From IMG/VR virus record IMGVR_UViG_3300037518_000322, positions 1 through 64,000 of that record: a stretch of DNA of 64,000 nt; one strand, written 5' to 3'. Every line of letters begins with the position of its first letter. The stretch's first letter is position 1. The notes under the pieces were generated by a model. The model saw nothing but the letters and a program-made list of their open reading frames with translations, was not told the origin of the DNA and ran no database searches. This document shows positions 1 to 64,000 of the stretch, piece after piece. The DNA is from a virus. A program made the position numbers and the translations under genes.

Positions 1-471
1 GCCGATGCGCAGGGGCTCGGACAGGTTCAGTGTCATGCCCGCCTCACGTGCGGAGCGGCGCAGGTGACGGATGCACTCGTCGCAGTACGGGGCGGGGATG
101 GTGCTCACGCCGTCCTGGTCGGTGACCGAGGCGTAATACGCGGCGTAATAGGCGTCGTGGGCGGGGCAGGGGACGCGGGTGAAGTACTCCGTGAGGTAGT
201 GGTGCGCGATGCCGCCGTCCCGGTTGACCAGGAGATCCACCTGGTAGCGCTGCCCGGCGCCGTATCCATGGCGGTCACCCTGGGTAGTGCCGCTCCACTG
301 GTAGTGGGTGTACTTGTAGATGTCGGCGTAAGCGATGTCCTGGTCCCGGTCCCCCGGCAGCGGCTTGGACAGCACACGTGAGAGGTGGCGATTGAACGCG
401 TAGTCGGTGACAGTCTCGGAGTTGTCGCGGACGTCGTCGGGGATGGGGACGGCGGTCTGGGTGGTGTTCAT
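1..471 (-). CDS. Hypothetical protein, partial (runs off the left end)
   Basis: ATG at 471 (MNTTQTAVPIPDD...PYCDECIRHL...), open frame to position 1; purine-rich RBS upstream. Confidence 0.6.
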   Translation of the reverse strand, partial: MNTTQTAVPIPDDVRDNSETVTDYAFNRHLSRVLSKPLPGDRDQDIAYADIYKYTHYQWSGTTQGDRHGYGAGQRYQVDLLVNRDGGIAHHYLTEYFTRVPCPAHDAYYAAYYASVTDQDGVSTIPAPYCDECIRHLRRSAREAGMTLNLSEPLRIG

Positions 472-480
472 GATCTGTCG

Positions 481-693
481 TCACTTCTTTCTGGGGTTGA
501 GTTTCATGGCGATCAGCAGGGCGGGCCACACGACGATGAACACCGCGAAGAGGAAGGCCTCACCAGGGTTGCCGACCCGCACCCTGCCCTGGTCGGTCGG
601 GTTCTTGACCAGGTGGACGATGCAGCCGATCAGTCCCGTCAGGTAGAGGGCGATGAGCGATACCCAGATGAGATCTTTGAGGAGATCAGACAT
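481..693 (-). CDS. Small membrane protein, 70 aa
   Basis: Two hydrophobic segments; start overlaps the stop of the upstream gene. Confidence 0.7.
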   Translation of the reverse strand: MSDLLKDLIWVSLIALYLTGLIGCIVHLVKNPTDQGRVRVGNPGEAFLFAVFIVVWPALLIAMKLNPRKK

Positions 694-953
694 CAGATCT
701 CCTCGGGGATGTCGATGCCGTTCGCGGCCAGGAGGGATTCCAGCGCCGCGATACGGCCCCGGTCGCGCTCCTCGCGGCGGCGCCGGTTGGTCTCGGCGTA
801 GCTCTCATTGACCAGGGCGACGATCTCCAGTTGCTCGGGGTCGAGCGGGCCGTCCTGTTCGGTCATGACGAACTGTTCGTCGGGCAGGTGGCCGTGCTCC
901 TCGCGGTACTGGAAGGCGCGCATCTCTTCGCGGTCGATGTTCATGCTCATCAT
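693..953 (-). CDS. Hypothetical protein
   Basis: MMSMNIDREEM...; TGACCATG coupling to the upstream gene. Confidence 0.65.
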   Translation of the reverse strand: MMSMNIDREEMRAFQYREEHGHLPDEQFVMTEQDGPLDPEQLEIVALVNESYAETNRRRREERDRGRIAALESLLAANGIDIPEEI

Positions 954-955
954 GG

Positions 956-1297
956 TCAGCAGCCGCCCATGTCCCGGATCATGGCGGTGATCTCGTTGCG
1001 CTTTTCGTACAGCTCTTCGAGGCAATCGCGCTTGATGCCGTCGGCCAGTTGCTTGGCGACCTCCCACAGGTGCAGGTCCGTGATCGCGGCCAGGTCGTTG
1101 AACGTGCCGGTGTCGGCCAGGGGCACGACGCACCCCGTCAGCTCAGCCTCCGACTCGATCGGCCCGACGGCGCGCACCGTCACGACGTACGGCGCCCATT
1201 CGTGCTTGTTGATCTTCTCGGTGGTCTCGGCGACGATCTCCGGCTCACCCCAGGGGGTGTAGTCGTCATCAATGGCGATGGTGTACGTGAACTGCAT
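956..1297 (-). CDS. Hypothetical protein
   Basis: 113 aa ORF preceded by ACGACCACGACTGAAAAGGC motif. Confidence 0.7.
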   Translation of the reverse strand: MQFTYTIAIDDDYTPWGEPEIVAETTEKINKHEWAPYVVTVRAVGPIESEAELTGCVVPLADTGTFNDLAAITDLHLWEVAKQLADGIKRDCLEELYEKRNEITAMIRDMGGC

Positions 1298-1328
1298 GGC
1301 GTGGCCTTTTCAGTCGTGGTCGTACGTG

Positions 1329-1634
1329 TCAGGCGGCGGGCAGGTTGCGGCGCACGAACTCTCGCAGGATGAACGTCCGGTCGGCTTCGGGGTAGTCGCC
1401 CAGAGGGACCGGGCGGACGGCGTCGCATCCCTCCTCGAAACAGTGCTGCATCATGCGGGTGTGGCTGGTGTACGCCCATTGGTGCTGCGCGTCCTCAAGA
1501 TCGCCACGGTCGGCGGTGCGCAGCTCATCAGGCGTGAGCGCGGCCACGTACCGCAGCTCCGGGTACGCGGCCAGGCGCGCCGGACAGATGGGGCTCATAC
1601 CGGCGAAGTACCCGTACTTGAAGGTGCGGCGCAT
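1329..1634 (-). CDS. Hypothetical protein
   Basis: 101 aa ORF, TGACCATG start. Confidence 0.65.
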   Translation of the reverse strand: MRRTFKYGYFAGMSPICPARLAAYPELRYVAALTPDELRTADRGDLEDAQHQWAYTSHTRMMQHCFEEGCDAVRPVPLGDYPEADRTFILREFVRRNLPAA

Positions 1635-1636
1635 GG

Positions 1637-2230
1637 TCAGATCTCTTCGGTGGCGGGCAGCATGTCGAGCAGCGCGGGGGCCAGCTTCGCGCCCACCGCA
1701 CCGGCCTGACGGAAGAAGTCCCCGGCGATCTTGTCCTGCTTCGCTGCCTCCGTACGTGCCTGCTCAGCGGCTTGTTGTGCGGTGTTCCCGTCGCCGCTCA
1801 ACAACAGGTAATGGCTCAGCGCCTGCCACCCGGCGTGAGTGTCGGCGAAGGTGTCCAGCGCCGTGGTGAGCGCCTCCCACATCTGGCCATAGGTGGCGGA
1901 CCGGAACTCCACCTGACCGCCGTTGGTCTTGCGGAAGCCTCCCGCGTTCGGGGTGAGGGCACGGTGCCACAGCTTGCCGTTGGCGGCGTGCTTCCTGTAG
2001 TGAATCTGGTAGTGCACGGCGTGGGCGCGGCCCCGGATCGTCCAGTGATCGTCCGCGTTCGGGTTCGCCTCGAAGGCGGGGTCGGTGGCCACGTACAGGC
2101 GGGGCAACAGGTCGGTGACGTTGCCACGCTCGATGTCGTGATAGTTGTCCCGGTCGGCGGGGGCGACGGCGATGTACAGCCGTCCGTATTTGGTGTCGAC
2201 GACGGCGGGGATGGTGGGTGTGTTCTGCAT
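1637..2230 (-). CDS. Hypothetical protein
   Basis: 197 aa ORF preceded by ACGACCACGACTGAAAGGC motif. Confidence 0.7.
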   Translation of the reverse strand: MQNTPTIPAVVDTKYGRLYIAVAPADRDNYHDIERGNVTDLLPRLYVATDPAFEANPNADDHWTIRGRAHAVHYQIHYRKHAANGKLWHRALTPNAGGFRKTNGGQVEFRSATYGQMWEALTTALDTFADTHAGWQALSHYLLLSGDGNTAQQAAEQARTEAAKQDKIAGDFFRQAGAVGAKLAPALLDMLPATEEI

Positions 2231-2272
2231 GATGCTGCCTTTCAGTCGTGGTCGTGCGGCGGTGGGCGTTGC

Positions 2273-2584
2273 TCAGGGGGTGGGGCAGCCGGGGCAGAGC
2301 ACAGCGCGCGGGGGGTCACCCGCGACGAGATCGAAAAGGATCTCGTGCGTCTCACCGCAGCCCTCACAGGCCAGTTTGAACGGCCGGATCTTTTGCACCA
2401 CGTAGACGGGCGCGTTGGCGGGGATGGTGATGGATGAGTCTTGCGACGTCTTCACGATCCGCAGCGAGTGTTCCCACGAGTGGTATTGAATGCGCTCGAT
2501 GGTGTGCGTGACGCGGGAGTCTTCACCGAAGCGGATCTTGTCGCCTGCCTTCACGTCGTTGATGGTGCTGATCATCATGTCCAT
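2273..2584 (-). CDS. Hypothetical protein with C-terminal CxxC...CxxC zinc ribbon
   Basis: MDMMISTINDVKAGDKI...CEGC...CPGC; AAGGA RBS. Confidence 0.65.
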   Translation of the reverse strand: MDMMISTINDVKAGDKIRFGEDSRVTHTIERIQYHSWEHSLRIVKTSQDSSITIPANAPVYVVQKIRPFKLACEGCGETHEILFDLVAGDPPRAVLCPGCPTP

Positions 2585-2667
2585 CACGGGTTCCTTGTCA
2601 TTGGGTTGGTCGTGCGGCGAGGGGAACGCACACCCCACGGGGTGTGCGCTCGGGTCACGCGGCACGC

Positions 2668-2907
2668 TCAGACGTAGTCGCCGACGTGGAAGGTGTAGCC
2701 ACGGGCCGTCTCGCCGGTCCTGGTCAGCCGGGCGACGTCGCCGACGGCGGACAGGGAGCGAACAGCCTTCATGTGCGCGGCGACACCGTCCAGCCCCTCA
2801 CGGTAGGGGTAGGGGATGGTGGCCGTCTCACCGGTGGATGCCGTGGCCTTGATGCGGTCGCACTCGGTGTCGGTAGCGTCCAGCTTGCGGGTGGTGATGG
2901 TGATCAT
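2668..2907 (-). CDS. Hypothetical protein
   Basis: 79 aa ORF, GAAAGGC RBS. Confidence 0.65.
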   Translation of the reverse strand: MITITTRKLDATDTECDRIKATASTGETATIPYPYREGLDGVAAHMKAVRSLSAVGDVARLTRTGETARGYTFHVGDYV

Positions 2908-2942
2908 GGTGGTGCCTTTCGGTAGTGGCCGTGCGGCGCGTC

Positions 2943-3266
2943 TTAGATGTCGCCGTTCAGCTTCTCGATGAAGATCTCCATGGCGTTGACGTATGAGCAG
3001 TCGTGGGTGCCGTTACCGGCGCTCCAGGCGCCACCCCATGAGCCGTCGCTGGAGCGACCGGTGACCACGGAGTAGGCGCGCAGCACAGGCCGTGAGGCGT
3101 CATGCAGGATCATGCGGGCCACGTTCGGCACCTCCCCGTCACGGGAGGGGATGAGCGCGGCGGCGATCACCGTGTACATGCCCAGCCGGTTGGGGAAGGG
3201 CATGGGTTCGGCGGGCAGGGTGCGTGTGTCGGTCTCGGATCCGGGGTGGGAGGGGATGCGGGTCAT
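2943..3266 (-). CDS. Hypothetical protein
   Basis: GGAGAGCTGACCATG start motif. Confidence 0.65.
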   Translation of the reverse strand: MTRIPSHPGSETDTRTLPAEPMPFPNRLGMYTVIAAALIPSRDGEVPNVARMILHDASRPVLRAYSVVTGRSSDGSWGGAWSAGNGTHDCSYVNAMEIFIEKLNGDI

Positions 3267-3268
3267 GG

Positions 3269-3601
3269 TCAGCTCTCCAGTCGGGTGACGCGAATCAGGG
3301 AGTGCGGGAAGTAGGCCACGCTGTCACGGCCAGACGGCCACTCGACCCAGTGGTGACGCGGGCCACTGCGGGGAACCTCAGTCTCGACGATCTCGCCGGT
3401 GAGTCCAGGCTGCGACCAGTGAGCAACCTTGTCGCCGGTGTACAGGGTGGCGTCGGCGTCGTCGGCCAGCTCATACCGCCCGGCCCGTGTGTCGGAGACG
3501 ACCACGGTGGACGGGCGGACAGCACGGGCCATATTCATGGCGGTGAAGGTGAAGTCCGTGGGGATGTCGAGCAGTTCACCGTCAGCTTTGATGCGGATCA
3601 T
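3269..3601 (-). CDS. Hypothetical protein (SH3-like C-terminus possible)
   Basis: MIRIKADG...; GAGGAGAGCTGACCATG start. Confidence 0.6.
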   Translation of the reverse strand: MIRIKADGELLDIPTDFTFTAMNMARAVRPSTVVVSDTRAGRYELADDADATLYTGDKVAHWSQPGLTGEIVETEVPRSGPRHHWVEWPSGRDSVAYFPHSLIRVTRLES

Positions 3602-3603
3602 GG

Positions 3604-3813
3604 TCAGCTCTCCTCGGGGACGTTGCGCTGAGTGGACAGGGGGTGTTGCTGGCACCACTCGATACGTGCGCGCCGGGAACGGCCGGTGCCCTTCACACGG
3701 ACGGTCACCCACCCCACCCCAGCGTCGACACGCCTCACCTCAGCGGCGAACAGGGCTGATCGCGGGCCCTTGACCAGCACGTATTCGCCTTGCTGCGGGG
3801 TCCAGTCGATCAT
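3604..3813 (-). CDS. Hypothetical protein
   Basis: 69 aa; GGGGAACTGACCATG start. Confidence 0.6.
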   Translation of the reverse strand: MIDWTPQQGEYVLVKGPRSALFAAEVRRVDAGVGWVTVRVKGTGRSRRARIEWCQQHPLSTQRNVPEES

Positions 3814-3815
3814 GG

Positions 3816-4202
3816 TCAGTTCCCCTTGGTCTTGAGGCGGTGAACGGTGATCAGGTCCACGTCGTCACTTCCACGGCCGAACCAGCGCGCGCCGTCCGGG
3901 GTCGTGACGTAGACCGTGCGCATGCGGTACGGGCCATCCTTGCCGTACTGCCTGGCGCCACGAACGATGGATGTGATCTTGCCCAGTTCGCCGCCGGTCC
4001 ACGTGGCGAACTGCTTGCCGTCGTCGCTCACGTAACCGGTGTGGGAGTCGGCCGTCTTGATGGCGTCACGTTCGGACGCTTCGGCGCACGGGTAGCACAT
4101 GGTGCGTCCGGTCTTCGGATCGGTGGCCGTGCCGGTGCCGACACGGCCCGGCGTGGGCGTGACGGTGTGCCCACAGTCGGGCATGAAGGGTGTCAGGTCC
4201 AT
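3816..4202 (-). CDS. Hypothetical protein (Cys-containing)
   Basis: MDLTPFMPDCGH...CYPCA; AAGGAGAGCTGACCATG start. Confidence 0.65.
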   Translation of the reverse strand: MDLTPFMPDCGHTVTPTPGRVGTGTATDPKTGRTMCYPCAEASERDAIKTADSHTGYVSDDGKQFATWTGGELGKITSIVRGARQYGKDGPYRMRTVYVTTPDGARWFGRGSDDVDLITVHRLKTKGN

Positions 4203-4224
4203 GGTCAGCTCTCCTTGTCTATGG

Positions 4225-4518
4225 TCAGGATCCATCGGCCATCTGCGCCCGCCACTGCCTTCGAAGCTGCGCCTTGACGTGCTGGCGTGTCTGCTCATCG
4301 CGCCAGACGTACGGAGTGCCCCACACCCTGAACATGAGCCTGGCCGCGTCCTCGGGCACGGTGAGCGTCGCACTGTCCGCGTCGCGGAAGGTGACCATGA
4401 GCGTGTGCCACGCCTGTTGCTCGGCGCGTTCCTGCGCGATGTCGGCGCGGGAGCGGATGAGTGCGGCCACAGCGTCGGCGAACAGCTTGGCGTCGTCGGG
4501 TGCGATCTGGAATTGCAT
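4225..4518 (-). CDS. Hypothetical protein
   Basis: 97 aa, AAGGA RBS. Confidence 0.6.
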   Translation of the reverse strand: MQFQIAPDDAKLFADAVAALIRSRADIAQERAEQQAWHTLMVTFRDADSATLTVPEDAARLMFRVWGTPYVWRDEQTRQHVKAQLRRQWRAQMADGS

Positions 4519-4525
4519 GGTGTCC

Positions 4526-4768
4526 TTATCCGGCCCATAGGCCTAGTTCACGGATGACGTCGGTTGTCGGCGGGAAGGGTGCGTGGACCAGTGCGCCGGG
4601 CGCCTGGTAGTCGACGTAGCCATTGCCCCACCCGCCGCCCGCACCCGCCCACTGGATCACCCGCGCCCGCACCCCGTTGGGTGTGGTGATGCGGGTCAGA
4701 GTGACCGGGCGGTGTGCACGGCGGCGGTCGCGGATGATCTCTCGTTCGAGGCGGCGGCGCTGGTTCAT
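4526..4768 (-). CDS. Hypothetical protein
   Basis: MNQRRRLERE...; GAGGAGAACTGACCATG start. Confidence 0.6.
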   Translation of the reverse strand: MNQRRRLEREIIRDRRRAHRPVTLTRITTPNGVRARVIQWAGAGGGWGNGYVDYQAPGALVHAPFPPTTDVIRELGLWAG

Positions 4769-4770
4769 GG

Positions 4771-5070
4771 TCAGTTCTCCTCGGGGAGCGGGTGATGCAC
4801 ACAGCGGCACTCACCGGTGAACGTCCAGCGATTGGCGATGAACGCCACTCCGTTGCACGTGCAAGTGAGGATGTAGACGGGCTGGTCCGGGGCGAGTGTG
4901 ACGGGCTCATCGCGCGACGCGTACGACCACTGCGAATGCGCGCGGAACGTCACGGCGTTCTCGTTCTCGGCGGGTTGTCCGGCGACTTTGCGCGCTGATG
5001 CGTGGTAGTCGCCCTTGACCACGTAGGTACGGTTCGGCGCCAGATCACGGGCGGTCTTGAGTTCCCACAT
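4771..5070 (-). CDS. Hypothetical protein
   Basis: MWELKTARD...; AAGGAGAACTGATCATG start. Confidence 0.6.
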   Translation of the reverse strand: MWELKTARDLAPNRTYVVKGDYHASARKVAGQPAENENAVTFRAHSQWSYASRDEPVTLAPDQPVYILTCTCNGVAFIANRWTFTGECRCVHHPLPEEN

Positions 5071-5107
5071 GATCAGTTCTCCTTGGTGATCGAGTGGTGA
5101 CGGGCGT

Positions 5108-5335
5108 TCACGATCCGTCGCCGTCGCCGCTGCCCTGAGTCTGCGTGGTGCGGGTGGTGCGGGTGTTGCGGCCGATGAACAGACGGCCCACCGTGAAGAC
5201 CAGGAGCGCAATGGCGTCACGGGGCCCGGCGGCGGCGATGCCGTTCATGTACATGTCAGCGTAAACGGCGCCTGCGATGATGAGTGCGAACGTGGTGACC
5301 AGGAGAGAGACGATCTGGTCGCTCAGAAGATCCAT
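5108..5335 (-). CDS. Small membrane protein
   Basis: Two hydrophobic helices, TGACCATG start. Confidence 0.65.
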   Translation of the reverse strand: MDLLSDQIVSLLVTTFALIIAGAVYADMYMNGIAAAGPRDAIALLVFTVGRLFIGRNTRTTRTTQTQGSGDGDGS

Positions 5336-5337
5336 GG

Positions 5338-5559
5338 TCAGCCCCTGGGGGTGTCGTAGGCGATTCCGGTACCCGGGCGGATCTCACGGGCCACGCGCCG
5401 GTTGCCGATCACGAACCGGCACGGCTGACAGGTGAGGGGGACGGCCACGGCGGGGTTCACCGCGTCGACGTCGCCCAGCGTCTCGCCGCACTCTGCGGTG
5501 AACGGGTCGATATCGGTAGCGGCATGGATCTCGTTGTCCAATCCGATGATCTTGAGCAT
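5338..5559 (-). CDS. Hypothetical protein (H...C...CxxC)
   Basis: MLKIIGLDNEIH...; GAGAGG RBS. Confidence 0.6.
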   Translation of the reverse strand: MLKIIGLDNEIHAATDIDPFTAECGETLGDVDAVNPAVAVPLTCQPCRFVIGNRRVAREIRPGTGIAYDTPRG

Positions 5560-5570
5560 GGTGTTCCTCT

Positions 5571-6198
5571 CTACAGTCCGTGGTTCTTCGCGTGCCACTG
5601 GGCGGTTTCGATCACGTCATAGTGATCAAAGGTGGTGGTGTCGGCGCATTCCTGCCATAGCTGCGCCACGGCCATACTCAGCATGTCGGCGAACAGCTTC
5701 GAGTCCGTCGTGATGACCGGCCAGACAGCGTTCGCGATGGCGAACGTCCCGCTCAACTGGTCCCACACGACGGGCGGGTGGCCAGGCAGGGACGGAAGCA
5801 TGTGCAGATCGGCGATGGTATCGACCAATTTCGCGGCACCCCCGCCCCCGACCTCTCCCGGCGTATCCGTAACTACGGCCTCCGGACCCGGGTAAGTGCC
5901 CTGCTCGATCTCCTCGAACAGTTTCGCCTTCAGCTTGGCCAGATGTGCGAGGGCGAACTGTTCGAGAACGAACTTAGCCAGAGCGGCGGCGAACAGCTCG
6001 GCATGCTTGGCGGCCAGAGCGGCGGCCAGAGCGGCATCGGCCTTGCTCTGGCCGCACTCCTGCTCAAGGAAATCGAACCCACTCCTTGGCGAGGGCGGGG
6101 AGCGTGTACTGCTCCGGTTCCCCCGGGGTGAAGACCACGGCCCCTTTTGCAACTTTCTGCATGTCGTGCATGTGGCCCTCGAAATCCTGCATGTCCAT
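5571..6198 (-). pseudogene. Hypothetical gene split by an apparent 1-nt frameshift near 6078-6080
   Basis: ATG at 6198 with CTGAAAGGC RBS gives ...PALAKEW then stops; removing one G from TGGG joins it to the 5571-ending frame (FDFLEQECG...). Confidence 0.5.
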
Positions 6199-6323
6199 GA
6201 TCGGCCTTTCAGGTGGTGGTGGTCCGTCGGATGCAGTGTGTCCAGTGCTTGGGGGAGCAGCGGGGCGGGCGGGGAAGCGGCCAGGGGCGCAGGGGGCGCC
6301 CGCAGTAGGGGCAGGTGCCCATG

Positions 6324-6599
6324 TCAGTTGTCGTCGTCGTCGATGGTGGCGAACTCGTAGGCCAGACGCGCCACCTGCTCATGCGTCTTGGGGGTGCCCG
6401 TGTTCAAAATGGCGTTGTCCAGCACGTACACGGGGCCGTTCATCACGGACACCGTCCACGTGCCCGTGTACTCCTTGCCGAGGGTGCCGCCGCCGTCCTT
6501 GTCGACGGCGACCAGCCATCCGTGAATGGTGGTGCAGTACTCGGGCATGTCCCCATCGGCGTCGGCGAATGCTTTGCGGTACGGGTTGGTGGTGGTCAT
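6324..6599 (-). CDS. Hypothetical protein
   Basis: 91 aa, GAGG RBS. Confidence 0.65.
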   Translation of the reverse strand: MTTTNPYRKAFADADGDMPEYCTTIHGWLVAVDKDGGGTLGKEYTGTWTVSVMNGPVYVLDNAILNTGTPKTHEQVARLAYEFATIDDDDN

Positions 6600-6611
6600 G
6601 GCGGGTGCCTC

Positions 6612-6959
6612 TCAGTTGTTGACGGCGGTGGCGAACCATGCGGTCTGCGTGGCATCGGACGCGCCGAGCAGCCACACCGCAGCCTCGCGCTTGGACCCGA
6701 AGCCGGAGCGGCCCGGCGTCATCTGCCACAGACCCTTGTCGTAGTCGACGGTGGGGTAAGACTTGGGGTCGAGCGAGACGACGGCACGCCACTGGTTCGG
6801 GAACGAGGGGTTCGGCTGGACCAGACCCAGCACGCGGAGGTGTTCACCCTCCCCCGTGGTCACGCCGAAGATGAAATTGCCGGTGAGGGGAACACGCCTG
6901 TCGTCGGCGTCGATCATCGACGTTTGACTCAGCTTGGTGTACGTGAACTTGTGCGGCAT
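6612..6959 (-). CDS. Hypothetical protein
   Basis: 115 aa, AAGGA RBS. Confidence 0.65.
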   Translation of the reverse strand: MPHKFTYTKLSQTSMIDADDRRVPLTGNFIFGVTTGEGEHLRVLGLVQPNPSFPNQWRAVVSLDPKSYPTVDYDKGLWQMTPGRSGFGSKREAAVWLLGASDATQTAWFATAVNN

Positions 6960-6977
6960 GGCGGGGTTCCTTGTCTG

Positions 6978-7160
6978 TCAGAGTCCGCAGGCGATCATGA
7001 ACGACTGCTTCGCGGCGGGTGGTGTGCGGTTGGTGGCGGCGTAGATGTCGGCGATGGTCTCGGCGACATGTTCCAGTGCGGCCAAAGTGGCAGGCGCCTG
7101 CGACCGATCGGCCTGTTCGCGGATGGCGGCGGCGATCTTGATGGCGTCGGCGTTGGTCAT
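6978..7160 (-). CDS. Hypothetical protein
   Basis: 60 aa helical ORF, GGAAGG RBS. Confidence 0.6.
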   Translation of the reverse strand: MTNADAIKIAAAIREQADRSQAPATLAALEHVAETIADIYAATNRTPPAAKQSFMIACGL

Positions 7161-7179
7161 GGTGGTGATCCTTCCGTGG

Positions 7180-7428
7180 TCAGATGGTGCGGCGCATGGG
7201 ACGCTTGCCGGGGTGGAAGTAACCCCCCGTGCGCGATTCGGTGCATGAGGCGGTGCGGTCCTCGATCCACTTCACGGCGTCGACTTCGGCCGTGATCTCG
7301 TTGCCGAGACTGCCACCGCATCCCTTGCCGTCGTAGGTGTAGCCCCCCGGCTCCCGGTACAGCTCGACCCAGTAGCGGCCTCCCTCGGATTCCCAGCGGC
7401 CAATGATCGTGCGCGTGGTGGTGTTCAT
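7180..7428 (-). CDS. Hypothetical protein
   Basis: MNTTTRTIIGRW...; AAGGA RBS. Confidence 0.6.
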   Translation of the reverse strand: MNTTTRTIIGRWESEGGRYWVELYREPGGYTYDGKGCGGSLGNEITAEVDAVKWIEDRTASCTESRTGGYFHPGKRPMRRTI

Positions 7429-7504
7429 GTCGGGATCCTTGTCTGTCGTCTGCGGACACGGACGTCCACAGCGGGTGAGGCTGCGGGCGCCCGTGAGGGC
7501 AGCG

Positions 7505-8017
7505 TCAGAACGGGTGCGTCGAGTCGGGGTGGCACGACATGCCGTCGTCGTCGTGCTCGGCGCAGTACTGCCCCTCGGAACACAGATGGCAGTTGTGCCG
7601 GTCGATCTTCGCCTCCTCCTCCTGAAGTGCGGTCCAGTCGGCGTCCCGCTCTTCGGCCGTCTCATACCGCGTGACTGAGACGAACCCCTGACTATCCGTG
7701 GTGAGTGTGACCCCGGCGCCCATCGGGCCGTCAAAGGTGCCCTGGTCGGGGTTGCGGAAAAGAGCATTCCAGCCGATCGAACACTCAGCGTCGCCGCATT
7801 CGTCGGACTGACCGGAGTCCAGTGTCCAGCCGTGCACGACTTCGGCCGCCGCGCCGGTGAACTTCGCCGACCAGCCGGGGCAGCGTCGGTACGAGCCGTC
7901 TCCGACGTCGGCGGGGCAGGGGGCGCCGATCATGGAGGGGCATTCGATACCGCACGCCTCCCACATCGGCCAAGTCAGGGCGGTGATGTCAGGGGGCTCG
8001 ATGTTGTAGCTGATCAT
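7505..8017 (-). CDS. Hypothetical Cys-rich protein
   Basis: 170 aa; CTGAAAGGC RBS; CHLC...C..H motif. Confidence 0.65.
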   Translation of the reverse strand: MISYNIEPPDITALTWPMWEACGIECPSMIGAPCPADVGDGSYRRCPGWSAKFTGAAAEVVHGWTLDSGQSDECGDAECSIGWNALFRNPDQGTFDGPMGAGVTLTTDSQGFVSVTRYETAEERDADWTALQEEEAKIDRHNCHLCSEGQYCAEHDDDGMSCHPDSTHPF

Positions 8018-8031
8018 GATTGCCTTTCAGG

Positions 8032-8367
8032 TCAGACAGCGCGCGGCGGACGGAACCAGAACGTCTTGACGATCCGGCGTACACCCCTGGTGCTGCGGCT
8101 GGTCGTGCTGGCCGGGGTGGTGTACAGGCGCAGGACGTACCCGTCCACCTCCAAGTCACGGTCATCCCACTCGATCCGCATCGTGCGGAATCTGCGCCCC
8201 TGGGACGACCAGGGGCGGCGGGGGCGCACGGTGATCTGGTCGGCGGTCACCGACTCCACCACGGCGCCCTCACGAGAGTCGCTGAGGTAGTCGTGGTCGG
8301 TGATGTCAACTGTCCATCCGGGCTGGATCTGTGCGGCCAGGGCGCGCAGTGCGTTGATGTCGGTCAT
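8032..8367 (-). CDS. Hypothetical protein
   Basis: MTDINALRALAAQ...; TGACCATG coupling. Confidence 0.6.
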   Translation of the reverse strand: MTDINALRALAAQIQPGWTVDITDHDYLSDSREGAVVESVTADQITVRPRRPWSSQGRRFRTMRIEWDDRDLEVDGYVLRLYTTPASTTSRSTRGVRRIVKTFWFRPPRAV

Positions 8368-8369
8368 GG

Positions 8370-8627
8370 TCACTCGCTTTCTTGCAGGGTGTGTGCGGTG
8401 TCGGTGTCGAGTACGACGGTCGCGCCGTGCACCTTGACGTACGGGGTGCCTGAGTTGCTGTAGACCATGACGTAGACCCGTCGCCACACGCCGAGGTAGC
8501 GGAGCATGTGTTGGGTGGGTATGGCGCCCCCGTATCCGGTCACGGTCTGTCCGCTCACGGGTACGGCCGTGGTGCGGATGCCGCTCACGGCTGAGGGATC
8601 GGTGTAGGGGATTTCGTGTAGCTGCAT
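8370..8627 (-). CDS. Hypothetical phage protein
   Basis: MQLHEIP...GYGGAIPT...WRRVYVMVYSNSGT; AGGAG RBS. Confidence 0.65.
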   Translation of the reverse strand: MQLHEIPYTDPSAVSGIRTTAVPVSGQTVTGYGGAIPTQHMLRYLGVWRRVYVMVYSNSGTPYVKVHGATVVLDTDTAHTLQESE

Positions 8628-8638
8628 GTCAGGTGCTC

Positions 8639-8887
8639 CTAGTAGTAGTTCGGCGTGGTGCGGTCGCTGTACAGCCGCGAGAACGAGGCGGCTTCCGCGT
8701 CGGTTGCCGGGCGCCATCCGTCGAGGATGGCGTCCAGGGAGCGCCAGATGGACGTGGGCTGGAACTCTGTGTAGCCATCGGTGGACGTCCAGCGCAGCCC
8801 GTCACTGTCTGCGCCCGCGCAGCGTGCGACAACGCCGCCGCTCTTGTTGGTCGCGATGATGTCTCCGGGCTTGGGGCGGAAGGGCAT
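8639..8887 (-). CDS. Hypothetical protein
   Basis: MPFRPKPGDII...; GGAGG RBS. Confidence 0.65.
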   Translation of the reverse strand: MPFRPKPGDIIATNKSGGVVARCAGADSDGLRWTSTDGYTEFQPTSIWRSLDAILDGWRPATDAEAASFSRLYSDRTTPNYY

Positions 8888-8994
8888 GTCAGATTCCTCC
8901 GGGACTGGTTGGTAAAGGGTTGGTAAAGCGGCCAAGGGGCAGGGGGCCAGTCTTGCAGCGGCCAGGCATGCGCGTCAGGCGGTCCGTCAGGGCC

Positions 8995-9312
8995 AGTGTT
9001 CCGACCCCCCACCCTGAGTGTTCCGACCCCGTTCCGACCCCCTCGGAACGGTATCTGTGCAGGTCAGGGGGCCTGTGTTCCGGGTGTTCCGGGTGTTCCG
9101 AGTGAAACGAACAACTATTACGTGAGGAGGGGGTGTCTTTACCTACGCATGACGCTTTACCAACGCATTACACATGCGCGCACGTATATAGAAGGTTCCG
9201 AAAACCCCGGAACACCCAGGTACCCCGGAACACGCATGGTCTGACCTGCACAAACGCCGTTCCGACCCCCCGGAACACCCCCCGGAACACCCCGGAACAC
9301 CCCCCAGAACAA
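8995..9312. repeat. Putative replication origin: GTTCCG/CGGAAC iterons in an inverted arrangement around an AT-richer core
   Basis: Many GTTCCG copies on the left and CGGAACAC copies on the right; GTGCAGGTCAG / CTGACCTGCAC inverted pair; core contains TATATA. Confidence 0.6.
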
Positions 9313-9375
9313 GGGGTGCGGCGTCAACCCGGGTTGTCGTACGGTGCCCACCGGACAACGGCGAGGGGCAGGGGT

Positions 9376-9954
9376 ATGACGGATACGGGCACGGTGACCC
9401 GGGATGACATCAAGAAACTGTGCTGGCACCTGTCCGGCTGGACAGTCGAGCAACGGGACGTCGACGCTCTGCTGAACGCCATCGACGGTTACAGCGGGGG
9501 GTGCGGTGCGTCATGCGCTTCGCGCCCTGGCCTGCCCGGGGGTACGGGGGAGGCTGTACCCGCCCTCACGGCGCCCGCAGAGACCACGGCGGGGGAAGTG
9601 GACCCCCAGCACGCGTACGCGCCCGAGACGGCCGCACAACCGTTTAGGTTCGATGGAACGATCACCGTGCGGCTGGTCTGCGACGCGCATGAGCCGCTGT
9701 CCACACAAACGGCGACGGAACCCGATGCCGGACCGGTCACAGAACACGAACCCGTGGCGCACGCCGCGCCCGTAGTCCCGGACACCACACGCGTATGCCA
9801 CAAGAGGCACTGTGAGGTGGGCACCGCACCGCAGCCGATCACGGAGTTCGCGCGGAACGCCAAGGGTGGCGAGGAACGCAAGTACGTGTGCCGCACGTGC
9901 GAGAACAAACGCAAGCGTGAGTGGCGCACACAACGGCGCAAGCGGGCAGCCTGA
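9376..9954 (+). CDS. Hypothetical protein with C-terminal zinc finger
   Basis: MTDTGTVTRD...CHKRHC...F.RN...CRTC followed by a basic tail. Confidence 0.65.
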   Translation: MTDTGTVTRDDIKKLCWHLSGWTVEQRDVDALLNAIDGYSGGCGASCASRPGLPGGTGEAVPALTAPAETTAGEVDPQHAYAPETAAQPFRFDGTITVRLVCDAHEPLSTQTATEPDAGPVTEHEPVAHAAPVVPDTTRVCHKRHCEVGTAPQPITEFARNAKGGEERKYVCRTCENKRKREWRTQRRKRAA

Positions 9955-9955
9955 C

Positions 9956-10288
9956 ATGGCGATCATCCGGCGTTACGGCCTGTACCCGGCATTTTTCGTG
10001 CCCGATGAGGGGGAACGCGTACTGGCCTCCCGCTCACCGGCCGGACCGTTCTGCGAGGCGTACGTGACCCTCGTACGGCGCGCGTCACGCGACACGGTCC
10101 GCATCGATTTCGTGTGGCAGGAAACGGATCCCGTCTCCCCCTACGGCACGGGAGTGCACGAGGGGGAGAAAGGACACGTGTACGTGAGCACGGGGGACAC
10201 CGTGCCGCTCATCAGGCGCATCCCTTACGGATACCGCAGACGGCAGAACACGGACCCCCCGCCCGACGCACGGGCAAAGGATCCGTGA
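9956..10288 (+). CDS. Hypothetical protein
   Basis: MAIIRRYGLY... directly after the upstream stop. Confidence 0.6.
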   Translation: MAIIRRYGLYPAFFVPDEGERVLASRSPAGPFCEAYVTLVRRASRDTVRIDFVWQETDPVSPYGTGVHEGEKGHVYVSTGDTVPLIRRIPYGYRRRQNTDPPPDARAKDP

Positions 10289-10294
10289 CACACG

Positions 10295-10738
10295 TCAGCG
10301 CTTCAGCGCCGGATCCAGCGCCGTACCCGCGATCCGGCACGGACGTGACGTGACCCGAAGGCGCAGACCACGCGGACCGACCGACACACGGTCGAGCCGG
10401 ATCGTCCGCACCGCAATGCCCTCACGTCCCGACTGGTCGAGAACGGTCACTATGACGTAGGGCATGCCGTCCAGGCTCCATCCCATTTCGATGGGTTCGA
10501 CCATGCGCCGTACGGGCTTGGACGTGAGCATGGGCCGCTTGCCGAACAGCGCCATGGCGAACCGCTCGCCGGTGAAACGGCGCGGGTTGCCCCGCTTGTC
10601 TTTGGCCTCTTTGAAGAACCAGACCTCAACGGTGCGGCGCGTCTCGATGGCCGTTTCCATGATCTCGAACGCTTCGAGCGTCTCGATCTGGTTCGGCAAC
10701 CGGTGAACGGGCCGCTCCTGTGGCGTGAGTGCGCGCAT
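10295..10738 (-). CDS. WYL-like domain protein
   Basis: AIETRRTVEV...R.VEP...RTIRLDRV pattern typical of WYL domains; AAGGAGAGG RBS. Confidence 0.55.
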   Translation of the reverse strand: MRALTPQERPVHRLPNQIETLEAFEIMETAIETRRTVEVWFFKEAKDKRGNPRRFTGERFAMALFGKRPMLTSKPVRRMVEPIEMGWSLDGMPYVIVTVLDQSGREGIAVRTIRLDRVSVGPRGLRLRVTSRPCRIAGTALDPALKR

Positions 10739-10741
10739 GGT

Positions 10742-10873
10742 TCACCTCTCCTTACGCAAGTTGAGGTACACGCGCCACGGTCCGAGACCTGATGCGCGGG
10801 CCCATGCGACGGCTTCGGCCCTGGTGGCGAAGCGCATGCGTCCGCACGGCCAATGTGTGGCAATGGCGAACAT
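10742..10873 (-). CDS. Small hypothetical protein, 43 aa
   Basis: MFAIATHW...FATRAEAVAWAR; GACAAGAAAGGCGG RBS. Confidence 0.5.
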   Translation of the reverse strand: MFAIATHWPCGRMRFATRAEAVAWARASGLGPWRVYLNLRKER

Positions 10874-11034
10874 ATGCCGCCTTTCTTGTCGGTGAACGTG
10901 TGATCCGGCGTGATGTGAGGTGACGTCACGGTGCATGACATATGACGTCACCTCATCGCCGCCCGAACGAACGTTCGGTTGTACGTGCCGAAAGTGATCA
11001 AACCTCAACTTAGGTCGAGGTTCAGACCGCCCGG

Positions 11035-11112
11035 TTACAGGTGGCCGGACGGGGTGAACAGTGCGATGAGTCCGGCGGTGATGCCGTCGAATGCGGCCAG
11101 GATGCGGTTCAT
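11035..11112 (-). CDS. Putative 25-aa peptide
   Basis: MNRILAAFDGITAGLIALFTPSGHL; same GACAAGAAAGGCGG RBS as the 10873 gene. Confidence 0.4.
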   Translation of the reverse strand: MNRILAAFDGITAGLIALFTPSGHL

Positions 11113-11195
11113 GTGATCCGCCTTTCTTGTCGAGTACATGTCACATGTGGTGGTGTTGCAGTCCCAGTACAGCCCAGACAGGGCGCAGTAGTGCG

Positions 11196-11399
11196 CTAGT
11201 GCCGCAAGCCCAACTCACACGTCGCGCACGGCTCCCTGCTACCCCCCAGGATCCGGACCGGGCGCAGCACCGCCCCCGGCATGATCGGCGCAGCGGCCCA
11301 TTTCGGGCAGTCACCCTCCCACTCAGTCCCGTCCGGCCACACGATGAGCCATCCCTTACGGAGTTTCACAGTTGCCTCTCCCTCACTCTGTGCGGACAA
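11196..11399 (-). CDS. Small hypothetical protein (start uncertain)
   Basis: ...KLRKGWLIVWPDG...CATC; GGAGAGG RBS before an internal GTG. Confidence 0.45.
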   Translation of the reverse strand: MSAQSEGEATVKLRKGWLIVWPDGTEWEGDCPKWAAAPIMPGAVLRPVRILGGSREPCATCELGLRH

Positions 11400-11449
11400 G
11401 AGGCCGTCACGTTCCCTGGGGAACGTGACGCCTCTTCAGCCGGACAGCG

Positions 11450-11722
11450 TCAGATTTCGATGCCGTATTCCACCTGCCCCCGTCCGTTACGACGGCAGAC
11501 GGCTGATTCGTGGCATGTCTGTCCGGCGTAGCGGAACTCCCCCAGGGTGAACCACACGCCCCCTTGACGTGAGAGCAGCACCACGGCATGGGCGTGCTCC
11601 CGCAGCGGGGCAGGCACATCGAACATGTGAACCCGCTTGACGTACCTGTCCGCTACCACAAGGGGCATGGTGTCGGGGTGGGCCATGCCTTCAAAGGTGC
11701 GGCCGCTACGTACGATCATGAT
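11450..11722 (-). CDS. Hypothetical protein (start approximate)
   Basis: MIVRSGRTFEGM...; GAGGAG RBS. Confidence 0.5.
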   Translation of the reverse strand: MMIVRSGRTFEGMAHPDTMPLVVADRYVKRVHMFDVPAPLREHAHAVVLLSRQGGVWFTLGEFRYAGQTCHESAVCRRNGRGQVEYGIEI

Positions 11723-11819
11723 CGTCTCCTCATCTCCGGTTGGCTTCCCGCAACGCACGGGGACCACACGCCCCTCTTTGGGGGTTGTGGTCCCCGTGCG
11801 CTCCGAGTGCTCACCGGCA

Positions 11820-13064
11820 CTATCCGCGCACTGCTGTCAGCTCTTCGCGAAGCTGCGCATTCTCCTCATGGAGCCGCGCATTCTCGATGGCAAGTTCGCG
11901 TGCCTTACGGCGCCGTGTTGCGTTCCGGCGTTGTGTCCGTGTCAACGGTGTCCGGTTGTCCGGCGTCACCGGACACTCGACCGCCATAGGGTCCGGGCGC
12001 ACCGTTCCTTCGGCGGTGTCGAACATCGTTCCGGCACTGGCCTTGAAACCTGTCCGTGTGTCCACGGCAGCATCGTCCGAGGGACGTTCCGGCAGGGGGT
12101 CTCCCGCCTGCCGTACCGTCACCGGACCGGCCATCGGTTCCAGCGGGTGACCCTGCACCAGGGCGGAACCATCACTGCGCCCGTGACCCCTGCCCCCTAC
12201 AGCGGCACCGGCCTTACCCGCGACCAGCCGTGACCCCTGCCCCCCTACGGTGTCCAGCGGCTTCACGGTGTCGTCCGGGGGGACCACGGTGAGCGCACGT
12301 GTCACGTTGTCGTAGGTGACTGTCTGCGCGTCCATCAACGCTTCCAGGCGGCGTGTCAGCGTGGACACGTGCTCACTCTGCGCCTTACGTCCCGCGTCCG
12401 AACGCGGCTTACGTGTGCGCCGGTATTCCAGTGCGGCACGGATGTTGTCTTCCGTCGCTTCGGCTTCTTCGAGGCGTGTCCGTCCCTTGGGGCCCATCAC
12501 GGGAACCTCGACGGTGCCCCGCCCGAACGCCCCGTCAATCTCCGTAAGCCGTAGCTTGTGGGACGTCTCTGGGGCACCGACACGTGTACCGGTGTCCGTC
12601 ACGTCCATACGTGGCTCACTGAGAGCCTTCGACGCCGGTACGGGCTCCGAGTGCACGGTGTGCGATCTGATGGCGCCCTTGACGTCAGACAGCGGCACGT
12701 GAGCACCGCACAACGGGCACGTACCCGAACGCCGCACCTTCGGCGCCGGAGCATCGTCCGAGGATGCCGCACCCTTGACGCTCTTCTTACGCCCCACCTT
12801 CACGTCACCCATCGGGCCAATGGACATGACCTGTTCGGAACCGGGGACCGGCATGACCAGGCAGTCACCGACCGCCGTCACCGGTTCACCCGTGGTGGGG
12901 TTCACGCACTTGCCCGTCATGCGCTCACCAGCGAACACGTACCGCTTACCGTCCGCCTTGACGATCTTCCCGTCGTCCATCAGCCGGTTACGCGCCCCGT
13001 GCTGCTTCGACACGAACACGCGGACCAGTGCCGCATACTTCGCATCGGACAGTTTTCTGCTCAT
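11820..13064 (-). CDS. Hypothetical basic protein with CxxC...H zinc motif, 414 aa
   Basis: CPLCG...IRSH motif, C-terminal coiled coil; GGAAGG RBS. Confidence 0.7.
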   Translation of the reverse strand: MSRKLSDAKYAALVRVFVSKQHGARNRLMDDGKIVKADGKRYVFAGERMTGKCVNPTTGEPVTAVGDCLVMPVPGSEQVMSIGPMGDVKVGRKKSVKGAASSDDAPAPKVRRSGTCPLCGAHVPLSDVKGAIRSHTVHSEPVPASKALSEPRMDVTDTGTRVGAPETSHKLRLTEIDGAFGRGTVEVPVMGPKGRTRLEEAEATEDNIRAALEYRRTRKPRSDAGRKAQSEHVSTLTRRLEALMDAQTVTYDNVTRALTVVPPDDTVKPLDTVGGQGSRLVAGKAGAAVGGRGHGRSDGSALVQGHPLEPMAGPVTVRQAGDPLPERPSDDAAVDTRTGFKASAGTMFDTAEGTVRPDPMAVECPVTPDNRTPLTRTQRRNATRRRKARELAIENARLHEENAQLREELTAVRG

Positions 13065-13069
13065 GGTCG

Positions 13070-13925
13070 GATTCCTTCCCTCTCACCCAAAAGCCGGTTT
13101 ACACACAGTGATTGCCGGTTTACTCTCAGTAGTTGCTTCGGAGGGAAACGGGCGCGAAGGTGACCAGACCACACGAGGCGGTCACCTCTCGCACGCCCGT
13201 AACCCTTGGGTTGAAACGGCCCGTTCGGTCATCCGGCCAAGGATTCCGACACAGACCCTTGCCCCCCGGCGCGCATGCTAGACGCACCACAGGGACGAAA
13301 TGTTGGCGTAGAAAAGCCACTGGCGAACTCTCACTCGCGGGACCGCCGCTCACCCCATTACGGGCACTCCCCCATCAGGGGGGCTGAGAGACATCGACAC
13401 AAGGGGAACACCCCGGGTCACGCAACCGGCAGGCACTCGCACACACCACGGATGGCGTGCGGGCATGCACCGCATAGGCGCGTCAAGCATCGAAGGCCCA
13501 ACCACTCGCCCCCACAGGGGGATGGTCGCCGGATCGGCGGGCCTCACACCCCTAGGGGCATGGCTCAGGCACTTCACGTACCCCGACCACAAGGGCCGAC
13601 CGCATCTCGGTATGGCAAAAGCACACTGTGAAGGGGTCACGTCCGTCTCACGACGATGCTCACCCATTGACTGAGGAACAAGCACTACACGGGAAGGTTC
13701 GCACTCGCAGACTTCACGAGGTGAACACGCCAAACAACAGCGCTCACGCGGTCACGTGACTCTGGCCCATGGAAAAGACCGACGCGGGATGGTTGGCGCA
13801 CAACACGCGCACCGACCACGAGCCCACGAAAAACGATCTTGAGGTTCCAAGATCACCAAGGATGATCGCGAACGATCACCCATGGCGACCCTGGGAGGAC
13901 CGGAAAACCGGCCCACCCCAGGAAC
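13070..13925 (-). ncRNA. Candidate large structured ncRNA or long leader RNA
   Basis: No credible CDS; continuous hairpins and junctions plus a long-range helix (13275-13288 with 13477-13490); many mismatches read as G-U on the minus strand. Confidence 0.5.
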
Positions 13926-13932
13926 GACGCGC

Positions 13933-14469
13933 CTAGACCTCCCCGCGCAACACACGCCCCCAAATGCACGCGACCGCATACCCAGCCCCACCACGCCGCA
14001 GCCCGTTCCGCCGCCACTCCTCAACACGCGAACGCGGCTCCCACGTCACCCAACCGCCCCCGTGGTCCTCCATCCGAACCTCAGACGTCTCGTACTCGAC
14101 CGGCACGACAGGCGCCGGAGCATCCCCCACCTTCGCCAGAGACACACCCACGGGCACGACAGGAGCGGCGACGGGAAGCGGCTGGACGTCCGTGTACACC
14201 CAGACGTTCCGCGCACACGGCTCACACAGAACCTCAACTGCGCCCGGTCCCGACTCCTCCGACGCGGGGTAGTAACGCGCCGTGTGCGTGGCCGGACAGA
14301 CGTCGCCGAACCCCGCGCACTGCGAGCAGTGGGGCGCCTCGACGGACACGGCCACGGGGAGCGCGACACGGGCCAGGCCAGGCGTGGGCGCCCCCTGCGC
14401 GGGCGCGACGACACGGTGGGGCTCGGAGTTCAGGGCAGCACGGATCATCGACTCGGCGCTCATGATCAT
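13933..14469 (-). CDS. Hypothetical protein with CxxC...CxxC
   Basis: 178 aa; CSQC...CEPC; GGAGAGG RBS. Confidence 0.55.
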   Translation of the reverse strand: MIMSAESMIRAALNSEPHRVVAPAQGAPTPGLARVALPVAVSVEAPHCSQCAGFGDVCPATHTARYYPASEESGPGAVEVLCEPCARNVWVYTDVQPLPVAAPVVPVGVSLAKVGDAPAPVVPVEYETSEVRMEDHGGGWVTWEPRSRVEEWRRNGLRRGGAGYAVACIWGRVLRGEV

Positions 14470-14843
14470 CCTCTCCGGGCGCGAGTGGGCACGCGCGCGT
14501 GTCGCGCGTGCCCTCCTCGCCCCCTCTCTCTCTCGTGGTGTGCCCCCAGTCTAACGCCCCATGGCCCATTTGGGTCGAGGAGAGGTAACGGAGAGGTCAC
14601 GGAGTGATAACGGTGGAGTGCTCACGCAGCGTGAACCGGCGGTCACAGAGCGTGAACCGGCGCTCACGTGAGCGGAGCCGACATCGGGGGCAGGTCCGAC
14701 ATGGGGGAGATGTCCGATTTGCTCGATTTGCGCAGGGGCCGGACGCGCAGTGCCTCAGAAAATATATACCGCCGACAGCCCTATAACGATTTCCGACATA
14801 TAGGGCATATCGACCGCCGTCGTGCCCATGGGACACTACCTCC

Positions 14844-15104
14844 ATGGCAACCGCAGATGTCGAATCCACATTCCTCGCCCACCAGGAGCGAGCCCACCAG
14901 TCCATCAGGGACCGGACGTTCCCCGTCGTGCTGCCGGTGGAGCTGCGTGACTGGCTGGCCGCGCGACTGGACAGGGAAGAGGAGCAGGTCACACTGCGCG
15001 GTGAAGGACTGCCCGTCACGCTTGAGGCCCTGGTCGCCAGCACGGTGGAGATGCTGCTGTGGCGGTACAAGGAATGTTGCGACGACGAGGACTCGGCGCT
15101 GTGA
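14844..15104 (+). CDS. Hypothetical protein
   Basis: 86 aa ORF overlapping the next start (GTGA). Confidence 0.55.
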   Translation: MATADVESTFLAHQERAHQSIRDRTFPVVLPVELRDWLAARLDREEEQVTLRGEGLPVTLEALVASTVEMLLWRYKECCDDEDSAL

Positions 15105-15487
15105 ACTGCCCCGAGTGCGACACCCCGCTGCTGTGGGGCGGCACGACCTGGGTCCCCCACACCGGCACCCGCCACGCTGCGCTGCGCAGGATCCTCCTGA
15201 AGGCCGCTGTGCGGCAGTTGCGGGTGGAGTACGTCTACCGCGCCAAGGGGTGGCTGCTGGCGCGGGACCGTGCGTCGGTGCTCATCGTGTGGCGGGTACG
15301 GGGCGGCCCGCGTGGGACGCACTACTACCGCTCCGAGTGCCCCGGCGATCTGTGGGACGACGATGCCATGGGCCGGGAGCGCCTGCTGGCCGCGCTGGGG
15401 CTCAGCATGCGGGACGGCTGTGAGGCGCTGGAGGGTTTCCGCCCTCATCACATGCAGGTGACGTACCGCGTCTTCGACGAGCGGTGA
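15101..15487 (+). CDS. Hypothetical protein with N-terminal CxxC
   Basis: GTG start (MNCPECDTP...) after GAGG RBS. Confidence 0.55.
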   Translation: MNCPECDTPLLWGGTTWVPHTGTRHAALRRILLKAAVRQLRVEYVYRAKGWLLARDRASVLIVWRVRGGPRGTHYYRSECPGDLWDDDAMGRERLLAALGLSMRDGCEALEGFRPHHMQVTYRVFDER

Positions 15488-16136
15488 CCGCGCCGCCCAG
15501 CTCCGCCATCAGCGACGCCCCGACCAGCTCCGTGTACACCGGGGGCACCGCCTGGCGTATCCCGTCCTGGTTCGCCCACGGCATCTGCATGACCTCCCGG
15601 GCCACTGCCAGCCCGGAGAAGTTCCCCACGAAGCTGTGGTGCTCCCCTGCGCCCGCTGCGCGGCCCATCCTGGCCGTGGGCGCGGTGTGCCGGGGATGTG
15701 TGGGCACACCGGCTTTCAGGGGCCAGTTGGTTTCGAACAGCCGGTGCCGGTAGGTCTTCAGGCCGAACATGGCGCCGCACAGCACCACCGCATCCTCAAG
15801 CGGGGCGCCGGGCACGTTCTCGATGACGTACGGCCGCCCTGTGGCCCGCAGAGCGTCCCGTACGGGGCCGATGAGGTCCGGGTGCCGGTAGGCGACGGGA
15901 GCCCCGTGACGGGCGTTCGTGTAGGCGCGGCAGGGCGGTGAGGCGTGGATGGCGTCGTACTCCTGGCCGTGCTCTGCGAGGTGGGTGAGTGCGTCGCCGT
16001 GGACGAACTCCATCGCGGGCGGGTGCATCGGCATGGGCCGGATGTCGACGCCGGTGACGTCGAAGCCTGCCAGGTGGTACCCCCATCCCGCGCCTCCCTG
16101 GCCGCAGAACAGGTCCAGCAGTCGTGGCCGTCCCAT
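15402..16136 (-). CDS. DNA cytosine (C5) methyltransferase-like protein
   Basis: Motif I LLDLFCGQGG, motif IV HASPPC, motif VI VIENV, YRHRLF, C-terminal AVPP. Confidence 0.85.
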   Translation of the reverse strand: MGRPRLLDLFCGQGGAGWGYHLAGFDVTGVDIRPMPMHPPAMEFVHGDALTHLAEHGQEYDAIHASPPCRAYTNARHGAPVAYRHPDLIGPVRDALRATGRPYVIENVPGAPLEDAVVLCGAMFGLKTYRHRLFETNWPLKAGVPTHPRHTAPTARMGRAAGAGEHHSFVGNFSGLAVAREVMQMPWANQDGIRQAVPPVYTELVGASLMAELGGAVTARRRRGTSPACDEGGNPPAPHSRPAC

Positions 16137-16222
16137 GAAAACACCCCCTGGCCTTTGAATTCAGGCTAGGGGGTGCAAAACACCTTGTAATCCCAGACGT
16201 GGCTCGGCGGGCTGGTTTCACA

Positions 16223-16498
16223 TCAACGGCCGGGTACTCCTGGGTGTGCCTGCGTGTACGCGCATTCCTGGAACACCAGCCGGTCCCCGCACCGGCGCAC
16301 GAGGGCCGTCAGGCGCGAGTACGTCGTCATGGAGCAGTCGATGAGCTGCGCGCGCACCGTCGGGTGGCAGTCGTCGCAGGCGCGCACCACGACATCCAGG
16401 CAGCCGTGTGCCCGGCCGTCCTTGGCGCTGTAGCCCTCGACGGACACGGTCGCAGGGTTCGGGCAGTCGCCCACATGGTCGTCGAAGACGGTTGCCAT
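16223..16498 (-). CDS. Hypothetical Cys-rich protein
   Basis: 91 aa, AAGGAGG RBS. Confidence 0.6.
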   Translation of the reverse strand: MATVFDDHVGDCPNPATVSVEGYSAKDGRAHGCLDVVVRACDDCHPTVRAQLIDCSMTTYSRLTALVRRCGDRLVFQECAYTQAHPGVPGR

Positions 16499-16514
16499 GG
16501 TGCCTCCTTCGATT

Positions 16515-16874
16515 CTAAGACGTGGGTCGGAGACCCTCTTCAGATTCCCAGGGCAGCGCCAGTCCGTCGCCCTGGGCGCGTGGTACGAGATGCAGGTGGA
16601 GATGGAAGACGGATTGTGTGGCGTGGCGGCCCTTGCTGGTGATCAGGTTGTAGGAGCCCATGCCGTTGAGGAGTTCGGCGGCGCGGAACATGGTCATCGC
16701 GGAGACGTCCGGGTCGGTGACGAAGTCGCGGACATGCTCGCGGGGGATGACGAGGATGTGTCCTTCGACGACGGGGTTGAGGGGCGCAATCGCGAGGGCG
16801 TCGTCCCACTCTTCGACGATCATGGCGGGTGCGCGTCCAGCGGCGATCTCGCAGAACGGGCAGGGATCACCCAT
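16515..16874 (-). CDS. HIT (histidine triad) family protein
   Basis: CPFCEI N-terminus, GHILVIPREH, HLHLHLVPR triad. Confidence 0.9.
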   Translation of the reverse strand: MGDPCPFCEIAAGRAPAMIVEEWDDALAIAPLNPVVEGHILVIPREHVRDFVTDPDVSAMTMFRAAELLNGMGSYNLITSKGRHATQSVFHLHLHLVPRAQGDGLALPWESEEGLRPTS

Positions 16875-18009
16875 GGTCCGCCCCGCCCTGGTGACGGGGT
16901 GACACGCAGATCTGGCCGGTGAATTTCTGGTTGAGGCGGCAGCGCTCCCGTAGCCGCTCCCGCCACACGCCGAGTTCCTTCGCGGTGTCGTCGGTGCCCC
17001 CCTGGGCCCGCATGTGGTCGACGAGCGCCTCGGTGACGGCCCTCGCGGTCTCGCAGGCCGTGGACAGGTAGGACTTCAGGTAGGGGCGGATCAGGGTGAG
17101 GATGTGATCGGGGAGCTGCTCCCGTGTGTCGCCCGGCGGGGGCGGTGTCCATTCCTGGTCGAGCGCCCGGCGCAGGGCTGCGATCTCCGCGTCCCGTGCT
17201 ACCACCATCTGCCGGTACTCGTCGCACTTCTGGTCGCTGTACTTCTTGGCCGCGCGCAGTTGCTCCACCTCGTGGTCCCGCACTGCGAGGACAACGTCGG
17301 CGCTGGCCTGCCAGATGTCCCAGAATTCGTGTTCCTTGTCTGGGACGTCGACTCCGATTTTGTCGCAGTCGTGGATGGCGAGTGCTTCGGTGAGCTGCTC
17401 GCGGAGTGCGGTACGGCGGGATGGCGTGTCGGCGTTGTCGGGTTGGTATGCACATTCGGCGCCGCAGCCGTGGCACCACGGCTTGTGGTCCCGCTTGCGG
17501 CAGCCGCAGGTGCAGGGCGCCGCTTGGGCCGCTGCCGGGCCGGACGTGGGTGTGTCGAGACGTCGCTCCTCACACACGTCTTCTTCCTCGATCGTCTGGT
17601 GCGGGAGTTCGCAGATCCCACTGGGCTTCTGATGCAGCTCGGCGGCCCGCGCGTGGATCGCATCCCATGGCGCACCGGTTCCCAAGCCCAGCGCCTCGGA
17701 CAGGGCGAGGCGATGCTCCTCAGCCTGCGGGTGGGGCGTCTGCTGTGCCTCGAACCACTCGGCTGCGCGTTCGCTGTCCTTGGCAGCCTGGACGGCGCGT
17801 GCGGTGGCCGCCCGCTCCATCTCCGGATCGATGGGCCGGGCGGTGAAGTAGTTCAAGGGGAACGGCAGTGACGGCCGGTACGCCGGGCATGCGCACTCCA
17901 TGCAGACTCGGGGCAATGGCGCGCAGTGCTCGGGGTCGATGTGGCTGCACGTGCAACGCGTGTATTCCGGCCACCACTTGGGCGGCGGGAGTTCCATGTT
18001 GTCGGTCAT
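16867..18009 (-). CDS. Mosaic hypothetical phage protein
   Basis: MTDNMELPPP...; several Cys clusters and a coiled coil; GGGAGG RBS. Confidence 0.6.
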   Translation of the reverse strand: MTDNMELPPPKWWPEYTRCTCSHIDPEHCAPLPRVCMECACPAYRPSLPFPLNYFTARPIDPEMERAATARAVQAAKDSERAAEWFEAQQTPHPQAEEHRLALSEALGLGTGAPWDAIHARAAELHQKPSGICELPHQTIEEEDVCEERRLDTPTSGPAAAQAAPCTCGCRKRDHKPWCHGCGAECAYQPDNADTPSRRTALREQLTEALAIHDCDKIGVDVPDKEHEFWDIWQASADVVLAVRDHEVEQLRAAKKYSDQKCDEYRQMVVARDAEIAALRRALDQEWTPPPPGDTREQLPDHILTLIRPYLKSYLSTACETARAVTEALVDHMRAQGGTDDTAKELGVWRERLRERCRLNQKFTGQICVSPRHQGGADHG

Positions 18010-18010
18010 G

Positions 18011-18994
18011 TCAGGCCTCCCCGTCGGGCTGCGCCGGGGCAGCGGGCGCGGTGCGGCAGGTGATGGGCGCCTCGCTGCTGATCCGATCGGTGAGCGGCAG
18101 TTCGAACGGCGTCCGGCCGCAGCAGGGGGTGAGGCCGGAGCCGTCCGGCGGGCAGCCGTGGATGACCTCGCGCGCCTCGGGCTGTGTCTCGTCGGCCATG
18201 CGGCGCGCGATGTCTCGCAAGGCATCGGCGGCATCGGCGCGAGCGTCGCAGGAAGCACACGGCTTGCCCTGCCCGCAGCCCTCGTTCATCGCCTCCACGG
18301 TGTCCGCAGTCTCGCGCAGCACGGCGGCCTGGTCGATGCTCGCGGGCAGCATGGCCAACACCGCGTCCAGCAGCGGCGCTGACGGGTTCCACGCCTCCGG
18401 GCTGTCGACGAGCAGCGTCTTGGCCATCCCGAGCGCGGCGTAGCCCTTGGCACACAGGTCGTGCTTCGGGTCCAAGGGCTCGCAGCAAATCCACTCGGCA
18501 ACGATGTGGTGCTCGGCGACCGCCCACAGCTTCGTGGACAGCACGGCCCGGTCTGTGGTCGCGAGCAGCCTCGACAGCGCCGCGTCGGCCATGTGCTCGA
18601 CCGCTTCGGCTTCGGTCATGCCGCCGAGTCCGTTGCGGCGGGCGTCGTGCAGCGCTTCGATGATCTGCTGACGCAATGCGGCCCGGTCTGTGGCAGGCGC
18701 AGGCCCGGCAGGCACGGCGGCGGCAGGCACGTAGGTCTCCGCGAAGATGTCGGCGCGTACTGGATAGAATTCGCCCTTCACGCCGCGCACCACCCAGTCG
18801 CCGGGCCGCGCGACCATGTCGCCCTCCAGCGTGGGGATGACGAGCATGGCCTTGGGCTCACGGAAGGTGCTGCCGAGCCAGCCTCCGCACCATGCGGCGA
18901 TCTCACGGGCGGGTTGCCCGTCGTCGCTGCCGAGGAGTTGGCGGGCTTCGATCTCGACGGGGCGTTTACGGAAGCGGGCGGGTGTCTCGGTCAT
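18011..18994 (-). CDS. Hypothetical phage protein with N-terminal RKRPVEIEA...TLEG...PGDW...GEFYP domain
   Basis: Widespread phage domain recognisable from these motifs. Confidence 0.7.
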   Translation of the reverse strand: MTETPARFRKRPVEIEARQLLGSDDGQPAREIAAWCGGWLGSTFREPKAMLVIPTLEGDMVARPGDWVVRGVKGEFYPVRADIFAETYVPAAAVPAGPAPATDRAALRQQIIEALHDARRNGLGGMTEAEAVEHMADAALSRLLATTDRAVLSTKLWAVAEHHIVAEWICCEPLDPKHDLCAKGYAALGMAKTLLVDSPEAWNPSAPLLDAVLAMLPASIDQAAVLRETADTVEAMNEGCGQGKPCASCDARADAADALRDIARRMADETQPEAREVIHGCPPDGSGLTPCCGRTPFELPLTDRISSEAPITCRTAPAAPAQPDGEA

Positions 18995-19218
18995 GGTGCA
19001 CCGGCCTTGATCTCGTCCATGCTGATCTCTTCCAGTTTGAGTCCCATGGCTACGGCCTGGGGGCAGTTGGCGACGTCGAGCTTGGTGAAGATGCGGGTGA
19101 TGACGCTCTCGACGACGCGGCGGCTCATGCGCAGTTCCCCGGCAGCCTGTTCGCTGGTGTAGCCGTTGGCTTTGAGCAGCAGGACTTCCCGTTCCTGCTC
19201 GGAGAGTTTCCCGCTCAT
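18991..19218 (-). CDS. LuxR-type HTH protein
   Basis: LSEQEREVLLLKANGYTSEQAAGEL...VITRIFTKLDV. Confidence 0.8.
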   Translation of the reverse strand: MSGKLSEQEREVLLLKANGYTSEQAAGELRMSRRVVESVITRIFTKLDVANCPQAVAMGLKLEEISMDEIKAGAP

Positions 19219-19478
19219 GTCGTCTCCCCTGGGATGGTCGGCAGGTCGAGTGCGCGTACGGTGTCGCACGGGTGTTCGATGAGGAGGCCGATGGGGCGCT
19301 GGTGCATTTCGTCCCACTGGGAGCAGTGGGTACAGATGGTGAAGGATCCCCACGGTGTGGGCCGGTGCAGGTCGTACACGCGTTTCAGCGCCAGTACGGC
19401 GTGTGCGACGGCGGCCTCGTTGGCTTTCTTCGCGGCGGCCTTGAGGCGGAGGTAGGCCGGGCTCTCGGGCTGGCTCAT
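19215..19478 (-). CDS. Hypothetical protein (LH...CxxC...PC motif)
   Basis: MSQPESPAY...LHRP...CTHC...HPCDT. Confidence 0.65.
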   Translation of the reverse strand: MSQPESPAYLRLKAAAKKANEAAVAHAVLALKRVYDLHRPTPWGSFTICTHCSQWDEMHQRPIGLLIEHPCDTVRALDLPTIPGETT

Positions 19479-19717
19479 GCGGTGGTGTCTTTCCGTGGTT
19501 CGGCCCAGATGGCGGTGACGAAGAGCCGTGCACCGCACAGGGCGAGGATGCGTTCGGCCCAGTCGAGCGTGAGTGTTGCGCGACCGCTGAGCATCTGGCT
19601 CATGTGCTTGGTCGACAGGCCGACCCTGCGGGCGGCTTCGGCCTGGCTGAGGAACGCGCGGGCCAGGGCACTGCGGACGATCATGCGGAGTTGCTCTTCG
19701 GCGGATGGACGGCTCAT
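19475..19717 (-). CDS. XRE-family HTH protein
   Basis: LSQAEAARRVGLSTKHMSQMLSG. Confidence 0.8.
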   Translation of the reverse strand: MSRPSAEEQLRMIVRSALARAFLSQAEAARRVGLSTKHMSQMLSGRATLTLDWAERILALCGARLFVTAIWAEPRKDTTA

Positions 19718-19959
19718 GCGGCGGTGTCCTCGTGTTCATCGGGTATCTCGATGTCGCTTACGCGTAGTTCGCCGGTGATGAGGGCGATGCATGCGCCCTG
19801 GACGCCGTTGGACGCACCGAGATTGCGGTAGGCACGTGTCAGGATGCCGGAGACAGTGTCCGCGCGCAGATGAAGCCGGGTGGCGATCTGGGCGTTGGTG
19901 TACCCGTTGGCTCTGAGGGTGAGGATTTCCCATTGCCGGGGGGTGAGCCGGGGTGTCAT
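19714..19959 (-). CDS. LuxR-type HTH protein
   Basis: LTPRQWEILTLRANGYTNAQIATRLHL...LTRAYRNLGA. Confidence 0.8.
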   Translation of the reverse strand: MTPRLTPRQWEILTLRANGYTNAQIATRLHLRADTVSGILTRAYRNLGASNGVQGACIALITGELRVSDIEIPDEHEDTAA

Positions 19960-20207
19960 TCCTGGTCCTCGGGGATGCGTTCGGCCCACCATGTCCAGGT
20001 GAGCGGTACCAGTGAGACGCCGGTGAGCAGGACGCCCCACCACATGTCGATGGCGGCGGCCCAGATGAGGGCTCCCGTGGCGGCGATGGCGCACATCCCG
20101 GCGGCGTCGGAGTAGCTGATCCAGTCCAGGAACTTGTAGAGGATCAGCGCGGCGGCGAACAGGGCCAGGATGACGGCGAACAGGACGCCTTCGGTGGGGG
20201 TGAGCAT
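19956..20207 (-). CDS. Membrane protein
   Basis: MLTPTEG...; about three hydrophobic helices; AAGGAG RBS. Confidence 0.65.
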   Translation of the reverse strand: MLTPTEGVLFAVILALFAAALILYKFLDWISYSDAAGMCAIAATGALIWAAAIDMWWGVLLTGVSLVPLTWTWWAERIPEDQE

Positions 20208-20233
20208 CAGTGCTGCTCCTTGAAGATGACGGC

Positions 20234-20264
20234 GGGGAGCCCCCACCTGAAGTGGGGGCTCCCC
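20234..20264 (-). terminator. Stable hairpin downstream of the vWA gene
   Basis: GGGGAGCCCCCAC-5 nt-GTGGGGGCTCCCC, perfect 13-bp stem; no U-tract. Confidence 0.55.
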
Positions 20265-20274
20265 GTGCAGGAGG

Positions 20275-21399
20275 TCACTTGGTGAGGACCATGACCGACG
20301 AGCCGATGAACAGGTGCCGGTTCAGCGAGGTCGACTCCACGTAGATCTTGTACGCCGGGTTGAAGTCCGGCTTGATGGTCTTGGTCTCTTCCGGCAGGCC
20401 GAGCATCCCGCGCACGCCGTCGCCGACGAACACCTTGTCGGACTTGGCTTCCATCACGGCGAGGCGCTTGTTGCCCTTGATGCGCTCCGTCTTGACGAGC
20501 TCGTAGTACGTCTTGCCGACACGGAACGGCGGGTGCACACGGCTGACGAACGGTTCGATCTCGACGTAGGAGACCATCGGCGGGCTGGGTTCCTTCTTCG
20601 TGGGCCGCTTGCTGGGCTTCTCCTGAACGAGTCCCTGGATGCGGGTGACCGGCACGATCGCGTAGTCGCCGGTGGGCAGCGGCTTGAGGTGGGCGGCCTT
20701 GATCGCGTTCGCGTCCACGTTGCCGCCGACGAACAGGGACTTGGAACCACGTGCGCCGGTGGCGTGGCTGATCATCCACTGGTCGGTGGTCTGGCGCATG
20801 ATGGAGCCGACTTCTTCGACGCCTCGCTTGGTGGTGGCGTCCCAGCGCTGGATGTTGCCGGAGGGGAAGCCGAAGTTGACTGCCTGCTCGACGCTGCGCA
20901 GATCGGGCACGAACGCGGCGACGGTCCAGTTGTCTTCCAGGCCGTTGATCTTGTGGGCGAGTTGCCTGCTGGACCGTTTCGACATGTTCTCGTAGCCGTC
21001 GGTGACGGCATAGACGAGGAAGCGGTGCTGGCCGTGGATCTGCGGTGTGAGGGCGAGTTCTTCGATGGCGGTGAGTGTCGCGTCGATGAGGGGGGTGCCG
21101 CCTGCGGGTTCGTAGCGGCCCTTGAGTGTGAGGTCGCGCAGGTCGCCCCGGTCGTAGAACTGGCAGCGGACGTTGCCGTCGGGGTGCCCATGGGCCAGGA
21201 GGTACCCGGGGGCGTTGAAGGTGTAGACGGTGACGCGGTTCTCGTGGTCGGCGCCTTCGGCCCGCTCTGCGAGGTCGGCGATCTGTGCGTCCACGACCTT
21301 GATGACGGTGTCGGTGAGACCGAGCTGGTCGATCGACGCGGACTCGTCGATGACCAGTGCGACGTGGCGGATGAAGCCCTGTTCTCTGTTGCCTGACAC
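20275..21399 (-). CDS. von Willebrand factor A (vWA) domain protein
   Basis: MIDAS-like VIDESAS, GGTPLIDA, VTDGYEN; C-terminal GKTYYELVK...STSLNR domain. Confidence 0.85.
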   Translation of the reverse strand: MSGNREQGFIRHVALVIDESASIDQLGLTDTVIKVVDAQIADLAERAEGADHENRVTVYTFNAPGYLLAHGHPDGNVRCQFYDRGDLRDLTLKGRYEPAGGTPLIDATLTAIEELALTPQIHGQHRFLVYAVTDGYENMSKRSSRQLAHKINGLEDNWTVAAFVPDLRSVEQAVNFGFPSGNIQRWDATTKRGVEEVGSIMRQTTDQWMISHATGARGSKSLFVGGNVDANAIKAAHLKPLPTGDYAIVPVTRIQGLVQEKPSKRPTKKEPSPPMVSYVEIEPFVSRVHPPFRVGKTYYELVKTERIKGNKRLAVMEAKSDKVFVGDGVRGMLGLPEETKTIKPDFNPAYKIYVESTSLNRHLFIGSSVMVLTK

Positions 21400-21445
21400 G
21401 CGAGGTGCCTTCCTTGTCGGTGGTGGTGCAGATGGTGCGCTGATG

Positions 21446-21919
21446 CTAGTCCTGGTCGGGTTGACGCGGCATTACTTCTCCGTGTTTCTGTGCGGCCCGG
21501 ATGATCTGGACGGACCACAGCGGTGTGAGGGGGATCCGGCCGTGCAGCATGCGGGTGATGGACCAGCGGGAGACGCCGGTGCGCTTCGCGATCTGGAGAC
21601 TGGAGGCGCCGCTGACAAGGACGGCGTGCCGGGTGCGGTTCAGCCGGTTTTCCTCCTCGTCGTCCCCCTGGACGGGGCCGGTGACGATGTAGTGGCCGTC
21701 CCCGTCGCGGGAGACGATCAGTCGGTCTTCCTTCAGTACCCGCAGTGCGTTGCGTACGACGCTGCGCTTGGCGTTGTACAGGGCTTCCAGCTCGGTGATG
21801 GACGGCAGCCGTTCCTGTGAGCTGTACAGGCCCATCTCGATGTGCTCGTGTATGAGGCGTGCGAGCTTGTGGTAGGCGGCGTTCGGGTAGTGCCTTCGTT
21901 GCTTTTGTCTGGTGTTCAT
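21446..21919 (-). CDS. GntR-family winged-helix regulator with second C-terminal HTH
   Basis: AYHKLARLI...RLPSITEL...RSVVRNALRVLKEDRLI; IAKRTGVSRWSITRML. Confidence 0.8.
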   Translation of the reverse strand: MNTRQKQRRHYPNAAYHKLARLIHEHIEMGLYSSQERLPSITELEALYNAKRSVVRNALRVLKEDRLIVSRDGDGHYIVTGPVQGDDEEENRLNRTRHAVLVSGASSLQIAKRTGVSRWSITRMLHGRIPLTPLWSVQIIRAAQKHGEVMPRQPDQD

Positions 21920-22251
21920 CAGCTCTCACTCGGGATCGTGAACCAGCCCGGCCCCTGGACGATCTCCAGGCCGAACTGGTCGGCGGCGGCGAAGAGGTCA
22001 TGGTTCCACCGGTCCCGCTGCCACTTGGGTGCCTGCGGGATCACGCCGGAGTGGCAGACGAGCTCACCGGGTTCGATCTTGGTCCACTCCCGGGCGAGGA
22101 AGATCATGTGCCGGTTGTAGGCACCGGCCCTGAAGACGCCGACTTCGCCGTTGTTGAGGCACTGGCCGATGTCCTCCTCCATGGCGGACCAGTCGGTGTC
22201 GTCGGGAACGCGTACACCGTAGATGTGGTACATGGTCCGGTGGATGCTCAT
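21919..22251 (-). CDS. Hypothetical protein
   Basis: MSIHRTMYHIYGV...; TGATG coupling. Confidence 0.65.
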   Translation of the reverse strand: MSIHRTMYHIYGVRVPDDTDWSAMEEDIGQCLNNGEVGVFRAGAYNRHMIFLAREWTKIEPGELVCHSGVIPQAPKWQRDRWNHDLFAAADQFGLEIVQGPGWFTIPSES

Positions 22252-22628
22252 CAGGAGAACTCCCCGTCGCAGAAGTCGTATCCGTCGCTGTCGAAGTGGT
22301 TGCTCTGGAGATGGTCGTACAGGTCGGTCATGCCCCTCTCGACCCATGCGGCACGTTCGTCGGGCCGGTCGTCGAGGTGGCTGCGGTGCCCCTGCTTGAT
22401 CTCGATCAGCTCCAGCAGTTCCTTCTCACTGACCGTCCGGCCGTACTCGTCCTCGATGTGGGCGCCCTGGTCGAGGTCGGCGATCAGCATCGCCTTCCAG
22501 ACGGTGTACGCCTTTTCACGTCCCCACTCCGGCGGGGCGTAGAAGCCGAACTTCCAGCCGACCGACGACTTCCCCAGGTGCCGGGTGAAGCGGTCGGGGT
22601 GCCCCTTCGTGTAGTAGTTGGTACCCAT
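22251..22628 (-). CDS. Hypothetical phage protein (MGTNYY...HLGKSSVGW family)
   Basis: Recognisable conserved phage motif; GAGGAG RBS. Confidence 0.7.
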   Translation of the reverse strand: MGTNYYTKGHPDRFTRHLGKSSVGWKFGFYAPPEWGREKAYTVWKAMLIADLDQGAHIEDEYGRTVSEKELLELIEIKQGHRSHLDDRPDERAAWVERGMTDLYDHLQSNHFDSDGYDFCDGEFS

Positions 22629-22629
22629 G

Positions 22630-22881
22630 TCACGGCTCCTCGGTCTTGTGCGGGGGATTCCATTCGTTGGGGTTGCCGCCCCGGTGGATCCAGTCACGGC
22701 GGCGTTCGTCCTCGGGCCGCTCCATGAGGCGGTTGAGGATCTGGTCGTCCTGGGGGCTGGAACTCAGTGCCCACACGAGTGCGAGGAGGGCTCCTTCGAC
22801 GGCGGCATCCCAGCCGTTCTCGAAGATGTCGTTGTTGAGAAGGTGGTGCATGCGGATGATGTCGTCGTTGCTCCTCATCAC
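22630..22881 (-). CDS. Hypothetical protein
   Basis: 83 aa, coupled start. Confidence 0.6.
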   Translation of the reverse strand: MMRSNDDIIRMHHLLNNDIFENGWDAAVEGALLALVWALSSSPQDDQILNRLMERPEDERRRDWIHRGGNPNEWNPPHKTEEP

Positions 22882-23399
22882 GCGTCACCCTGGGCGTGGA
22901 TCTGCCGCGCCAGGCTCCGGCACGCGTCCTGGATGTAGGCGAGGTCGCGGTACGTTTCGGCCAAGATGCCCACGCTGAGCTCCTGGCGCTTCTGCTCCAG
23001 GTGTGGTGCGATCCGGCGCAGCAGTGCTTCGCTGGCGGGCTTCTTGTCCCAGGCGTGGCCGCAGTCGAAGCCGAGCCAGTACACGTGGTCCGGCTCGCCG
23101 GGGCCCGGTGTGTGGCAGATGCCCTTGGATTCGTCGCCGGTGTTCTCGCAGAACGTGGCGAGGTTCAGGCCGCCGTGCACACCGTCGGGCAGCTCGATGG
23201 CGAACGGGTCGGCCTTGTGCCAGGGGTGCCCTTCGGACACGCCGACGTAGCCGCACCAGGATCCGCTCATTCGGCTGCGGACGGCGAGGCAGGGCAGTGT
23301 GGTGGCCTCATCCGTCCACTGGACCTTGTCGGGCTCGTCCTGCCAGGGGCCCTCTCCCCATGTCGACTTGTCGATGGTGGTCCACTGCTTGGTTTCCAT
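22878..23399 (-). CDS. Conserved hypothetical phage protein
   Basis: WCGYVGV...HPW...VHGGL...WLGFDCGH motif family. Confidence 0.75.
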   Translation of the reverse strand: METKQWTTIDKSTWGEGPWQDEPDKVQWTDEATTLPCLAVRSRMSGSWCGYVGVSEGHPWHKADPFAIELPDGVHGGLNLATFCENTGDESKGICHTPGPGEPDHVYWLGFDCGHAWDKKPASEALLRRIAPHLEQKRQELSVGILAETYRDLAYIQDACRSLARQIHAQGDA

Positions 23400-23400
23400 G

Positions 23401-23676
23401 TCAGCTTCCTTCGGGGTTCAGGAGCGGCGGAGCGAGGATCACCCGCACCACCGTGACGATCACCAGGGCGTCGTTGATGGAGTAGGTGATCAGGATCTTC
23501 GGGGTAATGCCGATGTCCCGGTAGGTGGCGTTGTCCTGCCGGATGGCGAAGGACTGCTCGTGGTAGGGGTTCTCCTTCAGAACCTCGATGCCCTTGAAGA
23601 AGTAGGGACGCTCCTCCTCGGGGATCTTCTTGATCGCTTCCAGGGCGACTTCGGTGTAGGCGATCTCGTAGCTCAT
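23401..23676 (-). CDS. RelE/ParE-family toxin-like protein
   Basis: YEIAYTEVALEAIKKIP...IEVLKENP...YR...ILITYSI...VTVVRV. Confidence 0.75.
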   Translation of the reverse strand: MSYEIAYTEVALEAIKKIPEEERPYFFKGIEVLKENPYHEQSFAIRQDNATYRDIGITPKILITYSINDALVIVTVVRVILAPPLLNPEGS

Positions 23677-23685
23677 GGGGCTCCT

Positions 23686-23847
23686 TCAGTCCTCTGGGTT
23701 GTGGACGTGGTGCTGGGTGCGCATCGACACATCGACGTGCTGGTATCCGAGATCCTTCACCGCGTCTTCGATGGCGTCCTGCACGAAGAGCGGATCTTCC
23801 TCCTCATCGTTGAAGTCGACGAGGGTGACGAGGTAGGCGATGGTCAT
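23686..23847 (-). CDS. Small acidic hypothetical protein
   Basis: MTIAYLVTLVDFNDEEED...; GAGGA RBS. Confidence 0.55.
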   Translation of the reverse strand: MTIAYLVTLVDFNDEEEDPLFVQDAIEDAVKDLGYQHVDVSMRTQHHVHNPED

Positions 23848-23848
23848 G

Positions 23849-24136
23849 TCAGTCCTCGTTGTTCTCGCGCTGACCCGGTACGCCGGGGTTGGTGCGGGCT
23901 CGCCAGGCACTGCCGAATTTCTTCTTGTCGGACCGACGGGCCACGCTCGTGTAGTGGAAGGCATCGCACCGTGTGCACCGGTAGACGTGCATCGTTCCCC
24001 GGAACCTTGAACGTGCGTCACCGCGACGGAACTCGGTGCGGAAGATCTTGCGGGCTTCGTCGGCGGATGCGAACTTCTGCTTCCCCGAAGGGCAACTGCG
24101 TGCCCAGCCGGGGATCTCCCCCAGAATGTTGTCCAT
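23849..24136 (-). CDS. Zinc-finger hypothetical protein
   Basis: CPSGKQKF...YRCTRCDAFHYTS; GGGAGG RBS. Confidence 0.7.
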   Translation of the reverse strand: MDNILGEIPGWARSCPSGKQKFASADEARKIFRTEFRRGDARSRFRGTMHVYRCTRCDAFHYTSVARRSDKKKFGSAWRARTNPGVPGQRENNED

Positions 24137-24148
24137 GTGTCCTCCCTG

Positions 24149-24349
24149 TCATATGTCGAACAGGCCGTCTTGTTCGCCAGCGTATCCGGGCTCTCCGGGC
24201 TGGATGTGGTGTCTGGTCAGGGATCCGGGGCATGACTTGAGGTCTGGGGTGCGGCCCTCGGGCGGATCGTGCCGGGAGAGCCTGAGCGCCACCGGGTAGA
24301 CGGCGACGTCCCGTGCGCACGCGGGGCAGTCGGTGCGGGGGTAGGACAT
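24149..24349 (-). CDS. Zinc-finger hypothetical protein
   Basis: CPAC...RH...CPGS. Confidence 0.65.
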   Translation of the reverse strand: MSYPRTDCPACARDVAVYPVALRLSRHDPPEGRTPDLKSCPGSLTRHHIQPGEPGYAGEQDGLFDI

Positions 24350-24540
24350 CAGACTCCTCCGGTTGCGTAGAGCCAGAGCGCACCGAGCACACCCCAGATC
24401 ACGATGATCTGGACAGCACCGAGAAGCAGACCGACGCGACCCAGTTCACTGCGTGCCATCGGGATGACGTAGGTGCCTGGCCAGAGGATCAGCAACGCCG
24501 TCAGGAGCCCGGCGCCCATCCAGACGAAGATGTACAGCAT
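24349..24540 (-). CDS. Small membrane protein
   Basis: MLYIFVW...; two TM segments; resembles its neighbour (RSELGR vs RSGLGR, VIWGV vs TIWGV). Confidence 0.6.
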   Translation of the reverse strand: MLYIFVWMGAGLLTALLILWPGTYVIPMARSELGRVGLLLGAVQIIVIWGVLGALWLYATGGV

Positions 24541-24728
24541 CAGACCACCTTGGTTGCGAGGAGCCAGAGCAGGGTGACTACTCCCCAGATCGTGATGACC
24601 AGGAGGGCGCCGATGAGCGGGAGGGCGCGTCCGAGTCCGCTGCGTGTCAGCGAGACGACGTAACGGCCTGACCCGGTGATCAGCAGTGTGGTGAAAAGGG
24701 CGGCGATCAGCCAGCCGACGGTTTCCAC
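24540..24728 (-). CDS. Small membrane protein
   Basis: Two TM segments; AAGGA RBS. Confidence 0.6.
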   Translation of the reverse strand: METVGWLIAALFTTLLITGSGRYVVSLTRSGLGRALPLIGALLVITIWGVVTLLWLLATKVV

Positions 24729-24965
24729 TCAATCCTTCTTCCTTGTCAGATGGACGTCCGAGCGACAAAATCCCAGGTCAGGGCACGTGACGGAAATCAC
24801 ACGCAGGTCGCGTCGGACATATGAAGACGATTCGGAATGCACCTTTTAATCATCGTGTACGCTGGCCCCATATACTGATTGTCGCGAGCCCACGCCAAAG
24901 CCCCGCCCGGATCCCGGACGGGGCTTCGTGCTGTCTGCGTCTCTCCTCGGCAGGAGACCACCACC

Positions 24966-25577
24966 ATGACCACCCAGCCCTTCGGCGAACGCGCCCTCAT
25001 CACCGACGAAGACTTCCTCCCCGAGGAAACCCCCGACGGCTACCCCAAGTACCACAACTATAAGCGCGACCGGGAAGCCGCCCGCCTCAAAGCCATGGGC
25101 TGGTCGCTGGACGAGATCGCCGAACACCTCTCCCTCACCGACCGGCGCACTGGCGAGGCAGACCCCCGCCGCGCCGCAAAGGCCGTCCAGCGCGGACTCT
25201 CCCTGGTCCACCAGACCAGCATCGATGAGAAGCGCCTGGAGCAGCTCCAGGCCCTGGAGATGATGAAGCGCCACATCTGGGAATCCATGGACCACGAACA
25301 CGTCCTGGTCCAGCAAGGACGCGTCGTCCTCAAAGACGGACTGCCCATCGAGGACCGCCGTTTCGCCCTGGAATGCATGGACCGCCTGGTCCGCATCGAG
25401 TCCACCATCATGGACCTCGTCGGCACCAAGGCCGCCCAGCGCTTCTCCGTGGAAGCCGACCAGATCGGCTCCGACATCGCCCAGCTCATCTCCCTCATCA
25501 ACGCCGACGACACCATCCAGGCCACCGTCGAACGCCTCGACACCCCGGCCCTCGACACGGGAGACGACGATGAGTGA
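24966..25577 (+). CDS. HTH protein, probable terminase small subunit
   Basis: RDREAARLKAMGWSLDEIAEHL HTH plus helical RL..I...L.G pattern of actinophage terS-like proteins; first gene of the rightward block. Confidence 0.6.
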   Translation: MTTQPFGERALITDEDFLPEETPDGYPKYHNYKRDREAARLKAMGWSLDEIAEHLSLTDRRTGEADPRRAAKAVQRGLSLVHQTSIDEKRLEQLQALEMMKRHIWESMDHEHVLVQQGRVVLKDGLPIEDRRFALECMDRLVRIESTIMDLVGTKAAQRFSVEADQIGSDIAQLISLINADDTIQATVERLDTPALDTGDDDE

Positions 25578-25734
25578 CGACGACGGCCTGCCCGAAGCGC
25601 CACTCACCCGGCTCGATGAGAACGCGGCCAGCCTCCACGAGATGTACATGGCCTACATGGACGCCGGATTCGACGAGGAACGCGCCTTCAGCCTCGCCAC
25701 CACCATCCTGCTCCACTACCTGGACAGCGACTGA
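25570..25734 (+). CDS. Small hypothetical phage protein, 54 aa
   Basis: MSDDDG...LHEMYMAYMDAGFDEERAF; below the ORF-track cutoff; coupled at both ends. Confidence 0.6.
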   Translation: MSDDDGLPEAPLTRLDENAASLHEMYMAYMDAGFDEERAFSLATTILLHYLDSD

Positions 25735-26018
25735 TGAGCGATGACGGTGTCTACCGCGAGCGGGCCCACCTGCTCGCCCACCTCGCCGCCGTCTACCCCT
25801 CGCACTTTCAGACGGACCCCAACGAGCCCGACTGGCCTGTGCTGTTCATCAGTCTCCCCACCGGACAGGCATGCTGGCACATCGCGCCGGATGACCTCGA
25901 TCTGTTCCCCCACGTCGACAGCGGCGGAGACACCTGGGACGGACACACCACCGAGACGAAGTACCGGCGCCTGGACCACGCCACACGGATCAAAGCCGAC
26001 GGAACCTGGGTCAACTGA
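25734..26018 (+). CDS. WDGH-motif phage protein
   Basis: YRERAHL...LPTGQACWHI...WDGHTT. Confidence 0.7.
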   Translation: MSDDGVYRERAHLLAHLAAVYPSHFQTDPNEPDWPVLFISLPTGQACWHIAPDDLDLFPHVDSGGDTWDGHTTETKYRRLDHATRIKADGTWVN

Positions 26019-27065
26019 TCACATCAGTCCCTCCGTTACGCTCTCCTGGTCTTCGGGCCGGTTGTATCGGTGCACCTGAGTGCCCTTCACCGACCAGCCG
26101 CCATGCTGCGCGATCTGCATGGACGGCTTGCCCACCCGGAACGCCGCCGTCGCCCCGGACGCCCGCGTCGAGTGGGCACGGTAGGTACGCCCCGACGGCG
26201 CCGTGATCCCCGCATCCGCGATGGCGGCCTTCACGACCCGCCCCAGCCACTCACCTTCAAGGCGGTAGTCGAGGATCCCGTAATTGAGCGGTGTGGTGTT
26301 CCTGCGCACCTGCCGGAACAGCGGCCCGTCCCGAATGCCCCTGGAACTAAGGGTGTTCACCCACTCCCGCAGTGCGCCGACGGCATCCGACATCGGGTGC
26401 GCGCCAGGGTCGACGACGACGTTGCGTCCCCGTGCGCGCTGGTCCTCCTTGGACTTGGCGACGTAGAGGACGACCTTGCCCCGGTTGAAGTGAATGTCAC
26501 CGATGTCGAGTCCCACGAGCTGAGAGCGCCGTGCGAACGCACCGGTGGCCAGCAGCAGCCCGGCCCGGTCACGGATACCAAGAGCAGTGCCACCCGGGAT
26601 GGTCGCGACCATCGTCCGTAGCTGTTCGATGGTGTAGGTGGCCGCCTCATCAGGACGCCACCCGGACTCGATGAGCATCCGCCGGTAGCCAGCCACGATC
26701 CGCCAGGAATCCTCCCGGTCCGGCATGTGACGCTCAGCCACGTTGTAGTAGTTCTTGTGGAAGAACACCACGGCGGAGATGCCCTGCTCGATGACCGTCT
26801 GTGAGTTCCCGGCCGTGCAACGGTCGGCCACCCAGTTCGTCAGATGGTCCGTCAGCACCGGCACGGGGTTGATGTCACGCTGCTCGCACCAGGCGAGGAA
26901 CTTGACCCATTCACGCTTGTACGCCTGGTACGTCTGTTTCGGGACGGATCGGTGAAGCCAGTCTTTGGCCTCGCCGGTCAGGCGGGTCCGACGGGCCGGA
27001 AGCTGAGCCGATGGCTCGTCAGATTCTTCGCTGTAAGCGATTCTGACGATCTGGGCGCCCGTCAC
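26019..27065 (-). CDS. Tyrosine recombinase, Cre-like (core-binding plus catalytic domains, no arm-binding domain seen)
   Basis: TYQAYKREWVKFLAWC; RDRAGLLL...ARRSQL; SKEDQ; AHSTRASGAT; GGW; RY. Confidence 0.88.
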   Translation of the reverse strand: MTGAQIVRIAYSEESDEPSAQLPARRTRLTGEAKDWLHRSVPKQTYQAYKREWVKFLAWCEQRDINPVPVLTDHLTNWVADRCTAGNSQTVIEQGISAVVFFHKNYYNVAERHMPDREDSWRIVAGYRRMLIESGWRPDEAATYTIEQLRTMVATIPGGTALGIRDRAGLLLATGAFARRSQLVGLDIGDIHFNRGKVVLYVAKSKEDQRARGRNVVVDPGAHPMSDAVGALREWVNTLSSRGIRDGPLFRQVRRNTTPLNYGILDYRLEGEWLGRVVKAAIADAGITAPSGRTYRAHSTRASGATAAFRVGKPSMQIAQHGGWSVKGTQVHRYNRPEDQESVTEGLM

Positions 27066-27244
27066 GAACCCTGCTCAATGAGCCTGGCCGCGATGGCCGC
27101 GATCTCCTCGCCGATCATGTCGGCCGCCTCCTGTCCGAACCGCTCGACGTTCCGTGTATCCCCCGACCATCCGGCGGACACTGCGGATTCGAGGATGAAT
27201 CCGGCGCGGAACTTCGCCTCCCGCTTGATGTCGCGGCGGTTCAT
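27062..27244 (-). CDS. Small hypothetical protein
   Basis: MNRRDIKRE...; AAGGAGG RBS. Confidence 0.6.
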   Translation of the reverse strand: MNRRDIKREAKFRAGFILESAVSAGWSGDTRNVERFGQEAADMIGEEIAAIAARLIEQGS

Positions 27245-27444
27245 CGGCGTCCCTCCTTGCAGGGGCATGGCTTCACGTACGGGGTGCCGTCCGCGTTCTG
27301 GGGCCGCTCGGCCTGCATCCACAGCCCGCCCTCGCACACGCGCAGGGTGTGGCACGGGCAGTTCGGGCAGTCGTCCGGCGCGGGCTTCATCCACTTGTGG
27401 CCGTCCGGTGCTTCCAGCGACGTGTCCTTGATCCAGCGGGTCAT
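27241..27444 (-). CDS. Small Cys-rich hypothetical protein
   Basis: CPNCPCH...C...CPC. Confidence 0.6.
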   Translation of the reverse strand: MTRWIKDTSLEAPDGHKWMKPAPDDCPNCPCHTLRVCEGGLWMQAERPQNADGTPYVKPCPCKEGRR

Positions 27445-27710
27445 GCCTCACCTTCCCGCAGGTAGTGGCTGAAGGTACCCAGGTCGTGGCCGCCGTGGTC
27501 CTTGATCTGCTTCACTCCGGCCAGGATGCGCTGCTGCGTGTCGGGGTCGCGGAGCAGATCCATCTCGCGCTCCGGCACGGACACCACCGGCGTGAGTTTT
27601 ACCAGCCCGCCAGGATCGGCCTCGACACGGTACCGGCGCCCTGGCCGCGCTCCGGCCTTGCCGAGGGACACACGCCCCCGGTCGTCGGCCTCTACTTCGT
27701 AGGAATCCAC
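27441..27710 (-). CDS. AbrB/MazE-like (antitoxin-like) DNA-binding protein; start approximate
   Basis: EADDRGRVSLGK...RYRVEADPGGLVKLTP swapped-hairpin pattern. Confidence 0.65.
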   Translation of the reverse strand: MDSYEVEADDRGRVSLGKAGARPGRRYRVEADPGGLVKLTPVVSVPEREMDLLRDPDTQQRILAGVKQIKDHGGHDLGTFSHYLREGEA

Positions 27711-27787
27711 GTTGTCCACCTGAGGTTGACGCTTGTCGATGTAAGGCAGCTTACACCAACAAGCGTCACCCCCGGTTGACATTGGGT

Positions 27788-28006
27788 TCATGGGCGCTCC
27801 TCAGTCGCGCGGTAGCAACTGCGGTCATGCACTTCGAGACGCTTCTCGAAGACGAGCTGGGTGAGCACCTGCCGAAGGGCGGTCCGGCTGATGCCGAGTT
27901 CCTCGACGAGGGCGCGCTCGGAGGGAATGCGTTCGCCTGCCGGGTATTCGCCGCTGGCCAGGCGGTTCCGGATCGTCTCATAGACCTTGGTGGTTTTGGG
28001 TCCCAT
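27788..28006 (-). CDS. GntR-family wHTH protein
   Basis: VYETIRNRLASGEYPAGERIPSERALVEELGISRTALRQVL. Confidence 0.85.
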   Translation of the reverse strand: MGPKTTKVYETIRNRLASGEYPAGERIPSERALVEELGISRTALRQVLTQLVFEKRLEVHDRSCYRATEERP

Positions 28007-28096
28007 CCGAACAGCATACCACTTCTGGCGTGTACCAAATCTTGAGCGCGCGTGGTGCAAAGCGGCTTGCGGGCTCGAATCCCGCCGCGTGCGCGC

Positions 28097-28357
28097 TCAG
28101 TTCTTCAAGAACCCGTCCAGGTGGGCGTGCGGTCCGAGGATCTCACGCAGGAAGCACTTGCGGTGCCACGGCTCCAGCCGTGGTTCGCCGTCGAACGGAT
28201 GGAACGGGATGAGGACCCCCTGGTCCCCTCCCTTGATCAGCTCGCTGCATGCATGCGCGAAGCACGGGCGGCCGACCGGCGTCGGTGCCTGCGGGACCGA
28301 GGTCTCGTCATCGGGATCGCAGATGGGCGCATCCCATGGCTCACCGAAGAATTCCAT
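28097..28357 (-). CDS. Hypothetical protein
   Basis: MEFFGEPWDAPIC...C...C...H..C; AAGGAAG RBS. Confidence 0.6.
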   Translation of the reverse strand: MEFFGEPWDAPICDPDDETSVPQAPTPVGRPCFAHACSELIKGGDQGVLIPFHPFDGEPRLEPWHRKCFLREILGPHAHLDGFLKN

Positions 28358-28383
28358 CAACTTCCTTATCAGGAGGGGCTGTT

Positions 28384-28599
28384 GTGCATGACTACTCGCA
28401 GATGATGCGGTACTTCGAGTATCTCCATCTGCCTCAGAAGCTACAGCATGTGTCGCGGCACTTCTGTACGCTGGCGGACGTCGTGCTGAACACCGTGCCG
28501 GACGGCCCGGAGAAGACGGCCTGCCTGCGGAAGCTGTTGGAGGCGAAGGACTGTGCTGTCCGTGCGGCCCTGGATATCCCGGACACGGCGTCGCCGTGA
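28384..28599 (+). CDS. Small helical-hairpin phage protein (possibly Acb2/Tad1-like)
   Basis: FEYLHLP...PDGPEKTACLRKLLEAKDCAVRAA; AGGAGG RBS. Confidence 0.65.
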   Translation: MHDYSQMMRYFEYLHLPQKLQHVSRHFCTLADVVLNTVPDGPEKTACLRKLLEAKDCAVRAALDIPDTASP

Positions 28600-28985
28600 T
28601 GGACGTCGAGACCAGCTACCTGGTGAAGGCGCCACGGTCTTCTGAGCTGGCGATGTGGCTGAAGTTCAACGATCTTGATCCCCTGGTGATCCCGCTGCCG
28701 TCCGACATGTTCGTGGAGTCGGACGGGGGTGGGGTCTGGTGGATCCGGTACACCGCGTATGTGCGGACGAAGAACGGGTCGGCGGCCTACAACCCGGTGA
28801 CCAAGCGGTACGCGTATGCGGAGCGGCGTGACCCGTTGGTGTATGACCCGCCGATGTCCTGGCTGGTGGAGCAGACAGCGGCGGCCCCTGAGGGAGATGG
28901 CAGGGCCGCCGCTGGACCCGTTGGGACGGGCGTGCTCAACGGGTGTGCAGACAACGTAGCAGACGGTGCGTACAACTGGGGCTGA
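28596..28985 (+). CDS. Hypothetical protein
   Basis: 129 aa ORF coupled to the upstream gene. Confidence 0.55.
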   Translation: MMDVETSYLVKAPRSSELAMWLKFNDLDPLVIPLPSDMFVESDGGGVWWIRYTAYVRTKNGSAAYNPVTKRYAYAERRDPLVYDPPMSWLVEQTAAAPEGDGRAAAGPVGTGVLNGCADNVADGAYNWG

Positions 28986-29110
28986 CTACGTGCATGTCGG
29001 AGGGGCCGTCTTCCTTGGGTCGGACGGCCCCTCTTTTCGCGCCTTGGTTTCTTAAGCGTGGCTCCGAGCCACGTCTTCGAATCATATCCATACCACCATG
29101 AGGAGTAACC

Positions 29111-29332
29111 ATGTCGAAGCTGCCTGACCTGCCGTCGTACGAGTTCACTGTGGAACTGATCGACCCCGAGGACGGGGCGCTGGACGAATTGCGCACGGTC
29201 ACGGCCGCCTATCTCCAGGAGGACCGGTCGTACACCTGGTTCAAGGACGCCAGCCACACGGCGGTCGCAGCGTACAAGACGGCGTACGTGGTGGCGATCG
29301 TGCGGGGTCAGGTTGTCGACGCCGCCGAATGA
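29111..29332 (+). CDS. Hypothetical protein
   Basis: 73 aa, GAGGAG RBS. Confidence 0.6.
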   Translation: MSKLPDLPSYEFTVELIDPEDGALDELRTVTAAYLQEDRSYTWFKDASHTAVAAYKTAYVVAIVRGQVVDAAE

Positions 29333-30827
29333 GCTGGACATCCCGCATCTCAAGGAGCAGGTCGAGCGGCTGATCCGCACCGGTGACACGAAGCGGCTGA
29401 AGCTGGTGTATGCGCAGCTCAAGGCCGCTGTCGACCGGAAGCAGGCCGCTGAGCGCACCGACCGGTGGGCGAAGGATCCCAGGTCGTGGGTGCGGGACCG
29501 CCTCGGTCAGATGGTGTGGTCGAAACAGGCCGAGATCATGGAGTCGGTGCGGGACAACCGCAAGACGGCGGTGCGCAGTTGTCACTCTTCGGGGAAGAGC
29601 CACACGGCGTCGTTGATCGTGTCGTGGTGGCTGGACGCTCATCCCCCGGGGGATGCGTTCGTGGTGACGACGGCGCCGACGTCGGCGCAGGTCCGTGCGA
29701 TTCTGTGGCGGTATATCCGGCGGATGCACAAGGAGTCTGGTCTCCCTGGCCGGGTGAATCAGACCGAGTGGCTGATCGACGAGGAGTTGGTCGCCTTCGG
29801 CCGTAAGCCCGCCGACGCCGACGAGTCCGCTTTCGTCGGTATTCACGCACCTTACGTACTTTGCGTGATTGACGAAGCATGTGGTGTTCCGGAGCAGCTC
29901 TGGATCGGTGCGGAAGCGATCACGACTGGCCCGTGGTGCCGCATCCTCGCCATCGGAAACCCGGACAACAGCGACAGCCACTTCTACAAGGTGTCCCAGC
30001 CTGGCTCGGGCTGGAACTCACTGCGCATCTCGGCGTTCGACACCCCGAACTTCACGGACGAGACGGTCCCGGAACGCGTCGCGGTCTCCCTCATCTCCAC
30101 AGAGTGGGCCGAGGAGAAGAAGCTGGAGTGGGGTGAGGGCAACGCCCTCTACAACTCCAAAGTCCTGGGCGAGTTCACGCTGGACTCGGCTGACACGGTG
30201 GTGCGCAGCACGGATGTGGCGGCGTGCCGCGTGGATTCGGAAGCGGTGTATTCGCCTGCTGAACTGTCGCCGGTAGAGCTCGGTGTGGACGTCGGCGGCG
30301 GTCTGGACGAGACAGTCATCCGGGAGCGCCGTGGTGTGTTGGCGGGGCGTGAGTGGCGGATCCGCTCGGACCGGCCGGAGAAGATCGCACCGCTGGTGCT
30401 CAAGGCGATACGTGAGTCCGGCGCCACGGTGGTGAAGATCGACTCGATCGGTGTCGGCTTCGGCGCGATCGGTGAGCTGCGCAACGCGGCCAAGCGCGGT
30501 GAACACCACGCGGCGGTCATCGGTGTGAACGTCAGCGAGAACCCGCGCGACAAGAAGAAGTTCGCGAACCTGCGGGCCGAGATGTGGTGGACGATCGGCC
30601 GCGAGCTGTCCGCTCAGGGCGGCTGGGATCTGTCGAGGATGGAGAACGCGGACATCACGGCCGCTGAACTGCTCCAGCCACGTTGGGACTTGGACACCAA
30701 GGGCCGGATCCTGATCGAGCCGAAGGACAAGATCCGTGACCGGACGGGAAAAAGTCCGGACCACGCGGATGCACTGCTCCTAGCGTTTTTTCACGGGGCC
30801 AAGCCCCGGATCCGGGTGCTGGGATGA
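29313..30827 (+). CDS. terL: Terminase large subunit
   Basis: WSKQ motif, Walker A SCHSSGKS, TAPT, Walker B IDEA, IGNP, nuclease LGVDVG...SPDHADAL. Confidence 0.92.
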   Translation: MSTPPNELDIPHLKEQVERLIRTGDTKRLKLVYAQLKAAVDRKQAAERTDRWAKDPRSWVRDRLGQMVWSKQAEIMESVRDNRKTAVRSCHSSGKSHTASLIVSWWLDAHPPGDAFVVTTAPTSAQVRAILWRYIRRMHKESGLPGRVNQTEWLIDEELVAFGRKPADADESAFVGIHAPYVLCVIDEACGVPEQLWIGAEAITTGPWCRILAIGNPDNSDSHFYKVSQPGSGWNSLRISAFDTPNFTDETVPERVAVSLISTEWAEEKKLEWGEGNALYNSKVLGEFTLDSADTVVRSTDVAACRVDSEAVYSPAELSPVELGVDVGGGLDETVIRERRGVLAGREWRIRSDRPEKIAPLVLKAIRESGATVVKIDSIGVGFGAIGELRNAAKRGEHHAAVIGVNVSENPRDKKKFANLRAEMWWTIGRELSAQGGWDLSRMENADITAAELLQPRWDLDTKGRILIEPKDKIRDRTGKSPDHADALLLAFFHGAKPRIRVLG

Positions 30828-31114
30828 CATGGGGAGAAGTAGTGACTGACGAGGTTTTTCTGACGCCGTGCCGTCCGCATGTCACCCGGCAGATGGTGGA
30901 GTGCATCGGCGCCGAGGGTTCTGACGGGCATGCCGTACACCGCAAGCTGACGGAGCTGGTGCACTACCTGTGCAACTGCGGGTTCTCCAGCGGGTGGGTT
31001 CCGGCAGGCACGATGCCGCAGCCGTCGGACTTCATGGAGGAGCACGCGCCCTCGCAGGAGATCCGGGATATAGCGCGGCGGACACGGGAGTGGGCGGAGC
31101 GGCATCATGCGTGA
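30824..31114 (+). CDS. Hypothetical protein
   Basis: 96 aa, CNCG...H motif, coupled. Confidence 0.55.
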   Translation: MTWGEVVTDEVFLTPCRPHVTRQMVECIGAEGSDGHAVHRKLTELVHYLCNCGFSSGWVPAGTMPQPSDFMEEHAPSQEIRDIARRTREWAERHHA

Positions 31115-31301
31115 CAACACCACCAACAAGACCCTCGTGCCCCGGATGTCGTCCGGGGCTTTGTCGTCGGTGGGGTCAGGGCTGCTCGCCCTGGGCGCCG
31201 TCGCGCTGATCGCCTTCGGGATCAGCCTCATCTACATCCCGGCCGGTGTCATCGCCGCCGGGCTCGGGCTGGTCGCCTTGCAGTGGCTGTTCTTCGGGTG
31301 A
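31107..31301 (+). CDS. Small membrane protein upstream of portal
   Basis: Hydrophobic IAFGISLIYIPAGVIAAG, typical of small pre-portal genes. Confidence 0.7.
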   Translation: MRDNTTNKTLVPRMSSGALSSVGSGLLALGAVALIAFGISLIYIPAGVIAAGLGLVALQWLFFG

Positions 31302-31646
31302 CGTCTGCGTGGTGGGGCGTGACGTGCGGAAGGCTGACCGGGACTCCCGGTTGACCTGGGCACCGACGCTGCGCGGGTCGGCCCGGATGTCGCCGAGGAG
31401 AGTCTTGGTCCCCCGGATGGTGACAGCGGCGGCGCCAAGGGCCTGGAGGTACCTGGCGACCACTTGGTATTGCAGGTTCGGGAAATCCCGCTCGATCTGG
31501 CTGACGCGTGGCCGGTTCACGCCCATCCGCTTGGCGACGTCCGACTGATGCAGTCCGGCCAGTCGGCGCAGATCGGCCAGGGTCTTGGCCTGCGGTTCGC
31601 AGGCTGTGGTCTCGGGCATCTGCTGGTGCTGCTCCTTCGTGGCCAT
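31176..31646 (-). CDS. XRE/HigA-like HTH protein
   Basis: LADLRRLAGLHQSDVAKRMGVNRPRVSQIER...RYLQALG. Confidence 0.7.
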   Translation of the reverse strand: MATKEQHQQMPETTACEPQAKTLADLRRLAGLHQSDVAKRMGVNRPRVSQIERDFPNLQYQVVARYLQALGAAAVTIRGTKTLLGDIRADPRSVGAQVNRESRSAFRTSRPTTQTSPEEQPLQGDQPEPGGDDTGRDVDEADPEGDQRDGAQGEQP

Positions 31647-31729
31647 GGTTTCAGTATCCCCCACCGGGTGTGCCTTCGTTTCGAAGACGTCGCCTCGTGG
31701 GCTTCTTTCAAATTGAAGACGGAGGGCTC

Positions 31730-33097
31730 ATGGCACGTACGTTTCTGGGCGCCGTCCTCAAGAATGCCACTCCCGTCCCCTACGTATCACGCGCTGTGGC
31801 CCGCTACAGCCGCATCCCGGCGACCACCTCCACGACGGGGATGGAAGCGCAGATGCGCACCGTCGGGCAGGTCGGCACACTCTTCGCGATCACCGACCGG
31901 ATCATCTCCTCCTACTCCCAGGTGGAGTGGAAGCTGTTCCGGGTCCCCAAGGACGGCCGCCGCCGCTACGACCACGGCACCTCCTCCACACAGGACGACC
32001 GCATCGAGGTCACCCGGCACCCGGCACTTGACCTGTGGAACAAGCCCAACCCGTTCTTCTGCGGCTCAGCCTTCCGCGAGTCGGCGCAGCAGCACGAGGA
32101 GCTCACCGGCGAGCAGTACTGGGTCCTGGTCAAGCGGGGCGGCCTGCCACTGGAAGCGTGGTTCGTACGCCCCGACCGGATGCGCCCGGTACCCCACCCC
32201 GAGAAGTACCTCGCCGGATACATCTACACCTCCCCCGACGGGGAAGAGATCCCGCTCAGAGTCGACGAGGTCATCTTCCTCCGCCGCCCCCACCCCCTGG
32301 ACCCCTACCGGGGCCTCGGCGCAGTGCAGTCGATCATGGGTGAACTCGACGCGACGTACCTCTCCACCGAGTGGAACCGCAACTTCTTCCTCAACTCCGC
32401 CACACCCGGCGGAATCATCGAGGCCGAGCAGAACATCTCGGATGAGGACTTCGACCAGTTCCAGGCACGCTGGGCGGAAACCCACCGAGGCGTCGCCAAC
32501 GCACACCGCGTCGCCATCCTCGAAGCCGGAATGAAGTGGGTCGACCGCCGCTACACCATGGACGAGATGCAGTTCGTGGAGATGAAGCAGGCATCCCGCG
32601 AAGTCATCCGTGAAGCGTTCGGCTTCCCCAAGGCGATGCTCGGCGCCACCGACGACGTCAACAAGGCCAACGCCTACGCAGGCGAGGTCATGTTCGCCCG
32701 GTGGATCACCCGGCCCCGCCTCATGCGCGTCAAGGAAGTCCTCAACACCGTCCTGCTCCCCATGTACGGAGCATCAGCCGCCGGACTCGAATTCGACTTC
32801 GTCAACCCCGTCCCCGAGGACGACGAGATCGCCGCCCAGGTGCTCCTCAACAGGGCACAGGCAGTCAAGTTCCTCGCCGACACCGGCCTGTGGGAGCCCG
32901 CCAGCATGCTCTCCGCCTGCGGCATGCCCGCCATGACCGAGCTGCCCGAGCCCCGCCAGATGGCAGCCATCACCGCACCGCCCAGACAGCAGGACGCCGA
33001 CGAGCCAGCGCCACGCAAGGAAGACGACGAGCCGGTGAAGAAGGTACCCGCGCCCGCCGAGAGCCCGGACGACTGGCTGCAAAGGATGCTCCTGTGA
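31730..33097 (+). CDS. Portal protein (HK97-like)
   Basis: HPALDLWNKPNP, LTGEQYW, YRGLGAV, FFLNSATPGG, AFGFPKAMLG; GGAGG RBS. Confidence 0.92.
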   Translation: MARTFLGAVLKNATPVPYVSRAVARYSRIPATTSTTGMEAQMRTVGQVGTLFAITDRIISSYSQVEWKLFRVPKDGRRRYDHGTSSTQDDRIEVTRHPALDLWNKPNPFFCGSAFRESAQQHEELTGEQYWVLVKRGGLPLEAWFVRPDRMRPVPHPEKYLAGYIYTSPDGEEIPLRVDEVIFLRRPHPLDPYRGLGAVQSIMGELDATYLSTEWNRNFFLNSATPGGIIEAEQNISDEDFDQFQARWAETHRGVANAHRVAILEAGMKWVDRRYTMDEMQFVEMKQASREVIREAFGFPKAMLGATDDVNKANAYAGEVMFARWITRPRLMRVKEVLNTVLLPMYGASAAGLEFDFVNPVPEDDEIAAQVLLNRAQAVKFLADTGLWEPASMLSACGMPAMTELPEPRQMAAITAPPRQQDADEPAPRKEDDEPVKKVPAPAESPDDWLQRMLL

Positions 33098-33369
33098 TCA
33101 CACACGGGCCTGGCCCCAGAAAGCTGAGCATCAGCAGCGACGGCATCGGCGGCACCGTCCACCTCGCCGACCAGGACATCAGCAGTGCACTGACGGGCGT
33201 CAGCCTGAAGCTCGGCGTGGGCGATATACCCACAGCCACCCTGGACGTCCTGCTCCTTGACCTGACCTCCGAGGTCGAGGCCGTGATCGAAATCCCCCCG
33301 GCCACACACGACCTGCTGGTCCAGCTCGGTTGGACACCACCCCTCGAAGTGAAGGAGGACAAGCGCTGA
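33094..33369 (+). CDS. Hypothetical protein
   Basis: GTG start, coupled; ...DLLVQLGWTPP. Confidence 0.6.
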   Translation: MITHGPGPRKLSISSDGIGGTVHLADQDISSALTGVSLKLGVGDIPTATLDVLLLDLTSEVEAVIEIPPATHDLLVQLGWTPPLEVKEDKR

Positions 33370-34919
33370 TGTCCTGGATTGAGCTGGTGGCGCAGCGCCA
33401 CCCTCCGAAGGCTCCGCAGGGCATGAGCCCGCCGGAGAACGCCAAGGACTGGTTCCGTATGGAGGGTTCCGCCGAGGACCCGGACGCCACCGACGTCCTC
33501 ATCTACTCCAGCATCGGCGGCTGGTTCGGCATGTGGGCCGATGAGTTCGTGGACGAGCTGAAGGCAGTCACTACCTCGAAGATCAACCTCCGGCTCAACA
33601 GCCCTGGTGGATCGGTCTTCGACGGAATCGCCATTGCTAATGCAATCCGCTCGCACCCGGCCACGGTCACGGTGTATGTCGATTCCCTTGCAGCGTCTAT
33701 CGCTTCGGTCATCGCGATGTCAGGTGACCGGCTGGTCATGATGCCGCAATCGCAAATCATGGTCCACAACGCCTCGGGTGGCTGCTACGGCGACGCGACC
33801 GAGATGACCAAGATGGCCGATCTCCTCGACAAGCAGTCGAAAAACATAGCCCAGGCATACGCGCAGCACACCGGGCGCCCGCTCGCTGAGTGGATCGACT
33901 ACATGTCGAGTGAAACCTGGTTTACGGCTGAGGAAGCCGTGACCGTCGGACTGGCCGACGAAGCCATGCCAATGAAGCCGAAGAAGACCGACGCCGAACC
34001 GGTCCCTGCCGAGGCGCGCATGCACGCTGCCTGGGACCTGTCGATGTACCGCTACGCCGGACGCGAGCAGGCACCGGACCCGGCCGTCAAGAAGCCGGTG
34101 ACCGTGCGCCTCGAACTCGACGGCAAGGACATCACCGAACACCTGCGGCCCGGCCAGCAGATCACCGCCCAGGCGCTCAACGAGCACGTCCCGGACAACG
34201 CCACCGTTACACGTGTCATCGACTTCAAGGACGAGCTCAGCGAAGGCTTCGTCACCCAGTTCAAGGCCCTGGTCCGGGACGCCGTCCACGAGGAACTGGT
34301 CAGCGTCTTCGACTCCACCGCCCCCTCACACTCCACCGCCGTCGAGGACGGCACCTGGGACGCAGGGGCGAACGAGAAGCGACTGCCCTCACCGGTGCCG
34401 CTGGCCACGGTGAAGAAGATGTACACCTGGTGGGACGCCGACGCCGTCGAGGACGGCGCCGTACCCAAGACGTCAGCCAAGTTGCCTCACCACTTCGTCT
34501 CCGACGACGGCTCCCCCGGGGCTGCCTCCGTGGCGGGGGTCCGCAACGCGCTGGCGCGTCTGCCACAGACCCAGGGCCTCACCGACGCCGAACGCTCCGC
34601 CGCCGAAGCCCACCTGAACAAGCACCTGAACGCCTTCAAGGGCGACGAGGAAGACCACCTCGACGACGCCACCGCCCCACCGGGCGAGGAAGTCGAGGAC
34701 GCGGACAAGAAGAAGCTTCCTGCCTTCCTCCAGCCCGACGAGGACGACGACGACGAGGAAGAGGAAGAGGCGGAGGACGCCTCGACCGAAGAGCCCGAAG
34801 ACCGGGCCCCCGAGACCAACAACCAGGCCGATGACTGGACTTCAGCCATCGGCCTTCTTCATGCCCCCACGTCGCCCAGCGCGGATGACGTGTTCGTCAA
34901 CCTTCAGGAGGGTTGGTAA
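33369..34919 (+). CDS. ClpP-type head maturation protease with C-terminal extension
   Basis: LNSPGGSVFDG, AASIASVIAM, IMVHN, ETWFTAEEAV; extra KLPHH domain and acidic tail. Confidence 0.9.
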   Translation: MSWIELVAQRHPPKAPQGMSPPENAKDWFRMEGSAEDPDATDVLIYSSIGGWFGMWADEFVDELKAVTTSKINLRLNSPGGSVFDGIAIANAIRSHPATVTVYVDSLAASIASVIAMSGDRLVMMPQSQIMVHNASGGCYGDATEMTKMADLLDKQSKNIAQAYAQHTGRPLAEWIDYMSSETWFTAEEAVTVGLADEAMPMKPKKTDAEPVPAEARMHAAWDLSMYRYAGREQAPDPAVKKPVTVRLELDGKDITEHLRPGQQITAQALNEHVPDNATVTRVIDFKDELSEGFVTQFKALVRDAVHEELVSVFDSTAPSHSTAVEDGTWDAGANEKRLPSPVPLATVKKMYTWWDADAVEDGAVPKTSAKLPHHFVSDDGSPGAASVAGVRNALARLPQTQGLTDAERSAAEAHLNKHLNAFKGDEEDHLDDATAPPGEEVEDADKKKLPAFLQPDEDDDDEEEEEAEDASTEEPEDRAPETNNQADDWTSAIGLLHAPTSPSADDVFVNLQEGW

Positions 34920-36274
34920 TGGCGACTCCCGTCATCCCGCGCAACGACAGTGAACTGGAGGAGATGTTCAACGACAGCACTGTCGTCAAGGACGTCTTCG
35001 CCAACCGTGGCAGCGCGCTCACGTTCGTCAAGGACTACGCGAACCAGTTCAACAAGACGTCCAACGGCGACCTCGACGCGCAGATCGACGCACGCGTCCA
35101 GGAAGGCGTCATCAAGTACCTCAAGGACTCCGGCAGCATCGACGCCAAGGGCGACGCCAAGCGCCTCAACCTGTCGCCGAAGGCCAACGGCGGACGCCTC
35201 GGTGACCGCTACAACCCGGACGCCCCCGGCGCCAAGCTCGACAACGAGTTCCATGACGTCCGCGACTTCATGAAGGCGATCTGGCACGGCTCGCGCACCG
35301 CCGAAGCGCAGGCCTCCCAGCACAAGATCCGCGACATCATGAACTCGTTCGGATCCAACGTGCCCGCAGACGGCGGCTTCCTCATCCCGGAGACCCTCCG
35401 CAGCGAGATGCTGCGGGTCTCCCTGGAGAAGGCTGTCGTCCGCTCGCGCGCCCGCGTCATCCCGATGGAGACCCTCACGGTCCCCTTCCCGATGATCGAC
35501 TCCACGTCGAACGCGTCGAACGTGTTCGGTGGCGTCGCCGCGTACTGGACCGAAGAGGCCGGATCCCTCACCGACTCCAGCCCCACCTTCGGCCGGATCA
35601 AGCTCGAAGCCAAGAAGCTCACGGCCTTCTCCGAAGTGCCCAACGAGCTCTTCGCCGACAGCCTCATCAGCCTCCAGATGCTCATCAACGAGATCTTCCC
35701 CGAGGCGCTGGCCTGGTTCGAAGACGTCGCCTTCATCACCGGATCCGGCGTGGGCGAGCCGCTCGGCTTCCTCAACGGCCCCGCCGTCGTCAACGTCACC
35801 AAGGAAACCGGCCAGGCCGCCGACACCATCGTCTGGGAAAACCTCGTCAAGGTCTACGCCCGCATGCTCCCGCAGTCTCTGAGCAGCGCGGTGTGGATCG
35901 CCAACATCGACACCTTCCCTGAGCTGGCGACCATGTCGCTGTCCGTCGGCACCGGCGGCTCCGCGATCTGGCTGTCCGACGGCGTCTCCGGACCGCCCAT
36001 GACGATTCTCGGCCGTCCCGTCATTTTCACTGAGAAGATGCCGACCCTCGGCGACGCGGGCGACATCATGCTGGTCGATCTCGGTCACTACCTCATCGGC
36101 GACCGCCAGACCATCCAGGCCGACACCTCGCCGCACTACCGGTTCCAGACGGACATGACCTCGCTGAGGTTCATCTCCCGCCTGGACGGCCGTCCGTGGC
36201 TCCAGAGTGCGATCACTCCTCAGACCGGCAGCAACACCCTGTCCCCGTTTGTCGGGATTGCCGCTCGCGCTTGA
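34919..36274 (+). CDS. Major capsid protein (HK97 fold)
   Basis: DGGFLIPE, AYWTEEA, ITGSGVGEPLG, ILGRPV, RLDGRPW. Confidence 0.92.
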   Translation: MATPVIPRNDSELEEMFNDSTVVKDVFANRGSALTFVKDYANQFNKTSNGDLDAQIDARVQEGVIKYLKDSGSIDAKGDAKRLNLSPKANGGRLGDRYNPDAPGAKLDNEFHDVRDFMKAIWHGSRTAEAQASQHKIRDIMNSFGSNVPADGGFLIPETLRSEMLRVSLEKAVVRSRARVIPMETLTVPFPMIDSTSNASNVFGGVAAYWTEEAGSLTDSSPTFGRIKLEAKKLTAFSEVPNELFADSLISLQMLINEIFPEALAWFEDVAFITGSGVGEPLGFLNGPAVVNVTKETGQAADTIVWENLVKVYARMLPQSLSSAVWIANIDTFPELATMSLSVGTGGSAIWLSDGVSGPPMTILGRPVIFTEKMPTLGDAGDIMLVDLGHYLIGDRQTIQADTSPHYRFQTDMTSLRFISRLDGRPWLQSAITPQTGSNTLSPFVGIAARA

Positions 36275-36324
36275 TAGCTGAGTGTAGTCGGCTCGCGATA
36301 CACCACCAACACGTTCGATAAAAC

Positions 36325-36360
36325 GAGGGCCCTGGAGACACCGTCTTCGAGGGTCTTTTT
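36325..36360 (+). terminator. Rho-independent terminator after the capsid gene
   Basis: GAGGGCCCTGGAGA...TCTTCGAGGGTCTTTTT. Confidence 0.6.
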
Positions 36361-36474
36361 CATGCCGCTTTGCGTGCGGCTCGTACAGCCCTGGTGCGCA
36401 TTCACACCCAATCCAGGGCCGGGGACCGGCGGCATTAACACCCCGCCGGTCCCGGTACAGAAGGGAAACTCCCC

Positions 36475-36987
36475 ATGACCACTGATGCCCGTGCACTGGG
36501 CCGCTACTTCGACATCACTCCGGTGATCTCCCTCATCGACTTGAACTCCGGCAACATCACCGGCAAGCGGGTCCGGCTGCGTGATGCGCAGATCTGCACC
36601 TTCCTGATCGTGGCGGACGCCTCGTCGGATGGTGCCGACCTGAACATCGACCTCCAGGAGGCGAACGCTGCGACTGGTGGTACGTCGCAGGATCTGGACA
36701 TCATCACCGACTGGTTCCTCAAGGACGAGACCACCCTCGACGGTGACGAGACGTGGACCCGTGTCTCGCAGACTGCTGCGTCGGAGATCGCTGCTCGTGC
36801 CGATTCGGCCGAGGTGGAGAACCTGTGGGTGGTCGAGGTCCGTGCGGATCAGCTGTCGGATGGTTTCGAGTGGGTCTCGATCAACATCGCGGATGTCACC
36901 ACGGCGGCGAAGTCCGGCGGTGTGTACGCGATCCTGTCGGACCTGAAGGTCATGCGTAAGCCGGAGAACCTGGCTGCGCCTCAGTAA
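36475..36987 (+). CDS. Putative head decoration / minor capsid protein
   Basis: 170 aa beta-rich protein directly after the capsid gene. Confidence 0.55.
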   Translation: MTTDARALGRYFDITPVISLIDLNSGNITGKRVRLRDAQICTFLIVADASSDGADLNIDLQEANAATGGTSQDLDIITDWFLKDETTLDGDETWTRVSQTAASEIAARADSAEVENLWVVEVRADQLSDGFEWVSINIADVTTAAKSGGVYAILSDLKVMRKPENLAAPQ

Positions 36988-37026
36988 GCCGTAGCGAGTC
37001 CTACTACGTCTTAAGGAGGCGTATTC

Positions 37027-37506
37027 ATGAGTTCGATCATTCAGGGCGCTGAGCTGCGGAGTCTGGTACTCGGGCGTTACGTTCAGGGCCAGACGTCCGA
37101 CTTCACCTCTGACGGTGATGCCACGTACCAGGTGTTCACCGTCGCGGGTGGCGAAGTCCTGATCACCGCGCTGTGGGGTCTGGTGACCACGGTCATCGCG
37201 GCAGGCAACGGCACCGTGGCGCTCCAGATGGACCCGACCACGGGCGACACCGACACGTGGATCGCGACCACCGACCTCGGTGGTACGGACACTCTTGCCG
37301 GTGACATTCTGGGTGTCGTCGACAACAACACCGCCACGCCGGACTTCTCCCCGAACCGGCAGCCGCTGATGAACTACATCGCCACCACGGGCGAGATCGA
37401 AGCGGTCGGCGCGTCAAGCGTGGACGGTGTCGTCGAGTGGTATTGCACGTATGTGCCGCTGACGCCTGGTGCCACGGTGGTGGCTGCTACCGGGGGCGCC
37501 GCCTGA
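37027..37506 (+). CDS. Putative virion structural protein
   Basis: 159 aa, G/T/D-rich; AAGGAGG RBS. Confidence 0.6.
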   Translation: MSSIIQGAELRSLVLGRYVQGQTSDFTSDGDATYQVFTVAGGEVLITALWGLVTTVIAAGNGTVALQMDPTTGDTDTWIATTDLGGTDTLAGDILGVVDNNTATPDFSPNRQPLMNYIATTGEIEAVGASSVDGVVEWYCTYVPLTPGATVVAATGGAA

Positions 37507-38285
37507 TGACCACTGACCGTTCGTCTGAGAGTGCGACGTTCGGTCCCTTGCAGGCACGTACCCGGGATGGTTCGCTGGCGGCGTTGTCCGCGATTCAGCA
37601 GGCCACCTCGGGTGCGGGCGTGGGGCTGGATGTCAGATCTGACAACGCTGATGCGGCGGCGGTCAAGGTCCGTGCGGCGGGTGATCTGCTGGATTTGCAG
37701 GATGCCAGTGGGGTCAGTCAGTTCACCGTCACCAATACGGGTGCCGTCACCGTGACGGGTGATCAGACGGTGACCGGTGACTACACCATCACGGGTGATC
37801 TCACCGTCAACGGCGGTGCGATCTTCAATGAGGCATCCGCCGATGAGGACTTCCGCGTGGAGTCCAACGGTGATGCCAACGCGATTTTTGTGGACGGCGG
37901 CAACGACCGGGTCGGCATCTTCACCGCCGCCCCCTCGACCGCGTTCGAGGTCACGGGTGCCACCACCATCACCGGTAATACCGACATCGCCGGGGAAGTC
38001 GACGTGACCACCGGTGATGTCTCCATCTCCACAGCCGGGAACGGTCTTCAGATCGCCGAGGGTGCGAATGCCCGTATGGGTACCGCGACCCTGTCGGGCG
38101 GGGCGGCGACGGTGACCAATACGTCTGTGACTGCCAACACCGTGATCTTCATTTCGCGTGCCACGACGGGTGGTACCGAGGGTCATCTGTCCACCGCCAT
38201 CGACCCGGGTACCGACTTCGATATCAACAGCTCGTCCGGTTCCGACACCAGCACGGTGAACTGGCTCCTGATCGAGCCTGCCTGA
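37506..38285 (+). CDS. Putative head fibre / beta-helix protein
   Basis: TGDxTxTG repeats; NDRVGIFTAAPSTAFEVTG fibre motif. Confidence 0.6.
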   Translation: MTTDRSSESATFGPLQARTRDGSLAALSAIQQATSGAGVGLDVRSDNADAAAVKVRAAGDLLDLQDASGVSQFTVTNTGAVTVTGDQTVTGDYTITGDLTVNGGAIFNEASADEDFRVESNGDANAIFVDGGNDRVGIFTAAPSTAFEVTGATTITGNTDIAGEVDVTTGDVSISTAGNGLQIAEGANARMGTATLSGGAATVTNTSVTANTVIFISRATTGGTEGHLSTAIDPGTDFDINSSSGSDTSTVNWLLIEPA

Positions 38286-38302
38286 CCCCGGATTGAGGAG
38301 TT

Positions 38303-39088
38303 ATGACTAACTACAACCGGGGTACCGAGGGTCGTCTGAACGACATCATGGAGGTCCTCGGTACCACCAAGGCGAGCCTGTGGCCGTTCTGGGAGTCCAC
38401 GGGGACTCTGGTCGCGGGCATCAGTGTCGGGGACCTGACTGCGGCGGAGTCGTCGGGTACGCCGGAAGCACTGGAGGACGACTTTTCGCCAGTGTTGCTG
38501 CCGGGCGGCCTGCACTCGTACCACTTCCATCCGACCGGTGATCACCACCTGGCCGGATCCGATTTGAACCGGTATTCCTTCGGTGACGGCACGGTGGACT
38601 CGGCGTTCTCTGTGGGGGCGTGGATTCGTCCGGCCGCCATTGCCACCAACGTGATCATGGGGAAGTACGACTCCGCCGGGAACTTGGAGGAGTGGCGTTT
38701 CTTCATCGACTCCAGCGGTCTGTTGTCACTGGAGTTGCATGACGCGTCGGCGTCCGCCACGGAGATCGCAGTGTCGGACAGTGCCCTCACCACTGCTCAG
38801 TTGGTTTTTGTCATCGCGACCTACGACGGTGACGAGGATGAACCGGTCGTCAACTTGTACATCGACGGGGCCCTGTCCAATGACGGGACGACGACGGAGT
38901 CCGGTTCGTATGTGGCGATGGAGAACACCGCTGCGCCGCTGACGGTCGGCTGCTCCGGCGTCACCGCCACACCGGTCGCCGAGTTCCACGGCCGCATCGC
39001 GCTCCCCTTCATCACCGGCAAAGAACTGTCGGCCGCCGATGTGTCGGAGCTGTACAGGCTCACCGCCCCGATGATCCGCGTTACCTGA
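38303..39088 (+). CDS. LamG / concanavalin A-like domain virion protein
   Basis: FSVGAWIRP...VIATYDG...LYIDG...LSAADVSELY. Confidence 0.75.
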   Translation: MTNYNRGTEGRLNDIMEVLGTTKASLWPFWESTGTLVAGISVGDLTAAESSGTPEALEDDFSPVLLPGGLHSYHFHPTGDHHLAGSDLNRYSFGDGTVDSAFSVGAWIRPAAIATNVIMGKYDSAGNLEEWRFFIDSSGLLSLELHDASASATEIAVSDSALTTAQLVFVIATYDGDEDEPVVNLYIDGALSNDGTTTESGSYVAMENTAAPLTVGCSGVTATPVAEFHGRIALPFITGKELSAADVSELYRLTAPMIRVT

Positions 39089-39109
39089 ACCAGACGACGG
39101 GGAGAACCC

Positions 39110-39739
39110 ATGTCTTTGCGTACGTGCGCGGGGTGCACGACATCCTATGCGCCTGAGCTTTCGGCGTGCCCGCATTGCGGGGGTGTCCAGTACACCGAGG
39201 ACGGTGTGACGGTCTCCCGGCGGCTGCCGATGTTCGTCTCTGTCCGCTGCGACTGCGGGCGTGGGCCGTTCCAGGTCCGGCTGTCGGGTCCACTGCCCGG
39301 CCTGATTCAGCTTCCGAGTCTCTTCTGCGCCTCGTGTGGTAGCCGGGTGCAGGTCCCCTGGCCCCCTGTGGAGGATGACATGTCCCCGAAGATCACCGTC
39401 CATGGCGGTGCCACGAACGCTCGCGAGGCGGCCTCCTCCCCGGACGCGGTCGCGAGCAAGCCCCTGGCCGGAGCCGAGGCCGGTCAGGGGCGCCCAACTG
39501 CTGAGGCGGTTGTGCTTCCGGTGCAGGAGGCGGAGGTCGTTGAGGTTGTGCCGGAGGTTCCCTCCGATGTGCCTGCCGCCGAGGACGCCGCCCCATTGCC
39601 CGAACCCGAGCCGGTGATCGACCCGTATGCGGGCAAGACGCTGGCCGAGCTGCGTGATGCGGCTGATGCGCGGGGTGTTGCCTCGTACGGCAGTAAGGCG
39701 CAGATCGCTGAGCGGCTGCGGGCTGCTGACGCGCGCTGA
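39110..39739 (+). CDS. Zinc-ribbon protein with C-terminal SAP/HeH-like motif
   Basis: CAGC...CPHC, CDC...CASC; TLAELRDAADARGVASYGSKAQIAERL. Confidence 0.65.
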   Translation: MSLRTCAGCTTSYAPELSACPHCGGVQYTEDGVTVSRRLPMFVSVRCDCGRGPFQVRLSGPLPGLIQLPSLFCASCGSRVQVPWPPVEDDMSPKITVHGGATNAREAASSPDAVASKPLAGAEAGQGRPTAEAVVLPVQEAEVVEVVPEVPSDVPAAEDAAPLPEPEPVIDPYAGKTLAELRDAADARGVASYGSKAQIAERLRAADAR

Positions 39740-39756
39740 TCGTCACGAAGGGGTAA

Positions 39757-40263
39757 GTGATGTCTGGACTCACGCCTCCGACGTATGCGTATGGCCGCAG
39801 TGATGTTCCGGGAGTCGTTGCGGCGAACGTGTTCATCTCGTTCTTCAACCCGGCGAACAGCGGGAAGATCATGCTGGCGATCCAGGGGATCGTCACCGCG
39901 TACAGCATCGGCTTGTCGGAAACTGCGGTGTCGATGCATGCCCGGTTCGTTTCCAGCGCGTCCGGTGGCACTCTGGTCGATCCGGATCTGATCTACCCGT
40001 TGCGCAGTGACTGGCCGAGTCCGTCGCTGGTGGTCCGGACGGGTAATCCGACGGTCTCCCTGACGCCGGACTACGGGACGCTCGCCAACTTTCCGCCCCC
40101 GATCTCGGACAAGATCGGGGCGGTGGCGGGAGGGGTGGCCACGACTCCGTCGGCGGGAGGCGTTCCGTACCTGCCGGGTGAGGGGTTCTGCTACCGGACA
40201 TCCGCCGGTAATACGAATCAGCGGTGGAATATACAGTTCATCTGGGTGGAGGTCGATGTCTGA
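39757..40263 (+). CDS. Putative structural protein
   Basis: 168 aa beta-rich protein in the head-tail region. Confidence 0.55.
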   Translation: MMSGLTPPTYAYGRSDVPGVVAANVFISFFNPANSGKIMLAIQGIVTAYSIGLSETAVSMHARFVSSASGGTLVDPDLIYPLRSDWPSPSLVVRTGNPTVSLTPDYGTLANFPPPISDKIGAVAGGVATTPSAGGVPYLPGEGFCYRTSAGNTNQRWNIQFIWVEVDV

Positions 40264-40442
40264 TGGCGTGGGAGCAGTTGCTCAGTATCAAGGCTGAGGC
40301 GTTGATGTATGTCCGCGAGGAGCGGACGCAGCCGCCGGTGGCGTGTCCGTATGACGGTGAGCCGTTGGATGCCGCGTCGAACGGTGTTCTGCATTGCCCT
40401 TGGGGGAATTACGAATTTCCCCGTGACCGGCGGATCATCTGA
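40263..40442 (+). CDS. Small zinc-ribbon protein
   Basis: MAWEQLL...CPYDGEPL...HCPW. Confidence 0.65.
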   Translation: MAWEQLLSIKAEALMYVREERTQPPVACPYDGEPLDAASNGVLHCPWGNYEFPRDRRII

Positions 40443-40494
40443 CCGTGGCCTTCATCTGATGGTGGAGGCCTTTCTTCATGCTTGATTCCGGAGG

Positions 40495-41352
40495 ATGGTC
40501 ATGCCTGCTGTCAATGCTGTGACCAGTCTCCTGAACACCGATTCCACGCAGACGGCATTCACTGTGCGGAACAACCCGGTCGGCGGTTCGACGCCCTGTC
40601 ATGCGGCGCAGGTGACGCAGGCGGCGACGTCCGGCAATGGCGCCGGGCTGAATGTCGTGTCGAACAACACGAGCAGTCCGGCGATCCGGGCGCGGGCGGC
40701 AGGGCCACTGATCGAGCTGTACAACGCGTCGAACGCGGTGAAGTTCGAGGTGTCCAACACTGGTGCTGTCACCTTGTATGACGCGCTGACGCTGACCTCG
40801 CTGACTACGTCGGGGAACGCCACTGTCGGCGGGACGCTCGATGTGACAGGGGCGACGACTCTGAGCAGCACGCTTGATGTGACGGATGCGGCGACGCTGA
40901 GTTCGACGCTTGATGTCACGGGGGCGTCCACTCTCACCGGCGGCATCAGTGGGGATACCACGCTGACGGGTGACCTGACCCTGCAAGGCACGGACAAGGC
41001 ATACCGGTTCCGCCGCTCCGGCAGTGCGCTGGACCTGGACGCGACCGGTGTCGACCTGCTGATCTCCAACTTTTCCGGGACTGCGTTCAATGGCACGCAG
41101 CGGTCCTACTTTCGCCTCAGTGCGGATGCGCAGAATGTGCAGGTTGCGGGGAAGGTCGAGTTCGTTGACGCCCTGTATGGCACCACGGCGCATGTTCTGG
41201 ACGGTGATGCGGACACGGTCGGCTTCCACAGTGCGACTCCGGTGACTCAGCAGACGGTGACCGGCGTCCGTGACAGCAATACGGCGCTGGCTGGTCTGCT
41301 GGCGGCGCTGGACACGCTTGGTCTCATCGTCGACTCCACCACTGCGACCTAG
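40495..41352 (+). CDS. Putative fibre protein, paralogous in part to 37506-38285
   Basis: TLDVT(G/D)A repeats; C-terminal LLAALDTLGLI motif. Confidence 0.6.
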   Translation: MVMPAVNAVTSLLNTDSTQTAFTVRNNPVGGSTPCHAAQVTQAATSGNGAGLNVVSNNTSSPAIRARAAGPLIELYNASNAVKFEVSNTGAVTLYDALTLTSLTTSGNATVGGTLDVTGATTLSSTLDVTDAATLSSTLDVTGASTLTGGISGDTTLTGDLTLQGTDKAYRFRRSGSALDLDATGVDLLISNFSGTAFNGTQRSYFRLSADAQNVQVAGKVEFVDALYGTTAHVLDGDADTVGFHSATPVTQQTVTGVRDSNTALAGLLAALDTLGLIVDSTTAT

Positions 41353-41360
41353 GGGCTGTT

Positions 41361-41504
41361 GTGGATCTGGGGCTTGAGGACTTCAAGCAGCTGTTGTTCG
41401 ACCTGTATCTGGCGCAGCGGGAGAACGCCGAGCTGCGTGGGCTGCTCGCGCAGAAACGTGAAGAGACCGGTGAGCCGGGCGGGGAGGTGCTTGATGGCCA
41501 TTGA
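41361..41504 (+). CDS. Small coiled-coil protein, 47 aa
   Basis: MDLGLEDFKQLLFDLYLAQRENAELR...; GTG after AGGGG. Confidence 0.5.
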   Translation: MDLGLEDFKQLLFDLYLAQRENAELRGLLAQKREETGEPGGEVLDGH

Positions 41505-42573
41505 CGTCCCTGTGTATACGACGAGAGAGACCATCAAGCGTGCGCTGGACCAGGGTGAGGTCGCACGGAACAACGTCAACATCGACCGGTGTATCGAGAC
41601 CGCGTCGCGTAACGCTGAGACGCTGTGTCATCGTCATGCCTTCTATCCGCAGGTGGACACGCGGAAGTTCGACTGGCCCAACGAGCAGGACGCGCTGTCG
41701 TGGCGGCTGTGGCTGGATGATCATCTTCTGATCTCTGTGACGTCGATGACGTCGGGCGGGGATGCGATTTCCACGTCGTCCATTTTTCTGGAGCCGAACC
41801 GGTCGGGTCCGCCTTTCAACCAGCTCCAGATATCCACCGCGTCGTCGGCGGCTTTCGGGATCGGGTCCACCCATCAGCAGGACATTTCGATCACCGGCCT
41901 GTGGGGCTGGAACGACGACCACACGACTGCTGGGGTGACGGTGGAGGCGCTCGACGCCTCGGAGACCGGCGTTGATGTGGACGCGGCGGCCTCCGCGCGT
42001 GTCGGTGTTGGCTCCATCCTGAAGATCGGTACCGAGCGGCTGCTGGTGACCGAGCGGGTCCAGCTCGATACCGGGGTGAACGTCGGTGGAGCGGGTCTGA
42101 CGAACGGTAAGGGTGACACCGCGTTGACGGTGGCGGATGGGACGGTGTTCGCGGTGGGTGAGGTGCTCCTCATCGACTCCGAGCGTGTCCTGGTCACTGA
42201 TATCGCGGGGAACACGCTGGTGATCGAGCGTGCCTTCGACGGCACCAACTCCGCTGCGCACACTACGAGTTCAGACATTTACGCGCCGCGCACCCTGACC
42301 GTCACGCGGGGCGCCTTGGGGTCCACGGCCGCCACGCATGACAACGGTGCGACGGTCTCGGTGTGGACGGTCCCGCCTGCTCTGCGGCAGCTTGTCACGT
42401 CCGAGGCGATCCATGAGCTGATGCAGGAGCAGACCGGCTGGTTCCGCACCATGTCGGCGTCGTCGATCTTCGGCGGCACAGCGAAGCGGGCTGCCACGAT
42501 CGATGCGATCGTCGATTACCGCGAGCAGGCGTACCGCACGCATGGGCGTAAGGCGCGGTCCCGGACTGTCTGA
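41494..42573 (+). CDS. Head-to-tail adaptor with inserted beta-domains
   Basis: YTTRETIK...IETASR..E..CHR..F...VPPALRQ adaptor pattern. Confidence 0.7.
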   Translation: MAIDVPVYTTRETIKRALDQGEVARNNVNIDRCIETASRNAETLCHRHAFYPQVDTRKFDWPNEQDALSWRLWLDDHLLISVTSMTSGGDAISTSSIFLEPNRSGPPFNQLQISTASSAAFGIGSTHQQDISITGLWGWNDDHTTAGVTVEALDASETGVDVDAAASARVGVGSILKIGTERLLVTERVQLDTGVNVGGAGLTNGKGDTALTVADGTVFAVGEVLLIDSERVLVTDIAGNTLVIERAFDGTNSAAHTTSSDIYAPRTLTVTRGALGSTAATHDNGATVSVWTVPPALRQLVTSEAIHELMQEQTGWFRTMSASSIFGGTAKRAATIDAIVDYREQAYRTHGRKARSRTV

Positions 42574-42584
42574 GAGGGGCTCTC

Positions 42585-42995
42585 GTGGCGAGTGTCGGCT
42601 ACCACATCAGTTTCCGGTCCCGGGCGCAGGGGCCCATCTCGTCCGGTCGGATCCACAAGCATGTGCGGGACTACGAGAAGGATGTCGCACGCGAGTTGTC
42701 GGAGGAGGCCGAGGACACCTGGCTGAACCTCCTGGATGTGCGTCTGCGTCATCAGAGGCCGTACTACACGACGCAGATCGCTACCAGGAAGGTCGCCTGG
42801 AACCGGTACAAGATCCATGACAGCGGCGTGATTTACGGCCACTGGCTGGAAGGCACAGGGTCCCGGAACGCCCCCGTCACGGTCTTCCCTGGCTACTGGT
42901 CCATGCGGGACACCAAGGCCGAGATGAAGATCAAGCGTAGGCCCATCGCTGAAGAGATTCTCGTACAGCACCAGGCCCGGGGCCGTCTGATCTAG
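42585..42995 (+). CDS. Putative neck / tail completion protein
   Basis: VIYGHWLEGTGSRN...FPGY motif; synteny. Confidence 0.6.
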   Translation: MASVGYHISFRSRAQGPISSGRIHKHVRDYEKDVARELSEEAEDTWLNLLDVRLRHQRPYYTTQIATRKVAWNRYKIHDSGVIYGHWLEGTGSRNAPVTVFPGYWSMRDTKAEMKIKRRPIAEEILVQHQARGRLI

Positions 42996-43004
42996 GAGGA
43001 ACCC

Positions 43005-43460
43005 GTGGCGCTCGACATCGACAGCATCCTCGACACCGTGGTCACTCATGCGCAGGCTACCGGCTGGTTCCAGACCGTCGAGGAGCATGAGTCGAAGATA
43101 CAGAACACCAACTCCATCACGGCTGGTGTGTGGATCGAGAGCATCGACCCCATCAAGAGTTCGGGTCTGGCCTCCGTCTCGGTTCGGCTGGAGCTGGAGA
43201 TGCGTATCTACGGCTCGACGATGACGGAGCCGTACGGTGACATCGACTCCAACCTGGCCAAGGCGGTCGATGCCTTGTTCGCCGCGTATCTCGGGGATTT
43301 CGACTTGGGCAGTGAGGCCCGGCACATCGACATTTTCGGTGCGCATGGGCGGGGGCTCGGGGTTCGCTCGGGTTATCTGAACATGGGTGGCCGTGAGCTG
43401 CGGGTCTTTCAGATCCGGCTGCCGATCATCCTTAACGACATTTGGGATGAAACCGCTTAA
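43005..43460 (+). CDS. Putative tail terminator
   Basis: 151 aa; position before tail tube; LPIILNDIW end. Confidence 0.6.
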   Translation: MALDIDSILDTVVTHAQATGWFQTVEEHESKIQNTNSITAGVWIESIDPIKSSGLASVSVRLELEMRIYGSTMTEPYGDIDSNLAKAVDALFAAYLGDFDLGSEARHIDIFGAHGRGLGVRSGYLNMGGRELRVFQIRLPIILNDIWDETA

Positions 43461-43481
43461 GCCGTACATCTTAGCCATTTT

Positions 43482-43509
43482 GAGCCCCGTTTCCTCGGGG
43501 CTTTTTCTA
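43482..43509 (+). terminator. Rho-independent terminator
   Basis: GAGCCCCG-loop-CGGGGCTT followed by TTTCT. Confidence 0.6.
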
Positions 43510-43531
43510 TGCCCCCGAGGAGGAGGTCCCC

Positions 43532-44917
43532 GTGGCCAAGCAGTCCGGTTTGGGCGATAATTTCTATTTGGGGGGATTTGACCTTTCCGGTGACACCGCG
43601 TCCCTCGGTGAAATCGGCGGCGGCATCGCCGTCATCGAAACGACCGGCATCGACAAGTCCGCCTTCGAGCGTATTGGCGGCCAGCGGGACGGTCGTATCG
43701 AGTGGGTCTCCCACTTCAACCCCTCCACCGACCAGCAGCACGACACGTTGTCCACCCTGCCGACCACCGACCGGCACCTCATGTACTGCCGTGGCACGAC
43801 GCTCGGCAATGCGGCTGCCTGCCTGGTCGGCAAGCAGCTCAACTATGACCCCACCCGGGACACCGACGGCAAGCTGACCATCGCGGTGCGCGCTGAGGCC
43901 AACGGCTTCGGCCTGGAGTGGGGCAAGCAGCTCACCGCAGGCCAGCGCACCGACACCTCAGCCACCGAAGGCACCGCCGTGGAATTCGGGTACACCGGCG
44001 AGGACTTCCTCTTCCTGTCCGGCAGCTCCGGGGACTATGCCGATACCCCGGACGCCGCCGGGCTCGACATCACCGGTGACATCGACATCCGTGCCCGTAT
44101 CGCCATGGACGACTGGACCCCGGCGGCCGAGTCGACCGTCATCGCCAAGTACACCGCCACTGGCGACGAACGCTCCTACGCGCTCGCCATCACCACGGGC
44201 GGCAACCTCATCCTGCGGTGGTCGGAGGACGGCGCCGTCGAGCTGACGGAAACCTCGTCGGTGGCGACCGGGTTCACCGACGGGACCACGCACTGGGTCC
44301 GCGTGACGATGGACGTGGACAACGGCTCCTCCGACGCCGACATCATCTTCTACACCAGTGAAGACGGCTCCACCTGGACCCAGCTCGGCGCCACCCAGAA
44401 CAACGGCTCCACCACATCCATCTTCGCCTCCACCGCCGTCCTGGAAATCGGCGCCCAGAGCGTCGGCACCGTCAACCGTATGGCGGGCAAGTTCTTCGAG
44501 GGCAGCGTCCTGACCGGCATCGCCGGTACAGCGGTCGCAGCCCCCGACGCCGACCAGGCCACCGACGGCATCACTGATGCCACCCCGCTGACCTGGACCG
44601 TACAGGGCGACGCGTTCATCTCCAGCCACACCGTCTTCGGCGGGCAGGCCTACCTCCAGGTCTTCGACTTCACCGGCGACGACGTAACAGTCAAGCTCCA
44701 GCACAGCCACGACAACGGCGGGGAAGACGCATTCGCCGACATCACCGGCGGCGGCTTCACGGCCATCGGCTCAGCGCCAACGACGGAGCGGATCGCCACC
44801 GCCGCCACCCTGGAGATCAAGCGCTATGTGCGAGCGGTGACAGTGACAACAGGCGGCTTCACCAATCTCGTGTTCTCCGTGATGTTCACACAAAACATCA
44901 CATCGACCGTTTTCTGA
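43532..44917 (+). CDS. Tail-tube-like protein with inserted LamG-like domain
   Basis: N-terminus resembles the 45491 protein (MAK.SGL, TTGIDKSA.ER); central LDITGDIDIR domain. Confidence 0.65.
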   Translation: MAKQSGLGDNFYLGGFDLSGDTASLGEIGGGIAVIETTGIDKSAFERIGGQRDGRIEWVSHFNPSTDQQHDTLSTLPTTDRHLMYCRGTTLGNAAACLVGKQLNYDPTRDTDGKLTIAVRAEANGFGLEWGKQLTAGQRTDTSATEGTAVEFGYTGEDFLFLSGSSGDYADTPDAAGLDITGDIDIRARIAMDDWTPAAESTVIAKYTATGDERSYALAITTGGNLILRWSEDGAVELTETSSVATGFTDGTTHWVRVTMDVDNGSSDADIIFYTSEDGSTWTQLGATQNNGSTTSIFASTAVLEIGAQSVGTVNRMAGKFFEGSVLTGIAGTAVAAPDADQATDGITDATPLTWTVQGDAFISSHTVFGGQAYLQVFDFTGDDVTVKLQHSHDNGGEDAFADITGGGFTAIGSAPTTERIATAATLEIKRYVRAVTVTTGGFTNLVFSVMFTQNITSTVF

Positions 44918-44939
44918 CCAATAGTCCGGGGAGGACTTC

Positions 44940-45383
44940 ATGCGCCCGACGAACCGCATCGCCCCACTGGGGCAGGTCCAGGACTACCGCACGTTCCAGA
45001 TCCTCGCCCCCGCCTCGACGCACCGCCGGAAGGCTTCGTGCGCCGAGGTGAACTGCACGCAGTACCTGCACGGTTGGCGGGTCCGCGTGGACGGACTGGA
45101 CCCCCAGATGCTGCACACGGCGAAGACATCGGGCCGGAAGTACACCGAACTCCACGTCGCCGAGGGCGAGAACTGGCTCGTCTTCGAGGCGGGACAGAGC
45201 TGCTTCAAGATGTCCCAGCACAGTGTCCCGCTGGACAAACGGGAACTCTTCATCGCACGCGACGGCGACTTCCGGGGAAACCCGACCGGGAACATCCGCA
45301 AGCACACCCGGCCCGAATTCTGGGTTGAGGAGATGTCACTGAATTTGGACAAGGTCCGGGACCGGCAGCAGCGGCACGGATAA
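44940..45383 (+). CDS. Hypothetical protein
   Basis: 147 aa, GGGAGG RBS. Confidence 0.65.
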   Translation: MRPTNRIAPLGQVQDYRTFQILAPASTHRRKASCAEVNCTQYLHGWRVRVDGLDPQMLHTAKTSGRKYTELHVAEGENWLVFEAGQSCFKMSQHSVPLDKRELFIARDGDFRGNPTGNIRKHTRPEFWVEEMSLNLDKVRDRQQRHG

Positions 45384-45407
45384 CAAACAACGACCGCTCC
45401 ACACATT

Positions 45408-45440
45408 AGGCCCGTCGCTGGTTTGCGACGGGCCTTCTCT
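45408..45440 (+). terminator. Rho-independent terminator
   Basis: AGGCCCGTCGC-loop-GCGACGGGCCT then TCTCT. Confidence 0.6.
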
Positions 45441-45490
45441 ATGCCCGGAGAACGGTGCTGCCGCTCTCCTTTACTTAGGAGGGGATCCAA

Positions 45491-45916
45491 TTGGCCAAAG
45501 AGTCCGGACTCGCGTGGGACAAGCTCGAAGTGGACGACAGTGGCGGAACACTTCGGGACATTCGCAATGACACGACAAACCTGGAGTTCGCGACTCCGCG
45601 TGCAACCCAGGACACCACAGGTATCGACAAGTCGGCGATGGAGCGTCTGCTCCTGCTCGCCGACTTCACCATCACTATGAACGGCGTCTTCAACGATGAC
45701 GGTGATACATCGGCGCACAGCGTGTTCAAGACGATCCCGTCCTCTGATAACGCGCGTGAGATCAACATCCAGGTGTCGGATCAGATCCTTGGAGTGACGC
45801 CTGCGTTCACGATCCTGCTCACCGACTACCCGCTCTCCCGCTCGGACTCCGGTGAGCTCACCTGGGCTGTGCCTGGGAGCTTGGCTAGCGGCGACGTTCC
45901 CGCGTGGACAACCTGA
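45491..45916 (+). CDS. Major tail tube protein
   Basis: 141 aa; DTTGIDKSAMERLLLLADF...GELTW...LASG.VP.W; precedes the chaperone. Confidence 0.75.
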   Translation: MAKESGLAWDKLEVDDSGGTLRDIRNDTTNLEFATPRATQDTTGIDKSAMERLLLLADFTITMNGVFNDDGDTSAHSVFKTIPSSDNAREINIQVSDQILGVTPAFTILLTDYPLSRSDSGELTWAVPGSLASGDVPAWTT

Positions 45917-45998
45917 GTCAGTCCGCACATTCAAGCACTTCGGCAGTCCATCGCAGGTGCGGTGGGCTTTTTTCATGCCCATTTCCGGGGAGGGCCTT

Positions 45999-46391
45999 AT
46001 GGCCGGTTTCAAGCGTAAGAAGAAGATCTACAAGCTGGACTTCGAGGGGACTGAGTATGACGGCCTGGAGGTGAAGGTCGGTGGTCTCACCACGGGTGAG
46101 TTCCTGGAGTTGATCGGTCTGTCGGCTCCGGGGACCGAGGAGTCGAATGAGACGGAGAAGATGATGCAGTTCTTCTCCGCGCATCTGGTCTCCTGGAATC
46201 TGGAGGATGAGAACGATGAGCCGGTTCCGGCGACGTTCGATGGTGTGAAGACGAATGAGCTGGCGATGAACCAGTTCATTGTCAGTTCGTGGATCAGTGC
46301 TTTGGCTGATGTGCCGGAGGCTACTGAAAAAAAGTCCTCCGGTGGCGAGACTCCCCTTATGGACTCGATTCCGACGGAAACATTGCTGTAA
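45999..46391 (+). CDS. Tail assembly chaperone (G)
   Basis: MAGFKRKKK...LVSWNLEDE; between tail tube and tape measure. Confidence 0.8.
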   Translation: MAGFKRKKKIYKLDFEGTEYDGLEVKVGGLTTGEFLELIGLSAPGTEESNETEKMMQFFSAHLVSWNLEDENDEPVPATFDGVKTNELAMNQFIVSSWISALADVPEATEKKSSGGETPLMDSIPTETLL

Positions 46392-46546
46392 AGCCGGGGG
46401 AGCTTGAGCGGGCGGAGACCGTCATCAAGCTCTGCAAGTTTTTCCACAAGCTGCCCAGTGAGATTCTGGCTGAGGATGCCGAGATTCTTCAGTTGCTGAA
46501 GATTTATCGTCTTGGGAATCCTGGGGAGGAGGATGGCGATGGCTGA
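45999..46546 (+). CDS. Tail assembly chaperone G-T via -1 frameshift at A AAA AAG (46328-46334)
   Basis: -1 frame is open (KKVLRWRDSP...LCKFFHKLPSEILAEDAEILQLL...) to TGA at 46544-46546. Confidence 0.8.
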
Positions 46547-49500
46547 TGACATCACTCTGACTGTCCGGGTCCGGGATCTGACGCGTGGTCAGTTCGATGA
46601 TGTGCGTCGCCGTATGCGGGGCATGGATGGTGACATCCGTCGTCTGGGGCAGGCCAGTGGGCAGACGGGCGAGCGTTTTCAGCGGATGAGCCGTGACCTC
46701 CAGGGCGCCGCCGGTCGTCTGAGGCAGCTTCAGCGTGATGGGAATCTTGCGCGGAGCGAGATGGATTTCATGCGCAGGTCCATGGGGCTGCTGTCGCGTG
46801 ATCTGCGGCAGGCGGCGCGGGACGGGGATCTGACGGCGGATGAGTTCCGTGGTCTTCAGCGGGAGCTGGAGCGTACACGCCTGGACTTCGACCGCCTGGA
46901 CAACGAGATCCGTCGGCATGATGCGGTGGCCCAGCGATCCGCTCGTGCGCAGCGGGAGCGGTTGCGGGAGGAGGCGGCTGCCCGGAGGCGGGCGGAGCGG
47001 GAGGAGCAGGGGCGTCAGCGGGTGGCGAACGCTGCCCAGCGTGCTGCGCAGGCGCGGGCCCGTGAGGCTGTTGCTGCGGCGCGGCGGCGTGCTCGTGAGG
47101 AAGCGGCGGCGCTGCGTGAGGCGGGGAACATTCATGCGGCTGCGATCCGGCGTCGTCAGCAGATGGATGCTGCTGCTGCGCGGGATGAGCGTCGTCAGCA
47201 GATGGCCCGTGCGAATCGGTTCGTTGCGCAGCAGCGTCGTATTTCAAATGCGCACTCGGCTGCGATCCGCGAGGAGGCGCAGCGTAATCAGCGGGCTGAG
47301 GCCGAGCGGCGGCGGGCTGAGGCGGCAGCTTTGGCTGAGCGGCGGCGGGCTGCGGCTGCGGCTGCGGCGGATTTGCAGCGGCGGACGGGGGCGTTGGCCG
47401 GGCGTGGTGGTGATGATGCTGGTTTGACTCGGCGTTTTCGTGGTTTGAGTGATAGTAGTACGCAGCGGATGACGCGTGGTTTTACGCGGCTTGCTGGTGC
47501 GATGGATGGTGTGAGTGGGAGCACCGATCGGGCTCGCCGGAATGTGACTGCGCTGAATGATGACCTGGACACGATGTCTCGGGTGTTGCAGGGTGCGTTG
47601 CGGGATGGGCGGTTGTCGCGGCGTGAGTTCGATGCGTTGTCGAATGGTTTGCGTGATGTGGATCGTACGGCTCGGAACTTGGTCCGGTCGGGCGATTTGT
47701 CACGTTCTGCGTTTCGTGGGATGCGTGGTGAGGCTGAGACGCTGCGTGCGCGGCTGCGTCTGCTCGCCGGTGAGGGCACTCGTTTCGGCCGGTTGAACGA
47801 CCGGCTGTTTCTTCTTCAGCGGCGCATGACTGATGCGGGGGATGGGGCGGGGCGTCTGCGTCGCACGTTCGGGCATCTGGGTGGCGCTGGCATCCGTGGC
47901 CTGAGTCAGGGACTGCGTGGTGTGGGTGCGGCCCTCGCGCCGCTCAACAGCGGGTTCCAGGCGCTGCGCCGTGGTCTGCGGAATGGTCGTAACGGTGCGC
48001 AGATTCTTCTTGCTGTGCTTGTTCTGATCGGGCCGGTTGCGCAGCTTCTGGGTACGTTGCTGGTCACCGTTCTGGGTGGTGCGTTTTTGGCGCTGGGTGC
48101 GTTCGCTCTGCGGTCCGAGAGGACTGTGACGGATGCGTTCAACCGGATGAAGACGACGGTGGGTGCGTCTGTCCGGGAGGCTGCGCAGCCGCTCAAGGGT
48201 GCTCTGGTTCAGGGTATGGACCAGGTGAGTGCTGCGGTTTTGCGTATGCGGCCGGTGTTGGAGGCGGCTTTTGCTGCCACTGCGCCGTTGGTCAAGGATT
48301 TGGTGGGCTCGATCACCGATTTCGCGGCGGGTGCTCTGCCTGGTATGACGGCGAGTCTCCAGTCGGCTGGTCCGGTCATTCAGGGGTTCCGTGAGGGTAT
48401 GGAACTCATTGGTAAGGGCATCGGTGAGATGTTCACTGCCATGACTGCTGGTGGTGGTGCGGAGGGACTGCGTCAGTCTTTCAATAATATCAGCGGTGAG
48501 ATCCGTGAGGCTCTGGTCGACATCGGCGAGTTCATCAACGCCATGGGGCGGAGCCAGACTGCGGCACTTCTGGCGTCGGCTATTTTTGAGACGCTCAGTT
48601 CCATTCTGATCGTCCTTGAAGGTGCGTTCAAGCTCGTCGACAATACTCTTGGTCCTCTTCTTGGTCTTCTGGAGAAGACGGGAATTCTTGGTGGTGGGCT
48701 GGGGATTCTGGCGAAGGGCATGGAGGCCCTGGGCATCTCCAGCGTGGACACCGCCAGTGGCATGAAGGATCTGGAGGATTCCTTCGGCAGGGGCAGTAAG
48801 AGCGCCAAGCAGCTGAAGGTGGAGCTGGCGGATATCGACCGTGAGATTGCGAAGTTTGAGTCTATTCGCGATCAGGGTGTTGAGTTCAAGGCGGGTGATG
48901 ATCCTCTCCCTGGGCTTCTCCAGAAGCGTAAGGATCTGCTGCTGGCTATTGCGACAGCTGAGGGTGACGCCGCAGACAAGACGAATGAGCATGCGCAGTC
49001 TGTTCAGTCGCTGAAAGATGCTATGCGCGAGCTGAACGCGGACAACTTGTCCTTCTTCGATGCCCAGACCCGCGCCGGTGAAGCGGTCGACAAGATGACG
49101 GAGTCGTTCAAGGAGAACGGCGCCACTCTGGACGCGAGCACCGAGAAAGGTCAGAAGAACCGGGACAGTGTGTCGGGTGTCGCCAAGGCGCACAATGATC
49201 TGATTGAGTCTGCCGAAAAATCCGGCACTTCTCTGGAAAAGGTCAGTAAGCGGACTGGTGAGCTCCGTGAGCAGATGATCGCGAATGTCATGGAGACGGG
49301 GCGCGGCAGGGAAGCGGCTGAGGCGTATGTCAATGCTCTGATTGGTACTCCAGAGAGTGTCAAGACGTTCATTGACCTTCAGAAGGACGCGGCCCTGGAA
49401 GGCATGGCGGCGGTGAAGCAGGCGTTCGTTGACCAGCCGGGCAAGAAGACCATCACGGTCGACGCCATGAATGACCAGGCTCTAGAGGCGTTGCGTGCGG

Positions 49501-51044
49501 TGGGCTTCAAGGTCGAGCGGCTGCCGAACGGCAAGGTGAAGGTCACTACGTTCAACGCGGATGCTCTCTCCGACATCGCAGCTGTCAATCTCGCCATGAA
49601 CAATCTGGACGGCAAGACAGCGAACACGTACACGTACCATCACGTCCGGACTATCGGACTTGCGGCGGCGGCGGCGGGGATCGCGGCTCTGGGTAATCCG
49701 GCGTCGGCGCAGGCCCTTCTTGGCGGTGCTTCTGGTGGTTTGGCAGACAGCCTTCCCCGCAGGGGTTTCGCTGGTGGTGGGGCGACCGGTCGGGTACTGA
49801 ACGGCCCTGGGACGAAGACGTCTGACAGCTTGATCGCCCGTCTCTCGCGCGGCGAGTTCGTCATGCAGGCCAAAGCCGTCGACATGTACGGCCCGGACTT
49901 CATGCGTGCTGTCAACGCGGGGATTCTGGAATTTCCGGGGTTCGCCGGGGGTGGTGTGACGAAGAAGGAGAAGGCGGCCCGCAAGGCGGCGACGGGTGAG
50001 CTGACCGTCTCTCGCTTCGGGAAGATGGCTGGGTTCCAGGATCCGGAGATCCGCAACCAGTTGTCGAGCGACGCGAACGATTCCGTGATGGACCTGGTGA
50101 AGCACCTCAACAAGTGGCGCTCCATCATCAAGAAGACGACGCATGGGGGTCTTGAGCGGTTCCTGTTGCGGTCTCTGGACCGGGCGGGCCGGGCGTTGCT
50201 CAAGCAGGAGAAGTCTCTCCTCAAGGTCAACAAGTCGTTGGAGAAGGCCAAGGACAAGCTGAATGACCTCAAGTCGTCGGCGGCTCAGCTCAAGGAGAGC
50301 GTCAAGTCGGGGATCGTCGGCGAAGCGAATATCACCAGGGCTGCCACTGCTGAGGATTCGCGGGTCACGATCAACACCATCCTGAGCCAGATGACGGGCA
50401 GTTCGGCGAACTCGAAGCAGTTCGCTTCCATGCTCGGCCAGTTGAGGACGCGCGGCCTGTCCAGTGATCTGATCTCCCAGATCGGTGAGGCTGGGGTTTC
50501 CGGTGGCGGCATGGAGACTGCTGCTGCGATTCTCGGCGGCGGTAAGGCGGAGATCAAGCGGATCAACTCGTTGCAGGCGGAGATCCGGCGATTTGCGGGT
50601 CAGGCCGGTAAGACGACGGCGGATGCCATGTTCGCGTCCGGTATCAAGGCCGCTGACGGTCTCGTGAAGGGCCTGACGAAGAATAAGAAAAAGATCGAAG
50701 CCGCCATGGAGCGGATCGCCATAGGCATGGAGAGGGCGATCAAGAAGGCGCTGAAGATCAAGTCTCCGTCGCAGGTGATGGAGAAGGTCGGCTGGTTGAC
50801 GGCCGAGGGATTCGACGTCGGTGTCAAGAAGCATGGCCGTGCGGCACTGCCGTGGGAGTCGATGCTGACCACCGGGCCGTCTACCGCCACTGGTGGTGGG
50901 TCGGGCCGTGGAGCGTCCAGTCAGCCGATCGTCGTGAATCTCAGCATTGCCGGTCGTGACCTCGGTGAGATTGTCATCGATCCGCTGCGGCGGGCCATCA
51001 GTCACCGGGGCGGGAATGTTCAGGCGGCGCTCGGAAAGGCGTGA
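46539..51044 (+). CDS. Tape measure protein (~1500 aa)
   Basis: Long A/R/G/L-rich helical ORF, TM segment, GPGTKTSDS...LSRGEFVM, ALKIKSPSQVM. Confidence 0.9.
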   Translation: MADDITLTVRVRDLTRGQFDDVRRRMRGMDGDIRRLGQASGQTGERFQRMSRDLQGAAGRLRQLQRDGNLARSEMDFMRRSMGLLSRDLRQAARDGDLTADEFRGLQRELERTRLDFDRLDNEIRRHDAVAQRSARAQRERLREEAAARRRAEREEQGRQRVANAAQRAAQARAREAVAAARRRAREEAAALREAGNIHAAAIRRRQQMDAAAARDERRQQMARANRFVAQQRRISNAHSAAIREEAQRNQRAEAERRRAEAAALAERRRAAAAAAADLQRRTGALAGRGGDDAGLTRRFRGLSDSSTQRMTRGFTRLAGAMDGVSGSTDRARRNVTALNDDLDTMSRVLQGALRDGRLSRREFDALSNGLRDVDRTARNLVRSGDLSRSAFRGMRGEAETLRARLRLLAGEGTRFGRLNDRLFLLQRRMTDAGDGAGRLRRTFGHLGGAGIRGLSQGLRGVGAALAPLNSGFQALRRGLRNGRNGAQILLAVLVLIGPVAQLLGTLLVTVLGGAFLALGAFALRSERTVTDAFNRMKTTVGASVREAAQPLKGALVQGMDQVSAAVLRMRPVLEAAFAATAPLVKDLVGSITDFAAGALPGMTASLQSAGPVIQGFREGMELIGKGIGEMFTAMTAGGGAEGLRQSFNNISGEIREALVDIGEFINAMGRSQTAALLASAIFETLSSILIVLEGAFKLVDNTLGPLLGLLEKTGILGGGLGILAKGMEALGISSVDTASGMKDLEDSFGRGSKSAKQLKVELADIDREIAKFESIRDQGVEFKAGDDPLPGLLQKRKDLLLAIATAEGDAADKTNEHAQSVQSLKDAMRELNADNLSFFDAQTRAGEAVDKMTESFKENGATLDASTEKGQKNRDSVSGVAKAHNDLIESAEKSGTSLEKVSKRTGELREQMIANVMETGRGREAAEAYVNALIGTPESVKTFIDLQKDAALEGMAAVKQAFVDQPGKKTITVDAMNDQALEALRAVGFKVERLPNGKVKVTTFNADALSDIAAVNLAMNNLDGKTANTYTYHHVRTIGLAAAAAGIAALGNPASAQALLGGASGGLADSLPRRGFAGGGATGRVLNGPGTKTSDSLIARLSRGEFVMQAKAVDMYGPDFMRAVNAGILEFPGFAGGGVTKKEKAARKAATGELTVSRFGKMAGFQDPEIRNQLSSDANDSVMDLVKHLNKWRSIIKKTTHGGLERFLLRSLDRAGRALLKQEKSLLKVNKSLEKAKDKLNDLKSSAAQLKESVKSGIVGEANITRAATAEDSRVTINTILSQMTGSSANSKQFASMLGQLRTRGLSSDLISQIGEAGVSGGGMETAAAILGGGKAEIKRINSLQAEIRRFAGQAGKTTADAMFASGIKAADGLVKGLTKNKKKIEAAMERIAIGMERAIKKALKIKSPSQVMEKVGWLTAEGFDVGVKKHGRAALPWESMLTTGPSTATGGGSGRGASSQPIVVNLSIAGRDLGEIVIDPLRRAISHRGGNVQAALGKA

Positions 51045-51067
51045 TTCCATGATGGGGAGGCGGGGCT

Positions 51068-54000
51068 GTGGCGTTTCCTGAGAGCCCGTTGGCGATCCAG
51101 GTGGATATCAGTCTGGACGGTACCACCTGGACGGACATTACGTCGGATGTGCGGTCGGAGGATCAGATACGGATCAGCCGGGGCCGTTCCGACTGGGGGC
51201 AGCAGGTTGATGCGGGGCGCTGTACTTTCTCGCTGAGCAATACGGACGGGAAGTACAGCCCCCGCAACCCGGAGTCGACGTACTTCGGGCAGATCGGCCG
51301 CAACACACCTTGCCGCGTGTCGGTCAATACCGGGAGTGTGGCCCTGAGTCTCCCCGGGGACTCCGGTGACTACATCTCCACTCCAGATGATGCGTCGCTG
51401 GACATCACCGGGGATATCGATATCCGGTTCGATGCGACGCTGAACAACTGGATCCTCCCCGATTACCCGTCTGAGGGCGGTGTGGGTTTCGACCGTACGG
51501 AACTCGTCGGGAAGGGGTCGTCCGGGGAAGTCTCATGGATCCTGTACATCCGGCTCAGCAGGCCCTACCTGATCTGGTCGGAGGACGGCTCTGCGCTGAA
51601 ATTTGCGACGCCGACCGATCTCCCTCTGACGTCGAGTGGACGCCTTGCTCTACGGGCCACGCTCGATGTGGACAACGGCGCGAGCGGGCACGACATCACG
51701 TTCTACACGGCCGACAGTATTGATGGTCCGTGGATTCAGCTGGGTGAGGTGCTCACCGGATCGGGTACCACGTCCATCCACAGCGGTTCGGCTGATCTGC
51801 GTATCGGGAGTATTCCTGATTTTGACTTCGATGAGGCCATCGGCCGCGTCCACGCCGTGCAGGTTCTGTCCGGTATTGATGGCACCGCTGTGGCCAATCC
51901 CGATTTCACCGCGCAGTCTGACGGCGCGACCAGTTTCGATGACGATGCGGGTCTTACCTGGACGGTGGCGGGCAACGCGGAGATCACCAATCGCAAGGTG
52001 CGTTTTCTCGGTGAGATCGCCTCCTGGACTCCGCGCTGGGAGACCGGTGGGTTCGATGTGGTGACGGAGGTGGAGGCTGCCGGAGTTCTGCGTCGTCTGA
52101 GTCAGGGCGCGGTTCCGCTGAAGTCGCCGATGTACCGGGAGCTCACTGATCCCGGGCGCAGTTCCCGCATTGCCGGGTACTGGCCGATGGAGGACGGCGA
52201 GGACGCCACGGTCCTGGGATCCGCAATCGATGGGCATCCGTCCTTCGTGATTACGGGGACGGTGACGCCTGCCCAGTATGCGGACTGGGTCGGATCCGAC
52301 GCCCTGCCGACGGTGGGCACGGGGTCGATGAAAGTGTCGATTCCGTCGTTCTCTCTGAACGCCACCAATCCGGCGAACTACCTTTTCTTTTTCGCGAAGG
52401 TCCCGGCAGCGGGCGTGGTGTCGACGCAGCGGCTCGTTTCCCTGTCCACAACAGGAACGGCCCGCACCTGGTCACTTTTTGTCGACACGTCCGGGAACCT
52501 GGACTTGCGCGCTTATGACGCTGATGGCACGCAGCTCCATGCCTCAGGGTTCGGTTCGGACTCCATCAACGGACTGGAAAAAGTAGTCCTCCTGCGGCTC
52601 GTCACGGACGGCGCCGATGTCGATTATCTTGTCACTGTCGTAGACGTCGCCGATTCCCTGCCCACGGCCGTTCCCGATGATTCGCCTGAAGTTTTCGACT
52701 TCAGTGGCACTGTCACCTCGGAGACGATGGGAATCGCTTCTGCTATCCGTTTCGGTGAAGACGGTGCGATGAATGACACGGTCATCGGGCAGGTGACCCT
52801 GGGCAATTCGACACTGAGTTTCACAGGCACTGCGGCCCCGATTGTAGGCTGGAACGCCGAGGAGGCTGCCTCTCGCATTTCGAGGCTGGGGGACGAGGAG
52901 GAAATCCACTCCTACGCCACCGGCCCTGGAGATGAGCAGGCAGGCCCGCAGGCTCGTGGCACGGCGGCTGATCTGATGCAGACCGCCGCCGAGGTGGACG
53001 GCGGGATCCTTGCCGAGCAGCGTGACATCCTGGGGATCCGCTATGTCACGCGGGCCAGCCTGTACAACCAGCCTGCCGCGCTCGTCCTTGATTACACCGG
53101 CTCTGATGGGCTGGTGACCCCGCTCGATCCGGTTGATGACGATCAGAGCGTTACGAACGATGTCTCCGTCCAGCGCACGGACGGGGCCATCGCCCGGGTG
53201 GCGTTGGACTCCGGAGCCTTGTCCACGCAGATCCCTCCGGACGGGATCGGCCTGTATGACACCGCGCACACCCTCAACCTCCTGGACGACACGCAGCCGC
53301 TGAACCATGCGGGGTGGCGTCTGCACATCGGCACCTGGGACGAGACTCGTTTCCCTGAGGTGACGGTGAATCTGGCAGCCGCTCCTGCCTCGATCGAGGC
53401 TGCTGCCGCTGTTGACGTCGGCTCCCGCGTTCAGATCACCAACCCGCCCGTGTGGCTGCCGCCGGACACTTTGGATCTGCTCGTGCAGGGCTATTCGGAG
53501 GTGATGGACCAGTACCGGTGGGTCATTACCTACAACTGCACCCCGGCCGGTCCGTTCGATGTGGCGTGGGCCGGTGATGACGACACGGCGGAGCAGGAGC
53601 TGGAGTTTGCCTGGGCCGACACGGAAGGCGCCGAGCTGGCGGAGGCACTGTCGACGACGGAGACGGACGTCGACGTTCTCACCACGTCGGGGCCGACGTG
53701 GACCGACGATGTGGGTGATACCCCGTACGACCTGCGGGTGGGCGGCGAGGTCATGACCGTCACCGCGCCGCACGGTCTGGTCAACGACAACCCATTTTTT
53801 GACACCAGCGTGACCGGGTGGACTGCTGTCAACGGCACTGTCACCTTTTCCCAGGCCCAGGTCATACCTCACCCAGCCGCTACCGGGTCTGCGCTGGCCA
53901 CACCGACTGGAGGATCCGCCAACCGGATTCAGTCGTCCAATACCGCCGATGGTTCCATCACCGGGTCTGGGCGATACCAGGCGACAACGTGGGTGTATGT

Positions 54001-54955
54001 GCCGTCCGGCTGGAACGGTATTCAGGTCCAGGTCAACTGGCGTAACTCGGCGGGCAGTCTGCTGTCGACATCGAGCGGCACGGTGACCAGTATTGCGGCC
54101 GGAATATGGACGCTGATCACCGAGACATTCACGGCCAATGCCTCAGCGGTCCGGTGCAATGTAGTTGTTCAGCAGACGGGCACCCCTGCCTCGACGGATA
54201 TCTGGTATGCGTGGGGCGTCCGTGTGGTCCGCCTGAAAGCGTCGTCCGTGTACGACGAGTTCGGCCGGACTGCGACGGACAGTTGGGAGCTGGCGGACTC
54301 CGGGCAGACGTGGACGAACCAGGGTGCGGCGGCAGCGAATTTCGATGTCGCCAGTGGGGCTGGTACGCACACGCTGACGGCGGCCAACTCGGCGCACCGG
54401 TCGTCTGTAGCGGCGCCGTCCGCTGACTTTGACATCTATATGGATGTCGCGGCCAGCGCCCTGGCTACGGGCGGTCCGCTGTATGTGGGGCCGATGGCCC
54501 GCTACACGGATGTCGACAATTTGTATGTGGCGCGGGTGGCGTTCTCCACTTCGCAGACGGTGACGCTGGTCATTTTCAAGCGGGTCGCTGCCGCTCAGAC
54601 GAACTTGGTGTCGTTCACGACGCGGCTGACGCATGTCGCCGGAACGTCCTACCGGGTCAGGTTCCAGGGGTTTGGCACCGCGTTGAAGGCGAAGGTGTGG
54701 GAAGCGTCCGAGCTGGAGCCCGGTCCGTGGCAGGCCGAGGTCACCGATTCTTCGTTGACTGGTGCGGCGAGTCTGGGGTGCTGGTCGCTTCGTGACACCG
54801 CGAACACAAACACAAACCCGGTCATCTCGTTCGACAACTTCGATCTGACCAACCCGCAGACATACACGGTGACCCGCTCTCAGAACGGTGTCGTCAAAAC
54901 CCACAGTGCGGGCGCGGATGTTGTTCTTGCTTATCCCGCTTATGTGGGTCTCTAG
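51068..54955 (+). CDS. Large minor tail / baseplate protein with LamG-like and carbohydrate-binding-like domains
   Basis: WTDITSDV...ISRGR...LSNTDGKYSPRNP; AGYWPMEDG; NPFFDTSVTGW CBM-like segment. Confidence 0.8.
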   Translation: MAFPESPLAIQVDISLDGTTWTDITSDVRSEDQIRISRGRSDWGQQVDAGRCTFSLSNTDGKYSPRNPESTYFGQIGRNTPCRVSVNTGSVALSLPGDSGDYISTPDDASLDITGDIDIRFDATLNNWILPDYPSEGGVGFDRTELVGKGSSGEVSWILYIRLSRPYLIWSEDGSALKFATPTDLPLTSSGRLALRATLDVDNGASGHDITFYTADSIDGPWIQLGEVLTGSGTTSIHSGSADLRIGSIPDFDFDEAIGRVHAVQVLSGIDGTAVANPDFTAQSDGATSFDDDAGLTWTVAGNAEITNRKVRFLGEIASWTPRWETGGFDVVTEVEAAGVLRRLSQGAVPLKSPMYRELTDPGRSSRIAGYWPMEDGEDATVLGSAIDGHPSFVITGTVTPAQYADWVGSDALPTVGTGSMKVSIPSFSLNATNPANYLFFFAKVPAAGVVSTQRLVSLSTTGTARTWSLFVDTSGNLDLRAYDADGTQLHASGFGSDSINGLEKVVLLRLVTDGADVDYLVTVVDVADSLPTAVPDDSPEVFDFSGTVTSETMGIASAIRFGEDGAMNDTVIGQVTLGNSTLSFTGTAAPIVGWNAEEAASRISRLGDEEEIHSYATGPGDEQAGPQARGTAADLMQTAAEVDGGILAEQRDILGIRYVTRASLYNQPAALVLDYTGSDGLVTPLDPVDDDQSVTNDVSVQRTDGAIARVALDSGALSTQIPPDGIGLYDTAHTLNLLDDTQPLNHAGWRLHIGTWDETRFPEVTVNLAAAPASIEAAAAVDVGSRVQITNPPVWLPPDTLDLLVQGYSEVMDQYRWVITYNCTPAGPFDVAWAGDDDTAEQELEFAWADTEGAELAEALSTTETDVDVLTTSGPTWTDDVGDTPYDLRVGGEVMTVTAPHGLVNDNPFFDTSVTGWTAVNGTVTFSQAQVIPHPAATGSALATPTGGSANRIQSSNTADGSITGSGRYQATTWVYVPSGWNGIQVQVNWRNSAGSLLSTSSGTVTSIAAGIWTLITETFTANASAVRCNVVVQQTGTPASTDIWYAWGVRVVRLKASSVYDEFGRTATDSWELADSGQTWTNQGAAAANFDVASGAGTHTLTAANSAHRSSVAAPSADFDIYMDVAASALATGGPLYVGPMARYTDVDNLYVARVAFSTSQTVTLVIFKRVAAAQTNLVSFTTRLTHVAGTSYRVRFQGFGTALKAKVWEASELEPGPWQAEVTDSSLTGAASLGCWSLRDTANTNTNPVISFDNFDLTNPQTYTVTRSQNGVVKTHSAGADVVLAYPAYVGL

Positions 54956-54964
54956 GAGGCTGTT

Positions 54965-55453
54965 GTGGCTGTAACAGCATGGCGGGCGGGTGCACGTATT
55001 ACCGCCACCAGGCTTGGGGAGATGCTGCCCGTCTGGGCGGCGTGGACTCCAACCTGGACCAGTGCGTCCGGTACTGCGCCCGCCTACGGCAACGCGATCG
55101 TCGACTGTAAATTCGCACAGAGCGGCGACGTGGTCTTCTTCGAGATCGCGATCGTCTTCGGGTCCACCACCACATTCGGTGACGCGGGGGAGAACTGGAG
55201 CTTCAGTCTCCCGGTGACTGCTGCGGAAACACAGTCGATTGCAGGCATGGGCGAGATCCAGGACGGTGCGGCGACCGAGCGCTGGCCGGTCCGTGCACGT
55301 GTCGCCACCACCACAACTGTCGTGGTGGAGCTATCGGGCCGCAACTACAACGACACCGCCAACGTCAGCAGCGGCGTGGTCGACGCAACGACTCCGCATA
55401 CGTGGGCGTCAACGGACCGGATTCTGCTGCATGGCCACTACCAAGCCGCGTAA
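54965..55453 (+). CDS. Minor tail / fibre protein
   Basis: WRAGARITATRL, WAAWTPTW, WSFSLPV, G.YQA end. Confidence 0.65.
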   Translation: MAVTAWRAGARITATRLGEMLPVWAAWTPTWTSASGTAPAYGNAIVDCKFAQSGDVVFFEIAIVFGSTTTFGDAGENWSFSLPVTAAETQSIAGMGEIQDGAATERWPVRARVATTTTVVVELSGRNYNDTANVSSGVVDATTPHTWASTDRILLHGHYQAA

Positions 55454-55487
55454 TTAGCAAACACACACAGGGAAAGAGAGAGAGACG

Positions 55488-55706
55488 ATGACAGCAATAG
55501 TGAAGGGATACACCGTAGGTGTCGGCACCAGTGAAGAAGGTGCGGTATACCGCGTCCCCATGAGTGTTGGTGCGGTAGGCGGCGAGACAACCATATGGGC
55601 CGTTCACGATGTGCTGAAGGGCATTTGGGAAGACGCATTCCCAACGACCTTCGTGTCAGAGGTCATCCGGCACGAGGCCGAAGACGTCGTCCTGACGCAC
55701 CCGTAG
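55488..55706 (+). CDS. Hypothetical protein
   Basis: 72 aa between tail and lysis genes. Confidence 0.5.
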   Translation: MTAIVKGYTVGVGTSEEGAVYRVPMSVGAVGGETTIWAVHDVLKGIWEDAFPTTFVSEVIRHEAEDVVLTHP

Positions 55707-55785
55707 CCACCTCAGCAAGGCTTGTCCGCCTCGTGCCATGGTCCGGGGCTTTTCTCATGCCTGTAGAGCAGCAAGGGAGTTGCTG

Positions 55786-56724
55786 ATGGCCGTACCCCTA
55801 CCTGCGGACCGGCTACTCAGTGCACTGCGTGCTGAGGGCGTCGGTGTCCGCGAGTACAAGTCCTGGCGTACCCACAACCGTGACAGTGAGACGGGCCGGG
55901 CGTTCGGTCCGGTCAACGGTGTCATCATCCACCACACCGCAGGCAGCAACTCGCTGGCGCTCTGCTACAACGGCACCTCTTCGCTCCCGGGTCCGCTGTG
56001 CCATACCCACTTGTCGAAGGCGGGCGTGGCGACGATGGTCGGTCACGGCCGTACCAACCACGCGGGCAGCTTCGCGCAGAACGCTCACAACGCGGTCGTC
56101 GCCGAGACGCCCACACACCCCCGGCCGGACGCGTCCGAGCCGGTCGATGCGAACGACAAGTACTACGGCATCGAGATCGAGAACCTCGGCAACGGCCGCG
56201 ACCCCTACCCGGCCGTGCAGTACGACGCGGCGGTGCGTTGGGCGGCGGCGATCTGCCGGGCGCATGGCTGGACGGCGCACTCGGTGATCGGCCACAAGGA
56301 AGGCACCCGCCGCAAGATCGACCCCACGTTCAGCATGAACACCTTCCGTGCCGATGTCGCCGAGCGCCTGAAGCATCCGGCCTCGTGGAGTCCGGGCAAG
56401 GACGAGGAGGACCCCTTGAGCGGTATGACTGATAAGGACATCGCGAAGGCGGTGTGGCTGACCGACGGTGTTGTGGGTGTCCCCGCCGACTGGACGAAGC
56501 CGACCAACAGGGAATGGATGGCGGCTTCCATCGTCGTTGACACCGGCAAGCGCGTGCGTTCCATCGAGAAGCAGATGGCTGCACAGAATGCCACCATCAC
56601 CGAGCTCGTCAAGACGGTCGGCTCCCTGGCCACCGGCTCGGCGACGGTGGACACCGAAGAGCTGGTGGCGCGGATCCGCCAAGCGATCGAGTCGGTAACC
56701 GTACGTCTGGATGTGGAGGGCTGA
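55786..56724 (+). CDS. Endolysin, N-acetylmuramoyl-L-alanine amidase (amidase_2 type)
   Basis: VIIHHTA, NHAG, YGIEIEN, VIGHKE...KIDP. Confidence 0.9.
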   Translation: MAVPLPADRLLSALRAEGVGVREYKSWRTHNRDSETGRAFGPVNGVIIHHTAGSNSLALCYNGTSSLPGPLCHTHLSKAGVATMVGHGRTNHAGSFAQNAHNAVVAETPTHPRPDASEPVDANDKYYGIEIENLGNGRDPYPAVQYDAAVRWAAAICRAHGWTAHSVIGHKEGTRRKIDPTFSMNTFRADVAERLKHPASWSPGKDEEDPLSGMTDKDIAKAVWLTDGVVGVPADWTKPTNREWMAASIVVDTGKRVRSIEKQMAAQNATITELVKTVGSLATGSATVDTEELVARIRQAIESVTVRLDVEG

Positions 56725-56727
56725 GCT

Positions 56728-56940
56728 GTGTCTGTCTACTGGAAGGATCTTGCTGAGCGGGTCGTCTCGACGTATCTCCAGGCGTTCCTGGGTTCGGTCG
56801 TCGTGACGGAGATGACGGACAAGAGTATGTGGCTGGCCGCTGTGTCGGCGGGTGTTGCTGCTGCGGCGTCCCTGGTGAAGGGCCTGGCTGCCGGTCATGT
56901 GGGGCTGAGGGATTCGGCGAGCCTGTCGAAGGATGTCTGA
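56728..56940 (+). CDS. Holin (r1t-like)
   Basis: YWKDLAERVVSTYLQAFL...AAASLVKG. Confidence 0.8.
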   Translation: MSVYWKDLAERVVSTYLQAFLGSVVVTEMTDKSMWLAAVSAGVAAAASLVKGLAAGHVGLRDSASLSKDV

Positions 56941-57185
56941 TGAGCGCCCCGCCTCCCGAGACGGGGTGCACGCTCAACGACCTCCGGCTGGCGATGGAGG
57001 TCGGGTTCACCCGCATTGATGGGAAGCTCGACCACCTCACCGAACACCTCACCGACACCGACAAGGACGTGGAAGAGCTTCGCGCTCGACTCACGGCTGT
57101 CGAGCAGAAGGTGTGGAAGGCATCTGGGGCCGCCGCGCTTGTGGGCATGGCCGTCCCTTACGTTCTTCAGGTTGTGGGGAAGTGA
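56940..57185 (+). CDS. Coiled-coil membrane protein of the lysis cassette
   Basis: RIDGKLDHL...RLTAVEQKVW plus C-terminal TM. Confidence 0.65.
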   Translation: MSAPPPETGCTLNDLRLAMEVGFTRIDGKLDHLTEHLTDTDKDVEELRARLTAVEQKVWKASGAAALVGMAVPYVLQVVGK

Positions 57186-57189
57186 CACC

Positions 57190-57396
57190 ATGGAACCTTC
57201 GGACGTCATCTGGTCATCCGTGCTGGTGCTGGGCGCCGTCGTCGAGACGTGGGCACTACGCAACGGCAGGCCTGGAGACACCTTGAGCGAACGCATCCGG
57301 AAGTGGTTCCGCGTTGACACCATGACTGGCAAGGCTGTCTTCACTGTGGCTTGGGTGGGATTTAGCGCCTGGATGCTTTTTCATGTCGTGGGGTGA
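57190..57396 (+). CDS. Small membrane protein
   Basis: Two TM segments, GDTLSERIRKW. Confidence 0.65.
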   Translation: MEPSDVIWSSVLVLGAVVETWALRNGRPGDTLSERIRKWFRVDTMTGKAVFTVAWVGFSAWMLFHVVG

Positions 57397-57492
57397 CGCT
57401 GCGTTTCCGTTTACACGTGTAACACTTTCGTCTCTCCTTCCGCTGGTCAAGGTGGGGCGTCAGCCCCGTATGACTACAACGGAGAGGTATCC

Positions 57493-64000: not shown

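Follow-up and report, generated by a model that had tools for sequence, protein, structure and literature searches.

The 64,000-nt stretch of viral DNA analysed here (the window) contains an 868-base gene-free gap at positions 13065-13932 that resembles a succession of small hairpins: clustered terminators, an array of hairpins and a structured leader ahead of a conserved gene. The gap is positionally conserved, its hairpins covary, and its core and arrays are biased to the sense (minus) strand. The best explanation, to which we give an even chance of being right, is that the gap is a modular leader transcribed leftward, with the hairpins as predicted protein-binding sites.

A non-coding gap precedes a conserved gene family

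The gap belongs to the 116.7-kb genome of an uncultured Streptomyces-type phage, where it ranks second by size among 23 gaps of at least 150 nt and first among those that are tRNA-free. Downstream of it on the minus strand lies a gene (11820-13064) whose 414-aa product belongs to an uncharacterised family and combines arginine-rich stretches, Cys/His motifs of a zinc-ribbon-like kind and a long C-terminal helix. The protein has 14 homologues, its family has 92 representatives at E ≤0.001, and the closest homologues, P0001 and P0002, are 99% and 54% identical. No significant Pfam or PHROG family was found for the 414-aa protein, a fold search of the PDB gave no match at E ≤0.001, and its AF2 model has a mean pLDDT of 63. 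No relatives were recovered from viral contigs by scanning with single proteins (the 414-aa protein, the 178-aa product of the upstream gene and a 91-aa protein at 6324-6599), or from bacterial genome contigs by scanning with alignment A1, and tblastn of the 178-aa and 414-aa proteins and homologue P0007 gave no match in 50,697 deposited phages.

Besides the window, six loci from five further lineages encode homologues of the 414-aa protein (L002, L003, L004, L006, L007 and L008), and an ORF-free gap lies upstream of the family gene in all seven. The gap measures about 480-800 nt in L002, L003, L007 and L008, and at least 490 nt in L004 and at least 555 nt in L006, both of which run into a contig end. 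The family proteins are 35-64% identical across lineages, and downstream synteny is retained in L008. A natural variant of the window, X3, is 91% identical.

GC content by codon position is flat between about 13075 and 13735, with a spread of at most 0.20, where the flanking genes show 0.3-0.44. No ORF of at least 30 aa in 13065-13932 scored above 3 with a self-trained caller based on codon log-odds, and the two longest ORFs (127 and 118 aa) matched no Pfam or PHROG family. The stretch is non-coding, confirming the lack of a credible CDS at 13070-13925 reported in a preliminary description of this DNA. That the gap instead consists of overlooked genes for small proteins or of the remains of decayed genes is extremely unlikely. 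Mechanical ORFs of 43-127 aa are present on both strands and a plus-strand ORF at 13769-13936 has a mildly coding-like GC-by-position pattern, but besides the failure of every ORF to reach the log-odds threshold, the gaps of the six relatives hold no ORF of at least 25 aa scoring above 4 except a 27-aa ORF in L008 (5.1), and no reading frame conserved among the relatives was found.

The DNA of the gap gave zero matches in 50,697 deposited phages (blastn in distant mode), and blastn-short against its own genome returned only chance 11-13-mers, so that there are no dispersed copies. In the parts of the literature reached by a search on such regions in actinophages, nothing was found. A cluster of GATC sites at 13835-13877 was noted and dropped, as GATC occurs 766 times genome-wide, close to the 770 expected, and there are seven clusters like it.

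The folding signal is concentrated at the two ends of the gap

On the minus strand the whole gap folds with -416.5 kcal/mol compared to -370 ± 8 kcal/mol for shuffled sequences (z -5.68), and on the plus strand z is -3.95; none of the 20 shuffles per strand folded as well. The signal is concentrated at the two ends, and the centre is near random. With 200 shuffles each, the segment 13815-13932 reaches -61.2 kcal/mol on the minus strand (z -5.72; 0/200 shuffles as good), and 13140-13250 gives z -3.70 on the minus and z -4.51 on the plus strand. Segments further inside stay close to shuffled sequence (13255-13330, z -0.39; 13360-13420, z -0.45; 13500-13610, z -2.08; 13600-13700, z +0.28), as do 200-nt sliding windows across 13200-13700 (z -0.4 to -2.2). 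Among controls from the same phage, other gaps range from z 0 to -4.5 and three 868-nt coding stretches from z +0.9 to -3.3. The expectation that the region folds better than shuffles thus holds for the gap as a whole and for its ends, but fails in the centre and loses some of its force beside other gaps that reach z -4.5.

The helices listed in the preliminary description can be seen in the sequence, and the hairpins at 13148-13200 and 13835-13922 were recovered in the folds, whereas its long-range pair 13275-13288/13477-13490 is weak (pair probabilities 0.07 and 0.54).

Hairpins and repeats between the two genes

The gene upstream of the gap (13933-14469, minus strand; stop codon 13933-13935) encodes a 178-aa protein without a family and is the first gene left of a non-coding stretch at 14470-14843. 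Three minus-strand hairpins emerge from the fold of 13815-13932. Directly past the 178-aa stop codon lies H1 (13889-13923), a 15-bp hairpin with an apical CCGG-UUUU-CCGG, followed by H2 (13855-13886), which has the form CCAUGGGUGAUCG-UUCG-CGAUCAUCCUUGG. The words GCCATGGGTGATC and GATCATCC of the H2 region are common to the window and L008, in which the H2 stem closes an insert of about 45 nt. In H3 (13829-13855, hairpin 13835-13854) a stem of 8 bp closes a 4-nt loop, and G and U5 follow, an arrangement that by its letters resembles an intrinsic-terminator-like end of the 178-aa gene transcript. A consensus terminator scan of 12500-15000 listed no terminator, H3 included.

Further left on the minus strand follows a cluster of five small GC-stem hairpins across 13369-13597 (13585-13597, 13549-13558, 13509-13521, 13403-13414 and 13369-13383), with loops mostly of the (C)UGU, CUUGU or UGAU type. 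Four of the 35 G4/C4-clamp hairpins of the genome fall in this cluster, which also holds four copies each of CC[CU]UGUG and GCGAGUG. The former (as CCYTGTG) occurs in the gap four times in sense and zero times in antisense orientation, with 18 occurrences on the whole minus strand, and the latter four times compared to 0.08 expected; as the motifs of the window array were chosen post hoc, this enrichment is borderline after correction for multiple testing. The local fold of the cluster is weak (z -0.45 to -2.1), and as an array the hairpins of the window are only loosely organised. Next to the cluster on the minus strand, at 13619-13632, the conserved sequence TTCACAGTGTGCTT includes a CACA-G-TGTG dyad and is the site of a 15-nt exact match to L008; the word ACAGTGTG is present in the window, L003, L004, L006 and L008.

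A conserved two-hairpin core lies on the minus strand (13217-13294), marked by both its fold and its covariation. Hairpin P has a CUAGCAU loop, and in hairpin B an apical insert tops the outer stem GGGUCUG/CGGGCC. On the minus strand, 13210-13295 folds with -42.3 kcal/mol (z -3.08; 0/200 shuffles as good), compared to -23.4 kcal/mol on the plus strand (z +0.72; 153/200 shuffles as good). The earlier remark that many mismatches on the plus strand are G-U pairs on the minus strand is supported for this conserved core. Across five sequences, four of the six pairs of the outer stem of B covary, and a hairpin with a (G/C)UAGC loop adjoins module B in L002, L003 and L004.

Between the core and the 414-aa gene, the minus strand carries the long leader hairpin of the preliminary description (13148-13200), which is part of the fold of 13140-13250, and then two 21-nt direct repeats (13093-13134; core GUAAACCGGC) flanked by an anti-SD (13141-13148) on one side and the SD (13073-13082) on the other. 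The 21-nt repeat has 12 matches in the window compared to 2.7 expected, and its region includes a 41-nt match to L003 (E 1e-7). Judged by their letters, the two copies resemble putative operator-like or protein-binding repeats. Four viral contigs with a double GTRAACCGGC repeat turned up in a pattern scan, none of which encodes a member of the 414-aa family, and they were dropped as unrelated.

A sigma-70 scan of 12500-15000 returned zero sites, which leaves the -10 element earlier proposed near 13681-13687 unsupported, and no Sigma70_r2 gene was found in the phage. On the minus strand, an ECF-sigma-like word, GCCAAC-N17-CGTCTA, occurs at 13279-13307; as it overlaps hairpin P, it is a weak promoter candidate only. 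The non-coding part of the genome holds four such words, compared to about one expected by a rough estimate. The block TACGCCAAC at this word also occurs in L002 and L006, and the segment that carries it does not align in the X3 variant.

Relatives share local modules in the same order

The global sequence of the gap is not conserved among the relatives, as in searches of the related loci with the gap nhmmer gave no hit and blastn returned short blocks only. What the relatives share are short blocks and local hairpins in the same order, with no conserved long-range architecture; this comparison covers seven sequences, mostly too diverged for alignment, in which stem lengths differ and register is lost. 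Folding of the sense strand is better than shuffled in all five relatives tested (z -2.9 to -7.5), and sense z is more negative than antisense z in five of the six gaps including the window, with L003 as the exception (antisense z -9.5, sense z -6.9).

L003 and L004 are 80% identical over 457 nt. Among their 127 consensus pairs, 12 carry changes at both positions and every cell (100%) is paired, compared to 0-2 both-side changes and 38-43% paired in slid controls. In column shuffles the covariation gives z -9.2 for the sense strand and z -9.1, with 10 both-side changes, for the antisense strand; the sense structure holds 15 and 11 G-U pairs compared to 6 and 7 in the antisense structure.

In the relatives, small hairpins whose loops are conserved form arrays of 5-8, specific to each lineage and in sense orientation throughout. 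L003 and L004 have five GC(G/A)-A(C/U)UA-(C/U)GC hairpins each, all in sense orientation. In the 12.4-kb locus L008, eight copies of GACAC-N3-GUGUC lie all inside the gap, spaced by 24, 34, 32, 89, 50, 186 and 44 nt, with loops that are C/U-rich on the sense strand. The stem extensions of the arrays in relatives include six G-U pairs and zero A-C pairs. The X3 variant swaps or loses 13202-13311, 13539-13601 and 13798-13931; in place of 13539-13601 it has 32 nt that, by eye, fold once more into a hairpin with 5 bp and a CUUGU loop.

The preliminary description had offered as one possibility a single large ncRNA of the GOLLD/ROOL class, and we consider it very unlikely that one globally folded RNA in the GOLLD/ROOL/OLE size class extends over most of 13070-13925. 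The gap does resemble GOLLD and ROOL in its 600-900 nt size class, its phage context and its non-coding nature, and the z of -5.68 for the whole minus strand agrees with a single fold. Unlike these RNAs, it matches no Rfam model, has no conserved global fold, varies in length (about 480-868 nt among the loci) and is modular: the relatives share local modules with no long-range architecture, and the interior folds like shuffled sequence. X3 swaps or loses the three segments, and in a test using 20 of its 35 substitutions, 12 fall on pairs of the minus-strand MFE structure and six of these break the pair. The Rfam search that had been suggested assigned no family to the gap: at gathering score the only cmscan hits in the window were five tRNAs, 12900-14100 at E ≤10 gave three chance-level hits (mir-H20, Prion_pknot and ASpks) and no STnc100, and the six related loci at E ≤0.1 gave one hit to a miRNA model (E 0.063). 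The other possibility raised earlier, an elaborate leader for the leftward genes, fits better than one large ncRNA, given the 7/7 gaps, the covarying core, which in the window is sense-only, and the sense arrays of relatives.

The gap might also be a transcriptional insulator or spacer, in which terminators and stable hairpins isolate the 414-aa gene and the repeats are ligand-free local duplications, although we think this unlikely. Three hairpins and a U-run directly past the upstream gene are compatible with it, as are a 21-bp hairpin directly 3' of the 414-aa gene (z -5.76), the lack of significant structure in the gap centre and the comparable richness in hairpins of neighbouring gaps. 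However, loops are kept while stems vary, the opposite of neutral decay of duplicates, the core and several short blocks retain their order across lineages whose proteins are 35-64% identical, and most hairpins lack U-tails.

RNA hairpins or sites read in duplex DNA

A DNA-level binding-site array remains a serious rival to the leader. In this explanation, which we regard as possible though not likely, the gap is an array of dyad-symmetric sites, either an iteron-type origin or a cooperative operator, read as duplex DNA, possibly by the protein of the downstream gene, with a specificity that drifts with the repeats of each lineage. Iteron-type origins adjoin the gene for their initiator, as in the lambda origin and iteron plasmids, and the gap may be likened to them in its lineage-specific short repeats, often dyad-symmetric, beside a gene for a nucleic-acid-binding protein. 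The arrays are restricted to the gap beside the conserved gene, the zinc-ribbon-like and basic segments of the 414-aa protein are compatible with DNA binding, and the GACAC/GTGTC arms are conserved in all eight copies of L008, as expected under a base-specific reading of DNA. In L003/L004 the antisense folding z and covariation are nearly as strong as the sense values, the 21-nt GTRAACCGGC repeats also occur at other non-coding places in both orientations, and the GC content falls to 0.58 at 13600-13900.

Against this, the stems of L003 and L004 change in a compensatory manner around a conserved 4-nt centre that has one orientation in 10/10 hairpins, with zero asymmetric variants, the G-U bias favours the sense strand, and the core in the window has no plus-strand fold. 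An origin of the iteron type also differs from the gap in other respects. The repeats of L008 are irregularly spaced, an AT-rich unwinding stretch is absent (0.58 being the lowest GC content over 300 nt), the cumulative GC skew shows no genome-scale turn at the locus, and no initiator family or fold was matched.

A proposed leader for the 414-aa gene

The leader explanation accommodates these elements as a composite non-coding control region whose conserved parts would act as RNA of the minus strand. In its position the gap behaves as a generic cis-acting leader, lying on the sense strand upstream of the 414-aa family in 7/7 loci, and it has the covariation and strand specificity of one, judged on seven sequences and with an antisense signal in L003/L004 that is also strong. 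Following transcription leftward, the three hairpins, the last with its U-run, would end the transcript of the 178-aa gene. Next would come about 500 nt in which small GC-stem hairpins are loosely arrayed and short words recur, followed by the conserved two-hairpin core and finally by the long hairpin and the two 21-nt repeats that separate the anti-SD from the SD of the 414-aa gene. The 414-aa gene would be expressed with a leader that is long and structured. The hairpins, with stems that vary and conserved loops that are specific to each lineage, would serve as protein-binding sites, the binding protein being most simply the 414-aa product itself, with its zinc ribbon and arginine-rich segments, and its binding would set read-through and/or translation of the 414-aa gene. 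Transcription, binding partner and regulatory outcome are thus what we infer in this explanation.

Taken one step further, we tentatively propose a new class of phage regulatory RNA, a possibility that we hold with low confidence. It would consist of the two-hairpin core and an array of 4-8 hairpins, with a lineage-specific loop co-evolving with the 414-aa protein, which would coat the leader of its own gene, much as in N/boxB or a sponge RNA, and so time read-through or translation. The gap and the 414-aa protein make a concrete, testable RNA-protein pair and provide a first handle on an unannotated protein family with 92 representatives, in the almost unexplored field of actinobacteriophage regulatory RNA. 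If true, uncultured Streptomyces-type phages would possess a self-contained RNA-protein switch; their actinobacterial hosts, to our knowledge, are without the RNA chaperones Hfq and CsrA.

Sponge RNAs of the CsrB/RsmZ type present many hairpins with one conserved loop motif. The gap shares with them the hairpin arrays, variable stems, repeated loop motif and single orientation. Unlike in CsrB/RsmZ, the loop motifs are different and change between phage lineages, and the array precedes a gene, without a terminator of its own at the end. The leader at lambda pL, in which nutL precedes gene N, combines antitermination by N and boxB with autoregulation of N. As at pL/nutL, a structured leader stands before a gene with an arginine-rich segment, and by analogy the loops of the small hairpins, rather than their stems, would be read and a terminator upstream or downstream would have to be passed. 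In lambda each nut site, downstream of an early promoter, has boxA and one boxB, and N is a disordered, arginine-rich protein of about 100 aa, unlike the 4-8 hairpins and the 414-aa protein with a zinc-ribbon-like part found here. The loops are different as well: compared to the GNRA-like loop of boxB, they are of the UGU type in the window, A(C/U)UA in L003 and L004, and C/U-rich in L008.

A gene-free gap without coding signal

The window covers positions 1-64,000 of an IMG/VR virus record of 116,662 bp (G+C 64%; estimated completeness 92%). It encodes a portal protein (31697-33097) whose nearest match is that of Streptomyces phage Dagobah (45.6% identity, 94% of the query covered), which places this uncultured phage among the distant relatives of Streptomyces phages. 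In the direction of transcription, its gene-free gap (13065-13932) follows a 178-aa gene (13933-14469, minus strand) and precedes a 414-aa gene (11820-13064, minus strand). A search of 50,697 deposited phages returned no DNA similar to the gap and no relatives of the flanking proteins. The G+C-by-codon-position signal collapses from ~13075 to ~13735, and codon log-odds scoring, trained on long genes of the same phage, found no ORF of at least 30 aa scoring above 3 within 13065-13932, compared to scores of 55.5 and 15.8 for the flanking genes. As the two longest mechanical ORFs also match no Pfam or PHROG family, the earlier claim that 13070-13925 holds no credible coding sequence is upheld, and hidden genes inside the gap are unlikely. 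Among the 23 gaps of at least 150 nt in this phage, it is second in size to one that contains tRNAs.

The stretch 14470-14843, upstream of the 178-aa gene, is likewise devoid of coding signal. Around and beyond it, gene-like scores were obtained for the plus-strand ORFs 14844-15104 and 15101-15487 and not for the longer minus-strand ORF 14597-15451; the 178-aa gene therefore seems to come first in a leftward unit that starts from a divergent control region. Genes are unusually sparse in the surrounding 6.5 kb (8888-15401), where the gaps measure 488, 335, 310, 868, 374 and 297 nt. Folding of the five larger ones gave z-scores (folding energy relative to shuffled sequence) of -3 to -4.5 in four of five, slightly stronger on the minus strand, and -1.5 for 11140-11449. 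Between ~12000 and ~14500 C and A are in excess on the plus strand (GC skew as low as -0.31, AT skew as high as +0.45), the opposite of the other leftward-gene blocks at 1-9 kb and 16-24 kb.

Folding beyond chance is local

On the minus strand, the sense strand of the 414-aa gene, the whole gap folds at -416.5 kcal/mol compared to -370 +/- 8 in 20 shuffles (z -5.68), with z -3.95 on the plus strand (20 shuffles). The gap as a whole is thus structured beyond chance, but the signal is local. It resides in three hairpins placed right after the upstream stop codon (13829-13923; -61.2 kcal/mol, z -5.72, 200 shuffles), the third followed by G and U5, and, near the 414-aa gene, in a long hairpin (13148-13200; z -3.70) and a two-hairpin core (13217-13294; z -3.08), all on the minus strand. 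The middle is shuffle-like, both in four separate segments (z -0.45, -2.08, +0.28 and -0.39) and in sliding 200-nt windows (z -0.4 to -2.2). As controls, other gaps of the phage reach z -4.5, and three 868-nt coding stretches range from +0.9 to -3.3. The structured RNA proposed in the preliminary description is therefore only partly confirmed: the whole gap and both ends fold better than shuffled sequence, but the middle does not, and other gaps come close. Four GATC sites fall within 45 nt (13835-13877) inside the second and third hairpins; we rejected this cluster as special, GATC not being enriched genome-wide and seven similar clusters occurring elsewhere.

With Rfam, the window yielded only tRNAs at the gathering score, the gap region only three chance-level matches at E up to 10, and six related loci a single miRNA-model match at E up to 0.1. 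The gap belongs to no known RNA family. A natural variant was found in one sediment run, on a contig ~91% identical to 13312-13538 and 13602-13797, with 13202-13311, 13539-13601 and 13798-13931 unaligned or replaced. The 32 nt in place of 13539-13601 form, as read by eye, a 5-bp hairpin whose CUUGU loop is that of the window hairpin 13585-13597 on a quite different stem. Twelve of its 20 listed substitutions fall on pairs of the minus-strand minimum-energy fold and six of these 12 break the pair, which counts against a global fold.

Related loci share the position of the gap and a two-hairpin core

Fourteen homologues of the 414-aa protein are present in the clustered protein collection, and a profile search of the whole library returned 92 family representatives (E of 0.001 or below). 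Six distinct loci came from an alignment-driven scan: L002 (L005 is the same contig), L003, L004, L006, L007 and L008. In all of them a long stretch free of coding signal comes before the homologue: ~750-800 nt in L002, 615 nt in L003, ~480-550 nt in L007, ~630-650 nt in L008 and, where the contig end is reached, at least 490 nt in L004 and 555 nt in L006. In L008 the downstream genes are syntenic with the window. The relatives' gaps also fold well (sense z -2.9 to -7.5). Global similarity to the window gap was absent, with nothing found by nhmmer and short blocks only by blastn; short words (GCCATGGGTGATC, GTGATCTTGGA, CACAGTGTG and TACGCCAAC) recur in the same order among the loci. All comparative data speak against one giant RNA, which we disfavour, and with no Rfam family, no global similarity and the pair-breaking variant substitutions, the suggested GOLLD/ROOL-class RNA is not supported.

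The two-hairpin core recurs as well. One of its hairpins, module B, has a 6-7-bp outer stem, internal loops rich in A and a small hairpin at its apex; it could be aligned between the window, L002, L003, L004 and L006, with covariation in four of six outer pairs. In the window, L002, L003 and L004, the hairpin beside it carries (G/C)UAGC in its loop on stems that differ wholly between lineages, and in L007 and L008 this hairpin reads UCCCG-CGUAG-CGGGA. For the window core, the minus-strand fold reaches -42.3 kcal/mol, unequalled in 200 shuffles, and the plus-strand fold only -23.4 kcal/mol (z +0.72), because several of the pairs are G-U. No other signal is as clearly specific to one strand, and it indicates an RNA transcribed in the same direction as the gene.

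Hairpin arrays suggest a modular leader or control region

The 80% identity of L003 and L004 over 457 nt made a two-sequence covariation test possible. Their consensus structure has 127 pairs, with every cell paired and both partners altered in 12 pairs, compared to 0-2 such changes and 38-43% paired when the partner was slid by 1-3 columns. Column-shuffle z is -9.2 for sense and -9.1 for antisense, and the sense structure contains 15 and 11 G-U pairs versus 6 and 7 in antisense (~twofold). Each of the two loci carries five hairpins with apical GC(G/A)-A(C/U)UA-(C/U)GC, all sense-oriented, with a closing G-C or A-U pair and variable outer stems. L008 has eight GACAC-N3-GUGUC hairpins, all within the gap of a 12.4-kb locus and every loop C/U-rich on the sense strand. 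The array stem extensions include six G-U pairs and no A-C pair. The window array is looser, with five small GC-stem hairpins (13369-13597), four of which belong to the genome's 35 G4/C4 clamps. The words CC[CU]UGUG (four times, sense only) and GCGAGUG (four times versus 0.08 expected) in the window gap are suggestive at most, because they were picked after looking. In L007, ~400-780 holds five hairpins with apical CG-AUCA-CG, the type of the last L003 hairpin (L003 1367); the AUCA and AACA loops in GC-clamp hairpins on the antisense (plus) strand of the window probably resemble them by coincidence.

A DNA-level array of binding sites, in an origin or operator region, is a serious rival. It would account for repeats that are particular to each lineage and sit next to a conserved gene, for the conservation of the arms in L008 and for the strength of the antisense signal in L003/L004. 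It leaves unexplained why stems show compensatory changes around centres that are conserved and oriented, why G-U pairs are biased to one strand and why the window core is strand-specific. A plain insulator is improbable, as conserved loops and same-order blocks would go unexplained. The gap is genuine and keeps its place across the loci, and what is conserved in it looks like hairpins of a sense-strand RNA. We read it as a modular leader or control region, and hold it to be an even bet that this is a leader transcribed leftward whose hairpins bind protein. Read leftward, such a region would comprise a terminator cluster, a hairpin array, the conserved two-hairpin core, the long hairpin and two 21-nt repeats. 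Stems that vary, loops that are conserved and an orientation that is always the same fit the pattern of protein-binding RNA hairpins, the nearest candidate ligand being the downstream 414-aa protein with its zinc-ribbon-like Cys/His motifs and arginine-rich stretches; transcription, promoter and ligand are what we infer. The elaborate leader envisaged as an alternative in the preliminary description fits better than one large RNA, given the conserved position and the sense-strand core. No promoter was recognised for the leader of the 414-aa gene. Drawn from only seven DNA sequences, the reading is a moderately interesting lead.

Repeats and features around the 414-aa gene

The two 21-nt direct repeats (13093-13134, minus strand; core GUAAACCGGC) lie between the anti-SD (13141-13148) and the SD (13073-13082), and their core is also found in L002, L003 and at 14622-14663. 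There, a second pair on the plus strand diverges from the first at a distance of 1.5 kb. The shared core GT(A/G)AACCGGC brackets the L002 gap, is present at L003 155-194 and, with up to one mismatch, has 12 matches in the window versus 2.7 expected; it resembles an operator for a phage regulator that this phage group would have in common.

Structure and family searches yielded no functional clue for the 414-aa protein. Its last ~40 residues (11820-11960) comprise an arginine-rich stretch and, after it, a confidently predicted long helix (376-413, pLDDT ~90), by eye resembling a basic region joined to a coiled coil; this tail is common to only some family members. Directly after the gene, a 21-bp near-perfect hairpin (~11760-11810; 111-nt fold -62.9 kcal/mol, z -5.76) means that the gene is flanked by strong hairpins on either side. 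The phage record encodes no Sigma70_r2 domain. AAC-N15-18-CGTCT words in non-coding DNA (36318-36349 and 58734-58766, plus; 16192-16221, minus) fit a recurring promoter-like motif read at 16.2, 16.5, 24.8, 29.0 and 31.7 kb.
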